A stretch of 64,000 bases of DNA from sequence record PZ452578.1; one strand, given 5' to 3'. The stretch is from a phage. The notes beneath the pieces are model-generated. The model ran no database searches and had not been told where the DNA came from. It worked only from the letters and a program-made list of their open reading frames with translations. Within the stretch, counting starts at the first letter, position 1, and every line of letters begins with the position of its first letter. Shown here piece by piece: positions 1-64,000 of this stretch. The position numbers and the translations under genes were made by a program.

Positions 1-32
1 ATTTCATTCTCCAAATCCGTATTAGTTGATAG

Positions 33-66
33 TTGTATAGTACCATGGAAGAACAGTCTTGTAAAC
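33..66 (-). promoter_or_regulatory. phage early (sigma70-type) promoter, PeSL-like repeat copy
   Basis: Minus strand reads GTTTAC (-35), about 17-nt spacer, TGgTACTAT (-10), with an A/T-rich upstream tract; near-identical copies at about 26.3k, 28.4k and 43.5k. Transcription would leave the window to the left. Confidence 0.6.
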
Positions 67-153
67 AGTTTTGTGAAAAATTTTTAGGGAATCCAAAGGG
101 TCCAGAATCATCTGTTTTTCATAAGTATAGATTTATATTACTTGTATGAAAAA

Positions 154-169
154 GGGACCCGGAGGTCCC
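154..169 (-). terminator. intrinsic terminator hairpin downstream of gene 43
   Basis: GGGACC-UCCG-GGUCCC stem-loop followed by a U5 tract on the minus-strand transcript, just past the gene 43 stop. Confidence 0.6.
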
Positions 170-182
170 TAGATTTATTCTA

Positions 183-2879
183 TCAGCCAAACAGGAAGTC
201 TAACGAAGCTTTTTCTTCATAGTCCATACCAGCCGATTCACACATGCCTGCAAGCGGTTTAACAAACGATTTTTGGAACAAAGTTGAGTAGTCAATCCAA
301 GACAGTACGTCAGAACGAATTTCTTTTGGAAGTTCTGTGCCCGACGGCCAAGCAATGCACTTGTCACCAAATGGATTTCCTTCACGCAATGGAAGAACCA
401 TTACTTTATTTCCATCCAAAATTGGAGCTACACCCAGACCACTAACAGCTCGACGATAAGTTAGCACACCGCGAATATGGAACGGACATTTAAATCCTGG
501 CCAACCTTTATCATCATATTTCGCTATATCGTTCGCAGTTTTTACTTCAGCAATAACTTTATAGTCAAGTTGACGATATTCTTTCTCAAAGTTCTTATAA
601 TATTCTTGAACAGACTCTTCGCCTTCTTGAAGAATACGACGGATACTTTCTTCAAGAGCTTCTTGGACCGCTTTAGGCGTTGAACTCTGCTGAGTTTCCA
701 TACCCATGATTTTTAGATGCGGTTCAGCAAATCGCTTATCTTCCATATCATAAACGTTCAGAGCATAACGTTTTTTCGCTTTCCAAAATCCACCAACACC
801 CTTTGAACCAAGCGGAGGGCAAGAAATAGCTTCACGGTCCATATGCATCAGATGCTCGCGGTTATTCATATAATCACATAACTCACGATATGCAACATCA
901 ATCATAGGTTCCATCTTTTTCTTACCGAACTGATTCATGAATTCAACTAAATCGTTCTGCTCTTTGAATCGGTCAAGACCAACTTTTTCAATAACTTTAT
1001 CTACACAAACATATACCGAATCAGTATCACCTGCTGCGATGAAATCTTCGCCATTAGTTCCGCATACTTTATTCAGATATTCATTAATTTTACGAGCAAT
1101 CCACTGAATACCAACTTGGCCGAAAATTGTGATAGCAGTAGCATTTCGCAAATCATAGTAACGAAAATGAATATTACCAAGAGCACCGTAAAGACTGTTA
1201 ATAAGAATTTTACGGTTCAGCTGATTTGTGTTAGCAAGTGTAGCTGCTTTTTCACATTCTTCAATCAAACTATTGAGAACAGATTCGGTGTAATTCGATA
1301 GTTCATTTAAGAAATCATCACTGAACTTAACATATCGTTCAACTTCAGGTTTAGTTGAACAAGACCCTGCGCCTTTCATAATAATCTTTTTAATAGCTTC
1401 GGCATTCATTTCTTCAGCGAACATTTTCTTTTTCCAATCTTTACGCTGGAAAAATACTTTAGCGATTTCCTTTGGAATGATACCTTCTTGATGCTTATCA
1501 TACATCCATCCATTCGGAGAACAAGAATATTCATCACTCGGTTTAGGAGCTGTTCCTGCGATATATTCATGAATTGGATGAACTTTAAATTGTCCACGAA
1601 TAGTCTCAGGACTAATGTTAACCTGGCGAATAATACTCGGATACAGAGACGTCAAGTCAAAACTCATAATGTATCGACGAGCAATTGGCTTAGGTTCAAA
1701 TACAAATGCACCCGGAAAACTCTGTTTAACATGCGAACCTTGTTGAGGAATAACCTTATGTTCACCTTTCAATGAGTTAAAAATAATAGCATCCCAAGTT
1801 TTAATAGGACTCATTACACCAGAAAAAGGCATTTTAGCGTAATAAGACATACTTAAAACTAGATCGATAAACCCGCGAATTTTATCAATTGCTTGAACTG
1901 ATTCTACGTCAATGATGTTATAACTAATGTATCGTTGATGATTAGTCTCACGAAGTTTATTAATAGGACCATCATACGGTAATTTACCTTTTTTGGTTTC
2001 ATGCTGAGCAACTGATTCCAAAGAGAATGACGGCAAATTAGTAAATGCGAATTTCTTATACAAATCTAAATAATCAAGAATAGATACGCCATCAATAGAA
2101 TAAATTTCTTTGCTACCGTACATATTTTGAATTAGTTTAGATTTTACTCGACCAATTGGAGAGAAGCGTTTCATACTACGTTCACCGAGAACCATTTTAA
2201 CGCGATTCATGATATACGGAACGTCAAATCCCTCAATATTCCAACCAGTAAAAATAGCAGGTCGTTTCTGTTCCCAAAGATTGATATATTCCATGAGCAT
2301 ATCACGCTCATTATCGAATGGCATATAAATTACTCGGTCAAGAATTTCTTGAGGAACTTCATCACCACCTTCACAGTCAAGCTTAGCAGCTAACTTTGCA
2401 TCCCATTTTGATACTGAACCGTACATTGAATTCAAAAGGTCGAAAACATAAAAACGATCATCAATTGAATCGTAATGAGTGATAGCATCAATTTCATATT
2501 CAGCTTTCATTGGGTCAGGAAATTTATCACCAGTAACCTCAATGTCACAGTTAGCTACACGAACAAATTTTCGGTCATAAACAATTTCTGAACCGTATGT
2601 ATCACTGATATAAGCGAGTTTAAAATCGTTCATACCGAGAGCTTCGAGACCGATGTCTTCCATTCGTTTCATCCAATCTCGAGCATCTTTCATTGATGGA
2701 AATTTTTGAGGAGCGCAGTTTTTACCATAAATGTCTTTGTACTTTGACTCTTCCTTACAATGCCTAAACATAGTTGGAAGATATTCTACTTCACGAGTAC
2801 GTTCCTTTCCGTTTTCATCAATATAACGTTCAACAATGTTATTTCCGACTGTTTCAATAGAGATATAAAATTCTTTCAT
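183..2879 (-). CDS. 43: DNA polymerase gp43 (family B, 3'-5' exonuclease plus polymerase)
   Basis: 898-aa ORF starting MKEFYISIETVGNN; exo motif CDIEV, polymerase motifs SLYPSII and GDTDS; size and sequence as I recall for T4 gp43. Confidence 0.97.
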   Translation of the reverse strand: MKEFYISIETVGNNIVERYIDENGKERTREVEYLPTMFRHCKEESKYKDIYGKNCAPQKFPSMKDARDWMKRMEDIGLEALGMNDFKLAYISDTYGSEIVYDRKFVRVANCDIEVTGDKFPDPMKAEYEIDAITHYDSIDDRFYVFDLLNSMYGSVSKWDAKLAAKLDCEGGDEVPQEILDRVIYMPFDNERDMLMEYINLWEQKRPAIFTGWNIEGFDVPYIMNRVKMVLGERSMKRFSPIGRVKSKLIQNMYGSKEIYSIDGVSILDYLDLYKKFAFTNLPSFSLESVAQHETKKGKLPYDGPINKLRETNHQRYISYNIIDVESVQAIDKIRGFIDLVLSMSYYAKMPFSGVMSPIKTWDAIIFNSLKGEHKVIPQQGSHVKQSFPGAFVFEPKPIARRYIMSFDLTSLYPSIIRQVNISPETIRGQFKVHPIHEYIAGTAPKPSDEYSCSPNGWMYDKHQEGIIPKEIAKVFFQRKDWKKKMFAEEMNAEAIKKIIMKGAGSCSTKPEVERYVKFSDDFLNELSNYTESVLNSLIEECEKAATLANTNQLNRKILINSLYGALGNIHFRYYDLRNATAITIFGQVGIQWIARKINEYLNKVCGTNGEDFIAAGDTDSVYVCVDKVIEKVGLDRFKEQNDLVEFMNQFGKKKMEPMIDVAYRELCDYMNNREHLMHMDREAISCPPLGSKGVGGFWKAKKRYALNVYDMEDKRFAEPHLKIMGMETQQSSTPKAVQEALEESIRRILQEGEESVQEYYKNFEKEYRQLDYKVIAEVKTANDIAKYDDKGWPGFKCPFHIRGVLTYRRAVSGLGVAPILDGNKVMVLPLREGNPFGDKCIAWPSGTELPKEIRSDVLSWIDYSTLFQKSFVKPLAGMCESAGMDYEEKASLDFLFG

Positions 2880-2920
2880 AGATATTCCTTAGTTTATAGC
2901 CCGAGTTATTAGGCTCTTGA
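2880..2920 (-). promoter_or_regulatory. gene 43 5' leader with translational operator-like hairpin
   Basis: Minus-strand leader AAGAGCCUAAUAACUCGGGCUAUAAACUAAGGAAUAUCU-AUG: 5-bp stem AGCCU/GGGCU, 8-nt loop, then SD AAGGA. Matches the architecture of the T4 gp43 autogenous repression site. Confidence 0.5.
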
Positions 2921-2939
2921 TATATTATACTCCAAATAA

Positions 2940-2954
2940 GGGGCCGAAGCCCCT
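2940..2954 (-). terminator. UUCG-tetraloop hairpin (terminator or RNA-stability element)
   Basis: GGGGC-UUCG-GCCCC on the minus-strand transcript between the small ORF and the gene 43 leader. Confidence 0.5.
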
Positions 2955-2957
2955 TGC

Positions 2958-3179
2958 TTAAATTAGTACTATTTGCCGGGTGAAAATTGTCAATCCATCT
3001 GCATTAATTGACTTAACGACTGCAGTAAAATGTTTTTGTTCTGGGTGAACTAATTTTTGAAATTCTACCTGAAATTTTAATTGGAGGTTTTCTGGTAAAT
3101 CAAAAAGTGTTTCTGTTGCAGAAAGATTATATTTTTCTTTAAGAGACGCCATGTATTCTTGCGGAGTTATAGCAGTCAT
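2958..3179 (-). CDS. hypothetical small protein between regA and gene 43
   Basis: 73 aa from the ATG one nt after the regA stop (MTAITPQEY...); ends just before the hairpin at 2940-2954. No recognisable motif. Confidence 0.4.
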   Translation of the reverse strand: MTAITPQEYMASLKEKYNLSATETLFDLPENLQLKFQVEFQKLVHPEQKHFTAVVKSINADGLTIFTRQIVLI

Positions 3180-3180
3180 A

Positions 3181-3549
3181 TTAATTACCAATCGTATATT
3201 TAGGAACGAGTTTCCATTCATGTTTTTGTTTAAAAGAAATAACTCGGAAGTTATTAGTTAAATCTTTCATAAAAGTTCTTTGACCAGGAACGATTTCAAT
3301 CAGTCCCCAATCTTCTAACAGCCATGCAATCGAATCACGACGAACTTCATCTTCTTCTGTCATTTCAACTTGACGGCCATCCATACGAAGCATTTCTTTA
3401 AAATGAACGATATAGTATAGTCCTTTTTTCTGAAGAATATGACAGGACTGATACAGAACTTTATCTTTATTATTAGCAATTCCCATACGAGTCAAAGTTT
3501 CTTTTACTTTCAGAAAATCTTCAGGTTTTTTAAGAGTAATTTCAATCAT
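3181..3549 (-). CDS. regA: translational repressor RegA
   Basis: 122-aa ORF MIEITLKKPEDFLKVKETLTRMG...; size and position (between 62 and 43) as in T4. Confidence 0.9.
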   Translation of the reverse strand: MIEITLKKPEDFLKVKETLTRMGIANNKDKVLYQSCHILQKKGLYYIVHFKEMLRMDGRQVEMTEEDEVRRDSIAWLLEDWGLIEIVPGQRTFMKDLTNNFRVISFKQKHEWKLVPKYTIGN

Positions 3550-3550
3550 T

Positions 3551-4114
3551 TTACCATTCCAATGCTAGTTTTTTGAGTTGTTTCTGTTCTTTTACGTTCT
3601 TAGTCACTTCTTTCAAAAAATCATCCGTGACTAAACCTTTTAGTTCTTTTAATACTAAAGGAAGTTTTCCATTTTTAGTAAGAATTGATTTATAGTTAAT
3701 TGCATCATTTGTGTTAACTTGATACCGCTTAGCAAGTAACTTAATAATCAATACTTCGGTGGAATCTTCAACCAGTTTTGCCCATTTACCATATCTTTTA
3801 CCACGAGGAACTGCAGCCATTAGATAATTAAAATGAGCTTCATCACTTAAACCTGATCCAATTAAATTCATAGCATATACAGCTGGCATGCACTCTGGAA
3901 ATTGTGATAATGCATTTTCAACCATGAATTTTGAATAATCTTTTTGAGCAATAGAGCATTTAGTTTTATTATTAATAGCTCCAATTATTTCAAAAAACTC
4001 ATTTTCAGCTTTTTCTTTAAAAGAATCAGCAGCGGATTGGACAGCTGTCCAATCTTTTGAATACCAAGCAACTTGATGCTCGTTTAATTGAATATCATCT
4101 TCAAATAAGCTCAT
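3551..4114 (-). CDS. 62: clamp loader small subunit gp62
   Basis: 187 aa from the internal start [14 protein letters not shown]; directly downstream of gene 44. Confidence 0.9.
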
Positions 4115-4115
4115 A

Positions 4116-5075
4116 TCACTTCCACTGCATTTCACATGCTAACTGAATGAAAAGATAAGCTAGATGCAATTCAGTATTAGCTGCAATACCATGATACTGA
4201 TTATTTTCGCCGACAATTTCGTACATACGAATAATACTCTGTGGAGTTACACGTGAATAAATTTCTTCGGCAAGTTTACCCACGAACCACGAATAATCGG
4301 CTGCATATTTTGGTGCTAAAGCTCTGAGTTGTTTAACATCTTTATTTTTGAGAGACTCAAGAACATCATCAATAGCACCACGATCGTTAGTAACCAGTGA
4401 TAAAATACCAGCATCCAAAACACCTTTAGATGAATAACTATCGAGCTCGCCAATAGTTTTACGAAAATCAGGAAAATTCTTTTTAACCAAAGCTGCTACA
4501 ACTTTCATATCAGCTATAGCAATTCCTTCATGCTTACAGATTTCAGTCAACCGACGAATCATCTGCTTCATCATTTCAATTTTATCTTCATCGGTCGGTT
4601 GACCGAATGTAATAACTCGGCAGCGTGACTGAAGCGGTTTAATAATACCATCAATATTGTTAGCAGTAATAATAATACTACAGTTTGAACTATAAGCTTC
4701 CATAAAGGAACGAAGATGTCGCTGAGACTCTGCTAGCCCTGAACGGTCAAATTCATCAATAACGATTACTTTTTGACGACCATCAAATGAAGCTGCACTG
4801 GCAAAATTAGTCAAAGGACCACGAACGAAATCAATTTTACAATCTGATCCATTCACAAACATCATATCAGCATTTACATCATGACACAATGCTTTTGCTA
4901 CAGTTGTTTTACCTGTTCCTGGAGAAGGAGAATGAAGAATAATATGTGGAATCTTACCTTTACTTGTAATAGATTTAAAGGTTTCTTTATCAAAGGCGGG
5001 AAGAATACATTCATCGATAGTAGATGGACGATATTTCTGTTCAAGAATGTGTTCTTTTTCATTTACGGTAATCAT
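4116..5075 (-). CDS. 44: clamp loader ATPase gp44 (AAA+)
   Basis: 319 aa from MITVNEKEH; Walker [11 protein letters not shown], Walker [12 protein letters not shown] motif QSRC. Confidence 0.93.
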
Positions 5076-5108
5076 AATTTCCTCATTCAAGTTTTAGTGT
5101 AAATTATA

Positions 5109-5124
5109 AAGGGCCGAAGCCCTT
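5109..5124 (-). terminator. UUCG-tetraloop hairpin between genes 45 and 44
   Basis: GGGC-UUCG-GCCC flanked by A/U on the minus-strand transcript. Confidence 0.45.
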
Positions 5125-5126
5125 TA

Positions 5127-5813
5127 TTAAAAATCGTGGGTAGAATCAGCTTCAAGAGCTACTACATAATTCGCATGTTCACCTTCAAATTTAGCAGCGC
5201 CTTGTTTACCTTTTGCCCAGAGCAGAAGTTTATAATTTCCTGGTTGCATTTTCATATTTGCCATATTGATAATGAAATTAAATGTATTTTCACCATCATA
5301 ATCACCAAGAGTCAAAGAATATTTAACACGGGTCAGAGCAGAATCTTCTACTTTATTAAAACCGTTAATTACGATTTTACCTTCTTTTACCGTGATAGCA
5401 ATTGTATCAATTTGCAGACCACGAGATACACGCAACAGTTGTTGAAGGTCTTCAGCTTTAATTTCAGTAACAACAGATGCTACCGGGAATGGAATTGGTT
5501 TATTAGGAGCAACTACTGTACTCGGATCGGCTGCTGGCCAAAAAATTGTTGAGCGGGCATCAGCAATTTTAATATTTCCATCTTCTGACTGGGAAATTTC
5601 TGCATCATCATTAACTAGAGACAGAATACCGAGAAAACCGTTCAAATCGTAAATTGCTACATCAAAATCAATAACGTCAGAAATATTTGCTTCCGCATAA
5701 GTTGTACCATTAACTGCGCGAGTCATAATAAATTGACCGGATTTAAGCATAATACCAGAGTTAATAGTAGCGAAATTTTTAAGCAGAGCAGTAGTATCTT
5801 TAGACAGTTTCAT
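5127..5813 (-). CDS. 45: sliding clamp gp45
   Basis: 228-aa ORF MKLSKDTTALLKNFATINSGIMLK...; size and position as in T4. Confidence 0.95.
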   Translation of the reverse strand: MKLSKDTTALLKNFATINSGIMLKSGQFIMTRAVNGTTYAEANISDVIDFDVAIYDLNGFLGILSLVNDDAEISQSEDGNIKIADARSTIFWPAADPSTVVAPNKPIPFPVASVVTEIKAEDLQQLLRVSRGLQIDTIAITVKEGKIVINGFNKVEDSALTRVKYSLTLGDYDGENTFNFIINMANMKMQPGNYKLLLWAKGKQGAAKFEGEHANYVVALEADSTHDF

Positions 5814-5868
5814 GTAATTTCCTTCAATTCAAATGAGATTTAATTTTATAACTAATTTAATAAAGCAA

Positions 5869-6258
5869 TTAACGATTAAAATCAGCCGCAATTGTTTCGG
5901 CAACAATTTGAGCAGCAACAATCAGACGTTCATCTGCATTGCCGCAATATTCATCTTCAAGGCGTTCACCACATGAAGTCATAATAAATTTAGCACCAGC
6001 GTTTAGGGATTCTGTAGTATGTTTGCGCATTAGTTCAATCCATTTATTACTTACTTCACGATCGATAGCTTCATAATACGCATGACGAGCAGGTGCAGAT
6101 TTAATTTTGTTCTGAATAACTTCCATTGCGTTATCAGAAAGAGACAAAACCCATGCTCGACGAATTTTATTTTGGTTTTGTGGATTTGATTCAGAACGCA
6201 CGTGTTTTGGCTGAATATCTTTTACGTCAACAGTATAATTCACAGTAATTTTAGTCAT
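5869..6258 (-). CDS. rpbA: RNA polymerase-binding protein RpbA
   Basis: 129-aa ORF immediately upstream of gene 45; size and position as in T4. Confidence 0.8.
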
Positions 6259-6267
6259 AATACACCT

Positions 6268-6459
6268 TTAGTCATAATAATCAGTAACAGTCCAAGCTTC
6301 ATTTCTATTGGACATTATTTTTGTATATTCTGCTTTAAATGCATTCCTAAGCATAGATTCAGTAACTATATGCTCTTCATTAGAAAAATTATTTCTCAGA
6401 ATATATCGTTTTATTTCAGGAATAGTTAATAGATGCTGTCCAGTTGAATATTCTGCCAC
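6268..6459 (-). CDS. hypothetical protein (45.1 position)
   Basis: 63-aa ORF in the early-operon orientation. Confidence 0.5.
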   Translation of the reverse strand: MAEYSTGQHLLTIPEIKRYILRNNFSNEEHIVTESMLRNAFKAEYTKIMSNRNEAWTVTDYYD

Positions 6460-6510
6460 AGTTCCTCCGTATAAATATGTTTATCACTCGCTGTATCAAA
6501 AGGATATGTT

Positions 6511-7227
6511 ATGAATTATAAACTAATTTATGAAAAGTTAATCTCTAATGCTAAATCTCGAAAACTTGATTGCTATACTGAATCTCATCACATTATACCG
6601 CGCTGTTTAAATGGAAGTGATGATGCTTCAAACTTAGTAGATTTAACACCAGAAGAGCACTATGTAGCTCATCAACTTTTAGTAAAAATTTATCCTTCTG
6701 AACCAAAATTAGTCTATGCTGCTAACATGATGACAGTTTCTACGAAATACGCTAAACGCAACAATAAAACTTTCGGTTGGATTCGTCGTAAACTCTGGGA
6801 AATAGAAAAGAACAAAGAATTCTCCCAGGAGACACGAAAGAAAATGTCTGATGCAGTAGCTAATAAAGCAAGACTAACTTGTCCTCATTGCGGTAAGTCT
6901 GGATTAAGCGGGAATATGAATCGTTGGCATTTTGATAACTGCCCAAATCACCCTAATCCTAAAGTTAGACCACCAATGTCTAAAGAACACAGAAATAATA
7001 TCTCAAACGGGCTTAAAGCAATCGTTCTTGAAGAAACATCCTGCGAATTCTGCGGAATGATAGGCAAGAAATGCGTTATCGCAGCGCATAGAAATTTCTG
7101 CAAGAAAAATCCAAATGGACGCAAGAAAACTGAAAAGACTGGTACTTGCGTCCATTGCGGTAAAGTTACCACTTTCGGAAATTTATCAAGGTGGCATAAT
7201 GATAACTGTAAATATAAACCTAGCTAA
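6511..7227 (+). CDS. HNH homing endonuclease-like protein with three zinc-finger-like repeats
   Basis: 238 aa; N-terminal HNH signature ESHHIIPRCLNGSDDASNLVDLTPEEHYVAHQ; three C-terminal repeats of CxxCG...(R)WHxDNC. Plus strand, antisense to the surrounding early genes. Confidence 0.8.
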   Translation: MNYKLIYEKLISNAKSRKLDCYTESHHIIPRCLNGSDDASNLVDLTPEEHYVAHQLLVKIYPSEPKLVYAANMMTVSTKYAKRNNKTFGWIRRKLWEIEKNKEFSQETRKKMSDAVANKARLTCPHCGKSGLSGNMNRWHFDNCPNHPNPKVRPPMSKEHRNNISNGLKAIVLEETSCEFCGMIGKKCVIAAHRNFCKKNPNGRKKTEKTGTCVHCGKVTTFGNLSRWHNDNCKYKPS

Positions 7228-8908
7228 TCTTAGCTAAACTAAATCTACCAACTTTTTCCATCTGAATATGCTGACCATATTCTTGTGGGTCATGGTCTTT
7301 ATGCGAAATTATGAAGAAGTTGGTATCCTTCAAACCATCTAAAATTTTAGCTACATTTTTAATGCCTTCAGCATCAAATGCACCATCATACACTTCATCA
7401 AGAAATAAACAACTTATTTTAACACCTGAAACTTTTTCAGCAATATCACGCCAAGTAAATAAAAGAGCAATATCAATTCGTGCTTTTTCACCTTGACTGA
7501 ATGAAGCATAACTAAAATCTTCACGACCACGGGATTTAATTGTCTCATTAAATTCTTCATCTAATGTAAACACATAATCCGCTTCCATTATTTTAAGATA
7601 ATGGTTAATCTGCTTATTAAATAATGGAATGTACTTTTTAATAATAGCACCTTTAATACCAGAATCTTTGAGCATATCAGTCAAAATTCCTCGGTGGTAT
7701 TTTTCCATTACTAAATTAGTTTTTGTCTTAACAATTTTATCAAGTTCTTCTTGAAGCAGTGCTATTTCATCAGCATGGTCAATAAACTCAGAAGATGCTT
7801 TTTCTATAGCCGCTTTAACTTTTTTAGCTTTATCTACCGTCGTGATTAGAGATTGCTTTTTATTGCGAATATCATTTGCCAACGACTGTTGGGTTTTAAT
7901 ATTATCTCGGTATTCATCAACAAGAACTTTTAAATTATCACGGTGTGTTGAAAGCTGTTCAAATGAATGCGTACATTCAGAAACTTTATCTTTAATTTTA
8001 GAAACAACTTTATCACCGGAACTTAATTGTGACAAACAGGTTGGACATAATCCACCTTCGTGATACATATTAATGACTTTATTATACGAGTCAATTTTTG
8101 ATTTAATTAAAAATGCTTCTTGACCGATTTTATTAAATGCATCAGTCGGGTCTTCATCTAAAACAATATTAACTAATCTTTCATTAGCTTCTTCTATTTC
8201 TGATTTTAGCGTTCTAGCTTCTTTTGCCAAATCATCATACATATTTTGTAGACGAGTAAGGTTGTCACCCGTTAATTTTTTCTGGCGTTCAACGTTATCA
8301 TTATATATTTTAATTTGTTGGATAATACTATCTTTTTTAACATCAAGCACTTGGTTTTGTGAATTTAATTCACGTATTAGTGCTTTATTAAGCTTATCCA
8401 TTTCAGCTAATGTTCCTACCTCAAGCAGGTCTTCCACAAGCTTTCTTCGTGCAGGGGTCGACAAACCCATGAAAGGGATATACCCTGCTGTACCAAGGAC
8501 AACAATCTGCTTGAAACTGGCATATGACATTCCGATAAGCTGTTCAAATTCTGCTTGGAAATCTTTACTGCTGGCAGATTCATTAAGACGTGTACCGTTA
8601 ACGGTGATTTCGAAAACGTTTGGTTTTTGTCCTCTTTTGATATAGTACTTTTTCTCATCATATTCCATCCACAGTTCAACTAAAAGTTCTTTCTTATTTG
8701 TGCTGTTTATTAATTGACCTTTCTTTACATCACGAAATGGCTTGCCAAAAAGCCCAAATGTGATGGCTTCTAGCATAGTAGACTTACCACCGCCATTTCG
8801 TCCAGTAATAAGAGTTTTTTGAACCTTATCTAATTGAATGTCAATAGGATTTCCACCTACTGACATTATATTTTGATACCTAACTCGGTTTAGTTTAAAA
8901 TTCTTCAC
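7220..8908 (-). CDS. 46: recombination nuclease subunit gp46 (Rad50/SbcC-like ATPase)
   Basis: 562 aa; Walker A GRNGGGKST, long central coiled coil with CPTC zinc hook, C-terminal signature/Walker B (LFLDEV). Confidence 0.95.
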   Translation of the reverse strand: MKNFKLNRVRYQNIMSVGGNPIDIQLDKVQKTLITGRNGGGKSTMLEAITFGLFGKPFRDVKKGQLINSTNKKELLVELWMEYDEKKYYIKRGQKPNVFEITVNGTRLNESASSKDFQAEFEQLIGMSYASFKQIVVLGTAGYIPFMGLSTPARRKLVEDLLEVGTLAEMDKLNKALIRELNSQNQVLDVKKDSIIQQIKIYNDNVERQKKLTGDNLTRLQNMYDDLAKEARTLKSEIEEANERLVNIVLDEDPTDAFNKIGQEAFLIKSKIDSYNKVINMYHEGGLCPTCLSQLSSGDKVVSKIKDKVSECTHSFEQLSTHRDNLKVLVDEYRDNIKTQQSLANDIRNKKQSLITTVDKAKKVKAAIEKASSEFIDHADEIALLQEELDKIVKTKTNLVMEKYHRGILTDMLKDSGIKGAIIKKYIPLFNKQINHYLKIMEADYVFTLDEEFNETIKSRGREDFSYASFSQGEKARIDIALLFTWRDIAEKVSGVKISCLFLDEVYDGAFDAEGIKNVAKILDGLKDTNFFIISHKDHDPQEYGQHIQMEKVGRFSLAKIS

Positions 8909-9120
8909 AAAAGATTCCTTTTAATGTATCTTTTAGACCATTCTATCATATCATCATAATCTAAAAAGTATTCATCAAATTCAGCCATGCAAACAACACC
9001 TTGTGCTGTTTTTGATGTGATATAAATTATTCCAACATATCTAGAATCTTCTTCGGTGTAATCAATATTTGCTATGAATTCATCGTTAATGTCAAATGTC
9101 GAAAACTTCACAGTATGCAT
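8905..9120 (-). CDS. hypothetical protein (46.1 position)
   Basis: Small ORF; start set at an internal Met to limit overlap with the upstream ORF. Confidence 0.45.
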   Translation of the reverse strand: MHTVKFSTFDINDEFIANIDYTEEDSRYVGIIYITSKTAQGVVCMAEFDEYFLDYDDMIEWSKRYIKRNLL

Positions 9121-9355
9121 CCTTAATACAAGATACAGCCATATCTTGTAATGATTTAGGTGTGTCATTATCTAAAATGTTGAAGTTAAAAGATACGGCC
9201 CAATCAGTGCAGACCGTAACCTTTTTAATACAATTATCTTCAACCTCTAGTGGTTCAAACCAATATTCAATAATTTCTTTATGCCCAATATCATCTTTTA
9301 CTTCACATTCAAAATGCTGACTCATCATAACATTTTTAAATTCATCAAAAGTCAT
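9092..9355 (-). CDS. hypothetical protein (46.2 position)
   Basis: 87-aa ORF between 47 and 46. Confidence 0.5.
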   Translation of the reverse strand: MTFDEFKNVMMSQHFECEVKDDIGHKEIIEYWFEPLEVEDNCIKKVTVCTDWAVSFNFNILDNDTPKSLQDMAVSCIKDAYCEVFDI

Positions 9356-10371
9356 TGTGTTGCCTCTACATATAACTGATTTGCATATTGAATAAGTGCT
9401 TCGCGATCAGAATCAGTGATGTCTGGAATTGCATTAATGTATTCTTCCATCAATGTCTGAAGAGATTGAACTTCAACTTCTTCACTGTCATCTGACTCGA
9501 CAGAGTTATCAATCTTTGACACAACTCGTAATGAATGCACAACTTTTTCTAGTTCAGATTCGAACTTCGTTAGATTTTTGTCTACTTCAGTTACTATAAC
9601 ACGTACTGATAGATTTGTAAAATCTTTATAGTCAATTTTTCCTTTAAATGGATAATGAATTCTACGATGCCAGGTAGTATTGTTTGGAATAAATTCCATT
9701 CGTTCTGTTTCTGTATCAAACATCCAGAACCCGCGAGGGTCATTCTCGTCACCTGCTGTTAGTGTCCATGGTGTCCCAATATATCTGACGTTTGCAGCCT
9801 CAGAAATAGTATGGAAGTGACCAGACCACACTTCTTTATAAGTCTTAAGGAAATCAGGTTCAAGACCGTGAGATTTCATTCCTTTATAAAAATAAAATCC
9901 ATTCAGTTCCCAGTGACCAACACAAAAAGAAGCAGATGAAGTTTTGATGTGTTCAAGAATTTCACCAGTATTTTCTTCACACATCCAAGGAATTAAATCA
10001 ATCAAACATCCGTCAAAATCTACTGTAGTAGGCTTATCATATACTTTAACATTAGGATATTTAGCCAAAAGCTCAGTAGAAGCATTTGGATGCATTACAT
10101 TTTTATAGTGGAGATCGTGATTTCCTACAATAGTATGTAATGTGATTCCAGCGTCGTCAAGCATTTGAACTATTTCACGGGCAAACTCCATAGTTTTATG
10201 CGTGATCGCTTTTCGTACATCAAAAATATCACCATATTGAATCCATACAGTAATTCCATTTTTCTTAGAATATTCTATCGCTTGCTTAATTCCATCAATT
10301 TGAATACCGCGAATCCACTCATCATCGGCTTTAACGCCTAAATGCCAATCACCCAAGTTTAGTATTTTCAT
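9352..10371 (-). CDS. 47: recombination nuclease subunit gp47 (Mre11/SbcD-like phosphoesterase)
   Basis: 339 aa; metallophosphatase motifs LGDWHLG, GDIFD, GNHD, GHWE. Confidence 0.95.
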   Translation of the reverse strand: MKILNLGDWHLGVKADDEWIRGIQIDGIKQAIEYSKKNGITVWIQYGDIFDVRKAITHKTMEFAREIVQMLDDAGITLHTIVGNHDLHYKNVMHPNASTELLAKYPNVKVYDKPTTVDFDGCLIDLIPWMCEENTGEILEHIKTSSASFCVGHWELNGFYFYKGMKSHGLEPDFLKTYKEVWSGHFHTISEAANVRYIGTPWTLTAGDENDPRGFWMFDTETERMEFIPNNTTWHRRIHYPFKGKIDYKDFTNLSVRVIVTEVDKNLTKFESELEKVVHSLRVVSKIDNSVESDDSEEVEVQSLQTLMEEYINAIPDITDSDREALIQYANQLYVEATQ

Positions 10372-10972
10372 GGTGTCTTTTCCATCCTAATTTAGCTGCT
10401 TTTGAAACTAGTTCTTTAATTTTTCCTTTTGTCCATTCAGGACCAGGAGGTTCATGACATAACATTTGCTTAACTCCGTTATTATACCATTTTTTACCTT
10501 TATTATGTGATGAAGCTTTAAATTTATTTGACCTTCCTTTTACATAACCTTCTGGAATATACGGTAAAAAGGCAGATTTTCCTGTTAATGGGTCATGTGA
10601 ATGTATGTTTCCTTTACAATTATGAGAACCATATAATGGATGATTTTGTCCTTTAATATCTCTTCCAAATGAACCTTTTGGAGCAGCATATGACATATTA
10701 AAGAATAATGGATTTTTAACCGCATCATGCAAACGTTGATAATATAGCTCGCATTTAATAGCTTCTTCGCGCGTATCAAATTCATCTAAAATGCATGAAT
10801 CAAATAAATGTGGGTTATCTGAAAGTTCTTCATTATAAATTTTCTTATACTTTTTAGATAAAACTGATCCATGATATCCGGCTAAATGCCTATCTAAAGA
10901 TGTAGATCCAATATAAAAAGGAGGAAGTTTATCTCCACTATATATTGTTAAATAAGTTATATATTTTTTCAT
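10349..10972 (-). CDS. GIY-YIG homing endonuclease-like protein (Seg-like)
   Basis: 207 aa; N-terminal YLTIYSGDKLPPFYIGSTS...R (GIY-x9-YIG-R), C-terminal basic repeats with HPLYG/His motifs; its 3' end overlaps the gene 47 start. Confidence 0.65.
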   Translation of the reverse strand: MKKYITYLTIYSGDKLPPFYIGSTSLDRHLAGYHGSVLSKKYKKIYNEELSDNPHLFDSCILDEFDTREEAIKCELYYQRLHDAVKNPLFFNMSYAAPKGSFGRDIKGQNHPLYGSHNCKGNIHSHDPLTGKSAFLPYIPEGYVKGRSNKFKASSHNKGKKWYNNGVKQMLCHEPPGPEWTKGKIKELVSKAAKLGWKRHHENTKLG

Positions 10973-11133
10973 ATATCAAGAACCGTCATTGAAATGCAAA
11001 ATAAAATTATTGAAATAAATCCATCTGGAGTGCTAAAGAACCCAATCCAACATGCTCTAGTGAATAGATAAAATGCAAGAAAAAGTATCACATATCCAAG
11101 AAATATCATTATATCAAACTCCGTATAAAGCTA

Positions 11134-11150
11134 AAGGGCCGAAGCCCTTT
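11134..11150 (-). terminator. UUCG-tetraloop hairpin at the end of the alpha-gt gene
   Basis: AAGGGC-UUCG-GCCCUU on the minus-strand transcript. Confidence 0.45.
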
Positions 11151-12351
11151 ATTTTGTAATAATGTCAAACTGTTCTTTAAAGCAGAAGCTTGAATCTTGA
11201 TGCTGATACAAAAATTCATAAGCTTTTTCGCGTTCACGGTCATAAAGAGTTCGGTTAGATGACAGTTCTTTAATACGTTCAAATGTTGATTCCATGTCAT
11301 TTTCATCAAACCAAATGATACCGCTATCATGCGAAGTCAAAGGAGTATTATCAACACGGAATTTTAAATTTTCGCCCGTAGATTTCCAAAATACCGGAAT
11401 TGTTCCACATGCACCAAGCTCGAGATGAGTATATTCTAAAGAACGTTGTAGATATTTTTTGTCCAACTTACTCAGCTGATAACCAAAACCGGATTTACTC
11501 ATACGTTCAAGCATTTCGCTATTTACATAACGGTCAAGAATTTGCGTTGGCAAATTAGGAGCAATTTTAATTTGGTCTACTTGATGAAGACGATAATACT
11601 CGTATGGAATTCCTTTTTCTTTAATAGGAATGAACGCTGGAGAACGTTCCAGACCTTCCATAATAGTACTTAGTCCTGCAGGTTTAAGATATTTTTCATG
11701 AAAATCAAACATCTGATAAAAACCTTTCCATGTAGTCGTACGACCAATCCAACGGTTGATATTCATGTTAATTTCAGAAACATCTTTCCAGTAGGTTGAC
11801 CGAACCTTCGCAATATCCATAGGAGGCTGAAAGTTATATACGGTCGGTGCTTCTTCAATATCATCAAACAGAGAAACTGTTTCAGGATACCATTCTTTCA
11901 TCAGAACTTTATTAAAATCGCCATTATCAGAATGACTAAAAATAACATCAGCTCGACGAACAGTTTCTTCTAATCCCAAATTTCGACGCAAAGAAAGAGA
12001 AGAATGGTCATGTTGATAAACTACAACACGAACAGAAGGTTTAATATTATCAATAATTTTTTTATAGTTATTAATGGTGTCTTCTTCTACTGAAGTAGCA
12101 GGAACTGAATTGATAATTAGAATATCACAATCATTTACCAGCTTAAGTGTTTTATCGTATTCTTTTGCCAATAAAACTGGAATTGAAAATGACTTATAAT
12201 CATGCGCGCAATTACGAGTAAATGATTTATCTTTAGCATAAACCAAAATTACTTCATGACCATTTTTAATAAACCAATCACGTTGCTCGAGTGAGAATTT
12301 TGTTACACCACAACCTTCAAGACCTCGAGCCATAAAAATACATACTTTCAT
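11149..12351 (-). CDS. agt: DNA alpha-glucosyltransferase
   Basis: 400-aa ORF MKVCIFMARGLEGCGVTKF...; size and position (after 47) as in T-even phages. Confidence 0.88.
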   Translation of the reverse strand: MKVCIFMARGLEGCGVTKFSLEQRDWFIKNGHEVILVYAKDKSFTRNCAHDYKSFSIPVLLAKEYDKTLKLVNDCDILIINSVPATSVEEDTINNYKKIIDNIKPSVRVVVYQHDHSSLSLRRNLGLEETVRRADVIFSHSDNGDFNKVLMKEWYPETVSLFDDIEEAPTVYNFQPPMDIAKVRSTYWKDVSEINMNINRWIGRTTTWKGFYQMFDFHEKYLKPAGLSTIMEGLERSPAFIPIKEKGIPYEYYRLHQVDQIKIAPNLPTQILDRYVNSEMLERMSKSGFGYQLSKLDKKYLQRSLEYTHLELGACGTIPVFWKSTGENLKFRVDNTPLTSHDSGIIWFDENDMESTFERIKELSSNRTLYDREREKAYEFLYQHQDSSFCFKEQFDIITK

Positions 12352-12402
12352 TTAATATCCTCATTGTTTTGGTTTATTTTACCAAAAATTTATAAAGCAA
12401 TA

Positions 12403-12420
12403 TAGGAGCCGAAGCTCCTA
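12403..12420 (-). terminator. UUCG-tetraloop hairpin upstream of alpha-gt
   Basis: UAGGAGC-UUCG-GCUCCUA on the minus-strand transcript. Confidence 0.45.
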
Positions 12421-12591
12421 TCCGCATAATACACCGTATAGAGGCTCATTAGAGCTTCTAAATTTTATACGCTTATATGTTATAGTTCCTTCTGCTTTAG
12501 CTTTATCATGAGACTCTTTAAAGCGTCTCATCATTTCTACTTTAGAGGAACGAATTTTATTATCTACTTCAAAAGTCTGGATGTTCATCTT

Positions 12592-12798
12592 TCATAGTTG
12601 CCACCATTTTTTGACTTGATAAGAATCAACCCACACTTTCATATTAGGGTCTGCTCTTACAATAGGAGGATTAACTTCTTTAATTGAACTATCATGGTAT
12701 TCTTTTTCAGAAATTTTCACACAAAGATGACCATTCAAAGATTCAGTAAATCCTGCATTAATTTTAAGACGCTTGAATTTTACGTGTGTAAGCATCAA
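12592..12798 (-). CDS. hypothetical protein
   Basis: 68-aa ORF in operon orientation. Confidence 0.45.
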   Translation of the reverse strand: MMLTHVKFKRLKINAGFTESLNGHLCVKISEKEYHDSSIKEVNPPIVRADPNMKVWVDSYQVKKWWQL

Positions 12799-13081
12799 TC
12801 ATATCCTCAATCTGCGATCTAGTAGTCTTCCAAAGAATACTGATGAGTTCATCGTTATATGGCTGTTTTAGAATATCCCGACTTTTCTTGATAGCATATT
12901 CGTATTGAGCAAAATTATTATTTTCAGCTGCGATCTGAGCGTGCTTATAAAGACGATTCAGTTCGCGTTTGTTTTTAGACAATAACTTATTTGCTTTTCT
13001 TTCTGCTTCAAGACGGTTCTTTTCTTCAATAGAAGAAATAAGCTTTTCCACTTCATCATTAATTTCGGGTTTATCAGTCAT
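12764..13081 (-). CDS. hypothetical protein (charged, helical)
   Basis: 105-aa ORF. Confidence 0.5.
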   Translation of the reverse strand: MTDKPEINDEVEKLISSIEEKNRLEAERKANKLLSKNKRELNRLYKHAQIAAENNNFAQYEYAIKKSRDILKQPYNDELISILWKTTRSQIEDMIDAYTRKIQAS

Positions 13082-13082
13082 A

Positions 13083-13301
13083 TTATTTCTCTAATATAAA
13101 ATAAAAATCATCATCTGTTAAATGATACCGATAGTTTAATTCTACACCATTAGATTTAAAAGCGGTATCATACGGATTTTCTGGATCAATATCAATGTCA
13201 AGAGCTAAAACTTCCCTGAGATACATTTTAAGTAAATAGGGAATAGCTTCAACTTCAGGTATTTCTTCCAAGAATCCGGAGAGGTTAATCGTTAGCCTCA
13301 T
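13083..13301 (-). CDS. hypothetical protein
   Basis: 72-aa ORF immediately downstream of gene 55. Confidence 0.5.
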
Positions 13302-13842
13302 ATAAAAAATCCAAACTAGGAGAATCGTCTACAACACTTTTCTTTTCAGCCCCCGGTGTTCTATAGGTTGATTCTTCGTAATGCGTCATTTTATCGTAGA
13401 TGTCTTGAATAAAAGTTTCATCTACTAACGCAACCATATCGTCGTCACGACTGTCATAGACATTGTGAACGAAGTAACTATATTTCTTTGCAACTTCCTT
13501 ACGTTCTTTTTTAATACGTTGGACGAATGCATTAAAACAAGCTTGAGTTATATATGCATGTGGGTTTTTATATTTCGTTTCATCAAAATTGTGAAGTCCC
13601 TTAATAGAAGCTTCTATACCATCTGCAATCATTTCTTGTTTCCAGGACTGGGTGTATCCTGAAAAGTTGAAACGTTTAGATAAGCCTTCTGCAATAAGCA
13701 TAATGGCTAATCCGATAGTATCATTCTGACGAACTACTTTATTTGGGTCTTTATTATTTGCTAATTCTGTTTTCCAATCAATAATAGCTTGTAAAAGCTC
13801 TTTATTGTTTACGTAATTATATTTAGGCTTAGTTTCTGACAT
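13285..13842 (-). CDS. 55: late-transcription sigma factor gp55
   Basis: 185 aa from [23 protein letters not shown]...; size and sequence as I recall for T4 gp55. Confidence 0.93.
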
Positions 13843-13920
13843 TTTCACCTCTTAGCTCAATTCATAGATCTATTATATCATAATATTTGAAGATCTATCT
13901 TAAAGCATAGAGGATATCAG

Positions 13921-14190
13921 TTATCTAAGTAAGCAGTATGCTTGGAACACTTTCTCCATCATCTTTTTAAATTCATGAATATCTATGTAATGATCATTAA
14001 TATCAGCGCGATATAAAAAGTCTAAAAACTTTTTATGGGTATTAGAATATTTACTTCCAGTTAATTCAGAAACATGGCTTTCCCAATATCCAACACCAGT
14101 TTTATTTGGGAAAAATGAAATTTTCATGTATTGGTCAACATAGAAAATACCAAAATTTTCAATAGCAATAGAAATATTAATTAATTTCAT
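13921..14190 (-). CDS. hypothetical protein
   Basis: 89-aa ORF. Confidence 0.5.
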   Translation of the reverse strand: MKLINISIAIENFGIFYVDQYMKISFFPNKTGVGYWESHVSELTGSKYSNTHKKFLDFLYRADINDHYIDIHEFKKMMEKVFQAYCLLR

Positions 14191-14402
14191 ACATTCATCA
14201 ACTTAGCCGCTTCAAGAGCTGCATCTAGTGAATCAAATTGGTCAACATATTCAATCAATTCGCCATAATTGGCATATAACCACCATTGGCTAAATTCATA
14301 CTCAAGGATGAATCCATTTCCTTCAATTTGAGTTAAACCATTGCCGTTTGTATTTACTTCATATCCGGCAAGACGCAAATCGTTAATAAGAGCTTCGTTC
14401 AT
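14187..14402 (-). CDS. hypothetical protein (acidic)
   Basis: 71-aa ORF. Confidence 0.5.
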   Translation of the reverse strand: MNEALINDLRLAGYEVNTNGNGLTQIEGNGFILEYEFSQWWLYANYGELIEYVDQFDSLDAALEAAKLMNV

Positions 14403-14404
14403 AA

Positions 14405-14731
14405 TTATACCTTAGTAATTTTCAGGTCTGCAAATTTTTTCTTGCGTTGATTTTTCATGCGACGAATAGTTTTATCGGAAATTTCATGCTTTTGATAAGC
14501 TTTAGATTCTACACCAAAAGCTTTAACATCAAATTCTGACAAGATATATTGAACCAACAATTCACGGACAGTATTGCGTCCAATTTTCTGATCATTCTGT
14601 TTCATCGTCTGATGAAGCTCTTTTTCCCATTTATCCAAAATTTGAGGAGTTACAATATCGCCTTTTTCTAGCAAAGAAACTACTTTATCATATGCGTAAG
14701 AATTGATGGCGTTTTTAATTTGAATAGTCAT
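14405..14731 (-). CDS. hypothetical protein
   Basis: 108-aa ORF. Confidence 0.5.
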   Translation of the reverse strand: MTIQIKNAINSYAYDKVVSLLEKGDIVTPQILDKWEKELHQTMKQNDQKIGRNTVRELLVQYILSEFDVKAFGVESKAYQKHEISDKTIRRMKNQRKKKFADLKITKV

Positions 14732-14769
14732 ACATTATCCTCAATTGCGTTAAAATTTTATTATCCAAA

Positions 14770-14786
14770 AAGGGCCGAAGCCCTTA
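14770..14786 (-). terminator. UUCG-tetraloop hairpin
   Basis: AGGGC-UUCG-GCCCU on the minus-strand transcript at the end of ORF 14784..14984. Confidence 0.45.
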
Positions 14787-14984
14787 GCTAAACTTTTTGG
14801 CACCCTTCCAGCCTTCGTACATCATTGCGGCTGATATTAATATTGCTCCTGAGCAACTTGAATATTTGTGATTCCAAAACCAGTTTAGAAAAACTTCGTC
14901 ATCAATACCTTGGGCTATCATATTTTCAAAGAACTGACGACGAGCTTCGGCAATTCGCTGCGATAATTTAGATTCAGGATTCAT
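14784..14984 (-). CDS. hypothetical protein
   Basis: 66-aa ORF. Confidence 0.45.
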   Translation of the reverse strand: MNPESKLSQRIAEARRQFFENMIAQGIDDEVFLNWFWNHKYSSCSGAILISAAMMYEGWKGAKKFS

Positions 14985-15123
14985 TTAAATTTTCCAGTTA
15001 CCGTTTTCATCAATAAATTTAATCCAGTCATTTACTGACCACTTAGTTGTATCGCCTTTTGGAGTAACATTTAAAGTATATAGCCCTTGCTTAAAAAGCA
15101 TTCGTTTGATATTCATATTTTCC

Positions 15124-15417
15124 TCAGCTGTAACGATAGCACTCGTTTGATTTACGCTTAGCAACTAGTTGAGAAGTATTATAATCAAAATCATCGTCAA
15201 TGTAAACAGATTTTTTCAACTTTCTTACTTCACCACGCAGTTGACGATTCAATTCATTCTTAACCTCTGAATCAACACCTCGCATACGTCGCCATTTATC
15301 TGAACGAAAAATGTTTTCAACCATATCTTTATGACTTACACCATCAGGAGCTTTACGCTTTCCGAAATAGTCATAATCACACACTTTTAAGTCTTTACGA
15401 CGATACGTTTTACCCAT
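15124..15417 (-). CDS. hypothetical basic protein
   Basis: ORF with start set at the internal Met (MGKTYRRKD). Confidence 0.45.
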   Translation of the reverse strand: MGKTYRRKDLKVCDYDYFGKRKAPDGVSHKDMVENIFRSDKWRRMRGVDSEVKNELNRQLRGEVRKLKKSVYIDDDFDYNTSQLVAKRKSNECYRYS

Positions 15418-15592
15418 GGAGTTTAATTTCCTTAGCAACTGAACTAAATACAGCACGGTCACAAATCATGTGTTTATGTAACTTAAGTATAAGATAATAA
15501 ACATCATAACCATTTACGTAAGTAACGCGAACAGCATTACCATTAATAAAATAATACTGTCCCTTTTTAATTTCTTTATCAATCATAACCAT
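15410..15592 (-). CDS. hypothetical protein
   Basis: 60-aa ORF downstream of the early promoter at 15621-15652. Confidence 0.45.
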   Translation of the reverse strand: MVMIDKEIKKGQYYFINGNAVRVTYVNGYDVYYLILKLHKHMICDRAVFSSVAKEIKLHG

Positions 15593-15620
15593 ATCAATTC
15601 CTCAAAGGCAATTCATGTGT

Positions 15621-15652
15621 TAATAATACCACAGTTTGAGCTCGTTGTAAAC
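15621..15652 (-). promoter_or_regulatory. phage early promoter
   Basis: Minus strand: GTTTAC (-35), spacer, TGgTATTAT (-10). Confidence 0.55.
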
Positions 15653-15733
15653 AACTTTGTGAAAATTATTTTAAGGAATGATAAGAAGTGAACGATAGCT
15701 TAGAATGGTAATATACAGAATGTGAGAAAGAAA

Positions 15734-15746
15734 GGCCCAGAGGGCC
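15734..15746 (-). terminator. terminator hairpin downstream of the nrdH-like gene
   Basis: GGCCC-UCU-GGGCC followed by a U-rich tract on the minus-strand transcript. Confidence 0.5.
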
Positions 15747-15750
15747 CGTC

Positions 15751-16059
15751 TTAGTCTTCTATGATATCTCTATCATATCCAAGTGAAATGAGAGTTTCTT
15801 TGAAGTGTTTAATGTTCTTTTGTCTAGAATCATTAATGAAAATGACTGGATAACGAATGTTAAGAGATGTGAATCCAGCGCGTTTAGCAAGAGATACAAT
15901 CAGCGGACGATCATACTCAATCTTACCGTTATTTGTAAGAACTTTATAGAAAGTAAAAGGAGCATTGAGCTCCTTTAGAAGTTTTGTAACTGATTGACAT
16001 CCAGGACAACGACCAACTTCATCTGGAATTCCATAGACTTCAATCTTATTTTGTTTCAC
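15751..16059 (-). CDS. nrdH: NrdH-like glutaredoxin/thioredoxin-fold redoxin
   Basis: 102 aa; CPGC redox motif near the N-terminus; located next to nrdG/nrdD. Confidence 0.65.
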   Translation of the reverse strand: MKQNKIEVYGIPDEVGRCPGCQSVTKLLKELNAPFTFYKVLTNNGKIEYDRPLIVSLAKRAGFTSLNIRYPVIFINDSRQKNIKHFKETLISLGYDRDIIED

Positions 16060-16061
16060 AA

Positions 16062-16274
16062 CTATTCCTTACTGAGAGCAGCATTCAGCTTGTTAGTAAT
16101 TTTATCCAGACGCTCATTGAACTCGCTAGAAGATAGTCCTTTTTCTGGAGAAATCAAACTAATCACGAAAAATATAGCAATAAAAGGAATAAGGAAAATA
16201 GCTCCAACTGCCATAAACAGAAAGAATGTTACAGTTGTAAGAAAATCAGCCAAACCTTTACGAAATTTATACAT
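16062..16274 (-). CDS. small membrane protein
   Basis: 70 aa with one strongly hydrophobic segment (FFLFMAVGAIFLIPFIAIFFVISLI). Confidence 0.5.
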   Translation of the reverse strand: MYKFRKGLADFLTTVTFFLFMAVGAIFLIPFIAIFFVISLISPEKGLSSSEFNERLDKITNKLNAALSKE

Positions 16275-16389
16275 ATTTTACCCTTAATTGATTAACCAAG
16301 CATTGATAAGCACTAAACTATACTGTGAATAAAATTCTGGACCAAAATGAAAAATCATATCATTTATAGTATCCATAATGTAATTCAAT

Positions 16390-16860
16390 TTAATCATGTT
16401 TCCACACCCCATCGGTATTTGACCAAAGTCGCTGATTATCTGATCCTCGCCACAGCTTTTTGGTCGGAAGATTTTTCTCATACTTCCCATCAATAATAAC
16501 ATCAACATATTTAAGCATTTCTAGTTGTTTAATATCTTCAAACTTGTACCCTGTCCACAACCAAATGCTTTTATTTGGATAAAGATTTTTTACTGTTTGA
16601 ACAATGCAATGAACAACATCTCGGTTATCAGGATAAAGAGGGTCACCTCCGGTTATAGTTAATCCTTCTATATAATCATTATTCAAACATTCAATTAATT
16701 GTTCTAGTGTTTCACCGGTGAATGGAATACCATTTCTAGCATTCCATGTTGATTTATTATAACACCCTTCGCATTTATGCAAACAACCTGTAACGAAAAG
16801 AACGACCCTGCAACCAGGGCCATTCACAAAATCGCAAGGATAAAATCTATCATAATTCAT
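16390..16860 (-). CDS. nrdG: anaerobic ribonucleotide reductase activase NrdG (radical SAM)
   Basis: 156 aa; CxxxCxxC-type cluster region (GCLHKCEGCYN) and NrdG-like N-terminus. Confidence 0.9.
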   Translation of the reverse strand: MNYDRFYPCDFVNGPGCRVVLFVTGCLHKCEGCYNKSTWNARNGIPFTGETLEQLIECLNNDYIEGLTITGGDPLYPDNRDVVHCIVQTVKNLYPNKSIWLWTGYKFEDIKQLEMLKYVDVIIDGKYEKNLPTKKLWRGSDNQRLWSNTDGVWKHD

Positions 16861-18674
16861 TGGTGTTTAACCCTATGCATGATTTCTTTATTTTTGCCAA
16901 GATTAAATCCGCGCTCGTTCGGATTTCCCAAATAGCCGCATGTTCTTCTTATGGTGTTCATCTTTTTAGGATCAGTTTCTCCACAAATAGAACAAACAAA
17001 TCCGTTTTCAGTAGGAGTCATTTCATGGGTACTTCCGCATGTAAAACATTTATCTACTGGCATATTAACACCAAAATAATCTAAATGTTGTGCAGCATAA
17101 TCCCATACGGCCTCAAGGCCTTTTAAGTTATTTTTCATATCAGGAAGTTCAACATAAGAAATGTGACCACCTGTCGCAATGAAATGATATGGCGCTTCAC
17201 GAGAAATCTTTTCAAACGGAGTAATATTTTCTTCTACTGAAACATGGAAACTGTTAGTGTACCAACCTTTATCGGTAACATCTTTTACGCTTCCATATTT
17301 TTCTGTATCGAGTTTACAGAAGCGATAACAAAGGTTTTCAGCAGGAGTCGAATATAAACTAAAAGCAAATCCAGTTCTTTCAGTCCACTGTTTAAGATGA
17401 GCATTCATTTTAGTTAAAATTTCCTGTCCAATATCACGACCGACAAGAATATTCAATTCATGAATACCAATGTATCCTAGGGACACTGAACTTCTACCGT
17501 TTTTAAATAACTCAATTATGTCGTCATCAGGTTTAAGACGAACCCCGAATGCACCTTCTTGGTAAAGAATAGGAGCAACAGTAGCTTTAACTCCTTTTAA
17601 GGAACTAATTCTACACATCAAAGCTTCAAAACACAAATCCATACGTTCATTGAATAATTCAACAAATTTCTGTTCGTTAAATTGTGTTCCAATATAAGAA
17701 TCTAATGCAATGCGAGGAAGATTCAGTGTTACAACACCAAGATTATTACGTCCATCAAGAATTTCATTACCAGTCGAATCTTTCCATACGCTCAAGAAAC
17801 TACGGCATCCCATCGGAGAAACAGGAATAGATGAACCAGTGATAGCTTTATTGTTCTTAGCTGAAATAATATCAGGATACATCCTTTTGCTTGCACACTC
17901 TAAAGCAAGCTGCTTAATATCATAGTTCGGATCGTCTTTATAAAGATTAACACCTTCTTCAACAAACATAACAAGCTTAGGGAAAATAGGAGTTATCCCA
18001 TCACGACCAAGACCTTTAATACGATTTTTCAGAATTGCTTTCTGAATCATTCGTTCAGTCCAGTCAGTTCCCGTACCAAATGTAATTGTTACAAAAGGCG
18101 TTTGTCCGTTTGAACTAAAGAGAGTATTTACTTCATATTCATAAGCTTGAAATGCATCGTATACGTCTTTTTCTGTTTTAGATTGAGCATAATTCAACGC
18201 ATCGGCGATTTGCCATTTTTCTGCATCCTCAATATGTTTTGCATAGGTGCGTTTAACATAAGGAGAAAGTACTTTATCTACATTCGCAAAAGTCGTTCCG
18301 CCGTATTGGTGAGAAGCAACTTGCGCAGTAATTTGTGCCATAATTGCAGTAGCAACTCCAATTGATTTAGGAGTTTCAATCTGTGCATTACCTAGCTTAA
18401 ATCCGTTTTCAAGCATTCCTTTTAAATCTACTAAACAACAATTAGTAAATGGAAGAGCAGGGGAATAATCAATATCATGGAAATGAATAATTCCGCTTTC
18501 ATGCGCTTTCATAATAAAAGACGGGACCATATTTTTGGCAATGTGTTTAGACACAATACCAGCCATAAGGTCCCGTTGAGTTGGAAAAACACGAGAATCT
18601 TTATTAGCATTCTCGTTTAAAAGGTCTTTATTAGTTTTATGAATCAATCCTTCAATTTCTTTTTCAATTGTCAT
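16857..18674 (-). CDS. nrdD: anaerobic ribonucleoside-triphosphate reductase NrdD
   Basis: 605 aa, uninterrupted; C-terminal zinc ribbon (CFTCG...CSICG) and glycyl-radical motif RTCGYLG. Confidence 0.95.
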   Translation of the reverse strand: MTIEKEIEGLIHKTNKDLLNENANKDSRVFPTQRDLMAGIVSKHIAKNMVPSFIMKAHESGIIHFHDIDYSPALPFTNCCLVDLKGMLENGFKLGNAQIETPKSIGVATAIMAQITAQVASHQYGGTTFANVDKVLSPYVKRTYAKHIEDAEKWQIADALNYAQSKTEKDVYDAFQAYEYEVNTLFSSNGQTPFVTITFGTGTDWTERMIQKAILKNRIKGLGRDGITPIFPKLVMFVEEGVNLYKDDPNYDIKQLALECASKRMYPDIISAKNNKAITGSSIPVSPMGCRSFLSVWKDSTGNEILDGRNNLGVVTLNLPRIALDSYIGTQFNEQKFVELFNERMDLCFEALMCRISSLKGVKATVAPILYQEGAFGVRLKPDDDIIELFKNGRSSVSLGYIGIHELNILVGRDIGQEILTKMNAHLKQWTERTGFAFSLYSTPAENLCYRFCKLDTEKYGSVKDVTDKGWYTNSFHVSVEENITPFEKISREAPYHFIATGGHISYVELPDMKNNLKGLEAVWDYAAQHLDYFGVNMPVDKCFTCGSTHEMTPTENGFVCSICGETDPKKMNTIRRTCGYLGNPNERGFNLGKNKEIMHRVKHQ

Positions 18675-19144
18675 TTTAAACTCTTTCTAAGCTGCTTCTT
18701 AAATGAAGCTATTAACTGTGTTTTGGTGTCAGATTCATTATATTCAAATCCTCTTTGAAGCATCTCGGCCATCATTTCCTCTTTTCCTAAACGAGAAAAT
18801 TCCTTTGATTTATCTCCAACAAAGTTAGGGTGAATATTATTTTGGGTGTAATCGGATTTTAAATAAGTAAGTAAATTTTCTAACCATTCAAGATAATCAA
18901 CCCCTTGTCCCTTTAAGCCAGAACGATTAAATTTGTGCTTCATTTGACCTTCTGCGGCATTGCAGAGATTACAAAGCAATCCACGCACCTTTCCTGCTTT
19001 TGGTCCATTTAATTCATGGTCATGGTCGAGGTGATTAGCTTGAACATCAGGATTTAGTTCTCGTTGGCAAATTAAGCATTTACCGTTTTGTGCATTATAA
19101 AATTTCTGTTTTTCTTCTTTGTATAATTTGCCAGTCAATAACAT
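18671..19144 (-). CDS. 49: endonuclease VII (Holliday junction resolvase) gp49
   Basis: 157 aa; zinc-binding CLICQ...HLDHDH...CNLCN region; size as in T4 gp49. Confidence 0.9.
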   Translation of the reverse strand: MLLTGKLYKEEKQKFYNAQNGKCLICQRELNPDVQANHLDHDHELNGPKAGKVRGLLCNLCNAAEGQMKHKFNRSGLKGQGVDYLEWLENLLTYLKSDYTQNNIHPNFVGDKSKEFSRLGKEEMMAEMLQRGFEYNESDTKTQLIASFKKQLRKSLK

Positions 19145-19185
19145 AATAAACCCTTACCTTAAATAGATAAGGGTATTTATTATTT

Positions 19186-19671
19186 TCAAGTATTATAAAA
19201 CATTTGATGCAATCGCTTATATTGCTGAATCATTCGATCAGAAAAAGAAATTTGAGTTTCAAGCCATTCAATGTACTCTGCGGCAGCTTGCATCAGGTTA
19301 CCTTCATAGCCATCGTTATTTTCTTGTGCAGCTAATTTAGCTAATGCGTATGAAATACGTTCACCTTGAAAATCGGCTTTAGGCTTCTGAACAACTTGAT
19401 TAGTTCGCTCTACAACTTCTTCAATTTCGCCATTTTCTACTGATTCAGTATTCCACAAGCACCAATACGTAATTGGCTTATCGTAGATGTTAATAATCTT
19501 TCCATCAGAAAGTTCAATTTCAATAATTCCAGTATCAGGTTCTATATCATCTTCACATTCTTTTGCAAGTTCACGAACTTTAAAGACAGTACCTGCACTA
19601 AGTTCCGGCCAGTAATTACACAACCCTGTATCAGCACGATTAATTCTAAACCACTTATCTACTGTAATCAT
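19186..19671 (-). CDS. hypothetical protein, possibly Pin-like (size match only)
   Basis: 161 aa from the internal Met; position downstream of 49. Assignment is by size and position only. Confidence 0.45.
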   Translation of the reverse strand: MITVDKWFRINRADTGLCNYWPELSAGTVFKVRELAKECEDDIEPDTGIIEIELSDGKIINIYDKPITYWCLWNTESVENGEIEEVVERTNQVVQKPKADFQGERISYALAKLAAQENNDGYEGNLMQAAAEYIEWLETQISFSDRMIQQYKRLHQMFYNT

Positions 19672-19794
19672 GTCCCATCTCCATATCAATTAAGTCATTT
19701 ATCGTTGGTTCATTATATACTGTTTCTTCATCAGTATAAACCGGTTCTTCCGGCTCTGGCTCTACAGTTTCCCATCTAGCCGCCCACCAGGGTT

Positions 19795-20115
19795 TTATAG
19801 CGTAATCCATTCTCGTACTGTCTGAGTTACTACACGTTCTCGAGGTTCGACTAGTTCAACAGTCGGAACTGCATAATACCAGTCAGAATGATAAGAACCT
19901 GAACGGCATTCATTTACGGAAACATGTACATTATGTTTTGGACTAAAATAAACACACTGACGATATTGGCATTTACCATCTTGCACCCAGTCTTCTATTT
20001 CGATAGGTTTAAGATAGTCAGAAAAATCGAAATCATAGTTTTCCGAAAATGCATCATGGTCTTCGATGATTTCACTCAGAACTGCATCAACATCTAATTT
20101 ATTTTCAGTATTCAT
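19795..20115 (-). CDS. hypothetical protein
   Basis: 106-aa ORF. Confidence 0.5.
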   Translation of the reverse strand: MNTENKLDVDAVLSEIIEDHDAFSENYDFDFSDYLKPIEIEDWVQDGKCQYRQCVYFSPKHNVHVSVNECRSGSYHSDWYYAVPTVELVEPRERVVTQTVREWITL

Positions 20116-20125
20116 TTTTCACCAA

Positions 20126-20335
20126 TTAATTTCGCAATTTATCAAGTTCTTCATAATCAATCCAGGATTCTAATCCTGATGGCAAATCAGATTCAATTTC
20201 CCAAAGAAGTTCTTCAATTTTATGAAGACGATCTAATTCTTCAGCTGGAATAGTAACCATTGATGGAGTTCTTGATACACTAATATCGTAAATCATATTT
20301 ACCCCAGTTTGACCATACAATCGCCGTATTTCCAC
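20126..20335 (-). CDS. hypothetical protein
   Basis: 69-aa ORF. Confidence 0.45.
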   Translation of the reverse strand: MEIRRLYGQTGVNMIYDISVSRTPSMVTIPAEELDRLHKIEELLWEIESDLPSGLESWIDYEELDKLRN

Positions 20336-20514
20336 TTAGAAATAGACTTTTCGCCATTAGAATAATAAACTTCAAGTTTAGCACGGTTATTTTTAATTTG
20401 AATAACCTTTGCTGTCATCAAAGTTCCATACCCATAATAAACTGCAACTTCATCACCTACATATACCGCGCTTCCGCGGTAGTCATGGATATAATCAGTT
20501 CCTTCAAGCATCAT
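20299..20514 (-). CDS. hypothetical protein
   Basis: 71-aa ORF immediately downstream of nrdC. Confidence 0.45.
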   Translation of the reverse strand: MMLEGTDYIHDYRGSAVYVGDEVAVYYGYGTLMTAKVIQIKNNRAKLEVYYSNGEKSISKWKYGDCMVKLG

Positions 20515-20774
20515 TTAAAGTATTCCCGCAATTGGTCAAATCCACCAATATGACTTCCATCAGGAGCAAATACCTGAGGCATTGTCAAGCCGATTTGAGT
20601 ATCACGACCTAGTTTAGTCAGAAGCTCAGCGATTTTCTCATCATCAAAAACACCTTTTTCCGGCATAATGTTGATAAATTCAAACGGCTGTTTCTTCACG
20701 GTCAAAAGACGTTTTGCATTATCACAATACACGCATTTATGAATGTTGCTATCATAACCATATACTTTAAACAT
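20511..20774 (-). CDS. nrdC: thioredoxin/glutaredoxin NrdC
   Basis: 87 aa with CVYC active-site motif; size as in T4 NrdC. Confidence 0.85.
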   Translation of the reverse strand: MFKVYGYDSNIHKCVYCDNAKRLLTVKKQPFEFINIMPEKGVFDDEKIAELLTKLGRDTQIGLTMPQVFAPDGSHIGGFDQLREYFK

Positions 20775-20775
20775 A

Positions 20776-21033
20776 TTATTCCTTAATTCCTAGTACTTGT
20801 TTAAAAGTCTCGTCGTAATCAAGACTTTGGCCCGTTTGTTCTTTATATTTGTATATAATATCACTTACTTCTGATAGCATATTTTTATATGAACGAGTTA
20901 AAGCTGATTTAAGCACGCTGTATCTATCAGGAAATTTACCATGTTCATTATAATACGCTATTGCTAATTCACGGACTGCCTTTTCAGCAGTCTCCATATA
21001 TTCTTTACGCTTGGTCATTTTCTTCTCGGTCAA
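20776..21033 (-). CDS. hypothetical protein
   Basis: 85-aa ORF. Confidence 0.5.
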
Positions 21034-21319
21034 ATCGGTGTTTACAATGGCGACATTTATAACGAAGATTATTAGTCTGCCAATGGACTAATTGCACCTG
21101 TTCAGTTCCACACTCAGGGCAATTAGGAACGTTTTTAGAAGCCCTTTCGCGACGTTCAACCATGACCATTACAGAATCCCAATTAATAGGGCTGCTATAA
21201 TCATCACAACCATAAATCTTTCCACGCATTTCCAGATCGTCTTCTTCACCAGCCATAATAATTTTAATTAGACTAGAATTACTTGAAGCTGCAATATCTT
21301 CTAATAAACGCTTTTTCAT
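21005..21319 (-). CDS. hypothetical zinc-ribbon protein
   Basis: 104 aa with CPECG...CRHCKH. Confidence 0.5.
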
Positions 21320-22245
21320 TTCAGTACCTCAATAGCATTACGTAAACCATTTGCTTTTGCATTAAGAGCTTTTAACAATTTGGTGTGTTCTGCAATTTGG
21401 GCTTCAACTTCAATCAAACGAGCATTGAGATATTCGCGTTCTTCGCTCAAGTTATCAACCTTTTCTACTTTAGGCTCTTTTACAACTGTCTTATATGTAT
21501 TAGGGTTCTTCAGTTTAATTAGAATGCGTGAACTGTATAACATTGAACCATTATCTTCGGTTTCGTCATACATTTCTACTACGTCCATAATTTCTAACAT
21601 CACGCGAAGTTTATAAGACAACGAACGAATAGTTTTGTTGTGCTTATTAATTTCTTTAGCTGTCATGGTGCCGAGATTACGTGAGTAATAATAAGGAACC
21701 TGGATATTAATTAATACTGATGAACCACCTGGCTTGTGTGTTACTTCATCAGCAATAACCCAGTCCTTAACGTGAACTGTATTTGTACGGTCATCGCCCG
21801 CGGTAAATAGTTTGCGAGCATGCTTAAAAAGCATATTCACTTGGTCATTGAATTGACAAGCAAATTTATCAGCAAATTTGGTTTCAGGAATGGTAGAAAA
21901 CCAATTAGCCAAATGAGTCTTTTTAACATCATTAACAATAGTAAATTCAACCAAATCGGTTATAGATGTCTCAGATTTAATGAAGCTCGGCTTCATAAAG
22001 TTTTTAATGTTCTCATGAGCTACAGTAGAAGATAACATACGAGAACGTTTAAACCATTCAAGCAAATTGCCTAACGAATGAGAATAAGCGTTTTGAGTAT
22101 CTTTACAGATATGATTTTCCTGGCCAACATATTGAAGGAAATCACGAAGAATATTATTGATTACTGCTCTGTGTCCTATCTGATAATTACGATGTTTAGT
22201 AATAAGACTATCAAAATAATCAATATAATGTTTACGAGTTTTCAT
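21316..22245 (-). CDS. hypothetical protein, paralog family member with C-terminal coiled coil
   Basis: 309 aa; shares short blocks (F..K.L..AS.L; MDVV) with ORFs 22300-23301 and 23359-24378. Confidence 0.65.
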   Translation of the reverse strand: MKTRKHYIDYFDSLITKHRNYQIGHRAVINNILRDFLQYVGQENHICKDTQNAYSHSLGNLLEWFKRSRMLSSTVAHENIKNFMKPSFIKSETSITDLVEFTIVNDVKKTHLANWFSTIPETKFADKFACQFNDQVNMLFKHARKLFTAGDDRTNTVHVKDWVIADEVTHKPGGSSVLINIQVPYYYSRNLGTMTAKEINKHNKTIRSLSYKLRVMLEIMDVVEMYDETEDNGSMLYSSRILIKLKNPNTYKTVVKEPKVEKVDNLSEEREYLNARLIEVEAQIAEHTKLLKALNAKANGLRNAIEVLK

Positions 22246-22299
22246 GTTCTTCTCACTTGGTTAATGATTTATGCTCCGAGCCATCCTTGGCTTTAAATT

Positions 22300-23301
22300 T
22301 TACTTAATTAACTGTAAAGCTTGTTCTAGACGATCAAGACGATTAACAGATTCTTCCCAAATCCTTTTAGCCTGCTCATATTCTTTGTGCGCTTTATTAG
22401 AAATTTCTAGAACTTCTTTATAAGCTTTTTCTAGTGCAATAACTTCTGGACGAATTTCTATCGGTTCAGGTGAATCGTCAAGACATTCCATTAGTTCCTC
22501 AAGGGTAGTTTCTTCTTTAGGAGTATTCACAATTTCATCACATTTTTGTTGATAAATTTCTTTATCAGTAGGTGAGTACGCGCACTTTACTTCACGAAGA
22601 CTAATTACAATTTTATATCCTTCCCAGCCGCATATATTCTTAAAAGGATATGTATGAATATTTTCTACTGTTTCCATACAAAGTAATGCGGTCTCTAATT
22701 GACGAGTTATAGTGCTAGCAATTGAGAAAAATTTATTAATATTCTTTTGGTTAGTTTCTGGTGTAAAAAATCTGTAATTAATAAAAATAGCTACTTTGTT
22801 TTTATCAAGCTCATATTCTTCTGCTATAATCATATCATCAGCTAAGGGATGAATTTGACGATAATCGCCATAACATAATTTAGAAGCTGATTTTAGAATT
22901 TGCTTCGTAAAACTCCTAAATTCACTAACCCAACGACGAGTAAAAATATTCTCAGGGTCTTCTTTAGTATTAAGATGATAAGTATTAACATCACCGAACC
23001 AATTGTATCCTACTACATCTTTGGTTCGTTTAATTTCTTTCCCAAATTTACCAAGAATATCTTGATTAACTAAATATGAAAGAAGACGAGACCCTTTAAA
23101 GGTTTCCTTAATATCATCTTTATCTGCACGACTAGAAATTTTATGAACTTCATGAATAAATTTGCTGGAAGAAACAATACTTGCATCAGTATTATTGAGC
23201 CATTGATTGATAATGGAAATAACGCTATTCTGACTAGACATAGGTTTAACTTTATCATCAATAACGCTATTGAATGATTTGATATATTCGTTACGAGTCA
23301 T
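22300..23301 (-). CDS. hypothetical protein, paralog family member with C-terminal coiled coil
   Basis: Start set at MTRNEY because the early promoter at 23329-23359 lies upstream of it. Confidence 0.65.
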   Translation of the reverse strand: MTRNEYIKSFNSVIDDKVKPMSSQNSVISIINQWLNNTDASIVSSSKFIHEVHKISSRADKDDIKETFKGSRLLSYLVNQDILGKFGKEIKRTKDVVGYNWFGDVNTYHLNTKEDPENIFTRRWVSEFRSFTKQILKSASKLCYGDYRQIHPLADDMIIAEEYELDKNKVAIFINYRFFTPETNQKNINKFFSIASTITRQLETALLCMETVENIHTYPFKNICGWEGYKIVISLREVKCAYSPTDKEIYQQKCDEIVNTPKEETTLEELMECLDDSPEPIEIRPEVIALEKAYKEVLEISNKAHKEYEQAKRIWEESVNRLDRLEQALQLIK

Positions 23302-23328
23302 ATTAATCTCCTCAGTAGAAAGTAAGAA

Positions 23329-23359
23329 CATTATACCACATCCTTGTGGCGAAGTAAAC
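23329..23359 (-). promoter_or_regulatory. phage early promoter
   Basis: Minus strand: GTTTAC (-35), spacer, TGgTATAAT (-10). Confidence 0.6.
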
Positions 23360-24378
23360 TAGTTTAGTGCATTTAGTGCATTGTTCAGTTTAGAACGTTG
23401 CTTCGTGAGATTTTTGACTTTTTCTTGAGCTTTTTCTAGCATCTTTTCAGCTTCTAGCACTTCATTAGTTGCTTTGACGAGTTCATCATCTACTGCCTTG
23501 ATAGACTTCTCAATCGCATCCGCGTGCCATTTTTCAACAGGTTTAAGACTCGGATTTTCAACAGGAAGAAAATTCACTTTATTGAATTTCCATGCATCTT
23601 TATTACCTGAACTATACATCCAAAATTTAGGATCGTTTGATGAGTAATTAGATAAATTTAAGTTATCTTGCACTTCTTGCTTTTTCTCTTGCGGGACTTC
23701 GTCCTTTCTCAAAAAATCGTATTTAAATGAAACGATCATATCAAGTTCATATGTTGTTGTATGTTCCCAATTTCGCTCAAAACGAGGTAAAATCTTAGAA
23801 TGAACTGCAGCAACAACATCCATATACTTAAATGCTTCTGTCAACTGCGATTTAAGGCATTCGCAAATTGAAAGAGAATTTTTTGTATTAGGTTTAAAGC
23901 TAATTCGTGCAGTTCTATTATTTTCTTTTAATGGTCTTACTTCCATCTGAAGAGTATAACCATCAAATTTCAAGTTCTTTAAGTTAATGTCAGAACCTTT
24001 TAATCGACTAGCCGTCGACAAAATTTGCTTTAATTGTTTACGGAATAGAGCAATAAATCTCCATTCAATACGATAATGATTTGGATTGAAAAATCCAGAT
24101 GATAAATCGACCTTACTCTGACCAACACCTTGAACAAATAGAGGATTTTTATAATCAATAGTTTTACAGAAATCGGTGAGCTGCTCACGAGCAGTCATTT
24201 GTGTAATATACCCCGCTTTACTAAAATGACGTAATAATTCACTGCTATTTAGATATTTAAAGTGAATAGCACGATTAACTTTATCAGGGTCTAAATTATT
24301 TTCACACAAAAATGTCATAACATTACGAGTATCGCTGCCAGTACGAACCATATCTTCAATTTGAGAACGAGTTTTCAT
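23359..24378 (-). CDS. hypothetical protein, paralog family member with C-terminal coiled coil
   Basis: 339-aa ORF. Confidence 0.65.
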   Translation of the reverse strand: MKTRSQIEDMVRTGSDTRNVMTFLCENNLDPDKVNRAIHFKYLNSSELLRHFSKAGYITQMTAREQLTDFCKTIDYKNPLFVQGVGQSKVDLSSGFFNPNHYRIEWRFIALFRKQLKQILSTASRLKGSDINLKNLKFDGYTLQMEVRPLKENNRTARISFKPNTKNSLSICECLKSQLTEAFKYMDVVAAVHSKILPRFERNWEHTTTYELDMIVSFKYDFLRKDEVPQEKKQEVQDNLNLSNYSSNDPKFWMYSSGNKDAWKFNKVNFLPVENPSLKPVEKWHADAIEKSIKAVDDELVKATNEVLEAEKMLEKAQEKVKNLTKQRSKLNNALNALN

Positions 24379-24386
24379 GGTGTTCC

Positions 24387-25301
24387 TTAAGATTTAAGTA
24401 AATCAACAATTTTAATTAACTTTTCACGCTCAGATTTAGCTTTACTACTCAGTCCAGATAGTCTGAAAATTTCATCATCATATTGTTGAATAGAAATATT
24501 CAGCTCTTCAATCTGTTTATTAAAATAATCAATTTGTTCAGAATGTTTTTCGTTACTACGAAATGGTACAGGTTTTGTAGGCAATTTAGTTGAATTGGAT
24601 TCATCCGGGCGATAAATTAAAATACAACTTGAACCAATCGGACATTTAGCACCAGATGAATATTCTAACGTTCCAGCTTCTTTTAAAACTTCAAAAGCTA
24701 AACAGAGATGATGCCCCATATTGACATAATCTGTAGAGTGAGCTCTGACATAATAATCATCTCCACGAGTACTAAATTTAAAGCATTTAAGGTCTTCTGT
24801 ATTATTAGTTTTAAAAATCATTTGTTTATCTAGACCTTTAGCTAATCGAGCGCCTAATGCTAATAATCGTCGTTGATTTTCCCACAAATCCGCAATCATT
24901 TGGTCAAATGATAATTTTGGCATTAGTCGACCATAAAGGTCATATCCTTTATTATAATTACGAAGGATTTCACTCGCGTTAATACGAGACAACGCTCCAA
25001 TTTTATTAAGGGCTTTCATAATACGATTAGATAAACTCATTCCAGACCCGTTTGTTCGCCGTAAATGTTTTTCTAATCCAAATCCAATATCAACTTTAAA
25101 TTTATCTAAAATTTCAGCATGAACATCTCTGTCAATAACATTCAAATCCAAAGTTGGGTTAAATCTATGAAAAAATTTATCTGGCTCTCCACGACGAAGT
25201 ACAGTCCATTCATTCATCATTTTTTTATTAACTAAAGATTTAATTACTGCATTGACATTATTAATTGCTACTGACATATTTTCCTCACTCAATTTTACCA
25301 A
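24387..25301 (-). CDS. hypothetical protein with C-terminal coiled coil
   Basis: 304-aa ORF. Confidence 0.65.
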   Translation of the reverse strand: MVKLSEENMSVAINNVNAVIKSLVNKKMMNEWTVLRRGEPDKFFHRFNPTLDLNVIDRDVHAEILDKFKVDIGFGLEKHLRRTNGSGMSLSNRIMKALNKIGALSRINASEILRNYNKGYDLYGRLMPKLSFDQMIADLWENQRRLLALGARLAKGLDKQMIFKTNNTEDLKCFKFSTRGDDYYVRAHSTDYVNMGHHLCLAFEVLKEAGTLEYSSGAKCPIGSSCILIYRPDESNSTKLPTKPVPFRSNEKHSEQIDYFNKQIEELNISIQQYDDEIFRLSGLSSKAKSEREKLIKIVDLLKS

Positions 25302-25686
25302 TTACGCGGAATAAGATTGAACAGACTATATAAGTACCACATATAGATTGAACTAATGCCATTCCAAAGAACCAAACAATATTATCAAACAGTGTCTGTT
25401 TTACGTCGAAAGGACGTAAACTTACAATAATATTATCACCTTTTTCTATTGAAGAATACATCTCTGGGGAAATATATTCACTAAATCTATAACCGTCTTT
25501 GAGTTCATATACGGCAATAAACGATAAACTAGACCCCTTTCCTTGTGTTCCTGTAATAGTATTAACTACAGTAACATCATAATCTTTATAATGCATATAA
25601 TCATTAATTGCGTAATAACCATATGCAACTACTACACATAAACAGCATATCAATAAATTCAATCTTTTAATTATCAACTGTTTCAT
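25285..25686 (-). CDS. hypothetical membrane protein
   Basis: 133 aa with N- and C-terminal hydrophobic segments. Confidence 0.55.
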   Translation of the reverse strand: MKQLIIKRLNLLICCLCVVVAYGYYAINDYMHYKDYDVTVVNTITGTQGKGSSLSFIAVYELKDGYRFSEYISPEMYSSIEKGDNIIVSLRPFDVKQTLFDNIVWFFGMALVQSICGTYIVCSILFRVIGKIE

Positions 25687-25741
25687 AATAATCTCAATTA
25701 AAAGGGCTTAGAACCATTATACCATCCTTGGTATAAAGCGG

Positions 25742-26269
25742 TTATGCGAGTACCGTCTTTAACCGTTCTTCAAACTTCCGAAGAGTATTCTGGCGTTCAG
25801 CTCTTTGCTTTTTGTAAGTTTCAATACGCTCTGAAATGAGAGTGTATCGTTCATTTACTGATTCTTTCATAAAATCAGGAATTTCACGAGAAGCTTTAAT
25901 CTCGTCAAATTTATCAATAACAGCTTGCTCTTCAGCAATTAAGTTATCATACATCAAAATATCTTTCTTGATGAACTCAATATCTTCTTGAGTTACACGA
26001 GATAACTTAGATGCTTTATCCTTTTTGTACTGTTCGTTAGTATCACGAGACCAGTGTAATGCACGATTTTTATTCGTATTTTTGTAAATTTCTACAATAC
26101 CAATCTCATCAATAATAACGATCCAATTCCAACGGGATTTGTAAATCTGCCCTCCATCAACCGTAATTTCACCTCCGATTGAGATGTCATTAAAGAACTT
26201 GCTTTGTGCTTCTGATTTAAATTTACCATCGTTGTAATTTACCAGGTTGAAAATATCTTTAGCGTTCAT
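25742..26269 (-). CDS. hypothetical protein
   Basis: Start set at MNAKDIF, downstream of the PeSL promoter. Confidence 0.6.
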   Translation of the reverse strand: MNAKDIFNLVNYNDGKFKSEAQSKFFNDISIGGEITVDGGQIYKSRWNWIVIIDEIGIVEIYKNTNKNRALHWSRDTNEQYKKDKASKLSRVTQEDIEFIKKDILMYDNLIAEEQAVIDKFDEIKASREIPDFMKESVNERYTLISERIETYKKQRAERQNTLRKFEERLKTVLA

Positions 26270-26295
26270 TTTGTGTTCCTCCGTAGTTGATAGTT

Positions 26296-26326
26296 GTATA
26301 GTACCACAGAGGAACGGTCTTGTAAA
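26296..26326 (-). promoter_or_regulatory. phage early promoter, PeSL-like repeat copy
   Basis: Same element as at 33-66: GTTTAC, spacer, TGgTACTATACAACTATCAACTAC. Confidence 0.6.
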
Positions 26327-26329
26327 CAA

Positions 26330-26644
26330 CTAAAAGAAACTTCTTTCACAATTTTTTCCACTGAACCAAGCGCTCACTGCTTTCTTAGTCTCAGGAGCAG
26401 TGTTATCCATAAACCATTCAAAGGCAGCCTTTTTATGATTCTGGAGGGCTTCTCGGGCTTTAATCTGCTCACGGTCTATTAACACTAACATATGAGCCTT
26501 TCTTGTCACCATGGGCTTCTTATGATTTTTTGAATACTCCCAATCATTTGTCCATCGCATCGTTGTTGCGAATTGAAGTACAGCTTCTTTAATTTTAGTT
26601 TCGTAAATTTCACGAGCCTTTGAGTATAACATCATTACCTCCAT
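26330..26644 (-). CDS. hypothetical protein
   Basis: 104-aa ORF whose 3' end overlaps the downstream promoter repeat. Confidence 0.5.
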   Translation of the reverse strand: MEVMMLYSKAREIYETKIKEAVLQFATTMRWTNDWEYSKNHKKPMVTRKAHMLVLIDREQIKAREALQNHKKAAFEWFMDNTAPETKKAVSAWFSGKNCERSFF

Positions 26645-26714
26645 TTACCAGTTTAATTCTAGTCATCTTTTTAATGGCAGTCCATATAATCTATTTCTGA
26701 ACTGCCTTTTTGTC

Positions 26715-27434
26715 TTACGATTCTTCTAAATGTCTTTTCTGAAAAGTTGATACCATACTACGATAAGGTTCATTTGGATACCCGTGTTTTATAGCTTCCT
26801 TTGTAAATTTTCTCCATCCGTATTTAGTTTCTTTCCAAAGCTCGAATAATTCATCTTCATACTGCCATATAGTTAAATGAGAACGCTTTGCAGCTTTAAT
26901 TCCATTAATGTGCTTTTCTTTTACTGTAGGATTGCTTAGTGTCTTTTTAATAATATTACTAACTTTTCTAACAAAAGCTGGGTCCTTATATCGTTGTGAA
27001 GTTTTTATTGAAGTGTTTAATTTAGCTTCCGGCGTGGATGTGACCTCTTTCATCTTTTTCTTCATATGCTCTATATGATTAGGATTTTTCCATAAATTTA
27101 TAGAATGCTTTTTACATTTTATCCTAGTTTCATCTGCAACCTTTCCTCCTTCACCCCCATATGACAGGTTAACGCAGTTTTTTCCATATTTCAATTTACC
27201 TGCCATGATATATAATATTTCGGCTTGTACCATTTTATCATAATTATCAAAAACTTCTAAAACCGTTTTTGATAATATATGGTCATTTGACACTTTTACA
27301 CGTTCTATATAATTTCCACTACCAACATACGAATCATTGATGTTATTAGTTATATGTCGACCATAATAGTATTTCTTAATACCTGTCTTTAAATTTAATA
27401 TTTCAGTTTTATAGATAGTAAAATATTTTTTCAT
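26715..27434 (-). CDS. hypothetical protein, possible degenerate GIY-YIG-like nuclease module
   Basis: 239 aa; N-terminal FTIYKTEILNLKTGIKKYYYGRH resembles GIY-x-YIG-R; basic C-terminal half. Weak assignment. Confidence 0.4.
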   Translation of the reverse strand: MKKYFTIYKTEILNLKTGIKKYYYGRHITNNINDSYVGSGNYIERVKVSNDHILSKTVLEVFDNYDKMVQAEILYIMAGKLKYGKNCVNLSYGGEGGKVADETRIKCKKHSINLWKNPNHIEHMKKKMKEVTSTPEAKLNTSIKTSQRYKDPAFVRKVSNIIKKTLSNPTVKEKHINGIKAAKRSHLTIWQYEDELFELWKETKYGWRKFTKEAIKHGYPNEPYRSMVSTFQKRHLEES

Positions 27435-28399
27435 TTTAATAATACCGTTTCAGCGATTTCTTCCCAACCGTTTTTGTCGGTCATAATAAAGTCAGCAAGA
27501 TAAAGAGCAGTACGCAGTGAAACATTACGTAAACGATTAACATTGACTTTCATCCATGATAATGCTTTATAAGTTTCTTCATCAGAAAGACCGCGTTTTT
27601 GCATCATGTCAGTTGAAAGAATAACATCTTCAACCCTGACCATAATTTCTTCATTAGTGTGAACACCCAAATCTAAATAAACTGAGCGGGACACTAATGC
27701 TTGTAAATGTGGAGCAAGTTTAGTACCACGGTCTAATTCACGGTCAATGTCAACGTTTGTGATAAAAACAATTGTTCCTTTAAATTCAAACTCACGGTCA
27801 ATGCCTTTTTCTTCTAAGTAAGAAGATGCAGTGCTCCAGCAGACTTTACGGGTCTCTCCAGTGTCCAGAGCAGCTTTCAGAAGATTAAGAATGTCCATAT
27901 CAGAGAAAACATCCACATCATCAATCAAAAGGACAGAATTCTCTTCACGATTATTCCAAAGCTGTTCATAAAGACCGATACCAGAGATTTTACCATTAAT
28001 GCTTTTATACTCAATGTATCCAATATCATTTGCTTTATTTAAAGCTTTATCTAAAGAATACGTTTTACCAATGCCTGCCGCACCAGAGATAATTAATGAA
28101 CGAATGTTTCCGTTAATAATACCATTCGTCATCATTCCCATAACATTAAATCTTTTATTAATGCGGGTTTTCATATCTTCATATGATTCTTTAACTTCTT
28201 CAACTTTTACACCATCATATGAAATGTCTGATTTGTAAACCCAAACACCGCGACGCTTACCGTCAATTTCAACAAAAACTTTACCATCTCCTTGTGCATC
28301 TACCGGAGCATTATCAGGGAACCACTCACCTAAGAGTTCAAAAGTTCCAGAGATTTCTTTACCGAAGTAGATACCCTTATTGATAGTTACAGTTTTCAT
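27431..28399 (-). CDS. P-loop NTPase (AAA-like ATPase)
   Basis: 323 aa from MKTVTINKG; Walker A GAAGIGKT, Walker B VLLIDDVD. Confidence 0.7.
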   Translation of the reverse strand: MKTVTINKGIYFGKEISGTFELLGEWFPDNAPVDAQGDGKVFVEIDGKRRGVWVYKSDISYDGVKVEEVKESYEDMKTRINKRFNVMGMMTNGIINGNIRSLIISGAAGIGKTYSLDKALNKANDIGYIEYKSINGKISGIGLYEQLWNNREENSVLLIDDVDVFSDMDILNLLKAALDTGETRKVCWSTASSYLEEKGIDREFEFKGTIVFITNVDIDRELDRGTKLAPHLQALVSRSVYLDLGVHTNEEIMVRVEDVILSTDMMQKRGLSDEETYKALSWMKVNVNRLRNVSLRTALYLADFIMTDKNGWEEIAETVLLK

Positions 28400-28432
28400 T
28401 TTATTCTCCAAATCTGTATCAGTAGTTGATAG

Positions 28433-28466
28433 TTGTATAGTACCATAAAGCTTTATGCTTGTAAAC
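28433..28466 (-). promoter_or_regulatory. phage early promoter, PeSL-like repeat copy
   Basis: GTTTAC (-35), spacer, TGgTACTATACAACTATCAACTAC (-10 region); A-rich upstream element. Confidence 0.6.
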
Positions 28467-28495
28467 AGTTTTGTGAAAAAATTTTGAAATAAAAA

Positions 28496-28513
28496 GGGAG
28501 CCCGAAGGCTCCC
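28496..28513 (-). terminator. intrinsic terminator hairpin
   Basis: GGGAGCC-UUCG-GGCUCCC plus U-tract on the minus-strand transcript, directly after the stop of ORF 28516..29529 and before the promoter. Confidence 0.55.
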
Positions 28514-28515
28514 TA

Positions 28516-29529
28516 TCATTTATAATAACTTCGGTGGTTTTCAAGATAGACCTTCTCAAGGAAGTCATCCCAGAAACTCATGTCTACTTTTTGCTGCATA
28601 CCGTTCTTAGAAGCTTCAGTAGATGCTGCTTCTACTTGATCGACCACATCTTCCAAAAACTCTTGAACCGTTTTAAATGGATGTTTACCCAACTTCACGT
28701 CGAGAATAAATGGAGCATCTTGGAGTGGATAAACCAAGTCACCAGTTTTGTAAATTTCCAACAGTTGGAGTCCACCACGGCAAGCATGACTCAGAGCTTT
28801 CCAGTCAATACCTTCATTGGCTTCGGCCTTACGAGCACGTTCACCATATTCAGCATCTAATTTGTTCAGTGACTGCTTAAGCTCAATAAGAGAAAGCGTT
28901 GTCTGATATTTACGACCCAACACTGTATAAAACGTTTGTGGGCCGGTTTTCTCATGATTATGGAACACCCATTCACAGAATTCATTCTTTGGAAGACGAT
29001 GCTTAATATCTTCAACTTTAGTACGACGCTGCTTAATAGAACCATCTTCTTGGTAATCAACCCATTGCTCAGGGATTTGATTAACTACTTTCAATACATC
29101 ACGTAATGCAGCCAAACGAGAACCTTTGACACCGTATTTAGAAGCTTGCTTGCGGACATATCCTAAATATGATTTCATATTAGTCGTATAAAAACGAGAA
29201 CGGTTGTCTTGAATAAACTTCCACACATCAGGTAAATCAGATTTAACCACTAGTTCAGGTGGAGTATGAAGCATATCTAATGCTACAGTTTCACCATCTG
29301 CTGCTAATTTAAAGAAATATTTAAGACTGTATAGTTCATGGTCAATATCATCTTTAGTGTTTTTAGATGATGTGTTGTTAGTGTTTTTACTCATGTGCTC
29401 TTTAACATTTCCAATAAGAATATCACGAGCAGGAGGAACAAAGATTTCTTTAAAATCTACATCAGATTCTGGAGTAGAAGTTCCATAAAGATGACTACCA
29501 AAATAGCTTTTCATTACTGTTTTCATCAT
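28516..29529 (-). CDS. nucleotidyltransferase-fold protein (pol-beta superfamily)
   Basis: 337 aa; N-terminal YFGSHLYGTSTPESDVDF matches the hG[GS]x9-13Dh[DE]h motif of minimal/OAS/CD-NTase-type nucleotidyltransferases; helical C-terminal domain. Confidence 0.65.
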   Translation of the reverse strand: MMKTVMKSYFGSHLYGTSTPESDVDFKEIFVPPARDILIGNVKEHMSKNTNNTSSKNTKDDIDHELYSLKYFFKLAADGETVALDMLHTPPELVVKSDLPDVWKFIQDNRSRFYTTNMKSYLGYVRKQASKYGVKGSRLAALRDVLKVVNQIPEQWVDYQEDGSIKQRRTKVEDIKHRLPKNEFCEWVFHNHEKTGPQTFYTVLGRKYQTTLSLIELKQSLNKLDAEYGERARKAEANEGIDWKALSHACRGGLQLLEIYKTGDLVYPLQDAPFILDVKLGKHPFKTVQEFLEDVVDQVEAASTEASKNGMQQKVDMSFWDDFLEKVYLENHRSYYK

Positions 29530-29987
29530 TCAGCCTTATATTCAATAACAGGACATACTTTAGCTTTACGAGCTTTTAAAAATTCAACGATAACCGATTT
29601 CTTGGGTTGAATAGGAGGTAAACCTTTATACGCCCTATCAATATTTTCTACGTGTAAAGCATAATCCTTTTTCCATTTATAATCTTTATATTTTTCACGC
29701 AAATGTGCAGGAATAACAAATGAACCGATAATAAGTAAAACAACCAAAAGCGCAAGTATAAATGCTGATGGAAGCAAAGTCCATAAACTACCAAAAATAA
29801 TCCAACGCTGTAGGCTTTCTGCACAAATAATTGTTAGCCCTACGAGTATAGCACATCCAAAAATAGAAACGAAAAATGTAGGAATGGCAATAGACCAAAA
29901 ATATGCGCATAGTGTCTTAGGTCGTTGCCATTCATCGTTAAACAATTTGAATAATTTATAGTGCCAAGAGTTTTCATTAATAATCAT
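29526..29987 (-). CDS. hypothetical membrane protein
   Basis: 153 aa with at least two hydrophobic helices. Confidence 0.6.
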   Translation of the reverse strand: MIINENSWHYKLFKLFNDEWQRPKTLCAYFWSIAIPTFFVSIFGCAILVGLTIICAESLQRWIIFGSLWTLLPSAFILALLVVLLIIGSFVIPAHLREKYKDYKWKKDYALHVENIDRAYKGLPPIQPKKSVIVEFLKARKAKVCPVIEYKAE

Positions 29988-29989
29988 AA

Positions 29990-30511
29990 TTATCCTTTCA
30001 TTGAAAGCGTAACGGTTGTTAAATACTTAATCATAGCTTCAGCTTCTGATTTTGACAATGAAATTTCTCCATTGTTTTGACGAATAGAAATAAAATCCGG
30101 ATGACGGTCACCGCCAGCTTTTAAAACACACATATAAGTATCAACTTCGCCTTCAATATTTGAAATGATTGAAGCAGTTCCACATGAATGCGGTTTTTGA
30201 TAAATCAATACAGCTTTTCTTCCGCCATTTGACTGCTCATAGGCTTTTAATACATCAAACAAATCACTTCTTTTATCAATAGCTAAAATGTTATTTTCAT
30301 CTTCAATGTTAAATCCTTCGGATACTTCATAAAGTGTCACCCATAAATCGCCAATATCAATAACAGCGTTCACTTTTCCATGACTTTCAAGAGCATGACA
30401 AATTTTCTTGATTTCGTCATAACTCATTTTAATAATATCATCTCCTTGAATAAGAAAGATGTCATTTTTAAATTCAACACGAATTAAACCACTTCCACTT
30501 GAAATAAACAT
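29990..30511 (-). CDS. hypothetical protein (tandem paralog A)
   Basis: 173 aa; C-terminal block E.SLSKSEAEAMIKYLTTV resembles that of ORF 30518..31075. Confidence 0.6.
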   Translation of the reverse strand: MFISSGSGLIRVEFKNDIFLIQGDDIIKMSYDEIKKICHALESHGKVNAVIDIGDLWVTLYEVSEGFNIEDENNILAIDKRSDLFDVLKAYEQSNGGRKAVLIYQKPHSCGTASIISNIEGEVDTYMCVLKAGGDRHPDFISIRQNNGEISLSKSEAEAMIKYLTTVTLSMKG

Positions 30512-30517
30512 ATTTCC

Positions 30518-31075
30518 TCACTTTGAAATCATAGTTGGAATGACAGAATCAAGATAAGTCTTTAGTGCAATAGCTTCGTCTTTGGTAAATGTGACAATAT
30601 GTGATCGAAAATCGTCGATTTGGCGAATAGTTAAGACATCTCCCTCTTCATAACATTTTGATACATTTAAAAGAGTTTCATCATTCTGATTGCAAGCGTT
30701 AGTAATAATAGCATTGCAATTTTTGAGCCATTTTAAACTATGTTTTCTTTCATTAGAATAATAAAAATATTTAATCTTAGCTATAAAACTATCCCAATGG
30801 ATAACTGATAAACACATTGACTCACTTTTAATATTAAATCCTGGGCATGAAGAATAAAAATGAATTTTGTGCTCATCATTGATGCTTACTATTTTATCAG
30901 TATAAGGATATTCAATTTGGGTTAAATGAATGATTTCACTAGGCGTAAAATATAGCATATCGTCTTCTTGCGTCAAACGATACATGTTATTTACTTTTTC
31001 TATAGCCAATTCACCAAAAAGCGGACTAACTTCTAATACTAATCGTTTCATATTGATTCTCTTCGACTCACTCAC
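30518..31075 (-). CDS. hypothetical protein (tandem paralog B)
   Basis: 185 aa; C-terminal block VTFTKDEAIALKTYLDSV. Confidence 0.6.
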   Translation of the reverse strand: MSESKRINMKRLVLEVSPLFGELAIEKVNNMYRLTQEDDMLYFTPSEIIHLTQIEYPYTDKIVSINDEHKIHFYSSCPGFNIKSESMCLSVIHWDSFIAKIKYFYYSNERKHSLKWLKNCNAIITNACNQNDETLLNVSKCYEEGDVLTIRQIDDFRSHIVTFTKDEAIALKTYLDSVIPTMISK

Positions 31076-31208
31076 AATTACATACTCCTTTGAATAATAT
31101 CAATAATGTTGTTCACCAGATTATAAGTAAACATTGGGTAATTATATTGAATCATTACATACACAACAAACAAAACTTTCATTCTCTTCTCCTTGACAGT
31201 TGACAAGA

Positions 31209-31240
31209 TTACTATACCATAACCTTGCCAACTTGTAAAC
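31209..31240 (-). promoter_or_regulatory. phage early promoter
   Basis: Minus strand: GTTTAC (-35), spacer, TGgTATAGT (-10). Confidence 0.55.
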
Positions 31241-31245
31241 CGTTA

Positions 31246-31416
31246 AATGTTGTTTTCAATAAAATTTTGAAGCTTTGTGTGAGCATCAACCATGATTTTC
31301 ATTTCTTCTTTGGCGAAAGCTGTACCTCTTTCCCGAGCAGAATACTCATAGTCAGAAACTGCATTAGCATATTCTTCAATTAGCTTCATTAAAAACATCT
31401 GCTTTTCAGTTTTCAT
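31246..31416 (-). CDS. hypothetical small protein
   Basis: 56-aa ORF (MKTEKQMFLMKLIEEYANAV...) whose start overlaps the stop of the upstream ORF; below the ORF-track cutoff. Confidence 0.3.
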
Positions 31417-31600
31417 TATTCCACCTAATCATTTCAAGATATTGAACTAACTTAGCTTTAGATTTATCCAAATCCCTTTTAGCTGATTCTATACCATCGT
31501 ATGAATATCCTTCACAATGCTCAACTGCTAATTGGTATGAATCTATTTCAATATCATGCGCTAATTTAATGATTTTTTCAAACTGTTCGCGTGTTAGCAT
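31406..31600 (-). CDS. hypothetical protein
   Basis: 64-aa ORF. Confidence 0.45.
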   Translation of the reverse strand: MLTREQFEKIIKLAHDIEIDSYQLAVEHCEGYSYDGIESAKRDLDKSKAKLVQYLEMIRWNNEN

Positions 31601-31602
31601 AA

Positions 31603-31842
31603 TTAAACTCTCGTATTATGATCGATAATTTCATCAAGAAACATATCTAACGCTTCTAAAGCATTATCAACTTTAGCTTCAAGTTCATCAATGCCTTTAT
31701 TTGCAATGCCTGACGAAAACCAAGCAAAGTCACTAAGTTCCTCGTCTGCTTTACGAATTAAAGCTACCAATTCCTTAATTTTATCCGCTTGTTCGATACT
31801 AATCATTATTCCACCACATATGAAAGAGAGAATATTGCACAC
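31603..31842 (-). CDS. hypothetical protein
   Basis: 79-aa ORF. Confidence 0.45.
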
Positions 31843-31994
31843 GCCATGTGAGTTGCAACTTCATCACACATATTATAACGTTTCTTAAGAAGTTCTACAA
31901 GTTCTTCACTAGTAACTTCATCCATGTTGACGAAAAAATCACCATTAATGATGACGTAGATATTTCCTTCTTGATTAAGTGCTTCAATTTTCAT
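31806..31994 (-). CDS. hypothetical protein
   Basis: Start set at [10 protein letters not shown], downstream of the promoter at 32009-32052. Confidence 0.45.
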
Positions 31995-32008
31995 GATGTT
32001 CTCCTCTT

Positions 32009-32052
32009 TATCCGATGGTTGTATAGTATCACAGCTCAAATGGAAAGTAAAC
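32009..32052 (-). promoter_or_regulatory. phage early promoter
   Basis: Minus strand: GTTTAC (-35), spacer, GTGATACTATAC (-10 region). Confidence 0.5.
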
Positions 32053-32066
32053 CGGTAAAATGAAAA

Positions 32067-32084
32067 AGTCTCCCGAAGGAGACT
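32067..32084 (-). terminator. UUCG-tetraloop hairpin
   Basis: AGUCUCC-UUCG-GGAGACU on the minus-strand transcript after the stop of ORF 32089..32475. Confidence 0.5.
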
Positions 32085-32088
32085 AACG

Positions 32089-32475
32089 TTATTCGAGGGA
32101 AAGAAGATATTTACTCTGGTAAAACATTCCAGTAATATCATCTATCGTGCTTTGAATGGCTGGAGGCATTTCTTTGTAAATGCTGTTAGATTGGTCTAGT
32201 ATGCGATCAATCATTTTAATTGTGTCGGTAGGAAGTTTACTGGCATCTGGAATTGAAGGTGTGTATTTTCTACCAGAATACCCCAAATATTGCTCACCAA
32301 ATTTATCAATCAAATCTGGCAACTCGGAGAAAATAAAATCGTATGCTTTGTGTCTAGCATAACTTTTAGTTTCAAAATGTGCAGAATGAAAATAAGCTTG
32401 TGCAGCCATTAATAAACCTAAGTATTCATCTGCCTTTGAAGGTTTTCCACTTTGTGAAAAGTCGCTGAATTTCAT
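32089..32475 (-). CDS. hypothetical protein (rI.-1 position)
   Basis: 128-aa ORF immediately downstream of rI. Confidence 0.55.
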
Positions 32476-32765
32476 TCAGTCTCCAATTTAATGTTCATAA
32501 TTCTAGCGTATGATTGTGCCATCTCCGCGCCTCGCTCTATACATTCAAAATCAGAAGAGCACGGGTCATTTTTATAGGTCGTTCTCATAAAACTATAGAA
32601 TTGTTCAGACGATTCTACGCTTTTATTTTCAAAAAGCATATAAACGTGCCTAATACCAGATTCCATAAATTTATCAAAATGAGGATCGACATTCGCTTCA
32701 ATCGATGGAGATAAAACAAATGACAATCCTAGCATGGCAAAAAGTGCCGTTGCTTTTAAGGCCAT
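32472..32765 (-). CDS. rI: lysis-inhibition regulator RI (periplasmic antiholin-binding protein)
   Basis: 97 aa with N-terminal signal/anchor sequence MALKATALFAMLGLSFVLSPSIEA; size and position (upstream of tk) as in T4; SD GGAGG. Confidence 0.7.
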   Translation of the reverse strand: MALKATALFAMLGLSFVLSPSIEANVDPHFDKFMESGIRHVYMLFENKSVESSEQFYSFMRTTYKNDPCSSDFECIERGAEMAQSYARIMNIKLETE

Positions 32766-33032
32766 AAAGGCCTCCTATCATTTTTGTCCTGTATTTACTT
32801 TATGCCGATGCACGGCCTTAACTTTATCAAGGTATTTTTCAAAATTTCGCAATCTAGTATAGTCTGCCGGAGATTGGTTGAGTGATACTTCTCGACGCAA
32901 AGCTGAAATGATATTTCCAACTTCCCTACGAATTTCATCTAATTAAAGCACAGTAAGATTGCGAAGTTGCTTTTCAGTTAATTGTAGCATATATACCCCT
33001 TTAGTTAGATAAACCTATTTATAACTTTTGCA

Positions 33033-33614
33033 CTAACCGAGCTTTTTAGTTAATTCATTCCAATGTTTTCTACACAAAGAAACATAAATTTCATCACCAA
33101 TACAGATTTGATTACCTTCTTTAACTGGTGTTCCATCTTCCATTAATCGAGCTGTCATAATCGCTTTTTTACCACAGTGACAAACTGCTTTTAGTTCAAT
33201 AAGTTTATCTGCAATCGCCAAAAGTTCTTTAGAACCTTCAAATAATTTTCCAGCGAAATCAGTCCTTAATCCATAAGCCATAACAGGAACATTATATGTA
33301 TCAACAATTCGACTTAATTGATGCACCTGTTCAGTTTTTAAAAATTGGGCTTCATCTACAAATACGCAATGAATATCTTTTTGTGCTTCAGCCCATTTAT
33401 AGAACTCGAAAATATCCATATCATCTGTGATAATATTCGCTTCCTGTTTAATTCCAATGCGAGAAACGACTTCACAGACAGAGTCGCGAGTATCAATAGC
33501 AGGCTTAAGAATTAATACACTCATTCCACGTTCTTTATAATTATGTGCAGCAGTCAAAAGAGAAGCAGATTTTCCAGCATTCATTGCTGCATAAGTAAAA
33601 ATTAAACTCGCCAT
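33033..33614 (-). CDS. tk: thymidine kinase
   Basis: 193 aa; P-loop AAMNAGKS, C-terminal zinc ribbon (CHCG...C..C) typical of TK1-type kinases. Confidence 0.92.
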   Translation of the reverse strand: MASLIFTYAAMNAGKSASLLTAAHNYKERGMSVLILKPAIDTRDSVCEVVSRIGIKQEANIITDDMDIFEFYKWAEAQKDIHCVFVDEAQFLKTEQVHQLSRIVDTYNVPVMAYGLRTDFAGKLFEGSKELLAIADKLIELKAVCHCGKKAIMTARLMEDGTPVKEGNQICIGDEIYVSLCRKHWNELTKKLG

Positions 33615-33615
33615 C

Positions 33616-33804
33616 TTAGTCCTTAGTTAAATTTTCTAAATATGTTTCTAAATCATTTTCAGCTTTATCGATAGATTTTACTAATTCGTAATATGTTTCG
33701 GCATCTCCATAATCAGAAGATAATTCAAAAGACAAATCCTTTTCTAAACTAATAATTTCACCAACTAAAAATAATATTTCGTTCTTTTGTTCGCGAGTAA
33801 TCAT
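33616..33804 (-). CDS. hypothetical small acidic protein (tandem paralog 1)
   Basis: 62-aa ORF. Confidence 0.5.
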   Translation of the reverse strand: MITREQKNEILFLVGEIISLEKDLSFELSSDYGDAETYYELVKSIDKAENDLETYLENLTKD

Positions 33805-33986
33805 AAAGAATTTATATAATCAATGAGTTCTTGTTCTTTATTATCGAATTCTTTAGAAAGTTCTTCGTATTCATTTGCATTAAAAGGACCGCATTCATCA
33901 CAAACTTTTTCCAATTCACTGTTTTTATCCATAACTTCGTGGATAAGAGAAAAGAGTTTGTCTTTTTGTTCTTTGCTTAAACTCAT
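33801..33986 (-). CDS. hypothetical small acidic protein (tandem paralog 2)
   Basis: 61 aa; similar start (M.L.KEQKD.LF.L..E) to ORF 33616..33804. Confidence 0.5.
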   Translation of the reverse strand: MSLSKEQKDKLFSLIHEVMDKNSELEKVCDECGPFNANEYEELSKEFDNKEQELIDYINSL

Positions 33987-34152
33987 ATATTAATTTCCAA
34001 AAGTTTTAAAATAATTCGCTTTTGCTTAAATATTTCCACAGTTAAATGATCAGTATCTTTTTGACCAATTCCAATGGCAAAACCTTTATTAACAGCGAGT
34101 TCAATTAAATTATCAAGTTCACGTAACACTTCATATTGTAACTCAGAACTAT

Positions 34153-34365
34153 TCATTTCGGTTTACCTTCTTTAACGAAATCTGGATAAGGATAAAATCC
34201 CGAATAAAATCCTTCACCTTTATGATTGATGCATCCTTTATTAGAACAATAGCACCAATAATCGAAATCACAAGCCATTTCATCGTTGCATAAAGCAAAA
34301 ACAACCGGCCATTTACACTTTTCACAGTGGGCATTTTTAAGAATACTAGTTTGGCTCATAACCAT
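34153..34365 (-). CDS. hypothetical cysteine-rich small protein
   Basis: 70 aa with 8 Cys (CEKC...C...C..C.C...C). Confidence 0.5.
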   Translation of the reverse strand: MVMSQTSILKNAHCEKCKWPVVFALCNDEMACDFDYWCYCSNKGCINHKGEGFYSGFYPYPDFVKEGKPK

Positions 34366-34583
34366 GTCACCTTTAAGCAGTATTCTTCTACATGCTGTTT
34401 ACGACCTTTCTTATCAATAAAGGTATATTCAACGAATGTTCCAATGTAGTCTTTATCTACATCATGTGGACTATTAATTGGACATTTAGTACGGCAAATG
34501 CGTTCCCATTGACGAATAATTACTGCCTTATTCTTTGGGTCATACGGATGTGGATAATGTATATTCATAATAACGGTTCCCAA
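34356..34583 (-). CDS. hypothetical protein
   Basis: 75-aa ORF. Confidence 0.5.
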   Translation of the reverse strand: MGTVIMNIHYPHPYDPKNKAVIIRQWERICRTKCPINSPHDVDKDYIGTFVEYTFIDKKGRKQHVEEYCLKVTWL

Positions 34584-35032
34584 TCAACAATCACAATTTC
34601 TAATTTAGAGGAATATGTATCTAAAATCCCCTCAATAATATCCCAGTTCCCTTTACCTATGCCTGCACCAATCCTAGGCATATAGATTGTAGGTTTAATC
34701 AGTTTATTTTCACCAAACTCATTTAATTCTAACATACAATTCATTAAAGCGGAATACTCAAAATTTGGCCCTGGTTGAAATTGAGTATAAAGGTTGAAGC
34801 AATACGCTTTATGAGTCCTAAAGTATTTTTCATAGACTGAATAAGAACCAAGTTTAGTTACATCACCCCATTCAGTCTGTAATTTATCAGCTTCCAAAAT
34901 TTTAGGGAAAGCTTTAGTTAATTGACCTGCGACTCCAGCTTTCATCGTGTGAAAACAATTACATCCATGCGCAATATTTTTACCTTCAGCGAAAAGGGCG
35001 ACAATATCGCCCTTGATATATTTTACAATCAT
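34565..35032 (-). CDS. macro-domain protein (ADP-ribose binding or hydrolase fold)
   Basis: 155 aa; YIKGDIV, NIAHGCNCF, GVAGQL and C-terminal PRIGAGIGKGNWD resemble the conserved macro-domain blocks. Confidence 0.7.
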   Translation of the reverse strand: MIVKYIKGDIVALFAEGKNIAHGCNCFHTMKAGVAGQLTKAFPKILEADKLQTEWGDVTKLGSYSVYEKYFRTHKAYCFNLYTQFQPGPNFEYSALMNCMLELNEFGENKLIKPTIYMPRIGAGIGKGNWDIIEGILDTYSSKLEIVIVDWEPLL

Positions 35033-35376
35033 CTAGTACTCAATCCTCGATTATAAGAATCTACCAAACGGTCAACCATTGAATGACAAGCGGCTTTATC
35101 TTTCTCCTCCGCAACTGAACATTCTAAAGTATTCCACTTTTTAGCATATCGTTTTAATAATGTATCATTTTTGTATCTACTTGATTTATCTCTTTCTCCG
35201 TCTTTATATGCATATATTAATTTCTGTGCAAATTCAGCTTGACATGCTTTATTTTTCCCACAATAATCTGCCGCAGTGCGGTTTACATATTCTCTAATTT
35301 CAGTATATGATGTATCTGCTGACGCAGAAGCAGAAAATGAAATTAATCCTATACATAAAACCAAAATTTTAGTCAT
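35029..35376 (-). CDS. secreted small protein (signal peptide)
   Basis: 115 aa; signal peptide MTKILVLCIGLISFSASASA and four Cys. Possibly the positional equivalent of vs, not verified. Confidence 0.55.
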   Translation of the reverse strand: MTKILVLCIGLISFSASASADTSYTEIREYVNRTAADYCGKNKACQAEFAQKLIYAYKDGERDKSSRYKNDTLLKRYAKKWNTLECSVAEEKDKAACHSMVDRLVDSYNRGLSTR

Positions 35377-35914
35377 TTACTATTTCCAAAAGTTTATTAT
35401 TTTTAAGGTAATTAGCCTTTTCTAGGACTTCAGAAGCATATTTAGAACCTGCTTTAACATTCCATCCCGAATTATAAGAGGATATTGCTTTTCTTATATC
35501 GCCCTTATGTATATTTAACCAATAAGAAAGTTCAATGTACGCCCAGGAAGCTGAATTGGATCGTTTATTCAACATTCTTTTTATTTCAGCATCGGTCATA
35601 TTATAACCAAGTTCCTTAACTCTTGCTCGCATAGTAGGCAAATAATTTTGGAACATTCCGTAGGCGTGATGCTTTGGTTTAGATTTTAAATTAACTCCGC
35701 CAGAGCTTTCTTGCCATAAAATAGCAGCCATTATATGACCTAATCCGCTCTTGTGGATATTTTTATGTGTTTTATATTTTCCATCCTTAGAAAACTGTTC
35801 CCCGAATTGATACGCGTAACGCATGTTATCGAGTTGGACATTACTGAAAGTATGCTCGGAGCTATGTGCCATCATTGAAATGGCCAATAGACCAGCGAGT
35901 AGTGCTTTTCTCAT
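35369..35914 (-). CDS. secreted lytic transglycosylase-like protein
   Basis: 181 aa; signal peptide MRKALLAGLLAISMMAHS; SLT-like catalytic block WQESSGG...YGMFQ. Confidence 0.65.
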   Translation of the reverse strand: MRKALLAGLLAISMMAHSSEHTFSNVQLDNMRYAYQFGEQFSKDGKYKTHKNIHKSGLGHIMAAILWQESSGGVNLKSKPKHHAYGMFQNYLPTMRARVKELGYNMTDAEIKRMLNKRSNSASWAYIELSYWLNIHKGDIRKAISSYNSGWNVKAGSKYASEVLEKANYLKNNKLLEIVND

Positions 35915-35921
35915 GCTTACC

Positions 35922-36383
35922 TCATTGAGTTTTAATTACTGCTTTAGAAGCCTTTCCTGGTAAACGACGACTATTGATAATTGCCATCCTGCACTGAAGT
36001 GACGGGTCTTTGAACTTCGCATTAGGTTTACAAACTGTAAATCCAAGCCAAAGATTTCCATCTGTGATTTCTAGACGCCCAGGACGATATTCAACCCCAT
36101 CAATAAAATCCTCGTCAATGTCAGGACGCGGAGGCATACTCAGGAATTCATTAACTTCTAAAACATGGTCTTTTATTTTATGGAATAATTCAAAAACGTA
36201 TGTCTCATCAATCTCCCGTTGAATTGCGCGATCAAGAAGATGTTGAGAATATTTTAGATGAAACGATGAGACCCCTGCTGCTTTTGATGCCTCACGAATC
36301 TCATTGTTAATTTGACGAAACTCCGACTCAAAGTGACGACGAAGCTTATTTCGACGGATAAAAACTTCTGTATTGATAGTCAT
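35922..36383 (-). CDS. regB: endoribonuclease RegB
   Basis: 153-aa ORF MTINTEVFIRRNKLRRHFESEF...; size and position as in T4. Confidence 0.85.
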   Translation of the reverse strand: MTINTEVFIRRNKLRRHFESEFRQINNEIREASKAAGVSSFHLKYSQHLLDRAIQREIDETYVFELFHKIKDHVLEVNEFLSMPPRPDIDEDFIDGVEYRPGRLEITDGNLWLGFTVCKPNAKFKDPSLQCRMAIINSRRLPGKASKAVIKTQ

Positions 36384-36410
36384 GTTATTCTCCTCTTAAC
36401 TGATAGAAAA

Positions 36411-36440
36411 ATTATACCACAGTCAAGAGGAAAAGTAAAC
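36411..36440 (-). promoter_or_regulatory. phage early promoter upstream of regB
   Basis: Minus strand: GTTTAC (-35), 15-nt spacer, TGgTATAAT (-10). Confidence 0.65.
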
Positions 36441-36442
36441 AG

Positions 36443-36763
36443 TTATTCTTTAAATCTAATCAATTTATTCATAGACTTTGAAACTTCTGCACGAACCTCA
36501 TGTAGATTTTTGAGCTGCTCAAGACGCTGCGCATAGTAAGCAATTTCATCTTCTTCGAGACAGTCCTGTGAATCTTCTTTAAGATAACGTGCATAGTCCT
36601 GAAAAGCGTTACGAACTACTTCCTGGAAATCATCAAGACTTTGAATTTTCTTAGGAGCAGCAGATACACGACGAGGGGCAGTATAATACTCATAACCAAA
36701 CCCTGCGCTTAATTGAGCCATTAGTATTTTTCCTCTGGTTGGAACACTGCACGACAAGCCCAC
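36443..36763 (-). CDS. hypothetical protein (vs.3 position)
   Basis: 106-aa ORF. Confidence 0.5.
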
Positions 36764-37023
36764 ATACTGGCTTCTTTGAGTTTCGTTTTAGCAATAGTTA
36801 ACTGATCGAGGCTTTCAGCATAATTCTTCGCGAGTTCATCATCTTCACAGCTATCAAATGCTTCCCAAAATTCATCGTATAAAGCATCAAAGATAAGTCC
36901 TAAACGAACTTCAGCGTCTTTAATAGCATTTACTTTACCGATTTTTTCGTCGGTATGTGGCTTATAACCTTTAATATCTTCAATCATATTTGACTTCCTC
37001 ACCAGTGCATAAATCATATTCAA
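36721..37023 (-). CDS. hypothetical helical protein, positional candidate for vs.4 (Acb2-like)
   Basis: About 88-100 aa depending on start; second small ORF upstream of regB in a vs.3-vs.8-like series. Assignment by position and size only. Confidence 0.4.
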
Positions 37024-37201
37024 CTAAACGAATAGGTTCATGAATGCCATATCCTTGAACAGAAATTTCTGTCGTAGGATAAATTCCATCAATATCACCC
37101 ATATTCCAGGCTTCATTAAATTGCTGTTCGCCTGAATTACTAAACCACTCGGCGAAAGCATTTAGCACATCTTTAGAACCTTCAATAATTATCTTTGCCA
37201 T
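36980..37201 (-). CDS. hypothetical protein
   Basis: 73-aa ORF. Confidence 0.45.
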   Translation of the reverse strand: MAKIIIEGSKDVLNAFAEWFSNSGEQQFNEAWNMGDIDGIYPTTEISVQGYGIHEPIRLVEYDLCTGEEVKYD

Positions 37202-37563
37202 TACAAACTCTCAGTAAAGGTACGAGCGATAACGTCGCGCTGCTGTTCCGGAGTCAGAGAGTTAAAGCGAACTGCATAACCAGATACACGGATGGTCAGC
37301 TGCGGATATTTTTCCGGATGCTTAACTGCATCTTCCAGAGTTTCACGACGCAGAACGTTAACGTTCAGGTGTTGACCACCTTCAATTTTAATTGTAGGCT
37401 GTGGCTCAATTTCAATTTCACGGGCATGCAAACCATAGAAAATTTCTGGGTCTACAAAAGAGTCCTCTTTAAAGGTTTTAGAAACGATAATTCGTGCTTG
37501 AATACCATCTTCAAAATAAATAGTGCCTTTGTGTGTGCCTTCAAGAATTTGATATGCTTTCAT
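37201..37563 (-). CDS. GrcA/YfiD-like autonomous glycyl-radical cofactor
   Basis: 120 aa; C-terminus [29 protein letters not shown] is the glycyl-radical signature found in E. coli GrcA and the PFL C-terminus. Confidence 0.8.
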
Positions 37564-37570
37564 ATAAACC

Positions 37571-37897
37571 TCAATTAGAAAATAAATTTATCCAAGATTG
37601 TTCTTTAATTAAAAACGGCTCAGAATCATATGCCATTAAACTTTGGGTGATTAGTCCTTTAAAAGGCCCATCAATAAATTCCATGGTAAAATATGGAATT
37701 TTATTCATTAGCCGTGCATTAGGAGCCGTGCACAAAACTCTGCATCCTTTGAATACGCCTTTTTGTAATTTGTATTGCTTGGGATAAAATTCGCTCAAAA
37801 TGTTATTATTTGCTAAAATTTCAAAATGATTCACCAATTTATTTTTAATAGTTTTTGGCGAAAAATAAAGATATTCGAAAAGCTGAGTGTCTGTCAT
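37571..37897 (-). CDS. hypothetical protein
   Basis: Start set at MTDTQLFEY, overlapping the stop of the upstream ORF. Confidence 0.5.
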
Positions 37898-38436
37898 CAT
37901 TGCATTCCGATTACGAAAAACTGTGGACGAGTAATACCACCAATACAACATTTAATATTACAGCAGCAGTGTACAGTGTCAATATGGACACTATAAATCT
38001 TATCCATATCAGGAGATTTGACAGGCTCATCAATTATATATAAAATTCGCGAAAGCGATAAACCTCTGAACTTGCTTCCTTTATTACCAATAAAACTGCG
38101 CACAGAATCAGTAAATAAACGAAAACGTATATCATCATTAGAATAACGCGAAAATTCCTTTTTAATGTTATTTGCAGAAATTTTAGCGTAAGCTGAAGTA
38201 TTAGAAAGAACAATAACTGTTCCGCCATCATACAGCCAATTAGCAGCAAAGTTAGTCACAGCAATTGATTTACCGGATTGACGTCCACCATCTAGTCGAA
38301 GTGTGCAATACTGTTTAAGTAAGTCTTCAAATGGCGGGATATATTCGTTTTTACAAATTTCTTCTACTCTAGCATCAGAATGGTGTGTAAAAGCATTCAT
38401 CAGGGATAGATAAGGACCAGTTAAAAATGTTCTCAT
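37897..38436 (-). CDS. small P-loop NTPase-like protein with C-terminal Cys cluster
   Basis: 179 aa; Walker A LDGGRQSGKS, Walker B ILYIIDEP, C-terminal HCCCNIKCC. Confidence 0.55.
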   Translation of the reverse strand: MRTFLTGPYLSLMNAFTHHSDARVEEICKNEYIPPFEDLLKQYCTLRLDGGRQSGKSIAVTNFAANWLYDGGTVIVLSNTSAYAKISANNIKKEFSRYSNDDIRFRLFTDSVRSFIGNKGSKFRGLSLSRILYIIDEPVKSPDMDKIYSVHIDTVHCCCNIKCCIGGITRPQFFVIGMQ

Positions 38437-38576
38437 TTCTTCTCTCTAAATTTGGGCCATTCCGTGGCGCATGAATTGTCCATTTCTGTATTTACCCATT
38501 ACCGCGCTTGGGCTCGACCTTATTACAGGTTGGCGGGAATCCCTCACAAAATCATGAGGTCCAGGTTGTTCCCATG

Positions 38577-39050
38577 TTATTTGAATGATTTAACGTACTG
38601 AATAGAACCTTTACTATTCACAAAGGCAATTTTACCATTTTTGTTATACATGGTAGCAGTACGTTGATAGCCATAAGTTTGTTTACCAGATTGATAACCA
38701 ACTAATGCGAAATTATCTTCACCCATTTTATTCTGTTTAGCGCGAATACGTTCATGGCCATGTGCCATAAGAACCTTAGCATCACCAGTTGCAATGGATC
38801 TACGAGTTTTTTCATCTTCAACTGTATTAACAAAGTCGTCAAATGAATCAAATTTAGCATGAGATTTATTATACAGTTTTCCATCTACTGCATAATTATA
38901 TCCTTGTACATCCATCTCAACTTCTGTACCATCATCCAGTACAGCAGTGATTTTCTGTCCTTTTTTAAATTTCAAAAGATCAGTAAAAGATTCAGCAATA
39001 ATTTGAGAATTAATAGCTGCTTCAGTAATAAATTCTTGATAGGTTTTCAT
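38577..39050 (-). CDS. internal-protein-like head cargo protein with capsid targeting sequence
   Basis: 157 aa; N-terminus MKTYQEFITE matches the T4 internal-protein CTS consensus MKTYQEFIAE (prohead protease site L/I-x-E). Confidence 0.7.
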   Translation of the reverse strand: MKTYQEFITEAAINSQIIAESFTDLLKFKKGQKITAVLDDGTEVEMDVQGYNYAVDGKLYNKSHAKFDSFDDFVNTVEDEKTRRSIATGDAKVLMAHGHERIRAKQNKMGEDNFALVGYQSGKQTYGYQRTATMYNKNGKIAFVNSKGSIQYVKSFK

Positions 39051-39066
39051 GTGTTTCCTTTAATTT

Positions 39067-39384
39067 TTATTCTTTAGGGAAGTTTTTAGAATATGCATCA
39101 TAAAGCTTATTTCCAATACGGCGGAAAACTCTAGCCGCAAAACGATTTTCTGGGTTTTTAATCATGATTTGCATCATATAAGTACCCGCGTCAGAAAGAG
39201 CTTCTTCATAGTACCCGTTAATTTCTTTAAGAGTCCTACGTTTACCACCAGGACCATCAACAGTGATTTTCCATTTACCTGTAGAAGTACGACTTGGCGG
39301 CTCAACTTGTTCAATCCAGATATAACCGCCTTCTACACGTTGTCCTGCAGCAGATTCTGCAATAAATTCTTGATATGTTTTCAT
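39067..39384 (-). CDS. internal-protein-like head cargo protein with capsid targeting sequence
   Basis: 105 aa; N-terminus MKTYQEFIAE identical to the CTS consensus; basic body. Confidence 0.7.
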   Translation of the reverse strand: MKTYQEFIAESAAGQRVEGGYIWIEQVEPPSRTSTGKWKITVDGPGGKRRTLKEINGYYEEALSDAGTYMMQIMIKNPENRFAARVFRRIGNKLYDAYSKNFPKE

Positions 39385-39437
39385 GTGTTTCCTTTAAATA
39401 TTTTAATTAGTATAATTTATCTATTTAAGTAACTGTG

Positions 39438-39470
39438 AATATACTATCACAATTCCAAGAGAAAGTAAAC
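39438..39470 (-). promoter_or_regulatory. phage early promoter upstream of the internal-protein genes
   Basis: Minus strand: GTTTAC (-35), spacer, TGaTAGTAT (-10). Confidence 0.5.
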
Positions 39471-39474
39471 AGCT

Positions 39475-40443
<969 letters not shown>

Positions 40444-40462
<19 letters not shown>

Positions 40463-40932
40463 TCAGTGATAAAGTTATTTAAATTTTGAGTATATTTCTT
40501 TTCATCAAAAATCTTTTGCTGTCTGCGTAACCGCCATGGCATTTCAATGAACACGCACCATATTCCAGATAATATTGCTGCTGTCAAAATATTAACAAGC
40601 ATAATTAAAAGAATCCAATCTCCTGTTCTGCCTATTGGACTTTCTCCAAAGAAGCAAAATACGAATGATGACACAGGAAGACTAATGATATACCACAGAA
40701 TCATAATCTTATTTGTAAACCAATCAGCATTTGTTAACTTAGCGCGACCGTTTTGAATACATACGAACTTATCATCTGTTATAGTAGATGGCTTAGCTGC
40801 TTGATATCCCATTCTAAACTCCCTAATTAACAAATTTTTCATATCTTCGGAACAACCATTCCAGTCAACTCTATCAACTGAAATGCCATCATCCCCATCA
40901 TCTAAATCATACCAGCGAGTTTTTAAAATCAT
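40444..40932 (-). CDS. hypothetical membrane protein
   Basis: 162 aa with two hydrophobic helices. Confidence 0.55.
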
Positions 40933-41291
40933 CTGATTTTCCTACAATCACTCACAAACTCTTCCATTGATTCTTTTTCAATATAAGACATGTAGCTATT
41001 ATATTCCTTTAATTGTATTTTGTAATCCTTTTTTCTTTGCCAATTTATTTTAAAATTATCATAATGAAAATATAACACGGTACCAAAGAATGAAAATAAT
41101 GAAATCGCTATAGTAAAACGAAGTTCACTCCAAACCTCTGTTATAATTACTGTGCCGTCGATATTTAAAATAAAACAGTCAATTAACAATCCAATAAGAC
41201 TACCTGCAAGAGCTGCAAATGCTGATACGGCAAGAATTAATAGTGCCTCTGGAAACGAATATTTAACTTTATTTAGTTTTGGCTTTTGCAT
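40929..41291 (-). CDS. hypothetical membrane protein
   Basis: 120 aa with two hydrophobic helices. Confidence 0.55.
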   Translation of the reverse strand: MQKPKLNKVKYSFPEALLILAVSAFAALAGSLIGLLIDCFILNIDGTVIITEVWSELRFTIAISLFSFFGTVLYFHYDNFKINWQRKKDYKIQLKEYNSYMSYIEKESMEEFVSDCRKIR

Positions 41292-41686
41292 CGTGATTCC
41301 TTAACAAATTTCATAATTTCATCAAATTCATACATATCTAGTTTAAGCTGATGTTCCTTTTTAATCTTTTTACACTGCGCTTTCCAATCACGTACGCGTT
41401 TACGATAATGTCTTCCTTGATACCAGTATCCTACCCAATTTACGGGTACTAATAAAAGCGGAACTACCAATGGAAGAATTAGTGTTGCTCCAAATATTAC
41501 ACCAGATTCAATATCAGTCATAACGTCTATAATCATTCCAGCAATCAGCAGAATCACAAATGATACAGCTACCACAGGACCTATTAACACATCAGTAGAA
41601 ATTATCTGACGCTTTAATTCATACTTCAACGGTTTACTTGGAAGGTATAGTGATGGTTTTGACATATTCTCTACATTCCTTAACAA
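41273..41686 (-). CDS. hypothetical membrane protein
   Basis: 137 aa with two hydrophobic helices. Confidence 0.55.
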   Translation of the reverse strand: MLRNVENMSKPSLYLPSKPLKYELKRQIISTDVLIGPVVAVSFVILLIAGMIIDVMTDIESGVIFGATLILPLVVPLLLVPVNWVGYWYQGRHYRKRVRDWKAQCKKIKKEHQLKLDMYEFDEIMKFVKESRCKSQN

Positions 41687-42242
41687 ATTTTTCTAATAAT
41701 AAATCGCTTTCAAAATTGGGATTTTCTACGAATTTATCAAAAAGATCATCAACAATAGTTAAGATATTCTTTTTACTAAGAATACGTTTATTTTCATGCT
41801 TCGTTTCAGAATCAACTATAAGAGTAAAGAAATATTTCTTGCCCTGAAATTTTACAGTAGTATCAATATAGAATAAATTTGACTTTTGTAAATTACGTTT
41901 AAACCATGCATCACTTAAACTATAAACGCCAAGATAATCATAATCGTCGTTTAAATAACAGACCGTCCATTCAGGAGAAACAAAATCAGTAAATTCAACG
42001 TCAAAATCGCATGTTAATAAATGAATTGATTCAATACTGTTAATAAGTATTCCAGGACGTATTAAAGACTTTTTACCTCTAGAAAATCTTCCAGAAAGAC
42101 TTTCATCAGTTTCATATGAAGAACCCCAATAATAATTACGTCCTTCTGCCATACGTTTAAGAGCATTTAGTAATTGGTCTGGAACATCAACCTGTCTTTG
42201 GAACTCTTCAAACATTGAATTGAAATCACTTTGCATTTTCAT
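41634..42242 (-). CDS. hypothetical protein
   Basis: 202-aa ORF. Confidence 0.55.
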   Translation of the reverse strand: MKMQSDFNSMFEEFQRQVDVPDQLLNALKRMAEGRNYYWGSSYETDESLSGRFSRGKKSLIRPGILINSIESIHLLTCDFDVEFTDFVSPEWTVCYLNDDYDYLGVYSLSDAWFKRNLQKSNLFYIDTTVKFQGKKYFFTLIVDSETKHENKRILSKKNILTIVDDLFDKFVENPNFESDLLLEKFVKECREYVKTITIPSK

Positions 42243-42262
42243 TCCTATTTACTCCAAGTAAT

Positions 42263-42278
42263 AGGGGCCGAAGCCCCT
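42263..42278 (-). terminator. UUCG-tetraloop hairpin
   Basis: AGGGGC-UUCG-GCCCCU on the minus-strand transcript between ORFs. Confidence 0.5.
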
Positions 42279-42283
42279 TATCA

Positions 42284-42877
42284 TTATTTCAGAGAATTAA
42301 TGTATTCCTGAACATCGGCAGAGGTAGTTTCAACCCCAGAAATATTGCCATTAAATGTTTCAACTCGGGCAAGAGTATCTTCAATATCAACCTTAGTCAG
42401 CGCTGCAATTTCAACTACATCATCAGCAGTACTAATTCCAAGTGCATTCGCTGCACGAGTTTCACGGATATATTCCAATTTAACTGCAAGTTCTTGGCGA
42501 GCATCATCTAACTCAACTACTTTCTTAGCGATTTCAATTCGCATTTCAGCATACCCATCAGCTTTAGTAGTCAGCTGTTCAGCTGTTCGACGATATAGCA
42601 AACCGAGTTTAGCATGCATTGTTACATCTTGACCTTCGGAAAGAAGCTTGCGAATTTCACGCTCTTTTGATTCAGCCTGTTTATTCTTTTCAATAACAAG
42701 TTCACGAATACGTTTTTCTTCATTAATAGATTTAACAGAAGCAGTTTTTAGATCTTTAATTTTATCAAGTAGTTTTGCTGCTGCAGCAGTATACTGTTCT
42801 TCAACAGATAGATTTTTAGCCATAGCAGAACCAAGTTTAGTGCGAATAAACTCAACAATTTTCTTCAGTGTGTTCAT
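42284..42877 (-). CDS. hypothetical coiled-coil protein
   Basis: 197 aa, predominantly helical with heptad character. Confidence 0.6.
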
Positions 42878-42917
42878 AGTATTTCCTTAGGTTAATTAAG
42901 ATTTAAAATCCATGAGA

Positions 42918-42944
42918 GTATTATACTCCGGATAGTTTGTAAAC
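42918..42944 (-). promoter_or_regulatory. phage early promoter
   Basis: Minus strand: GTTTAC (-35), spacer, GAGTATAAT (-10). Confidence 0.55.
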
Positions 42945-43165
42945 TATTTCAACATCGCCTTTTGCTGCTTTATAACCTTCAGCCCAAGATACAACCGAGT
43001 TTTTATCTGAAGATTCAAATTCTGGCATTGGGCTTTCGCCAATGTTCACGCAGTATGTTTCTTCATTTTCGTCGAACCAAATAATTAAAGTAGTCATTTA
43101 TTTCTCCGTTTCTGTATTTGTTTTGATAAGTCTATAATAACACCGTCCTTGGTGTTTGTATACAA

Positions 43166-43441
43166 TTATTTCATATTATTGAAATATTCTTCAGCAATTT
43201 CATCATTATCATGATAAACTTTAGAAGACAGTTTAACATAACCTTCTGCCGTGAACATGTTAATCACAACCTTTACAGTATACCACTGACCGTCTTCATT
43301 ACCCATTACTGCATAAGTTTCAAACATCGGATGGTCAGGACCGATAACTTTAATATCATTCACCGTACGACCAAAATCTTCTGAAACACATTTCATAAAG
43401 AAGTTGAACAGTTCACCGTAATTATCCATTTCATTCTCCAA
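43166..43441 (-). CDS. hypothetical protein
   Basis: 91-aa ORF about 25 nt downstream of the PeSL promoter start site. Confidence 0.55.
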   Translation of the reverse strand: MENEMDNYGELFNFFMKCVSEDFGRTVNDIKVIGPDHPMFETYAVMGNEDGQWYTVKVVINMFTAEGYVKLSSKVYHDNDEIAEEYFNNMK

Positions 43442-43467
43442 GTTGTTTTCTGTATCAGCAGTTGATA

Positions 43468-43502
43468 GTTGTATAGTACCATGGAAGAACAGGGATGTAA
43501 AC
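43468..43502 (-). promoter_or_regulatory. phage early promoter, PeSL-like repeat copy
   Basis: Same ~60-bp element as at 33-66, 26296-26326 and 28433-28466. Confidence 0.6.
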
Positions 43503-43635
43503 AGTTTTGTGAAAAAATTTTTAAAAAGTTTTAGGGAATTCTAGGGTCAGGAGGGGCAATTAAAAGGTAGGATAATATATTATAAAGGGTATAAACTAAA
43601 TGATGCCTAGAGAGGCCCGAAAAGGCCTAGATACC

Positions 43636-43666
43636 AAAAAGCCCCAACCTTTCGGTCGGGGCTAAG
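43636..43666 (-). terminator. intrinsic terminator, 31-bp repeat copy 1
   Basis: Minus-strand transcript GCCCCGAC-CGAAAG-GUUGGGGC plus U5; identical 31-bp sequence at 44191-44221. A second hairpin (AGGCC...GGCCU) follows at 43613-43629. Confidence 0.6.
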
Positions 43667-43670
43667 AATG

Positions 43671-44144
43671 TTATTTGATTTGTTTAGCAGACCAAATGCG
43701 GTCTTTAATAATTTTTTGGATGTCTTCAACATACTCAAGAGAGTGAGCATGTGGGTTATCTTTGAAACTATAAGCACGAGCTAGCTTTTGGCCTTCAGTT
43801 TTGATTACTAAAAGCTCTTTAAGGATAGCTTCATATTTAGAGATAATTCCTTTAACAATATTTTTTTCTTGTGCAGCTTTAGGATCTGCTTTAGGAGCAG
43901 GTTTACCTGAAGCCTTTGCAAAAGCAGCTCCAGTAGCAACTAAACTTTTCCAGGCCATACTAACCGCATTTCCTGTAAATCCTTCTGCTTTCATGTCGCG
44001 AGCAAATTGGAATCGTGATTCATCGGAAGCATCTTTATAGGAATATTTACCCGCGGCAATGGCTGCTTTTGCGACAGCTTGAATTTCGGTGCTAGATGCT
44101 TCATTTAACACCGCTTCATTTAAAAATTGAGCATATGATTTCAT
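43671..44144 (-). CDS. hypothetical Ala/Lys-rich protein with CTS-like N-terminus (candidate head cargo protein)
   Basis: 157 aa; N-terminus MKSYAQFLNE resembles the CTS (L-x-E cleavage context); a late promoter box lies upstream. Confidence 0.55.
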   Translation of the reverse strand: MKSYAQFLNEAVLNEASSTEIQAVAKAAIAAGKYSYKDASDESRFQFARDMKAEGFTGNAVSMAWKSLVATGAAFAKASGKPAPKADPKAAQEKNIVKGIISKYEAILKELLVIKTEGQKLARAYSFKDNPHAHSLEYVEDIQKIIKDRIWSAKQIK

Positions 44145-44180
44145 CTTATTTCCTGTTTTAATTCGTGGTTTTAATATATT

Positions 44181-44188
44181 TATTTATA
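44181..44188 (-). promoter_or_regulatory. late promoter (TATAAATA box)
   Basis: Minus strand TATAAATA about 35 nt upstream of the ATG at 44144. Confidence 0.5.
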
Positions 44189-44190
44189 CT

Positions 44191-44221
44191 AAAAAGCCCC
44201 AACCTTTCGGTCGGGGCTAAG
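44191..44221 (-). terminator. intrinsic terminator, 31-bp repeat copy 2 (end of the tRNA operon)
   Basis: Identical to 43636-43666; hairpin plus U-tract on the minus-strand transcript. Confidence 0.6.
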
Positions 44222-44269
44222 CCTTGCGGCAACCTTGTCGGGGTTCCACCTGCTAAGGCAAGTGTTTGT

Positions 44270-44361
44270 ACGAAACGCCGGGATTCGAACCCGGTTATTA
44301 AGCAGTTGACGCTACTCAATATTTTTAAAAGGCCATATCTCGACCATATCCGAACGTTCCG
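44270..44361 (-). ncRNA. tRNA-like small RNA (canonical acceptor and T-arm, non-canonical anticodon region)
   Basis: Minus strand: 7-bp acceptor stem CGGAACG/CGUUUCG and T-arm CCGGG-UUCGAAU-CCCGG, but no regular anticodon stem-loop; about 92 nt. Confidence 0.35.
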
Positions 44362-44534
44362 TCAAAAACGCTACTCGGCTTACGGCAAAGATATTTCCTC
44401 GAATCGATAATTCGGTGCGCCGTTTCTGCTGTGATATAAGTGGACATTAACAAAACATAAAGATTTATTAATGCCAGTCCTTAAACAGGGAACATCAGTC
44501 CGACGACTTACCGGTAGCGACCCGGCTTCTTGTT

Positions 44535-44610
44535 TGGTCGAGGCAGTAGGAATCGAACCTACGACCTAGGACTTAGAAGGTCCTTGCTCTTCCTTCTGAG
44601 CTATGCCTCG
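44535..44610 (-). tRNA. tRNA-Arg (anticodon UCU)
   Basis: Hand-folded cloverleaf: acceptor CGAGGCA/UGCCUCG, anticodon loop CUUCUAA, T-loop UUCGAUU, encoded CCA. Confidence 0.8.
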
Positions 44611-44614
44611 GATT

Positions 44615-44689
44615 TGGCGGACGTGATAGGATTCGAACCTATAACCAATCGCTTAACAGGCGATCGCTCTGCCATTGAGCTACACATCC
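44615..44689 (-). tRNA. tRNA-Asn (anticodon GUU)
   Basis: Hand-folded: acceptor GGAUGUG/CACGUCC (one G-U), anticodon loop CUGUUAA, T-loop UUCGAAU, encoded CCA. Confidence 0.75.
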
Positions 44690-44693
44690 AAAT

Positions 44694-44780
44694 TGGTGGG
44701 GAGTGATGGAGTCGAACCACCCGAGTCGCAATGACAATGGATTTACAGTCCACACCGCTACCTCTACGGGATAACTCCCC
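44694..44780 (-). tRNA. tRNA-Tyr (anticodon GUA), type II with long variable arm
   Basis: Hand-folded: acceptor GGGGAGU/ACUCCCC, anticodon loop CUGUAAA, long variable arm, T-loop UUCGACU, encoded CCA. Confidence 0.75.
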
Positions 44781-44789
44781 TAATTAATT

Positions 44790-44864
44790 TGGTGGCCCTG
44801 GGTGGAATTGAACCACCATCTGGCGATTATGAGTCGCTTGCTTGAACCTTCCAGCTACAGGGCC
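44790..44864 (-). tRNA. tRNA with CAU anticodon (Ile2/lysidine-type or Met)
   Basis: Hand-folded: acceptor GGCCCUG/CAGGGCC, anticodon loop CUCAUAA, T-loop UUCAAUU, encoded CCA. Confidence 0.7.
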
Positions 44865-44865
44865 T

Positions 44866-44941
44866 TGGTGCTGATTGACGGAATCGAACCGCCGACCTTC
44901 TCATTACAAGTGAGTTGCTCTACCTACTGAGCTAAATCAGC
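44866..44941 (-). tRNA. tRNA-Thr (anticodon UGU)
   Basis: Hand-folded: acceptor GCUGAUU/AAUCAGC, anticodon loop CUUGUAA, T-loop UUCGAUU, encoded CCA. Confidence 0.8.
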
Positions 44942-44946
44942 AAAAC

Positions 44947-45036
44947 TGGCGGAGGCGATAGGATTTGAACCTATGAGTCGCCGGAGCGACTGCCGGTTTT
45001 CAAGACCGGTGCATTAAACCACTCTGCCACGCCTCC
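44947..45036 (-). tRNA. tRNA-Ser (anticodon UGA), type II
   Basis: Hand-folded: acceptor GGAGGCG/CGCCUCC, anticodon loop CUUGAAA, long variable arm, T-loop UUCAAAU, encoded CCA. Confidence 0.8.
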
Positions 45037-45038
45037 AG

Positions 45039-45112
45039 TCTCCATACAAGGATTTGAACCTTGGACCTCCTGATCCCAAATCAGGCGCTCTACCAAACTG
45101 AGCTACACGGAG
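45039..45112 (-). tRNA. tRNA-Pro (anticodon UGG)
   Basis: Hand-folded: acceptor CUCCGUG/UAUGGAG, anticodon loop UUUGGGA, T-loop UUCAAAU; CCA not encoded. Confidence 0.75.
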
Positions 45113-45122
45113 TAAATTAAAT

Positions 45123-45196
<74 letters not shown>

Positions 45197-45201
45197 AAAT
45201 T

Positions 45202-45288
45202 TGGTGCGAGAAGTGGGACTCGAACCCACAAGGAAATCATTCCGCAGCATTTTAAGTGCTGTGCCTTTACCAATTTGACCATTCTCGC
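45202..45288 (-). tRNA. tRNA-Leu (anticodon UAA), type II
   Basis: Hand-folded: acceptor GCGAGAA/UUCUCGC, anticodon loop CUUAAAA, long variable arm, T-loop UUCGAGU, encoded CCA. Confidence 0.8.
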
Positions 45289-45289
45289 G

Positions 45290-45362
45290 CTGGGAATAAA
45301 GGACTCGAACCTTTGCATCCTGGAATCAAAATCCAGTGCCTTACCAACTTGGCTAATTCCCA
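45290..45362 (-). tRNA. tRNA-Gln (anticodon UUG)
   Basis: Hand-folded: acceptor UGGGAAU/AUUCCCA, anticodon loop UUUUGAU, T-loop UUCGAGU; CCA not encoded. Confidence 0.8.
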
Positions 45363-45448
45363 ATTATTAACAAAGGCTCTCAAACAAGAACCCTTGATGA
45401 TAGAGGGTATTAATCAGTGCGGTATGAGTTAATAATAACAAATAATTC

Positions 45449-45964
45449 TTAAAGCAAATTAAACATTTTAACAGTCGGCAAAACAATTTCTTCTTCGATA
45501 TAAGCAAATTCTACATGTTCAACTACACGCAAGAAATCATATTCATAGTATTCAGAAGCATGACCAAGAATATCAATGAGGCCTTCAGATATCTTATTAC
45601 CATTCACAAAGAATAAATCAAATACACGTTCTTCGTCTTCTTCGGATTTATTACCAAGGTCAACTTCTATATCAAAAACCTTTTTAATGAATTCTGGATA
45701 AAGTTGTTCTGAGAACAGTCCTTCAACCAAATATTCATATATAAAAAGCTCTTGCTCGCTGAACAACCCATTACCACAATAACGGTCAGCTTTAGTGCTA
45801 GAATGACGACTCTTAAACTTCTTCAAAAGATATTTAAATTGTTGGAGCTCATGCTCTTCTACGCCAAACAGTGTTTTGGTTTTATAGTTATCACCATCAT
45901 TTTCCCAGGTAGTGACATCAATTACGTAACCCTTAGGAATTGTGCTGCCTAAACGAATATACAT
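45449..45964 (-). CDS. hypothetical acidic protein
   Basis: 171-aa ORF upstream of the tRNA cluster. Confidence 0.55.
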   Translation of the reverse strand: MYIRLGSTIPKGYVIDVTTWENDGDNYKTKTLFGVEEHELQQFKYLLKKFKSRHSSTKADRYCGNGLFSEQELFIYEYLVEGLFSEQLYPEFIKKVFDIEVDLGNKSEEDEERVFDLFFVNGNKISEGLIDILGHASEYYEYDFLRVVEHVEFAYIEEEIVLPTVKMFNLL

Positions 45965-46254
45965 TTGTTCACCATATTAATGTAAGTATATTTAATACAT
46001 TCAAGACCCAAAGGATTCTTGAAAATATCATATTCAAGAGGACCTTTTTCTGTTTCAATAAAGAAATCAAAATTTACTGTATTAAATTTACGGTCTTCCT
46101 TCACTAATTTAACTTGAGAAGATGAACGGTCAATGTAAACCTTTTCAACTTCAAAACATGTTAAAATGCCATAATCATCAATCAAGGCTTTAGCCGCATC
46201 TTGATCATATTTATATCCATTTTCAACGGACGATACTTTCGCATAAAGAATCAT
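45949..46254 (-). CDS. hypothetical protein
   Basis: 101-aa ORF. Confidence 0.5.
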   Translation of the reverse strand: MILYAKVSSVENGYKYDQDAAKALIDDYGILTCFEVEKVYIDRSSSQVKLVKEDRKFNTVNFDFFIETEKGPLEYDIFKNPLGLECIKYTYINMVNKCIFV

Positions 46255-46256
46255 TA

Positions 46257-46646
46257 TTAGCCTTCATCAACAATAGTATGAGTATGGGCATTTACAATTT
46301 GCCACCAATCAAAGCGATTGGAACCATACATTGGTTTGTTTTCATTTTCTTTGATAATATCACGAAGTTCATCTTCGGTAGCGGCTTTCGCGATTAAATC
46401 AGCATATCCACCACGAGGATAATAATTATCACCTGCAAAAAGTAAAAAATTTGGTTTAATATTATTAAACTCTTCAAGAGTAATAACTGTTCCACCAGGT
46501 TGAACAATATCTACATAACTATATCCTAATTTTTGAGCAGCATCTACTGCTTCAAGCAGGGTATCATGAGCCCATCCAATTTGGCAATCTGGCTTTTCAG
46601 ATGGATTAGCTTGATAATCTGCATACACTTTATACATTCTATTCAC
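46257..46646 (-). CDS. hypothetical protein
   Basis: 129-aa ORF. Confidence 0.55.
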   Translation of the reverse strand: MNRMYKVYADYQANPSEKPDCQIGWAHDTLLEAVDAAQKLGYSYVDIVQPGGTVITLEEFNNIKPNFLLFAGDNYYPRGGYADLIAKAATEDELRDIIKENENKPMYGSNRFDWWQIVNAHTHTIVDEG

Positions 46647-46824
46647 CTTTAGAAATTTTATCCATAACGATAGCGATTAAACCAATTAAAAATGCTACTA
46701 CAAGTGAAAAAACATTTTCTGCTGTAGTCAATAATCCGCATATAAATCCAACAAACATTGAAAAACTAAAAGCAGAAGCAGAAATTGCAATAGCAACATT
46801 TCGAATTAATTCACAACGTTTCAT
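46639..46824 (-). CDS. small membrane protein
   Basis: 61 aa, largely one or two hydrophobic helices. Confidence 0.5.
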   Translation of the reverse strand: MKRCELIRNVAIAISASAFSFSMFVGFICGLLTTAENVFSLVVAFLIGLIAIVMDKISKGE

Positions 46825-46844
46825 TTTATTCTCCTCAGTAGTTG

Positions 46845-46882
46845 ATAGGGTAATAGTATCACTACTAAAACCCTATGTAAAC
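46845..46882 (-). promoter_or_regulatory. phage early promoter with the -10 inside a 7-bp inverted repeat
   Basis: Minus strand GTTTAC (-35), spacer, GTGATACTATTACC (-10 region); inverted repeat ATAGGGT/ACCCTAT at 46845-46851 and 46870-46876. Confidence 0.5.
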
Positions 46883-46901
46883 AACTTTGTGAAATTGTTT
46901 A

Positions 46902-47192
46902 TTACAAAAGATTTTTAGCAATAATCTTGAGATGTGCTGCAGAAATGTGTTTAGCTTTAAACAACGCAGTTTCTTCAGCAGGAGAGATAACGATTGTAGC
47001 ACCATCCTTTTTAGCAGACCACCCATCACCTAAGTAAACAGTACCTTTGATTTCTTCGCCATCAACCAGACTAATCATTGGTTTACCTTCTCGTCCTTTA
47101 TTTGCTTTAATAACTTCAGAAGTAAGAGTAGCTTCGGTAATGGTAGAAACCGGGGTAGTTGTAGTAGAAGTAAATTCTTTAAATGTTTTCAT
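46902..47192 (-). CDS. ipI: internal protein I precursor (head-packaged anti-restriction protein)
   Basis: 96 aa; N-terminal MKTFKEF...TITE with an I-x-E protease site at residue 20 would leave a 76-aa mature protein, matching IPI* size; immediately upstream of 57B as in T4. Confidence 0.7.
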   Translation of the reverse strand: MKTFKEFTSTTTTPVSTITEATLTSEVIKANKGREGKPMISLVDGEEIKGTVYLGDGWSAKKDGATIVISPAEETALFKAKHISAAHLKIIAKNLL

Positions 47193-47212
47193 TTTTATTT
47201 TCCTAATTAATT

Positions 47213-47253
47213 TTGATGAGGTAATAGTATCACTACCTCATCAACGTGTAAAC
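47213..47253 (-). promoter_or_regulatory. phage early promoter with the -10 inside an 11-bp inverted repeat, upstream of ipI
   Basis: GTTTAC (-35) at 47248-47253; inverted repeat TTGATGAGGTA/TACCTCATCAA (47213-47223 and 47234-47244) flanks the -10 region. Confidence 0.5.
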
Positions 47254-47265
47254 AACTTTGTGAAA

Positions 47266-47950
<685 letters not shown>

Positions 47951-47951
<1 letters not shown>

Positions 47952-48676
47952 TATAGTACCTTTAGTGTATTTTTAATTTTAGAAAAAAGTTCTTCAAGAG
48001 AACCATCGTTTGTAATTACTAAATCGCCATCACGAATTGGCAATCCAGCTTCTGTAATATGTGTATCATTGGATTTTTGACCAGGACGAACTACATGAAT
48101 TACTGTAGCACCCATCGCCCTAGCCGCATCCATTTCATGATCTTGACGGGTATCAGGAACGATATAATAATCATAACCTGAGTTAAATTTATCAAGATAA
48201 TCTAAAGCAAATAATTTTACCCAGTACATGCGGTCGAAGTTATTAACAATCAAATCCGTACCTAGGGCTTGCATCAGACGACGGACTGACCATTGATCTT
48301 CAATATTATTTATAACGTCAATAATCTTGTTAAATGCTACGGAATTAACTGATTCTTGTCCTTCGTCATCAAAAACAAACACACCCTTAATTGGGCTTTT
48401 ACCATTAAGATAGCAAAATGCTTGTTCCATAATCGTGATTACTTCTAATTTAGTCAGATTTAAATTAGTCTCACGATCATAGTCAATTCCTTCAAACTCT
48501 TTACGAGTTAAACAAGGATAGTCAGTGTTTGCTGCAAATACTCCCCATGCATAAGCCAATGCATCCTTAATAGGACCAGCAAGTTGATATTTAACTGCAG
48601 AATAATTATTCATGATAAAATCTGCAGTAGTATCTTTTCCACTACGCTTTACACCGCTTAAAAAGATTAGTTTCAT
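47951..48676 (-). CDS. 1: deoxynucleoside monophosphate kinase gp1
   Basis: 241 aa from MKLIFLSGVKRSGKDT (P-loop). Confidence 0.9.
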
Positions 48677-48725
48677 GTGTTTCTCCTCAAATTTGATTAA
48701 GATTATAACACACAAAACTGAAGCA

Positions 48726-49256
48726 TTAAACTTCTGCTATAATTTTACCATCTTTTTCTACTTGAAAATAGGTGTAAGGAATCGTTGCAGTACATACTAA
48801 AGCCGGGTCTGAATCTTCTGTGTAGCTAAATTCTACTTCAGATAGGTCAGAAACCCAAGGCTTATAAAAATTTATTGACATCACGATTTCAGTTTTGCTA
48901 TTATCTAAGATGTAAAGCGTAATGTACTCAGGACCTGTTTTTTGGGCAGTATTTTCACCTGTAAGATAGTTGCTAGTTCCTAGCATCCATTCATACATTC
49001 CTATCCATGACTTAAGTTCTTCATCAACTATAAATCTCACGATGAGTGGATCATACTCGAATGTAACGCCTGGACGTTGTGCTCGGCCCAGTCCAAACGG
49101 CCCAGTCACGGTATCAGTAACAGGTATTCTAATTCCTGGAATAGGAACTGACTGAGCATTTAAAGTAAAAGCAGATGTAGTATTACTATGTGGTATTGAT
49201 ACTACAAAGTTAGTTGTATTTGCTTGGTTAAAAATTTGTTGCAGAGCTTGCGACAT
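48726..49256 (-). CDS. 3: tail completion / sheath stabiliser gp3
   Basis: 176 aa from MSQALQQIF; size and position as in T4. Confidence 0.85.
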   Translation of the reverse strand: MSQALQQIFNQANTTNFVVSIPHSNTTSAFTLNAQSVPIPGIRIPVTDTVTGPFGLGRAQRPGVTFEYDPLIVRFIVDEELKSWIGMYEWMLGTSNYLTGENTAQKTGPEYITLYILDNSKTEIVMSINFYKPWVSDLSEVEFSYTEDSDPALVCTATIPYTYFQVEKDGKIIAEV

Positions 49257-49362
49257 ATATTCCTCATAATGCTTTATAACTGTTGGTGGTATAATGGGTC
49301 TAAGTCCCTTCCATTCAATTCCATTTAGAACAAACAACAGAAAAGAATGGAAGATAATAGAA

Positions 49363-50187
49363 TTAGATATTTGACCAGACTTTGTTTGCAGAGAAACGTT
49401 TTCCTTTTGAAACGAACTGCTGAAGTGGCATCAACACAACGTTCGCCCAGTCTTTCGGGGCGATTTCAACAAGGCTACCCATAATATTACCAGGTATATA
49501 TGCCTTAATCATTTGGTCTGCACCCCTAAATCCTTTCACTTGACTCCAATCAATTTTTAATTTCGTTTTATTAGTAATAGTAGGTGTATTTGCATATTGC
49601 TTTAAAAGCTCTTCTAGGAATTGCTGACGAGCTTTAGGTGGAATATAGTGCAAGTTTAATCCGTACATTAAATTATGCTTACCTAAACCAAGATAAATTA
49701 TTAAAGGAAATTTATCCCAGTAAGGAAGAGTTTCCTTGTGTTTAGCATCATAAGCAAAAGCATATATTCGTCCCGGCTGCGGGCGAACAACTTTATGTCC
49801 TTTTACTTGCTTAATAGTTTCAGCAAACCACTTTCTAGTTTTATTATTAATTGCTGCACCTTCATTACGAATTTTATCACGCAATGTTTGTCTGAATGAA
49901 TTTATCATAAGCAGTTGTCTTTCTTGCTTATTGAGTTTATTCATTGGTTTTGATTCAAGCTTTTGAATCTTTTCGGCTGTTTTAATTCCTGAAGCATATT
50001 TTGACATTGCCGAAGTAAACGTAGAATATTTAATTCCTCTTTCTTCAGCAAATTGCTTTCCTGTCATTCCTTTTGCTTTGGCCTTTTTGTATTCAAGACC
50101 TATCTGAATCCATTTCTTTTCGTTTAATGATTGCTTAACCTTTGGAACTTGGGGAGTGCTTTCATTAATTATTTGAAAAATAGCCAT
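49363..50187 (-). CDS. 2: DNA end-protector protein gp2
   Basis: 274-aa ORF; size and position as in T4. Confidence 0.85.
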
Positions 50188-50639
50188 TATGCCCCCTTAA
50201 AGCCAAGAGCTCGTAATCCATCTTCTGTTAGAATTCTAAATTTTATTCCACGCTTTTCAGCTAAAGATTGCGCTGCTTTCCATTTGTCAGTGTTCACAGA
50301 CCAGGTATAAATTTCATTCATAAATCTTTTCTTCGCTGCGGTTGTTAGATGTGCTGGTTTAACTGGTGGTTGTGTTTCTTTTTTAGGTTTTATTTCAATA
50401 AAAAATTCTTGTCCAGAAGAATCTTTCATCCAAATATCCATGAAGTATCTACGTTTTTTCCCTTCGGCATTACAAAAATAAGGAATTACTGCTGTTTCAC
50501 TACCCCATGCAATAATTTCTGGATTTTTATCTAACCATTCAAAAAAGAATTTTTCCCAATTTGATCTATACGTAATTTTTTTAGGGTCACCTCTATACTT
50601 TGATATATTTTTAGGAACCCATTTTCCAGAATATGCCAT
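50187..50639 (-). CDS. 4: head completion protein gp4
   Basis: 150-aa ORF; divergent from gene 53 across late promoters. Confidence 0.85.
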
Positions 50640-50650
50640 TGGATTCTCCT

Positions 50651-50658
50651 TATAAATA
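50651..50658 (+). promoter_or_regulatory. late promoter (TATAAATA) for gene 53
   Basis: TATAAATA about 30 nt upstream of the gene 53 ATG, with SD AGGAGG. Confidence 0.6.
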
Positions 50659-50665
50659 GATAATA

Positions 50666-50673
50666 TATTTATA
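50666..50673 (-). promoter_or_regulatory. late promoter (TATAAATA) for gene 4
   Basis: Minus-strand TATAAATA about 27 nt upstream of the gene 4 ATG; divergent from the gene 53 promoter. Confidence 0.55.
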
Positions 50674-50686
50674 AACAGGAGGGCCC

Positions 50687-51277
50687 ATGCTCTTTACATT
50701 TTTTGATCCGATTGAATATGCGGCCAAAACGGTGAATAAAAACGCGCCGACTATTCCTATGACAGATATTTTTAGAAACTATAAAGACTATTTTAAACGC
50801 GCTCTTGCGGGATACCGCTTACGTACTTATTATATCAAAGGTTCACCCCGCCCAGAAGAATTAGCAAATACTATATATGGAAATCCGCAGTTGTATTGGG
50901 TTTTATTGATGTGTAATGATAATTATGATCCATATTATGGATGGATTACTTCACAAGAAGCTGCTTATCAAGCATCTATACAAAAATACAAAAATGTAGG
51001 TGGAGACCAAATAGTATATCACGTGAATGAGAACGGTGAAAAATTTTATAATTTAATATCATACGATGATAATCCATATGTTTGGTATGATAAAGGCGAT
51101 AAAGCTAGAAAATACCCCCAATATGAAGGAGCACTTGCTGCGGTCGATACGTATGAAGCGGCTGTTCTTGAAAATGAAAAACTTCGTCAAATAAAAATAA
51201 TAGCAAAATCAGACATCAATTCATTTATGAACGACCTTATACGTATAATGGAGAAATCTTATGGAAATGATAAGTAA
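50687..51277 (+). CDS. 53: baseplate wedge protein gp53
   Basis: 196-aa ORF; size and position as in T4. Confidence 0.9.
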   Translation: MLFTFFDPIEYAAKTVNKNAPTIPMTDIFRNYKDYFKRALAGYRLRTYYIKGSPRPEELANTIYGNPQLYWVLLMCNDNYDPYYGWITSQEAAYQASIQKYKNVGGDQIVYHVNENGEKFYNLISYDDNPYVWYDKGDKARKYPQYEGALAAVDTYEAAVLENEKLRQIKIIAKSDINSFMNDLIRIMEKSYGNDK

Positions 51278-52988
51278 TAACCTTAATTGGTTTGTTGGTG
51301 TTGTTGAAGATAGAATGGACCCATTAAAATTAGGTCGTGTTCGTGTTCGTGTGGTTGGTCTGCATCCACCTCAAAGAGCACAAGGTGATGTAATGGGTAT
51401 TCCAACTGAAAAATTACCATGGATGTCAGTTATTCAACCTATAACTTCTGCAGCAATGTCTGGAATTGGAGGTTCTGTTACTGGACCGGTAGAAGGAACT
51501 AGAGTTTATGGTCATTTTTTAGACAAATGGAAAACTAACGGAATTGTCCTTGGCACGTATGGCGGAATAGTTCGCGAAAAACCGAATAGACTTGAAGGAT
51601 TTTCTGACCCAACTGGGCAATATCCTAGACGTTTAGGAAATGATACTAACGTACTAAACCAAGGCGGAGAAGTAGGATATGATTCCTCTTCTAACGTTAT
51701 TCAAGATAGTAACTTAGACACTGCAATAAATCCCGATGATAGACCACTATCAGAGATTCCAACCGATGATAATCCAAATATGTCAATGACTGAAATGCTT
51801 CGCCGTGATGAAGGATTAAGACTAAAAGTTTATTGGGATACCGAAGGATATCCGACAATTGGTATTGGTCATCTTATCATGAAGCAGCCAGTTCGTGATA
51901 TGGCTCAAATTAATAAAGTTTTATCAAAACAAGTTGGTCGTGAAATTACAGGAAATCCAGGTTCTATTACAATGGAAGAGGCGACGACTTTATTTGAGCG
52001 TGATTTGGCTGATATGCAACGTGACATTAAATCGCATTCTAAAGTAGGACCAGTCTGGCAAGCTGTTAACCGTTCTCGTCAAATGGCATTAGAAAATATG
52101 GCATTTCAGATGGGTGTTGGTGGTGTAGCTAAATTTAACACAATGTTAACTGCTATGTTAGCAGGAGATTGGGAAAAAGCGTATAAAGCCGGTCGTGATT
52201 CATTATGGTATCAACAAACAAAAGGCCGTGCATCCCGTGTTACCATGATTATTCTTACGGGAAATTTAGAATCATATGGCGTTGAAGTGAAAACCCCAGC
52301 TAGGTCTCTATCAGCAATGGCTGCTACTGTAGCTAAATCTTCTGACCCTGCTGACCCTCCTATTCCAAATGACTCGAGAATTTTATTCAAAGAACCAGTT
52401 TCTTCATATAAAGGTGAATATCCTTATGTGCATACAATGGAAACTGAAAGTGGACATATTCAGGAATTTGATGATACCCCTGGGCAAGAACGATACAGAT
52501 TAGTTCATCCAACTGGAACTTATGAAGAAGTATCACCGTCAGGAAGAAGAACAAGAAAAACTGTTGATAATTTGTATGATATAACCAACGCTGATGGTAA
52601 TTTTTTGGTAGCCGGTGATAAAAAGACTAACGTCGGTGGATCAGAAATTTATTACAACATGGATAATCGTCTTCACCAGATAGATGGAAGCAATACAATA
52701 TTTGTACGTGGCGACGAAACGAAAACTGTTGAAGGTAATGGAACTATCCTAGTTAAAGGTAATGTTACTATTGTAGTTGAAGGCAATGCTGACATTACAG
52801 TTAAAGGAGATGCTACCACTTTAGTTGAAGGAAATCAAACTAATACAGTAAATGGAAATCTTTCTTGGAAAGTTGCTGGGACAGTTGATTGGGACGTTGG
52901 TGGTGATTGGACAGAAAAAATGGCATCTATGAGTTCTATTTCATCTGGTCAATACACAATTGATGGATCGAGGATTGACATTGGCTAA
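51261..52988 (+). CDS. 5: baseplate central spike / tail lysozyme gp5
   Basis: 575 aa; central lysozyme domain (MTEMLRRDEGLRLKVYWDTEGYPTIGIGHLI) and C-terminal VxGxxxV beta-helix repeats. Confidence 0.95.
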   Translation: MEMISNNLNWFVGVVEDRMDPLKLGRVRVRVVGLHPPQRAQGDVMGIPTEKLPWMSVIQPITSAAMSGIGGSVTGPVEGTRVYGHFLDKWKTNGIVLGTYGGIVREKPNRLEGFSDPTGQYPRRLGNDTNVLNQGGEVGYDSSSNVIQDSNLDTAINPDDRPLSEIPTDDNPNMSMTEMLRRDEGLRLKVYWDTEGYPTIGIGHLIMKQPVRDMAQINKVLSKQVGREITGNPGSITMEEATTLFERDLADMQRDIKSHSKVGPVWQAVNRSRQMALENMAFQMGVGGVAKFNTMLTAMLAGDWEKAYKAGRDSLWYQQTKGRASRVTMIILTGNLESYGVEVKTPARSLSAMAATVAKSSDPADPPIPNDSRILFKEPVSSYKGEYPYVHTMETESGHIQEFDDTPGQERYRLVHPTGTYEEVSPSGRRTRKTVDNLYDITNADGNFLVAGDKKTNVGGSEIYYNMDNRLHQIDGSNTIFVRGDETKTVEGNGTILVKGNVTIVVEGNADITVKGDATTLVEGNQTNTVNGNLSWKVAGTVDWDVGGDWTEKMASMSSISSGQYTIDGSRIDIG

Positions 52989-52998
52989 TATACTTCCA

Positions 52999-53517
52999 AT
53001 GAGCGCTGATTTAGGAGAATCCATGGAAGGTTCTTCTATCGACGTCACCTTTACCGCTCAATTAGAAACGGGTGAAACGTTAGTATCTATAAATATAACT
53101 AGTTACGAAGAAACTCCTGGGGTTTTAGTAGAAGAAAATCGCTTATATGGAACATATGAATCTGTATTTGGTTTCGGAAATGACGCGTTGAAATATCGTT
53201 TAGGCGATGAATTTAAAACTGCTGCTTCATGGGAAGAACTTCCTACTGATTCTGATACTCAGTTGTATTTGTGGAAAGCTCCTCAAAATCTCCAGAAGAC
53301 ATTCACTTACGAAGTAACATTAATATATGACTACCAAGAACAAAGTGAATCTGGGGGTTCTGGCAGTAATTCTAGGTCATCTTCTGATACTACTGAACCG
53401 ACGGATCCTCCTGCTCCAGTAAGAAAAACTCTCGTTAAAAATTATACTAAAACTATAGTTGGAAATTGGAGTCGTTGGGCTAATAAATTGAGAAGCTATG
53501 TGTATGAGAGGCCATAA
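52999..53517 (+). CDS. hypothetical protein 5.1
   Basis: Acidic ORF between genes 5 and 5.4; start set at the first ATG after the gene 5 stop. Confidence 0.6.
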
Positions 53518-53811
53518 ATGTCAGGATTAAGTTATGATAAGTGTGTTACTGCTGGCCATGAAGCGTGGCCTCCAACAGTTGTGAATGCTACACAAAGTAA
53601 AGTATTCACTGGAGGAATTGCTGTTCTAGTAGCAGGCGATCCAATTACAGAACATACAGAAATTAAAAAGCCATATGAAACACATGGCGGAGTGACACAA
53701 CCCAGAACTTCTAAGGTATATGTCACTGGAAAGAAAGCTGTTCAAATGGCTGATCCAATATCATGCGGTGATACTGTGGCTCAGGCATCATCTAAAGTAT
53801 TCATTAAATAG
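53518..53811 (+). CDS. 5.4: PAAR-repeat spike tip protein gp5.4
   Basis: 97 aa; size and position (between 5 and 6) as in T4. Confidence 0.8.
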
Positions 53812-53819
53812 GATTTAAA

Positions 53820-55802
53820 ATGGCAAATACCCCTGTAAATTATCAATTAACAAGAACAGCAAATGCTATTCCCGAGATATTCGTCGGGGGTACATTTGCT
53901 GAAATAAAACAAAACCTCATTGAATGGCTTAATGGCCAAAATGAATTTTTGGATTATGATTTTGAAGGCTCAAGATTAAACGTTCTGTGTGACCTTTTGG
54001 CTTATAATACGCTGTACATTCAACAGTTTGGTAATGCTGCTGTGTATGAAAGCTTTATGCGTACTGCTAACTTACGAAGTTCAGTTGTTCAAGCTGCACA
54101 AGATAACGGATATTTACCTACTTCAAAATCCGCTGCACAGACCGAAATTATGTTAACGTGTACAGACGCATTGAATAGAAATTACATTACTATTCCTCGT
54201 GGTACTCGCTTTTTAGCATATGCAAAAGATACTTCTGTTAATCCATATAACTTCGTTTCTACCGAAGACGTTATTGCTATTCGTGATAAAAATAACCAAT
54301 ATTTTCCACGTTTAAAACTTGCTCAAGGACGTATCGTAAGAACTGAAATCATTTATGATAAATTGACACCTATTATCATTTATGATAAAAATATTGATAG
54401 AAACCAGGTTAAATTATACGTTGATGGAGCGGAATGGATTAACTGGACAAGAAAGTCAATGGTTCATGCTGGTTCTACATCAACAATTTACTACATGCGT
54501 GAAACTATTGATGGAAACACTGAATTCTATTTTGGCGAAGGTGAAATTTCTGTTAATGCGGCAGAAGGAGCTCTAACTGCTAACTATATTGGAGGTCTTA
54601 AACCTACCCAGAACTCTACTATTGTTATTGAGTACATCAGTACTAACGGCGCAGATGCGAACGGCGCAGTCGGATTTTCATATGCAGATACATTGACAAA
54701 TATAACTGTCATCAATATTAATGAAAATCCAAACGATGACCCAGATTTTGTTGGTGCTGATGGTGGTGGTGATCCAGAAGATATTGAACGTATTCGTGAA
54801 TTGGGTACTATTAAGCGTGAAACTCAGCAGCGATGTGTAACTGCGACAGATTATGATACATTTGTCTCAGAAAGATTTGGTTCTATTATTCAAGCCGTTC
54901 AGACTTTCACTGATTCTACTAAACCTGGTTATGCATTTATTGCTGCTAAACCTAAATCAGGATTGTATTTAACTACTGTGCAGCGTGAAGATATTAAAAA
55001 TTATCTCAAAGATTATAATTTAGCACCTATTACACCATCAATTATTTCTCCTAATTATCTTTTCATTAAGACTAATTTAAAAGTCACATATGCTTTAAAT
55101 AAACTGCAAGAATCCGAGCAGTGGCTTGAAGGTCAAATAATTGATAAAATTGACCGCTATTATACCGAAGATGTAGAAATTTTTAACTCATCTTTCGCTA
55201 AGTCTAAGATGTTAACTTATGTAGATGATGCAGATCATTCTATCATTGGTTCATCAGCGACTATTCAAATGGTTCGTGAAGTACAAAACTTCTATAAAAC
55301 TCCTGAAGCTGGTATTAAATACAATAATCAAATAAAAGACCGTTCTATGGAATCTAATACGTTTTCATTTAATTCTGGACGAAAGGTTGTAAATCCTGAT
55401 ACTGGTTTAGAAGAAGATGTATTATATGACGTTCGTATAGTATCAACAGACCGAGATTCTAAAGGAATTGGCAAAGTTATTATTGGTCCATTTGCTTCTG
55501 GCGATGTTACAGAAAATGAAAACATTCAACCATATACAGGCAATGATTTTAATAAATTGGCAAGTTCCGATGGACGTGACAAATACTATGTTATCGGTGA
55601 AATAAATTATCCAGCTGACATGATTTATTGGAATATCGCTAAAATTAATTTAACATCCGATAAATTTGAGGTTCAGACTATTGAGTTATATTCTGATCCA
55701 ATAGACGATGTTATTTTCACACGCGATGGTTCACTGATTGTATTTGAAAATGATTTACGTCCACAATACTTAACTATCGATTTGGAGCCTATATCACAAT
55801 GA
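53820..55802 (+). CDS. 6: baseplate wedge protein gp6
   Basis: 660-aa ORF. Confidence 0.93.
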   Translation: MANTPVNYQLTRTANAIPEIFVGGTFAEIKQNLIEWLNGQNEFLDYDFEGSRLNVLCDLLAYNTLYIQQFGNAAVYESFMRTANLRSSVVQAAQDNGYLPTSKSAAQTEIMLTCTDALNRNYITIPRGTRFLAYAKDTSVNPYNFVSTEDVIAIRDKNNQYFPRLKLAQGRIVRTEIIYDKLTPIIIYDKNIDRNQVKLYVDGAEWINWTRKSMVHAGSTSTIYYMRETIDGNTEFYFGEGEISVNAAEGALTANYIGGLKPTQNSTIVIEYISTNGADANGAVGFSYADTLTNITVININENPNDDPDFVGADGGGDPEDIERIRELGTIKRETQQRCVTATDYDTFVSERFGSIIQAVQTFTDSTKPGYAFIAAKPKSGLYLTTVQREDIKNYLKDYNLAPITPSIISPNYLFIKTNLKVTYALNKLQESEQWLEGQIIDKIDRYYTEDVEIFNSSFAKSKMLTYVDDADHSIIGSSATIQMVREVQNFYKTPEAGIKYNNQIKDRSMESNTFSFNSGRKVVNPDTGLEEDVLYDVRIVSTDRDSKGIGKVIIGPFASGDVTENENIQPYTGNDFNKLASSDGRDKYYVIGEINYPADMIYWNIAKINLTSDKFEVQTIELYSDPIDDVIFTRDGSLIVFENDLRPQYLTIDLEPISQ

Positions 55803-58800
55803 CAGTAAAAGCACCTTCAGTCACTAGTCTCAGAATTTCCAAGTTATCCGCAAATCAGGTGCAAGTACGCTGGGATGACGTTGGTGCTAATTTCTACTAT
55901 TTTGTAGAAATCGCTGAGACAAAAACAAACTCGGGAGAAAATCTCCCGAGCAATCAATACAGATGGATTAACTTAGGATATACTGCAAATAACAGCTTCT
56001 TTTTTGATAATGCTAATCCATTAACATCGTACATTATTAGAGTAGCTACAGCTGCGCAGGATTTTGAGCAGTCTGATTGGATTTATACTGAAGAGTTTGA
56101 AACTTTTGCTACAAACGCTTATACATTTCAAAACATGATTGAAATGCAATTAGCTAATAAATTCATTCAGGAAAAATTTACTCTTAATAATTCTGACTAT
56201 GTCAATTTTAACAATGACACTATAATGGCTGCATTGATGAATGAATCGTTTCAATTCAGCCCATCATATGTTGATGTTTCATCAATAAGTAATTTTATTA
56301 TTGGTGAAAATGAGTATCATGAAATACAAGGTTCTATTCAGCAAGTATGTAAGGATATTAACCGCGTTTATTTGATGGAATCAGAAGGGATTCTATATCT
56401 TTTTGAGCGCTATCAACCCGTAGTTAAAGTATCTAATGATAAAGGACAAACCTGGAAAGCTGTAAAGCTCTTCAATGACCGCGTAGGATATCCTTTATCT
56501 AAGACTGTATATTACCAATCTGCAAACACAACATACGTTCTAGGATACGACAAGATTTTCTATGGCCGCAAATCTACTGATGTTAGATGGTCAGCTGATG
56601 ATGTCAGATTTAGTTCGCAGGATATAACATTTGCTAAACTTGGCGACCAATTACATCTAGGATTTGATGTAGAAATTTTTGCCACTTACGCGACTTTGCC
56701 AGCTAATGTATACCGCATTGCAGAAGCTATTACTTGCACCGATGATTACATTTACGTTGTCGCCAGAGACAAAGTTAGATACATAAAAACGAGTAATGCA
56801 CCTATAGATTCTGATCCATTATCTCCAACATATTCGGAAAGACTTTTTGAACCTGATACAATGACTATAACTGGAAATCCTAAAGCAGTATGCTATAAAA
56901 TGGATTCTATCGGTGATAAAGTTTTTGCTCTTATTATTGGTGAAGTTGAAACATTAAATGCCAATCCGAGAACTTCAAAAATAATTGATTCTGCCGATAA
57001 AGGAATATATGTTTTAAATCATGCCACGAAAACATGGAAAAGAGTTTTTGGCAACACTGAAGAAGAAAGAAGACGTATTCAACCTGGATATGCGAATATG
57101 TCAACTGACGGTAAATTAGTTTCTCTATCTTCGAGTAATTTTAAATTTTTAAGTGATAACATTGTTAATGACCCTGAAACTGCAGCGAAATATCAGTTAA
57201 TTGGTGCTGTTAAATATGAATTTCCTCGTGAATGGCTAGCTGATAAGCATTATCATATGATGGCATTTATAGCAGATGAAAAATCTGATTGGGAAACTTT
57301 TACGCCTCAGCCGATGAAATACTATGCAGAACCATTCTTTAACTGGTCTAAAAAATCTAACACACGCTGTTGGATAAACAACTCTGACAGAGCTGTAGTA
57401 GTTTATGCTGATTTAAAATACACCAAAGTTATAGAAAATATTCCGGAAACATCACCAGATAGATTAGTTCATGAATACTGGGATGATGGTGATTGTACGA
57501 TAGTAATGCCAAATGTTAAATTCACGGGATTTAAAAAATACGCGTCTGGGATGCTTTTTTATAAGTCTTCTGGTGAAATAATTTCTTACTATGATTTTAA
57601 CTATCGAGTGAGAGACACAGTTGAAATAATTTGGAAGCCAACTGGAATATTTTTAAAAGCATTTTTACAAAACCAAGAGCGTGAAACTCCTTGGTCCCCG
57701 GAAGAAGAGCATGGATTAGCTGATCCTGATTTAAGACCATTGATTGGCACAATGATGCCTGATTCTTATTTGCTACAGGATTCTAATTTTGAGGCATTCT
57801 GCGAAGCATATATTCAGTATCTTTCCGATGGATATGGAACTCAGTATAATAATTTACGAAATTTAATTCGTAATCAATATCCGCGAGAAGAGCACGCGTG
57901 GGAATATTTGTGGTCAGAGATATATAAAAGAAACATTTATTTAAATGCTGATAAACGTGATGCTGTTGCAAGATTTTTTGAATCACGTAGCTATGATTTT
58001 TATTCTACTAAAGGAATTGAAGCATCATACAAATTTCTTTTTAAAGTTCTTTATAATGAAGAAGTTGAAATTGAAATTGAATCTGGGGCTGGTACTGAAT
58101 ATGATATAATCGTTCAATCTGATTCTTTGACCGAAGACTTAGTAGGACAAACGATTTATACAGCTACAGGAAGATGTAATGTTACTTATATAGAAAGAAG
58201 CTATTCTAATGGTAAATTGCAATGGACCGTAACTATTCATAATCTTTTGGGAAGATTAATTGCCGGTCAAGAAGTTAAAGCAGAAAGACTCCCTAGTTTC
58301 GAAGGCGAAATTATTCGCGGGGTTAAAGGAAAGGATTTGCTTCAAAATAATATAGACTATATTAATAGAAGTAGATCATATTATGTAATGAAAATTAAAT
58401 CCAATTTACCTTCTTCCCGCTGGAAATCTGACGTTATTCGTTTTGTTCATCCAGTAGGATTTGGATTTATAGCAATTACCCTTTTAACAATGTTTATTAA
58501 TGTTGGTTTAACTCTTAAACATACAGAGACTATAATTAATAAATACAAAAACTATAAATGGGATTCTGGATTGCCTACTGAATATGCTGATAGAGTAGCC
58601 AAATTGACTCCAACCGGTGAAATTGAGCATGATTCAGTAACAGGCGAAGCAATTTATGAACCTGGCCCAATGGCTGGTGTAGAATATCCTCTTCCTGATG
58701 ACTATAATGCTGAAAATAATAATTCAATATTTCAAGGTCAATTGCCATCTGAACGACGTAAATTAATGAGTCCTCTATTTGATGCATCTGGAACAACATT

Positions 58801-58897
58801 TGCACAATTTAGGGATTTAGTTAATAAACGTCTAAAAGATAATATAGGAAATCCAAGAGACCCTGAAAATCCAACACAGGTTAAAATAGATGAATGA
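55799..58897 (+). CDS. 7: baseplate wedge protein gp7
   Basis: 1032-aa ORF. Confidence 0.93.
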   Translation: MTVKAPSVTSLRISKLSANQVQVRWDDVGANFYYFVEIAETKTNSGENLPSNQYRWINLGYTANNSFFFDNANPLTSYIIRVATAAQDFEQSDWIYTEEFETFATNAYTFQNMIEMQLANKFIQEKFTLNNSDYVNFNNDTIMAALMNESFQFSPSYVDVSSISNFIIGENEYHEIQGSIQQVCKDINRVYLMESEGILYLFERYQPVVKVSNDKGQTWKAVKLFNDRVGYPLSKTVYYQSANTTYVLGYDKIFYGRKSTDVRWSADDVRFSSQDITFAKLGDQLHLGFDVEIFATYATLPANVYRIAEAITCTDDYIYVVARDKVRYIKTSNAPIDSDPLSPTYSERLFEPDTMTITGNPKAVCYKMDSIGDKVFALIIGEVETLNANPRTSKIIDSADKGIYVLNHATKTWKRVFGNTEEERRRIQPGYANMSTDGKLVSLSSSNFKFLSDNIVNDPETAAKYQLIGAVKYEFPREWLADKHYHMMAFIADEKSDWETFTPQPMKYYAEPFFNWSKKSNTRCWINNSDRAVVVYADLKYTKVIENIPETSPDRLVHEYWDDGDCTIVMPNVKFTGFKKYASGMLFYKSSGEIISYYDFNYRVRDTVEIIWKPTGIFLKAFLQNQERETPWSPEEEHGLADPDLRPLIGTMMPDSYLLQDSNFEAFCEAYIQYLSDGYGTQYNNLRNLIRNQYPREEHAWEYLWSEIYKRNIYLNADKRDAVARFFESRSYDFYSTKGIEASYKFLFKVLYNEEVEIEIESGAGTEYDIIVQSDSLTEDLVGQTIYTATGRCNVTYIERSYSNGKLQWTVTIHNLLGRLIAGQEVKAERLPSFEGEIIRGVKGKDLLQNNIDYINRSRSYYVMKIKSNLPSSRWKSDVIRFVHPVGFGFIAITLLTMFINVGLTLKHTETIINKYKNYKWDSGLPTEYADRVAKLTPTGEIEHDSVTGEAIYEPGPMAGVEYPLPDDYNAENNNSIFQGQLPSERRKLMSPLFDASGTTFAQFRDLVNKRLKDNIGNPRDPENPTQVKIDE

Positions 58898-59894
58898 TTC
58901 AAGTGTTATCTATCGTGCGATAGTTACTTCAAAATTTAGAACAGAAAAAATGTTGAATTTTTATAATTCAATTGGAAGTGGTCCGGATAAAAACACTATC
59001 TTTATTACATTTGGAAGATCAGAACCGTGGTCATCAAACGAAAATGAGGTGGGATTTGCCCCACCTTATCCCACCGATTCTGTGTTAGGTGTAACTGACA
59101 TGTGGACTCATATGATGGGAACAGTGAAGGTTCTTCCATCTATGCTTGATGCAGTTATTCCTCGTCGAGATTGGGGAGATACTAGATATCCGGATCCATA
59201 CACATTTAGAATTAACGATATTGTAGTGTGTAACTCAGCTCCTTACAACGCTACCGAATCAGGCGCAGGCTGGTTAGTATATCGTTGTTTAGATGTTCCT
59301 GATACTGGAATGTGCTCAATTGAGTCTTTAACTAATAAGGATGAATGCCTTAAGCTAGGTGGAAAATGGACTCCTTCTGTTAGGTCAATGACTCCTCCTG
59401 AAGGTCGAGGAGACGCGGAAGGAACAATCGAACCTGGAGACGGGTATGTATGGGAATATCTATTTGAGATTCCGCCTGATGTATCTATAAATAGATGTAC
59501 GAATGAATATATCGTAGTTCCTTGGCCTGAGGAATTAAAAGAAGACCCGACTAGATGGGGGTATGAAGATAATCTCACTTGGCAGCAAGATGATTTTGGA
59601 TTAATTTACCGGGTTAAGGCAAATACTATTCGTTTTAAAGCATACTTAGATTCAGTTTATTTTCCTGAAGCTGCATTGCCAGGAAATAAAGGATTTAGAC
59701 AAATATCGATAATCACGAATCCTCTTGAAGCTAAAGTTCATCCAAATGACCCAAACGTTAAAGCTGAAAAGGATTACTATGATCCGGAAGATTTAATGAG
59801 GCATTCGGGCGAAATGATTTATATGGAAAATAGGCCACCTATTATTATGGCAATGGATCAAACAGAAGAAATCAATATTCTGTTTACATTTTAA
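58890..59894 (+). CDS. 8: baseplate wedge protein gp8
   Basis: 334-aa ORF. Confidence 0.93.
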   Translation: MNDSSVIYRAIVTSKFRTEKMLNFYNSIGSGPDKNTIFITFGRSEPWSSNENEVGFAPPYPTDSVLGVTDMWTHMMGTVKVLPSMLDAVIPRRDWGDTRYPDPYTFRINDIVVCNSAPYNATESGAGWLVYRCLDVPDTGMCSIESLTNKDECLKLGGKWTPSVRSMTPPEGRGDAEGTIEPGDGYVWEYLFEIPPDVSINRCTNEYIVVPWPEELKEDPTRWGYEDNLTWQQDDFGLIYRVKANTIRFKAYLDSVYFPEAALPGNKGFRQISIITNPLEAKVHPNDPNVKAEKDYYDPEDLMRHSGEMIYMENRPPIIMAMDQTEEINILFTF

Positions 59895-59899
59895 ATTAA

Positions 59900-59917
59900 G
59901 GGAGCCCATGGGCTCCC
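59900..59917 (+). terminator. intrinsic terminator after gene 8
   Basis: GGGAGCC-CAUG-GGCUCCC followed by UUUUUC on the plus strand. Confidence 0.6.
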
Positions 59918-59925
59918 TTTTTCTT

Positions 59926-59933
59926 TATAAATA
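59926..59933 (+). promoter_or_regulatory. late promoter (TATAAATA) for gene 9
   Basis: TATAAATA about 25 nt upstream of the gene 9 ATG. Confidence 0.6.
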
Positions 59934-59957
59934 CTATAAACTCATAAGGAAACCGCT

Positions 59958-60824
59958 ATGTTCATTCAAGAACCAAAGAAATTGATTGATACCGGCGAAA
60001 TTGGTAACGCTTCTACTGGTGATATCTTATTCGACGGTGGTAATAAAATTAATAGTGATTTTAACGCAATTTATAATGCGTTTGGCGATCAGCGTAAAAT
60101 GGCAGTAGCAAATGGTACTGGTGCTGACGGCCAAATTATCCATGCTACTGGATATTATCAAAAGCATTCTATCACAGAGTACGCAACTCCGGTGAAAGTT
60201 GGTACTAGGCATGATATTGATACCTCTACTGTTGGTGTTAAAGTTATCATTGAAAGAGGAGAACTCGGTGACTGTGTTGAATTCATTAATTCTAATGGAT
60301 CGATATCAGTTACTAATCCTTTAACAATTCAAGCTATTGATTCAATTAAAGGTGTTTCGGGTAATTTGGTAGTAACTAGCCCATATAGTAAAGTAACTTT
60401 GCGCTGTATTTCATCTGATAATTCTACGTCAGTTTGGAATTATTCTATTGAAAGTATGTTTGGCCAAAAGGAATCACCGGCCGAAGGTACATGGAATATT
60501 TCTACATCTGGATCAGTTGACATTCCATTATTTCATCGTACTGAATACAATATGGCTAAATTGCTAGTTACTTGTCAATCGGTAGATGGAAGAAAAATTA
60601 AAACGGCAGAAATAAATATTCTTGTAGATACTGTTAATTCAACGGTCATTTCTTCTGAATATGCTGTCATGCGGGTTGGGAATGAAACTGAAGAAGACGA
60701 AATCGCTAATATTGCATTTAGTATTAAAGAAAATTATGTAACGGCGACTATAAGTTCTTCAACTGTCGGTATGAGAGCAGCAGTTAAAGTTATCGCTACG
60801 CAGAAAATCGGGGTGGCTCAATAA
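59958..60824 (+). CDS. 9: baseplate wedge / long tail fibre socket protein gp9
   Basis: 288-aa ORF. Confidence 0.93.
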   Translation: MFIQEPKKLIDTGEIGNASTGDILFDGGNKINSDFNAIYNAFGDQRKMAVANGTGADGQIIHATGYYQKHSITEYATPVKVGTRHDIDTSTVGVKVIIERGELGDCVEFINSNGSISVTNPLTIQAIDSIKGVSGNLVVTSPYSKVTLRCISSDNSTSVWNYSIESMFGQKESPAEGTWNISTSGSVDIPLFHRTEYNMAKLLVTCQSVDGRKIKTAEINILVDTVNSTVISSEYAVMRVGNETEEDEIANIAFSIKENYVTATISSSTVGMRAAVKVIATQKIGVAQ

Positions 60825-62629
60825 TGAAACAAAATATTAATATCGGTAATGTTGTTGATGATGGTACCGGTGACTACCTGCGTAAAGGTGGTATAAAAAT
60901 AAATGAAAACTTTGATGAACTTTATTATGAACTTGGTGATGGAGATGTTCCATATTCAGCCGGTGCCTGGAAAACTTATAATGCTTCATCTGGACAAACA
61001 CTAACGGCAGAATGGGGAAAATCATATGCCATTAACACTTCATCTGGAAGAGTAACTCTACAACTTCCTAAAGGAACCGTTAATGATTATAATAAAGTAA
61101 TTAAAGCTAGGGATGTATTTGCAACATGGAATGTTAATCCAGTTACTCTAGTAGCCGCTTCTGGTGATACTATTAAAGGATCATCGTCATCAGTTGAAAT
61201 TAATGTTCAATTTAGCGATTTAGAATTAGTTTATTGTGCTCCAGGACGTTGGGAATATGTCAAAAACAAACAAATTGACAAAATTATTAGTTCAGATATT
61301 AGTAATGTAGCACGTAAAGAATTTTTAGTCGAAGTTCAAGGACAAACAGACTTTTTAGATGTTTTCCGTGGAACTAGCTATAATGTTAATAACATCCGAG
61401 TAAAACACCGCGGTAATGAATTATATTATGGCGATGTATTTAGTGAAAACAGTGACTTTGGCTCTCCTGGGGAAAATGAAGGAGAATTGATTCCTCTTGA
61501 TGGATTTAATATTAGGTTAAGACAGCCTTGTAATATTGGTGACACCGTTCAAATTGAAACATTTATGGATGGTGTATCACAATGGAGAAGTTCATATACA
61601 AGACGCCAAATAAAAGTATTAGATTCAAAATTAACGTCAAAAACTTCTTTAGAAGGAAGTATTTACGTTACTGATTTATCAACAATGAAATCAATTCCAT
61701 TCTCTGCATTTGGATTAATTCCTGGAGAACCTATTAATCCTAATTCTCTTGAAGTTCGTTTTAATGGAATTTTACAACAACAAGCTGGAACAGCCGGATA
61801 TCCTCTGTTTTTGTGTGAAGGTGCTAATTCAGATACGCAAGCAGGATGTATATCTCTTGGCGGTGAATGGAAAGAATCGAATACAGATTATTCTATAGAA
61901 TATGAAGATGGAAAACCTGTCAGTCTTTTATTTGATAGAAAATTTGAATCCGGCGATATAATCGTTATAACATGGTTCAATAATGATTTAGGAACTCTTT
62001 TAGAAAAAGATGACATTATTGAATTAACTGATGACCGTTATGTTAGTAAAGGATCATCTACTGAAGTTACTGGTGATGTAGCCTTAACAGATTTTGATAA
62101 AATCGGTTGGCCAAATGTTGAAAAAGTTGATTCTTATACTAGAACGTATAATTCAATATCATCTATTTTCGACAGCATTTATCCTGTTGGTTCAATTTAT
62201 GAAAATGCTATAAACCCAAATAATCCGGTGACTTATATGGGATTTGGTTCATGGAAATTATTTGGTAAAGGGCAGGTTTTAGTAGGATGGAATGATGATG
62301 TTACAGATCCAAACTTTGCATTAAACAATAATGATTTAGATTCTAGCGGAAATCCTTCACATACCGCCGGTGGAACAGTTGGTACAACATCAGTAACGCT
62401 TGAAAACGCAAATCTTCCTGCGACTAAAACTGATGAAAGAGTTTTAATTGAAGACGAAAATGGATCAGTTATTATTGGAGGATGTCAATATGACCCAGAC
62501 GAAACTGGTCCTATATATACAAAATATCGTGAAGACTACGCAACAACAAACTCTTCACATACTCCTCCTGCTAATATTAGTAATATTCAACCGTCTATTA
62601 CTGTATACCGTTGGATAAGGATTGCATAA
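60824..62629 (+). CDS. 10: baseplate wedge protein gp10
   Basis: 601-aa ORF. Confidence 0.93.
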
Positions 62630-63288
62630 TGAGTTTACTTAATAATAAAGCGGGAGTTATTTCCCGCTTAGCAGATTTTCTTGGTTTTAGAACTAAGAAA
62701 AATGATATTTCGGTTATGAATAATCAGCCGGTAGGCGCTGTAACAATTTCACAAATAGCAAAAGGTTTTTATGACCCAAATGTAGAATCTGCTATCAACG
62801 ATGTTAGAAATATGGCAGAGCAACAGGTTGGAGCTGTATTAATTAATATAAGCGGCGTATCTCCTACTGGCGTACAACAAACAGACTATTGGTCATTTGA
62901 AGGAACTGTTACTGATACTTCAGCCAAACCAGGTGACCCAGTTATTGTTAACATGTTTGGTATTCCAGTTAAAGCTACTAACGGAATGACTTCAATTGAA
63001 TTTACCAGTGCCGTTAGAATAGCTCTACAGGAAATGGTTGCAAAATTTATTGCAATTGATTCATTTGAAGACCATCCTACCATAGGAAATAAAATACAAG
63101 TTAAGTATTTAGATAACCAAGAACATATCTTAGAGCAATACTCTGATAAAGGAATTACTTTCAAACAAGAAATAATTTCTCCTTCTAAACCTGGATATGG
63201 AACTTGGCAATTATTAGGTGCGCAAACTGTCACGTTAGATAGTCACACACAACCTACAGTATTTTATTATTTTGAGAGAATAGCATGA
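62629..63288 (+). CDS. 11: baseplate wedge protein gp11
   Basis: 219 aa from the ATG overlapping the gene 10 stop (TAATG); the ORF track starts earlier at a TTG. Confidence 0.9.
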
Positions 63289-64000
63289 GTAATAATACAT
63301 ATCAGCACGTATCAAATGAATCAAAATATGTTAAATTCGATCCTACTGGATCGAATTTTCCTGACACTGTTACGACGGTGCAGTCTGCATTATCAAAAAT
63401 AAGTAATATCGGCGTAAATGGTATTCCTGATGCATCTATGGAAGTTAAAGGAATAGCAATGATTGCATCAGAGCAAGAGGTTTTAGATGGAACAAATAAT
63501 TCTAAAATCGTTACACCAGCTACATTAGCAACAAGATTATTGTATCCAAATGCTACTGAAACTAAATATGGTTTAACGCGTTATTCAACAAATGAAGAAA
63601 CATTAGAAGGCTCAGATAATAATTCATCAATAACACCGCAAAAACTGAAATACCATACTGATGATGTGTTCCAAAATAGATATTCGTCTGAGTCATCAAA
63701 CGGGGTTATTAAAATATCATCTACGCCTGCAGCTTTGGCTGGTGTCGATGATACTACGGCGATGACTCCGCTGAAAACTCAAAAACTTGCAATAAAATTA
63801 ATTTCACAAATAGCTCCTTCAGAAGACACTGCAACAGAATCTGTGAGAGGAGTAGTTCAATTATCTACTGTTGCACAAACTCGTCAAGGAACTCTCCGTG
63901 AAGGATATGCAATTTCCCCGTATACCTTTATGAATTCTGTTGCAACACAAGAATATAAGGGTGTTATACGTTTAGGAACACAATCGGAAATTAACAGTAA
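63285..64000 (+). CDS. 12: short tail fibre protein gp12 (5' part, truncated by window end)
   Basis: Starts [22 protein letters not shown]..., open to the window end. Confidence 0.88.

What the first reader, a model, noticed from the sequence alone, without database searches (positions are those of the whole stretch)
44270..44534. tRNA-like element and structured spacer at the 3' end of the tRNA operon
Region 44270-44361 has a perfect 7-bp acceptor stem and canonical T-arm (GGUUCGAAUCC) but no regular anticodon arm, suggesting a tRNA-derived or tRNA-like stable RNA processed by the same machinery. The adjacent 170 nt (44362-44534) contain further hairpins, for example CGAAU-UAUCG-AUUCG. T4 is known to encode stable small RNAs of unknown function in its tRNA region.
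Basis: partly seen in the sequence, partly recalled or inferred. Interest (0 to 1): 0.45.

Follow-up and report, generated by a model that had tools for sequence, protein, structure and literature searches.

The report
Known T4 small RNAs rnaC, rnaD
The interval holds the two small stable RNAs (rnaD and rnaC, "species 2 and 1") that T4-type phages make together with their tRNAs; they have been known for 50 years without a known function, and the one new point here is that two loops of the tRNA-like rnaC appear to pair with each other.

Summary
The window is a T4-like phage (Tequatrovirus). Its tRNA operon runs on the minus strand. The flagged interval is two annotated T-even genes: rnaD (44533-44413) and rnaC (44407-44269), followed by a terminator (44218-44195).

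Comparison of 33 distinct homologues from nine or more phage genera shows that stem is the wrong pairing. The 3' strand pairs with the true 5' end of rnaC (44406-44400), which fits the annotated 139-nt RNA. The "170-nt spacer" is rnaD plus the first third of rnaC, and the example hairpin is not conserved.

rnaC is a tRNA-like RNA, not a tRNA. It has an acceptor stem stacked on a T arm, plus two extra arms; 32 of 50 proposed pairs show compensatory changes.

I found no report of this: the two apical hexaloops (UUGACG and CGUCAA) are complementary in 33/33 sequences and changed together twice independently, which indicates a loop-loop kiss.

The function remains unknown. The entity is already known, so interest is modest.

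The parts
44535..44610 (-). tRNA-Arg(UCU), the last tRNA of the ten-gene operon (Gln, Leu, Gly, Pro, Ser, Thr, Met, Tyr, Asn, Arg; 45362-44535)
   Evidence: ARAGORN; Rfam tRNA 70.4 bits
44413..44533 (-). rnaD (species 2 RNA), 121 nt. It has a 5' hairpin, then a long irregular hairpin with an invariant core and a replaceable distal part. The 3' end reads ACCG here and ACCA in T4.
   Evidence: Coordinates transferred from the RB27 annotation. nhmmer E=8.6e-37. In the alignment and consensus fold, 5 of 23 pairs show compensatory change and 96.4% of cells are paired, against 29-51% when the partner is slid.
44510..44526 (-). rnaD hairpin H1: (G/A)CCGG - GUCGCUA - CCGG(U/C)
   Evidence: The closing pair covaries A-U/G-C; the loop is invariant in 11 of 11 sequences
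44408..44412 (-). 5-nt spacer AAUUA between rnaD and rnaC. With U44407 it gives A at -2 and U at -1 before the acceptor stem.
   Evidence: Every homologue sits about 6 nt after a CCA-type 3' end.
44269..44407 (-). rnaC (species 1 RNA), 139 nt as annotated; the mature ends are uncertain by a few nt
   Evidence: RB27 and T4 annotation. 98.7-100% identical to annotated rnaC genes. Covariance model 166.6 bits.
44400..44406 (-). P1 5' strand (CGAUUCG) of the acceptor-like stem
   Evidence: Pairs with 44277-44271. There are two covarying pairs. The tandem U.U becomes U-A/C-G in Tegunavirus.
44330..44399 (-). P2, a long irregular hairpin (about 22 bp in five segments) that starts directly after P1; about 70 nt in every clade
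   Evidence: 17 of the 22 pairs in helices 2-5 covary. The sequence is fully replaced in some clades while the length is kept.
44360..44365 (-). P2 apical hexaloop UUGACG, the proposed partner in the loop-loop kiss
   Evidence: Complementary to 44311-44306 in 33/33 sequences, with two independent double changes
44322..44329 (-). J2/3, an A-rich single-stranded linker (UUUAAAAA)
   Evidence: The AAAAU core is nearly invariant
44296..44321 (-). P3, a 10-bp hairpin one nucleotide before the T arm (the position of a long variable arm)
   Evidence: 9 of 10 pairs covary
44306..44311 (-). P3 apical hexaloop CGUCAA, the proposed partner in the loop-loop kiss
44278..44294 (-). P4, the T arm: CCGGG-UUCGAAU-CCCGG
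   Evidence: Two of five pairs covary and 100% of cells are paired. The loop is non-canonical (UGCAUGC) in the three Entb_45-type Kanagawavirus sequences.
44271..44277 (-). P1 3' strand (CGUUUCG), following the T stem with no gap, as in tRNA
44266..44270 (-). 3' tail U-ACA-A. U sits at the discriminator position. Positions 75-76 are an invariant CA. Position 74 is A here, U in Tegunavirus and C (a true CCA) in the F48/Marfa-type clade.
44219..44265 (-). 3' trailer with small hairpins, presumably removed during processing
   Evidence: Fold z-score -4.27 including the terminator; kept in a Dhakavirus sequence that lacks rnaC
44195..44218 (-). Intrinsic terminator of the tRNA/rnaD/rnaC transcript
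   Evidence: 10-bp stem followed by a U run. PMC2330249 states that transcription terminates after the species I gene.

Best explanation
The interval contains rnaD (species 2) and rnaC (species 1), the two stable small RNAs of T-even phages. They are transcribed as the tail of the tRNA operon on the minus strand, upstream of the terminator at 44218-44195.

rnaC is a tRNA mimic, not a tRNA. Its real 5' end (44406-44400) pairs with 44277-44271 to form a 7-bp acceptor-like stem. That stem stacks directly on a canonical T arm. In place of the D and anticodon arms there is a 70-nt irregular hairpin (P2), an A-rich linker, and a 10-bp hairpin (P3) in the variable-arm position. The apical hexaloops of P2 and P3 pair with each other in a 6-bp kiss. 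This pairing is either within one molecule or between two copies.

Inferred steps follow. The acceptor/T-arm unit lets the host tRNA machinery cut the RNA out of the precursor: RNase P between U44407 and C44406, and exonucleases at the 3' side. The compact fold then makes it stable.

Function is my inference, at about 0.3 probability. The RNA may work in trans as a non-decoding tRNA look-alike that occupies a tRNA-recognising protein, such as a host processing enzyme or a tRNA-targeting defence nuclease.

rnaD is an independent, non-tRNA-like structured RNA with an invariant core. The stated confidence refers to identity, boundaries and secondary structure, not to function.
For: Identity: the interval is 98.6% identical to RB27, where rnaD and rnaC are annotated at the matching positions, and it also matches T4 rnaC.

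Operon context: ten tRNAs lie upstream on the same strand and a terminator lies downstream. PMC2330249 describes one primary transcript that is the precursor of the tRNAs and of species I and II.

Expression: T4 RNAC was detected by Northern blot and classed as a late RNA (PMC9697503).

Structure: on 33 distinct homologues, 94.6% of cells are paired against 36-45% when the partner is slid. 32 of 50 pairs show compensatory change. RNAalifold independently returns the same fold.

Acceptor stem: there are covarying pairs, and the helix is perfect in phiR1-RT.

Loop-loop kiss: 198 of 198 cells are Watson-Crick. The pairs changed C-G to U-A in Tegunavirus and A-U to G-C in the Klebsiella F48/Marfa-type clade. 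That clade was found with a search pattern that did not specify the loops. None of the 12 loop columns shows a one-sided change, while the adjacent stems vary freely.

tRNA-gene-like behaviour: in Karam-, Moon-, Kanagawa-, Teguna- and Gelderlandvirus, rnaC sits inside tRNA arrays. It lies about 6 nt after an upstream CCA and a few nt before the next tRNA.

Leader: U at -1 in most sequences (A in the rest) and A at -2 in 30 of 33 sequences.
Against: RNase P and RNase III processing of species 1 come from my recollection of the 1970s-80s literature, which I could not retrieve.

The annotated 5' end (U44407) is one nt upstream of the predicted RNase P site. The annotated 3' end (A44269) does not explain why CA-A beyond it is invariant.

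The acceptor stem carries a conserved tandem U.U mismatch in 30 of 33 sequences.

The T loop is non-canonical in one lineage.

The kiss rests on only two covariation events.

No functional data exist. Published papers from 2010, 2022 and 2025 all call the function unknown (PMC3014915, PMC9697503, PMC12685909). Natural phages lack rnaC (Dhakavirus, Yersinia phage P8), so it is dispensable in at least some settings.
Confidence: 0.88

Rival explanations
1. One reading: a 92-nt tRNA-like RNA (44361-44270) with CGGAACG/CGUUUCG as its acceptor stem, followed upstream by a 170-nt structured spacer.
For: The stem exists in this sequence and in T4. The weak Rfam tRNA-Sec match uses it (16.6 bits). ARAGORN calls a 96-nt 'tRNA-Phe' of this type in L008. 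The GenBank record of phage PG7 annotates a 95-nt 'tRNA-Met' there. 83% of cells still pair across the family, so it could be an ancestral remnant or a minor alternative conformer.
Against: None of its 8 pairs shows compensatory change, 3 pairs depart only by mismatches, and the G.U pair forms in only 6 of 17 sequences. The same nucleotides belong to the apical P2 stem, where all 5 pairs covary. It is 13.3 kcal/mol worse than the other fold. It does not fit the annotated RNA length of 139 nt. The 'spacer' is the separately conserved rnaD.
Confidence: 0.04
2. rnaC and rnaD have no trans function. They are cis-acting processing and stability modules: entry sites for RNase P or RNase III and a 3' cap that protects the tRNA precursor. 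The stable RNAs are by-products.
For: In T-even phages they lie at the 3' end of the operon just before the terminator. They are dispensable in nature. No phenotype is reported in the accessible literature (PMC3014915).
Against: In other genera rnaC lies in the middle of tRNA arrays, not at the end. rnaC is at least 97% identical in about 690 of 766 phage records, while the neighbouring rnaD ranges from 75 to 99%. The hexaloops, the A-rich linker, and the constant lengths of P2 and P3 are conserved although the stem sequences are replaced. That is more constraint than a cleavage handle needs.
Confidence: 0.25
3. rnaC is a base-pairing regulator or a self-assembling RNA. The two complementary hexaloops pair between molecules (dimers or rings, as in phi29 pRNA) or with external targets, rather than within one molecule.
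For: The loops are perfectly complementary and covary, which does not distinguish pairing within a molecule from pairing between molecules. In KaAlpha the complementarity extends to 15 contiguous nt, and the MFE fold switches to that long-range helix.
Against: The lengths of P2 and P3 are conserved so that P2a-d (about 21-23 stacked layers) matches P2e + kiss + P3 (21 bp). This fits a folded-back intramolecular arrangement (my inference). No target is identified, and a 6-nt seed is too short to search for one.
Confidence: 0.15
4. The interval encodes small proteins, as many automated GenBank annotations suggest ('hypothetical protein' over rnaC/rnaD).
For: ORFs of 42-81 aa with TTG or GTG starts overlap it. 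Hypothetical proteins are annotated here in many records.
Against: Substitutions occur as compensatory base pairs. 1-nt indels occur inside the linker among close relatives such as N2 and L073, and these would shift any reading frame. Curated T4 and RB27 annotation is ncRNA.
Confidence: 0.01

Closest known systems
Bacteriophage T4 rnaC (species 1 RNA) and rnaD (species 2 RNA)
   Same: The genes are the same. rnaC is 98.7% identical to the T4 copy and rnaD 86%. Order and position after tRNA-Arg are the same, and so is the position before the terminator.
   Different: The window carries the T2/RB3-type tRNA set (Met, Tyr, Asn instead of Ile plus segB). Its rnaD ends ACCG rather than ACCA. An extra 157-aa ORF cassette follows the terminator.
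Canonical tRNA (class II, with a long variable arm)
   Same: A 7-bp acceptor stem is contiguous with a 5-bp T stem and a UUCGAAU loop. A hairpin lies one nt before the T arm. The gene sits in tRNA arrays with tRNA-like spacing. The F48/Marfa-type clade encodes a CCA end.
   Different: There is no D arm and no 7-nt anticodon loop. A 70-nt hairpin follows the acceptor strand directly. The acceptor stem has a tandem U.U mismatch. Most members end in ACA. tRNA models do not match.
Other tRNA mimics: the tmRNA tRNA-like domain, bacterial and phage YrlA Y-RNAs, plant-virus 3' tRNA-like structures, gammaherpesvirus tRNA-miRNA hybrids
   Same: In each, an acceptor/T-arm module is borrowed so that tRNA enzymes recognise a non-decoding RNA (from general knowledge).
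   Different: No sequence or model match was found. rnaC's ends form the acceptor stem itself, unlike YrlA. It has no mRNA-like or pseudoknot domain, unlike tmRNA.
   Same: Two apical loops with complete Watson-Crick complementarity; hexaloops in which all six bases can pair, as in TAR-TAR* (from general knowledge).
   Different: Here both loops lie on one tRNA-like RNA. Whether they pair within or between molecules is untested. No link to packaging or replication is known.

Membership tests
T4 rnaC (species 1 RNA) | Sequence homology to the annotated T4/RB27/RB3 rnaC gene over its full length | tested here: met
   100% identical to RB27 and RB3 rnaC and 98.7% to T4; covariance model 166.6 bits over 148 of 148 positions
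T4 rnaC (species 1 RNA) | Location downstream of the phage tRNA genes on the same strand, ahead of the operon terminator | tested here: met
   PMC2330249
T4 rnaC (species 1 RNA) | Accumulates as a discrete stable RNA of about 140 nt in infected cells | not testable with these tools
   Shown for T4 by Northern blot (PMC9697503); not testable for this phage
T4 rnaD (species 2 RNA) | Sequence homology to annotated rnaD, located between tRNA-Arg and rnaC | tested here: met
   Collinear with RB27 rnaD; nhmmer E=8.6e-37; 86% identical to T4
Canonical tRNA | Cloverleaf with a D arm and an anticodon arm bearing a 7-nt loop; detected by tRNA models | tested here: not met
   No ARAGORN call. No Rfam tRNA match even at E<=10; only tRNA-Sec at 16.6 bits against a threshold of 47. 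The covariation-supported fold has neither arm.
Canonical tRNA | 7-bp acceptor stem contiguous with a 5-bp T stem and a T loop UUCRANY | tested here: met
   exceptions are the tandem U.U in the stem and a variant T loop in one lineage
Canonical tRNA | 3'-terminal NCCA, encoded or added, and aminoacylation | tested here: inconclusive
   The encoded tail is U-ACA-A. It is U-CCA-A only in the F48/Marfa-type clade. Addition of CCA and charging are not testable here.
tmRNA / permuted tmRNA | tRNA-like domain plus a tag reading frame and pseudoknots; detected by ARAGORN or Rfam | tested here: not met
   No ARAGORN tmRNA. Only 10-11-bit T-arm fragments against a threshold of 47.
Kissing-loop RNAs (phi29 pRNA-like self-pairing loops) | Two loops with conserved, covarying Watson-Crick complementarity | tested here: met
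   6 pairs, 198 of 198 cells paired, two independent double changes
Kissing-loop RNAs (phi29 pRNA-like self-pairing loops) | Physical loop-loop complex (monomer fold-back or multimer) demonstrated | not testable with these tools
   Needs chemical probing, native gels and compensatory mutants

The most novel reading that the evidence does not exclude
rnaC is a compact tRNA mimic locked by a conserved 6-bp kiss between the apical loops of its two non-tRNA arms; I found no report of this kiss. This shape, rather than any decoding capacity, would let it act as a decoy or sponge for a tRNA-recognising host factor, for example a tRNA-cleaving defence nuclease. That would give the 50-year-old 'species 1 RNA' a function. 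The structural half (a real kiss) I put at about 0.6; the full reading, including the decoy function, at about 0.15.
Probability: 0.15. Interest if true: 0.6.

Novelty: already known. Interest (0 to 1): 0.27.

Why it matters
As a finding it matters little: the scan rediscovered two annotated T4 genes.

It has some practical value. The region is often mis-annotated, as hypothetical proteins or as a 95-96-nt tRNA-Met or tRNA-Phe. The covariation-supported structure gives correct boundaries and a model that finds the family in at least nine genera of enterobacterial T4-like phages.

It has some scientific value. The function of rnaC and rnaD is a long-standing gap in T4 biology. The conserved, covarying loop-loop pairing and the constant arm lengths give precise, cheap mutants for testing structure and function. 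This comes at a time when phage tRNAs are being recognised as counter-defence tools (PMC13096335).

Tried and rejected
1. Ordinary or intron-containing tRNA. ARAGORN and Rfam are negative in the window.

2. Rejected by covariation and by energy.

3. The hairpin CGAAU-UAUCG-AUUCG. Not conserved.

4. Known Rfam families, including tmRNA. Nothing near threshold.

5. Wider homologues. A loose pattern, CGAGGA...GCCT...AAAAT, gave only chance hits in viral contigs; the model found nothing new in about 200 such loci. Weak model hits in related loci were ordinary tRNA-Gln genes.

6. Promoter reading of TTGACG. No sigma-70-like site here.

7. Coding potential. Rejected.

8. Old primary literature on species 1 (Paddock & Abelson; Mazzara et al.; McClain et al.). 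Not held in the library. Searches for 'species 1 RNA' and 'p2Sp1' were empty or irrelevant.

9. An obligate rnaD-rnaC partnership. Rejected, because each occurs without the other in natural phages.

10. I did not use the protein, structure-prediction or genome contigs tools, since nothing here is protein-coding.

Full report
**What the window is.** The 351 bases around the finding match 806 phage records. The best matches are Shigella phage ESh25 (99.4%), Yersinia phage PYPS2T, RB14 and RB27 (98.6-98.9%). T4 itself is 94% identical. The window is therefore a Tequatrovirus, a T4-like phage. Ten tRNA genes lie head to tail on the minus strand from 45362 to 44535: Gln, Leu, Gly, Pro, Ser, Thr, Met, Tyr, Asn, Arg. 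The finding must be read on the minus strand, downstream of tRNA-Arg.

**Identity.** Two ncRNA genes are annotated at the matching positions in RB27 (NC_025448). They are rnaD ('species II RNA') and rnaC. T4 (KJ477684) annotates rnaC as 'small, stable RNA; species 1 RNA'. Transferring the coordinates places rnaD at window 44533-44413 (121 nt) and rnaC at 44407-44269 (139 nt), with a 5-nt spacer between them. The rows are collinear without gaps, and the covariance-model hits confirm the mapping. An intrinsic terminator follows at 44218-44195. PMC2330249 states that transcription runs through the whole tRNA cluster and terminates after the species I gene. It also says that the primary transcript is the precursor of the tRNAs and of species I and II RNAs. 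PMC9697503 detected T4 RNAC by Northern blot and classed RNAC and RNAD as late RNAs of unknown function. PMC3014915 (2010) and PMC12685909 (2025) also say the roles are unknown.

**Checking the observation.** The T arm CCGGG-UUCGAAU-CCCGG (44294-44278) is real. CGUUUCG (44277-44271) follows it without a gap, as in a tRNA. That stem exists in the sequence as six Watson-Crick pairs and one G.U. ARAGORN and Rfam see no tRNA.

**Which stem is real.** I collected homologues from the phage collection, from IMG/VR and from metagenomes. The genera are Tequatro-, Mosig-, Gapriver-, Karam-, Kanagawa-, Moon-, Teguna-, Gelderland- and Marfavirus. The set also includes a Klebsiella F48/Marfa-type clade first seen in metagenomic contigs.

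Its G.U pair forms only in the Tequatrovirus-type sequences, 6 of the 17.
- The alternative 5' strand is CGAUUCG (44406-44400), at the annotated 5' end of rnaC. It has two covarying pairs. Its two internal U.U mismatches become U-A and C-G in Tegunavirus, giving a perfect CAGUCCG/CGGACUG helix in phiR1-RT.

RNAalifold returns the same architecture without guidance. The same trap has caught software and annotators. ARAGORN calls a 96-nt 'tRNA-Phe' over the 3' two-thirds of rnaC in L008. The PG7 GenBank record has a 95-nt 'tRNA-Met' there.

**Structure of rnaC.** On 33 distinct sequences, 94.6% of cells are paired, against 36-45% when the 3' partner is slid. 32 of 50 pairs show changes on both sides. 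The parts are:

- **P1**, the acceptor-like stem of 7 bp.
- **P2**, a 70-nt irregular hairpin that starts directly after P1. Its sequence is wholly replaced in several clades, but its length is constant.
- **J2/3**, an A-rich linker of about 8-12 nt.
- **P3**, a 10-bp hairpin one nucleotide before the T arm, where a long variable arm would sit.
- **P4**, the T arm.

The 3' tail is U-ACA-A. The U (discriminator position) and the CA at positions 75-76 are invariant. Position 74 is A, or U in Tegunavirus, or C in the F48/Marfa-type clade, which therefore encodes a true CCA. The leader has U at -1 in most sequences (A in the rest) and A at -2 in 30 of 33 sequences. From general knowledge this is the leader that E. 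coli RNase P prefers. It predicts cleavage between U44407 and C44406, one nucleotide inside the annotated 5' end. I leave the ends uncertain by a few nucleotides.

**A loop-loop pairing.** The P2 apical hexaloop is UUGACG (44365-44360). The P3 apical hexaloop is CGUCAA (44311-44306). They are perfectly complementary. Across the 33 sequences all 198 cells are Watson-Crick pairs.

- The loops changed together twice, at different pairs and in different clades. In Tegunavirus they are UUGAUG/CAUCAA. In the F48/Marfa-type clade they are UUGGCG/CGCCAA.
- The F48/Marfa-type clade was retrieved with a pattern that did not specify either loop.
- None of the 12 loop columns shows a one-sided change.
- The stems that carry the loops exist in at least five and six sequence versions respectively. 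In UFV01 even the usually constant closing pairs of P3 are replaced.
- In KaAlpha the complementarity extends to 15 contiguous nucleotides.

By rough reckoning, two given hexaloops match by chance with probability about 2e-4. Each matched double change has a chance of about 1 in 18. This is inference, not a formal test. I read it as a kissing-loop contact.

Whether the contact is within one molecule or between two cannot be decided here. The basal four segments of P2 make about 21-23 stacked layers. The apical P2 stem, the kiss and P3 together make 21 bp. A fold-back at the asymmetric GUAG/U internal loop would therefore close the circle, and this would explain the constant arm lengths. That geometry is my inference.

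**rnaD.** rnaD has an invariant 5' core of about 40 nt. This includes the hairpin CCGG-GUCGCUA-CCGG, and there is also an invariant 3' segment. The distal hairpin exists in at least three unrelated versions that fold alike. Five of 23 pairs covary. It is not tRNA-like apart from an ACCA end in T4 and in Providencia phage PSTCR6; here the end reads ACCG.

Across Tequatrovirus-like records rnaD ranges from 75 to 99% identity, whereas rnaC is at least 97% identical in about 690 of 766 records. The two genes are separable. rnaD occurs without rnaC in Dhakavirus, Yersinia phage P8 and Providencia phage PSTCR6. rnaC occurs without a nearby rnaD in the Karam-, Kanagawa-, Moon- and Tegunavirus loci searched, where it sits inside tRNA arrays like one more tRNA gene.

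**How it most likely works.**

- Shown here: the identity, the operon context, the secondary structure and the covarying loop pairing.
- Taken from literature: co-transcription with the tRNAs and accumulation as a stable RNA in T4.
- Recalled but not verified here: RNase P makes the 5' end of species 1 from a species 2-species 1 precursor, and RNase III cuts the long hairpin in vitro.
- Inferred: the acceptor/T-arm unit is the handle by which host tRNA enzymes excise rnaC, and the compact fold explains its stability.
- On function I commit, at about 0.3, to a trans-acting tRNA look-alike that occupies a tRNA-recognising protein. A pure processing or by-product role is about 0.25. A base-pairing or self-assembling role is about 0.15.

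The constraint on loops, linker and arm lengths, and the mid-array position in other genera, argue against a mere 3'-end handle. Natural loss of rnaC shows that it is not essential.

**Verdict.** The object is already known. Interest is modest. It rises somewhat because the structure and the loop-loop contact give concrete experiments for an old open question.

Noticed in passing
window 43631-43666 and 44186-44221 (minus-strand terminators 43663-43640 and 44218-44195); ORF 43671-44144 (-): The operon terminator is duplicated: 36 nt, 97% identical, 555 bp apart. The two copies bracket a 157-aa ORF that RB27 has (RB27_136) and T4 lacks. It looks like an ORF cassette inserted by recombination between terminator copies.
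   Followed up: partly
L258 224-318 (phage PG7); L008 7816-7911; hit H257 (KKP_3262); many records: rnaC is widely mis-annotated. It appears as a 95-nt 'tRNA-Met' (PG7), as a 'tRNA-Phe' (KKP_3262; also ARAGORN on L008), or as one to three 'hypothetical proteins'.
   Followed up: partly
L101 (Dhakavirus CLBP2), L230 (VR5), L229 (Yersinia phage P8), L107 (Providencia phage PSTCR6): These phages keep rnaD but lack rnaC. In CLBP2 the loss is a clean deletion that joins ...GCGCACCGAA directly to CACUUGCC of the trailer. In PSTCR6 rnaD is followed by tRNA-Ile.
   Followed up: partly
window 44376-44368 and 44317-44309 (minus strand): A 9-nt direct repeat, GAGUAGCGU, occurs in the 5' strand of P2 and in the 5' strand plus loop of P3. 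This hints that one arm arose by partial duplication of the other, or that alternative pairings of the P3 3' strand are possible.
   Followed up: no
L003, L022, L089 (Entb_45-type Kanagawavirus sequences), T-loop columns 128-134 of alignment A6: The T loop is UGCAUGC instead of UUCGAAU while the rest of rnaC is kept. The canonical T-loop fold is therefore not indispensable in that lineage.
   Followed up: no
window 44615-44864 (tRNA-Asn, tRNA-Tyr, tRNA-Met): The window has the T2/RB1/RB3-type tRNA set in place of T4's tRNA-Ile plus segB. Its tRNA-Asn is the reported preferred SegB cleavage site (PMC2330249). Phage tRNA-Tyr is the reported counter to Septu (PMC13096335).
   Followed up: no
alignment A3 columns 58-106 (window about 44485-44440): The distal hairpin of rnaD exists in at least three unrelated sequence versions among very close phages, while the flanking core of about 40 nt is invariant. 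PMC12685909 reports a convergent adaptive SNP inside rnaD in an evolved T4-like phage.
   Followed up: partly
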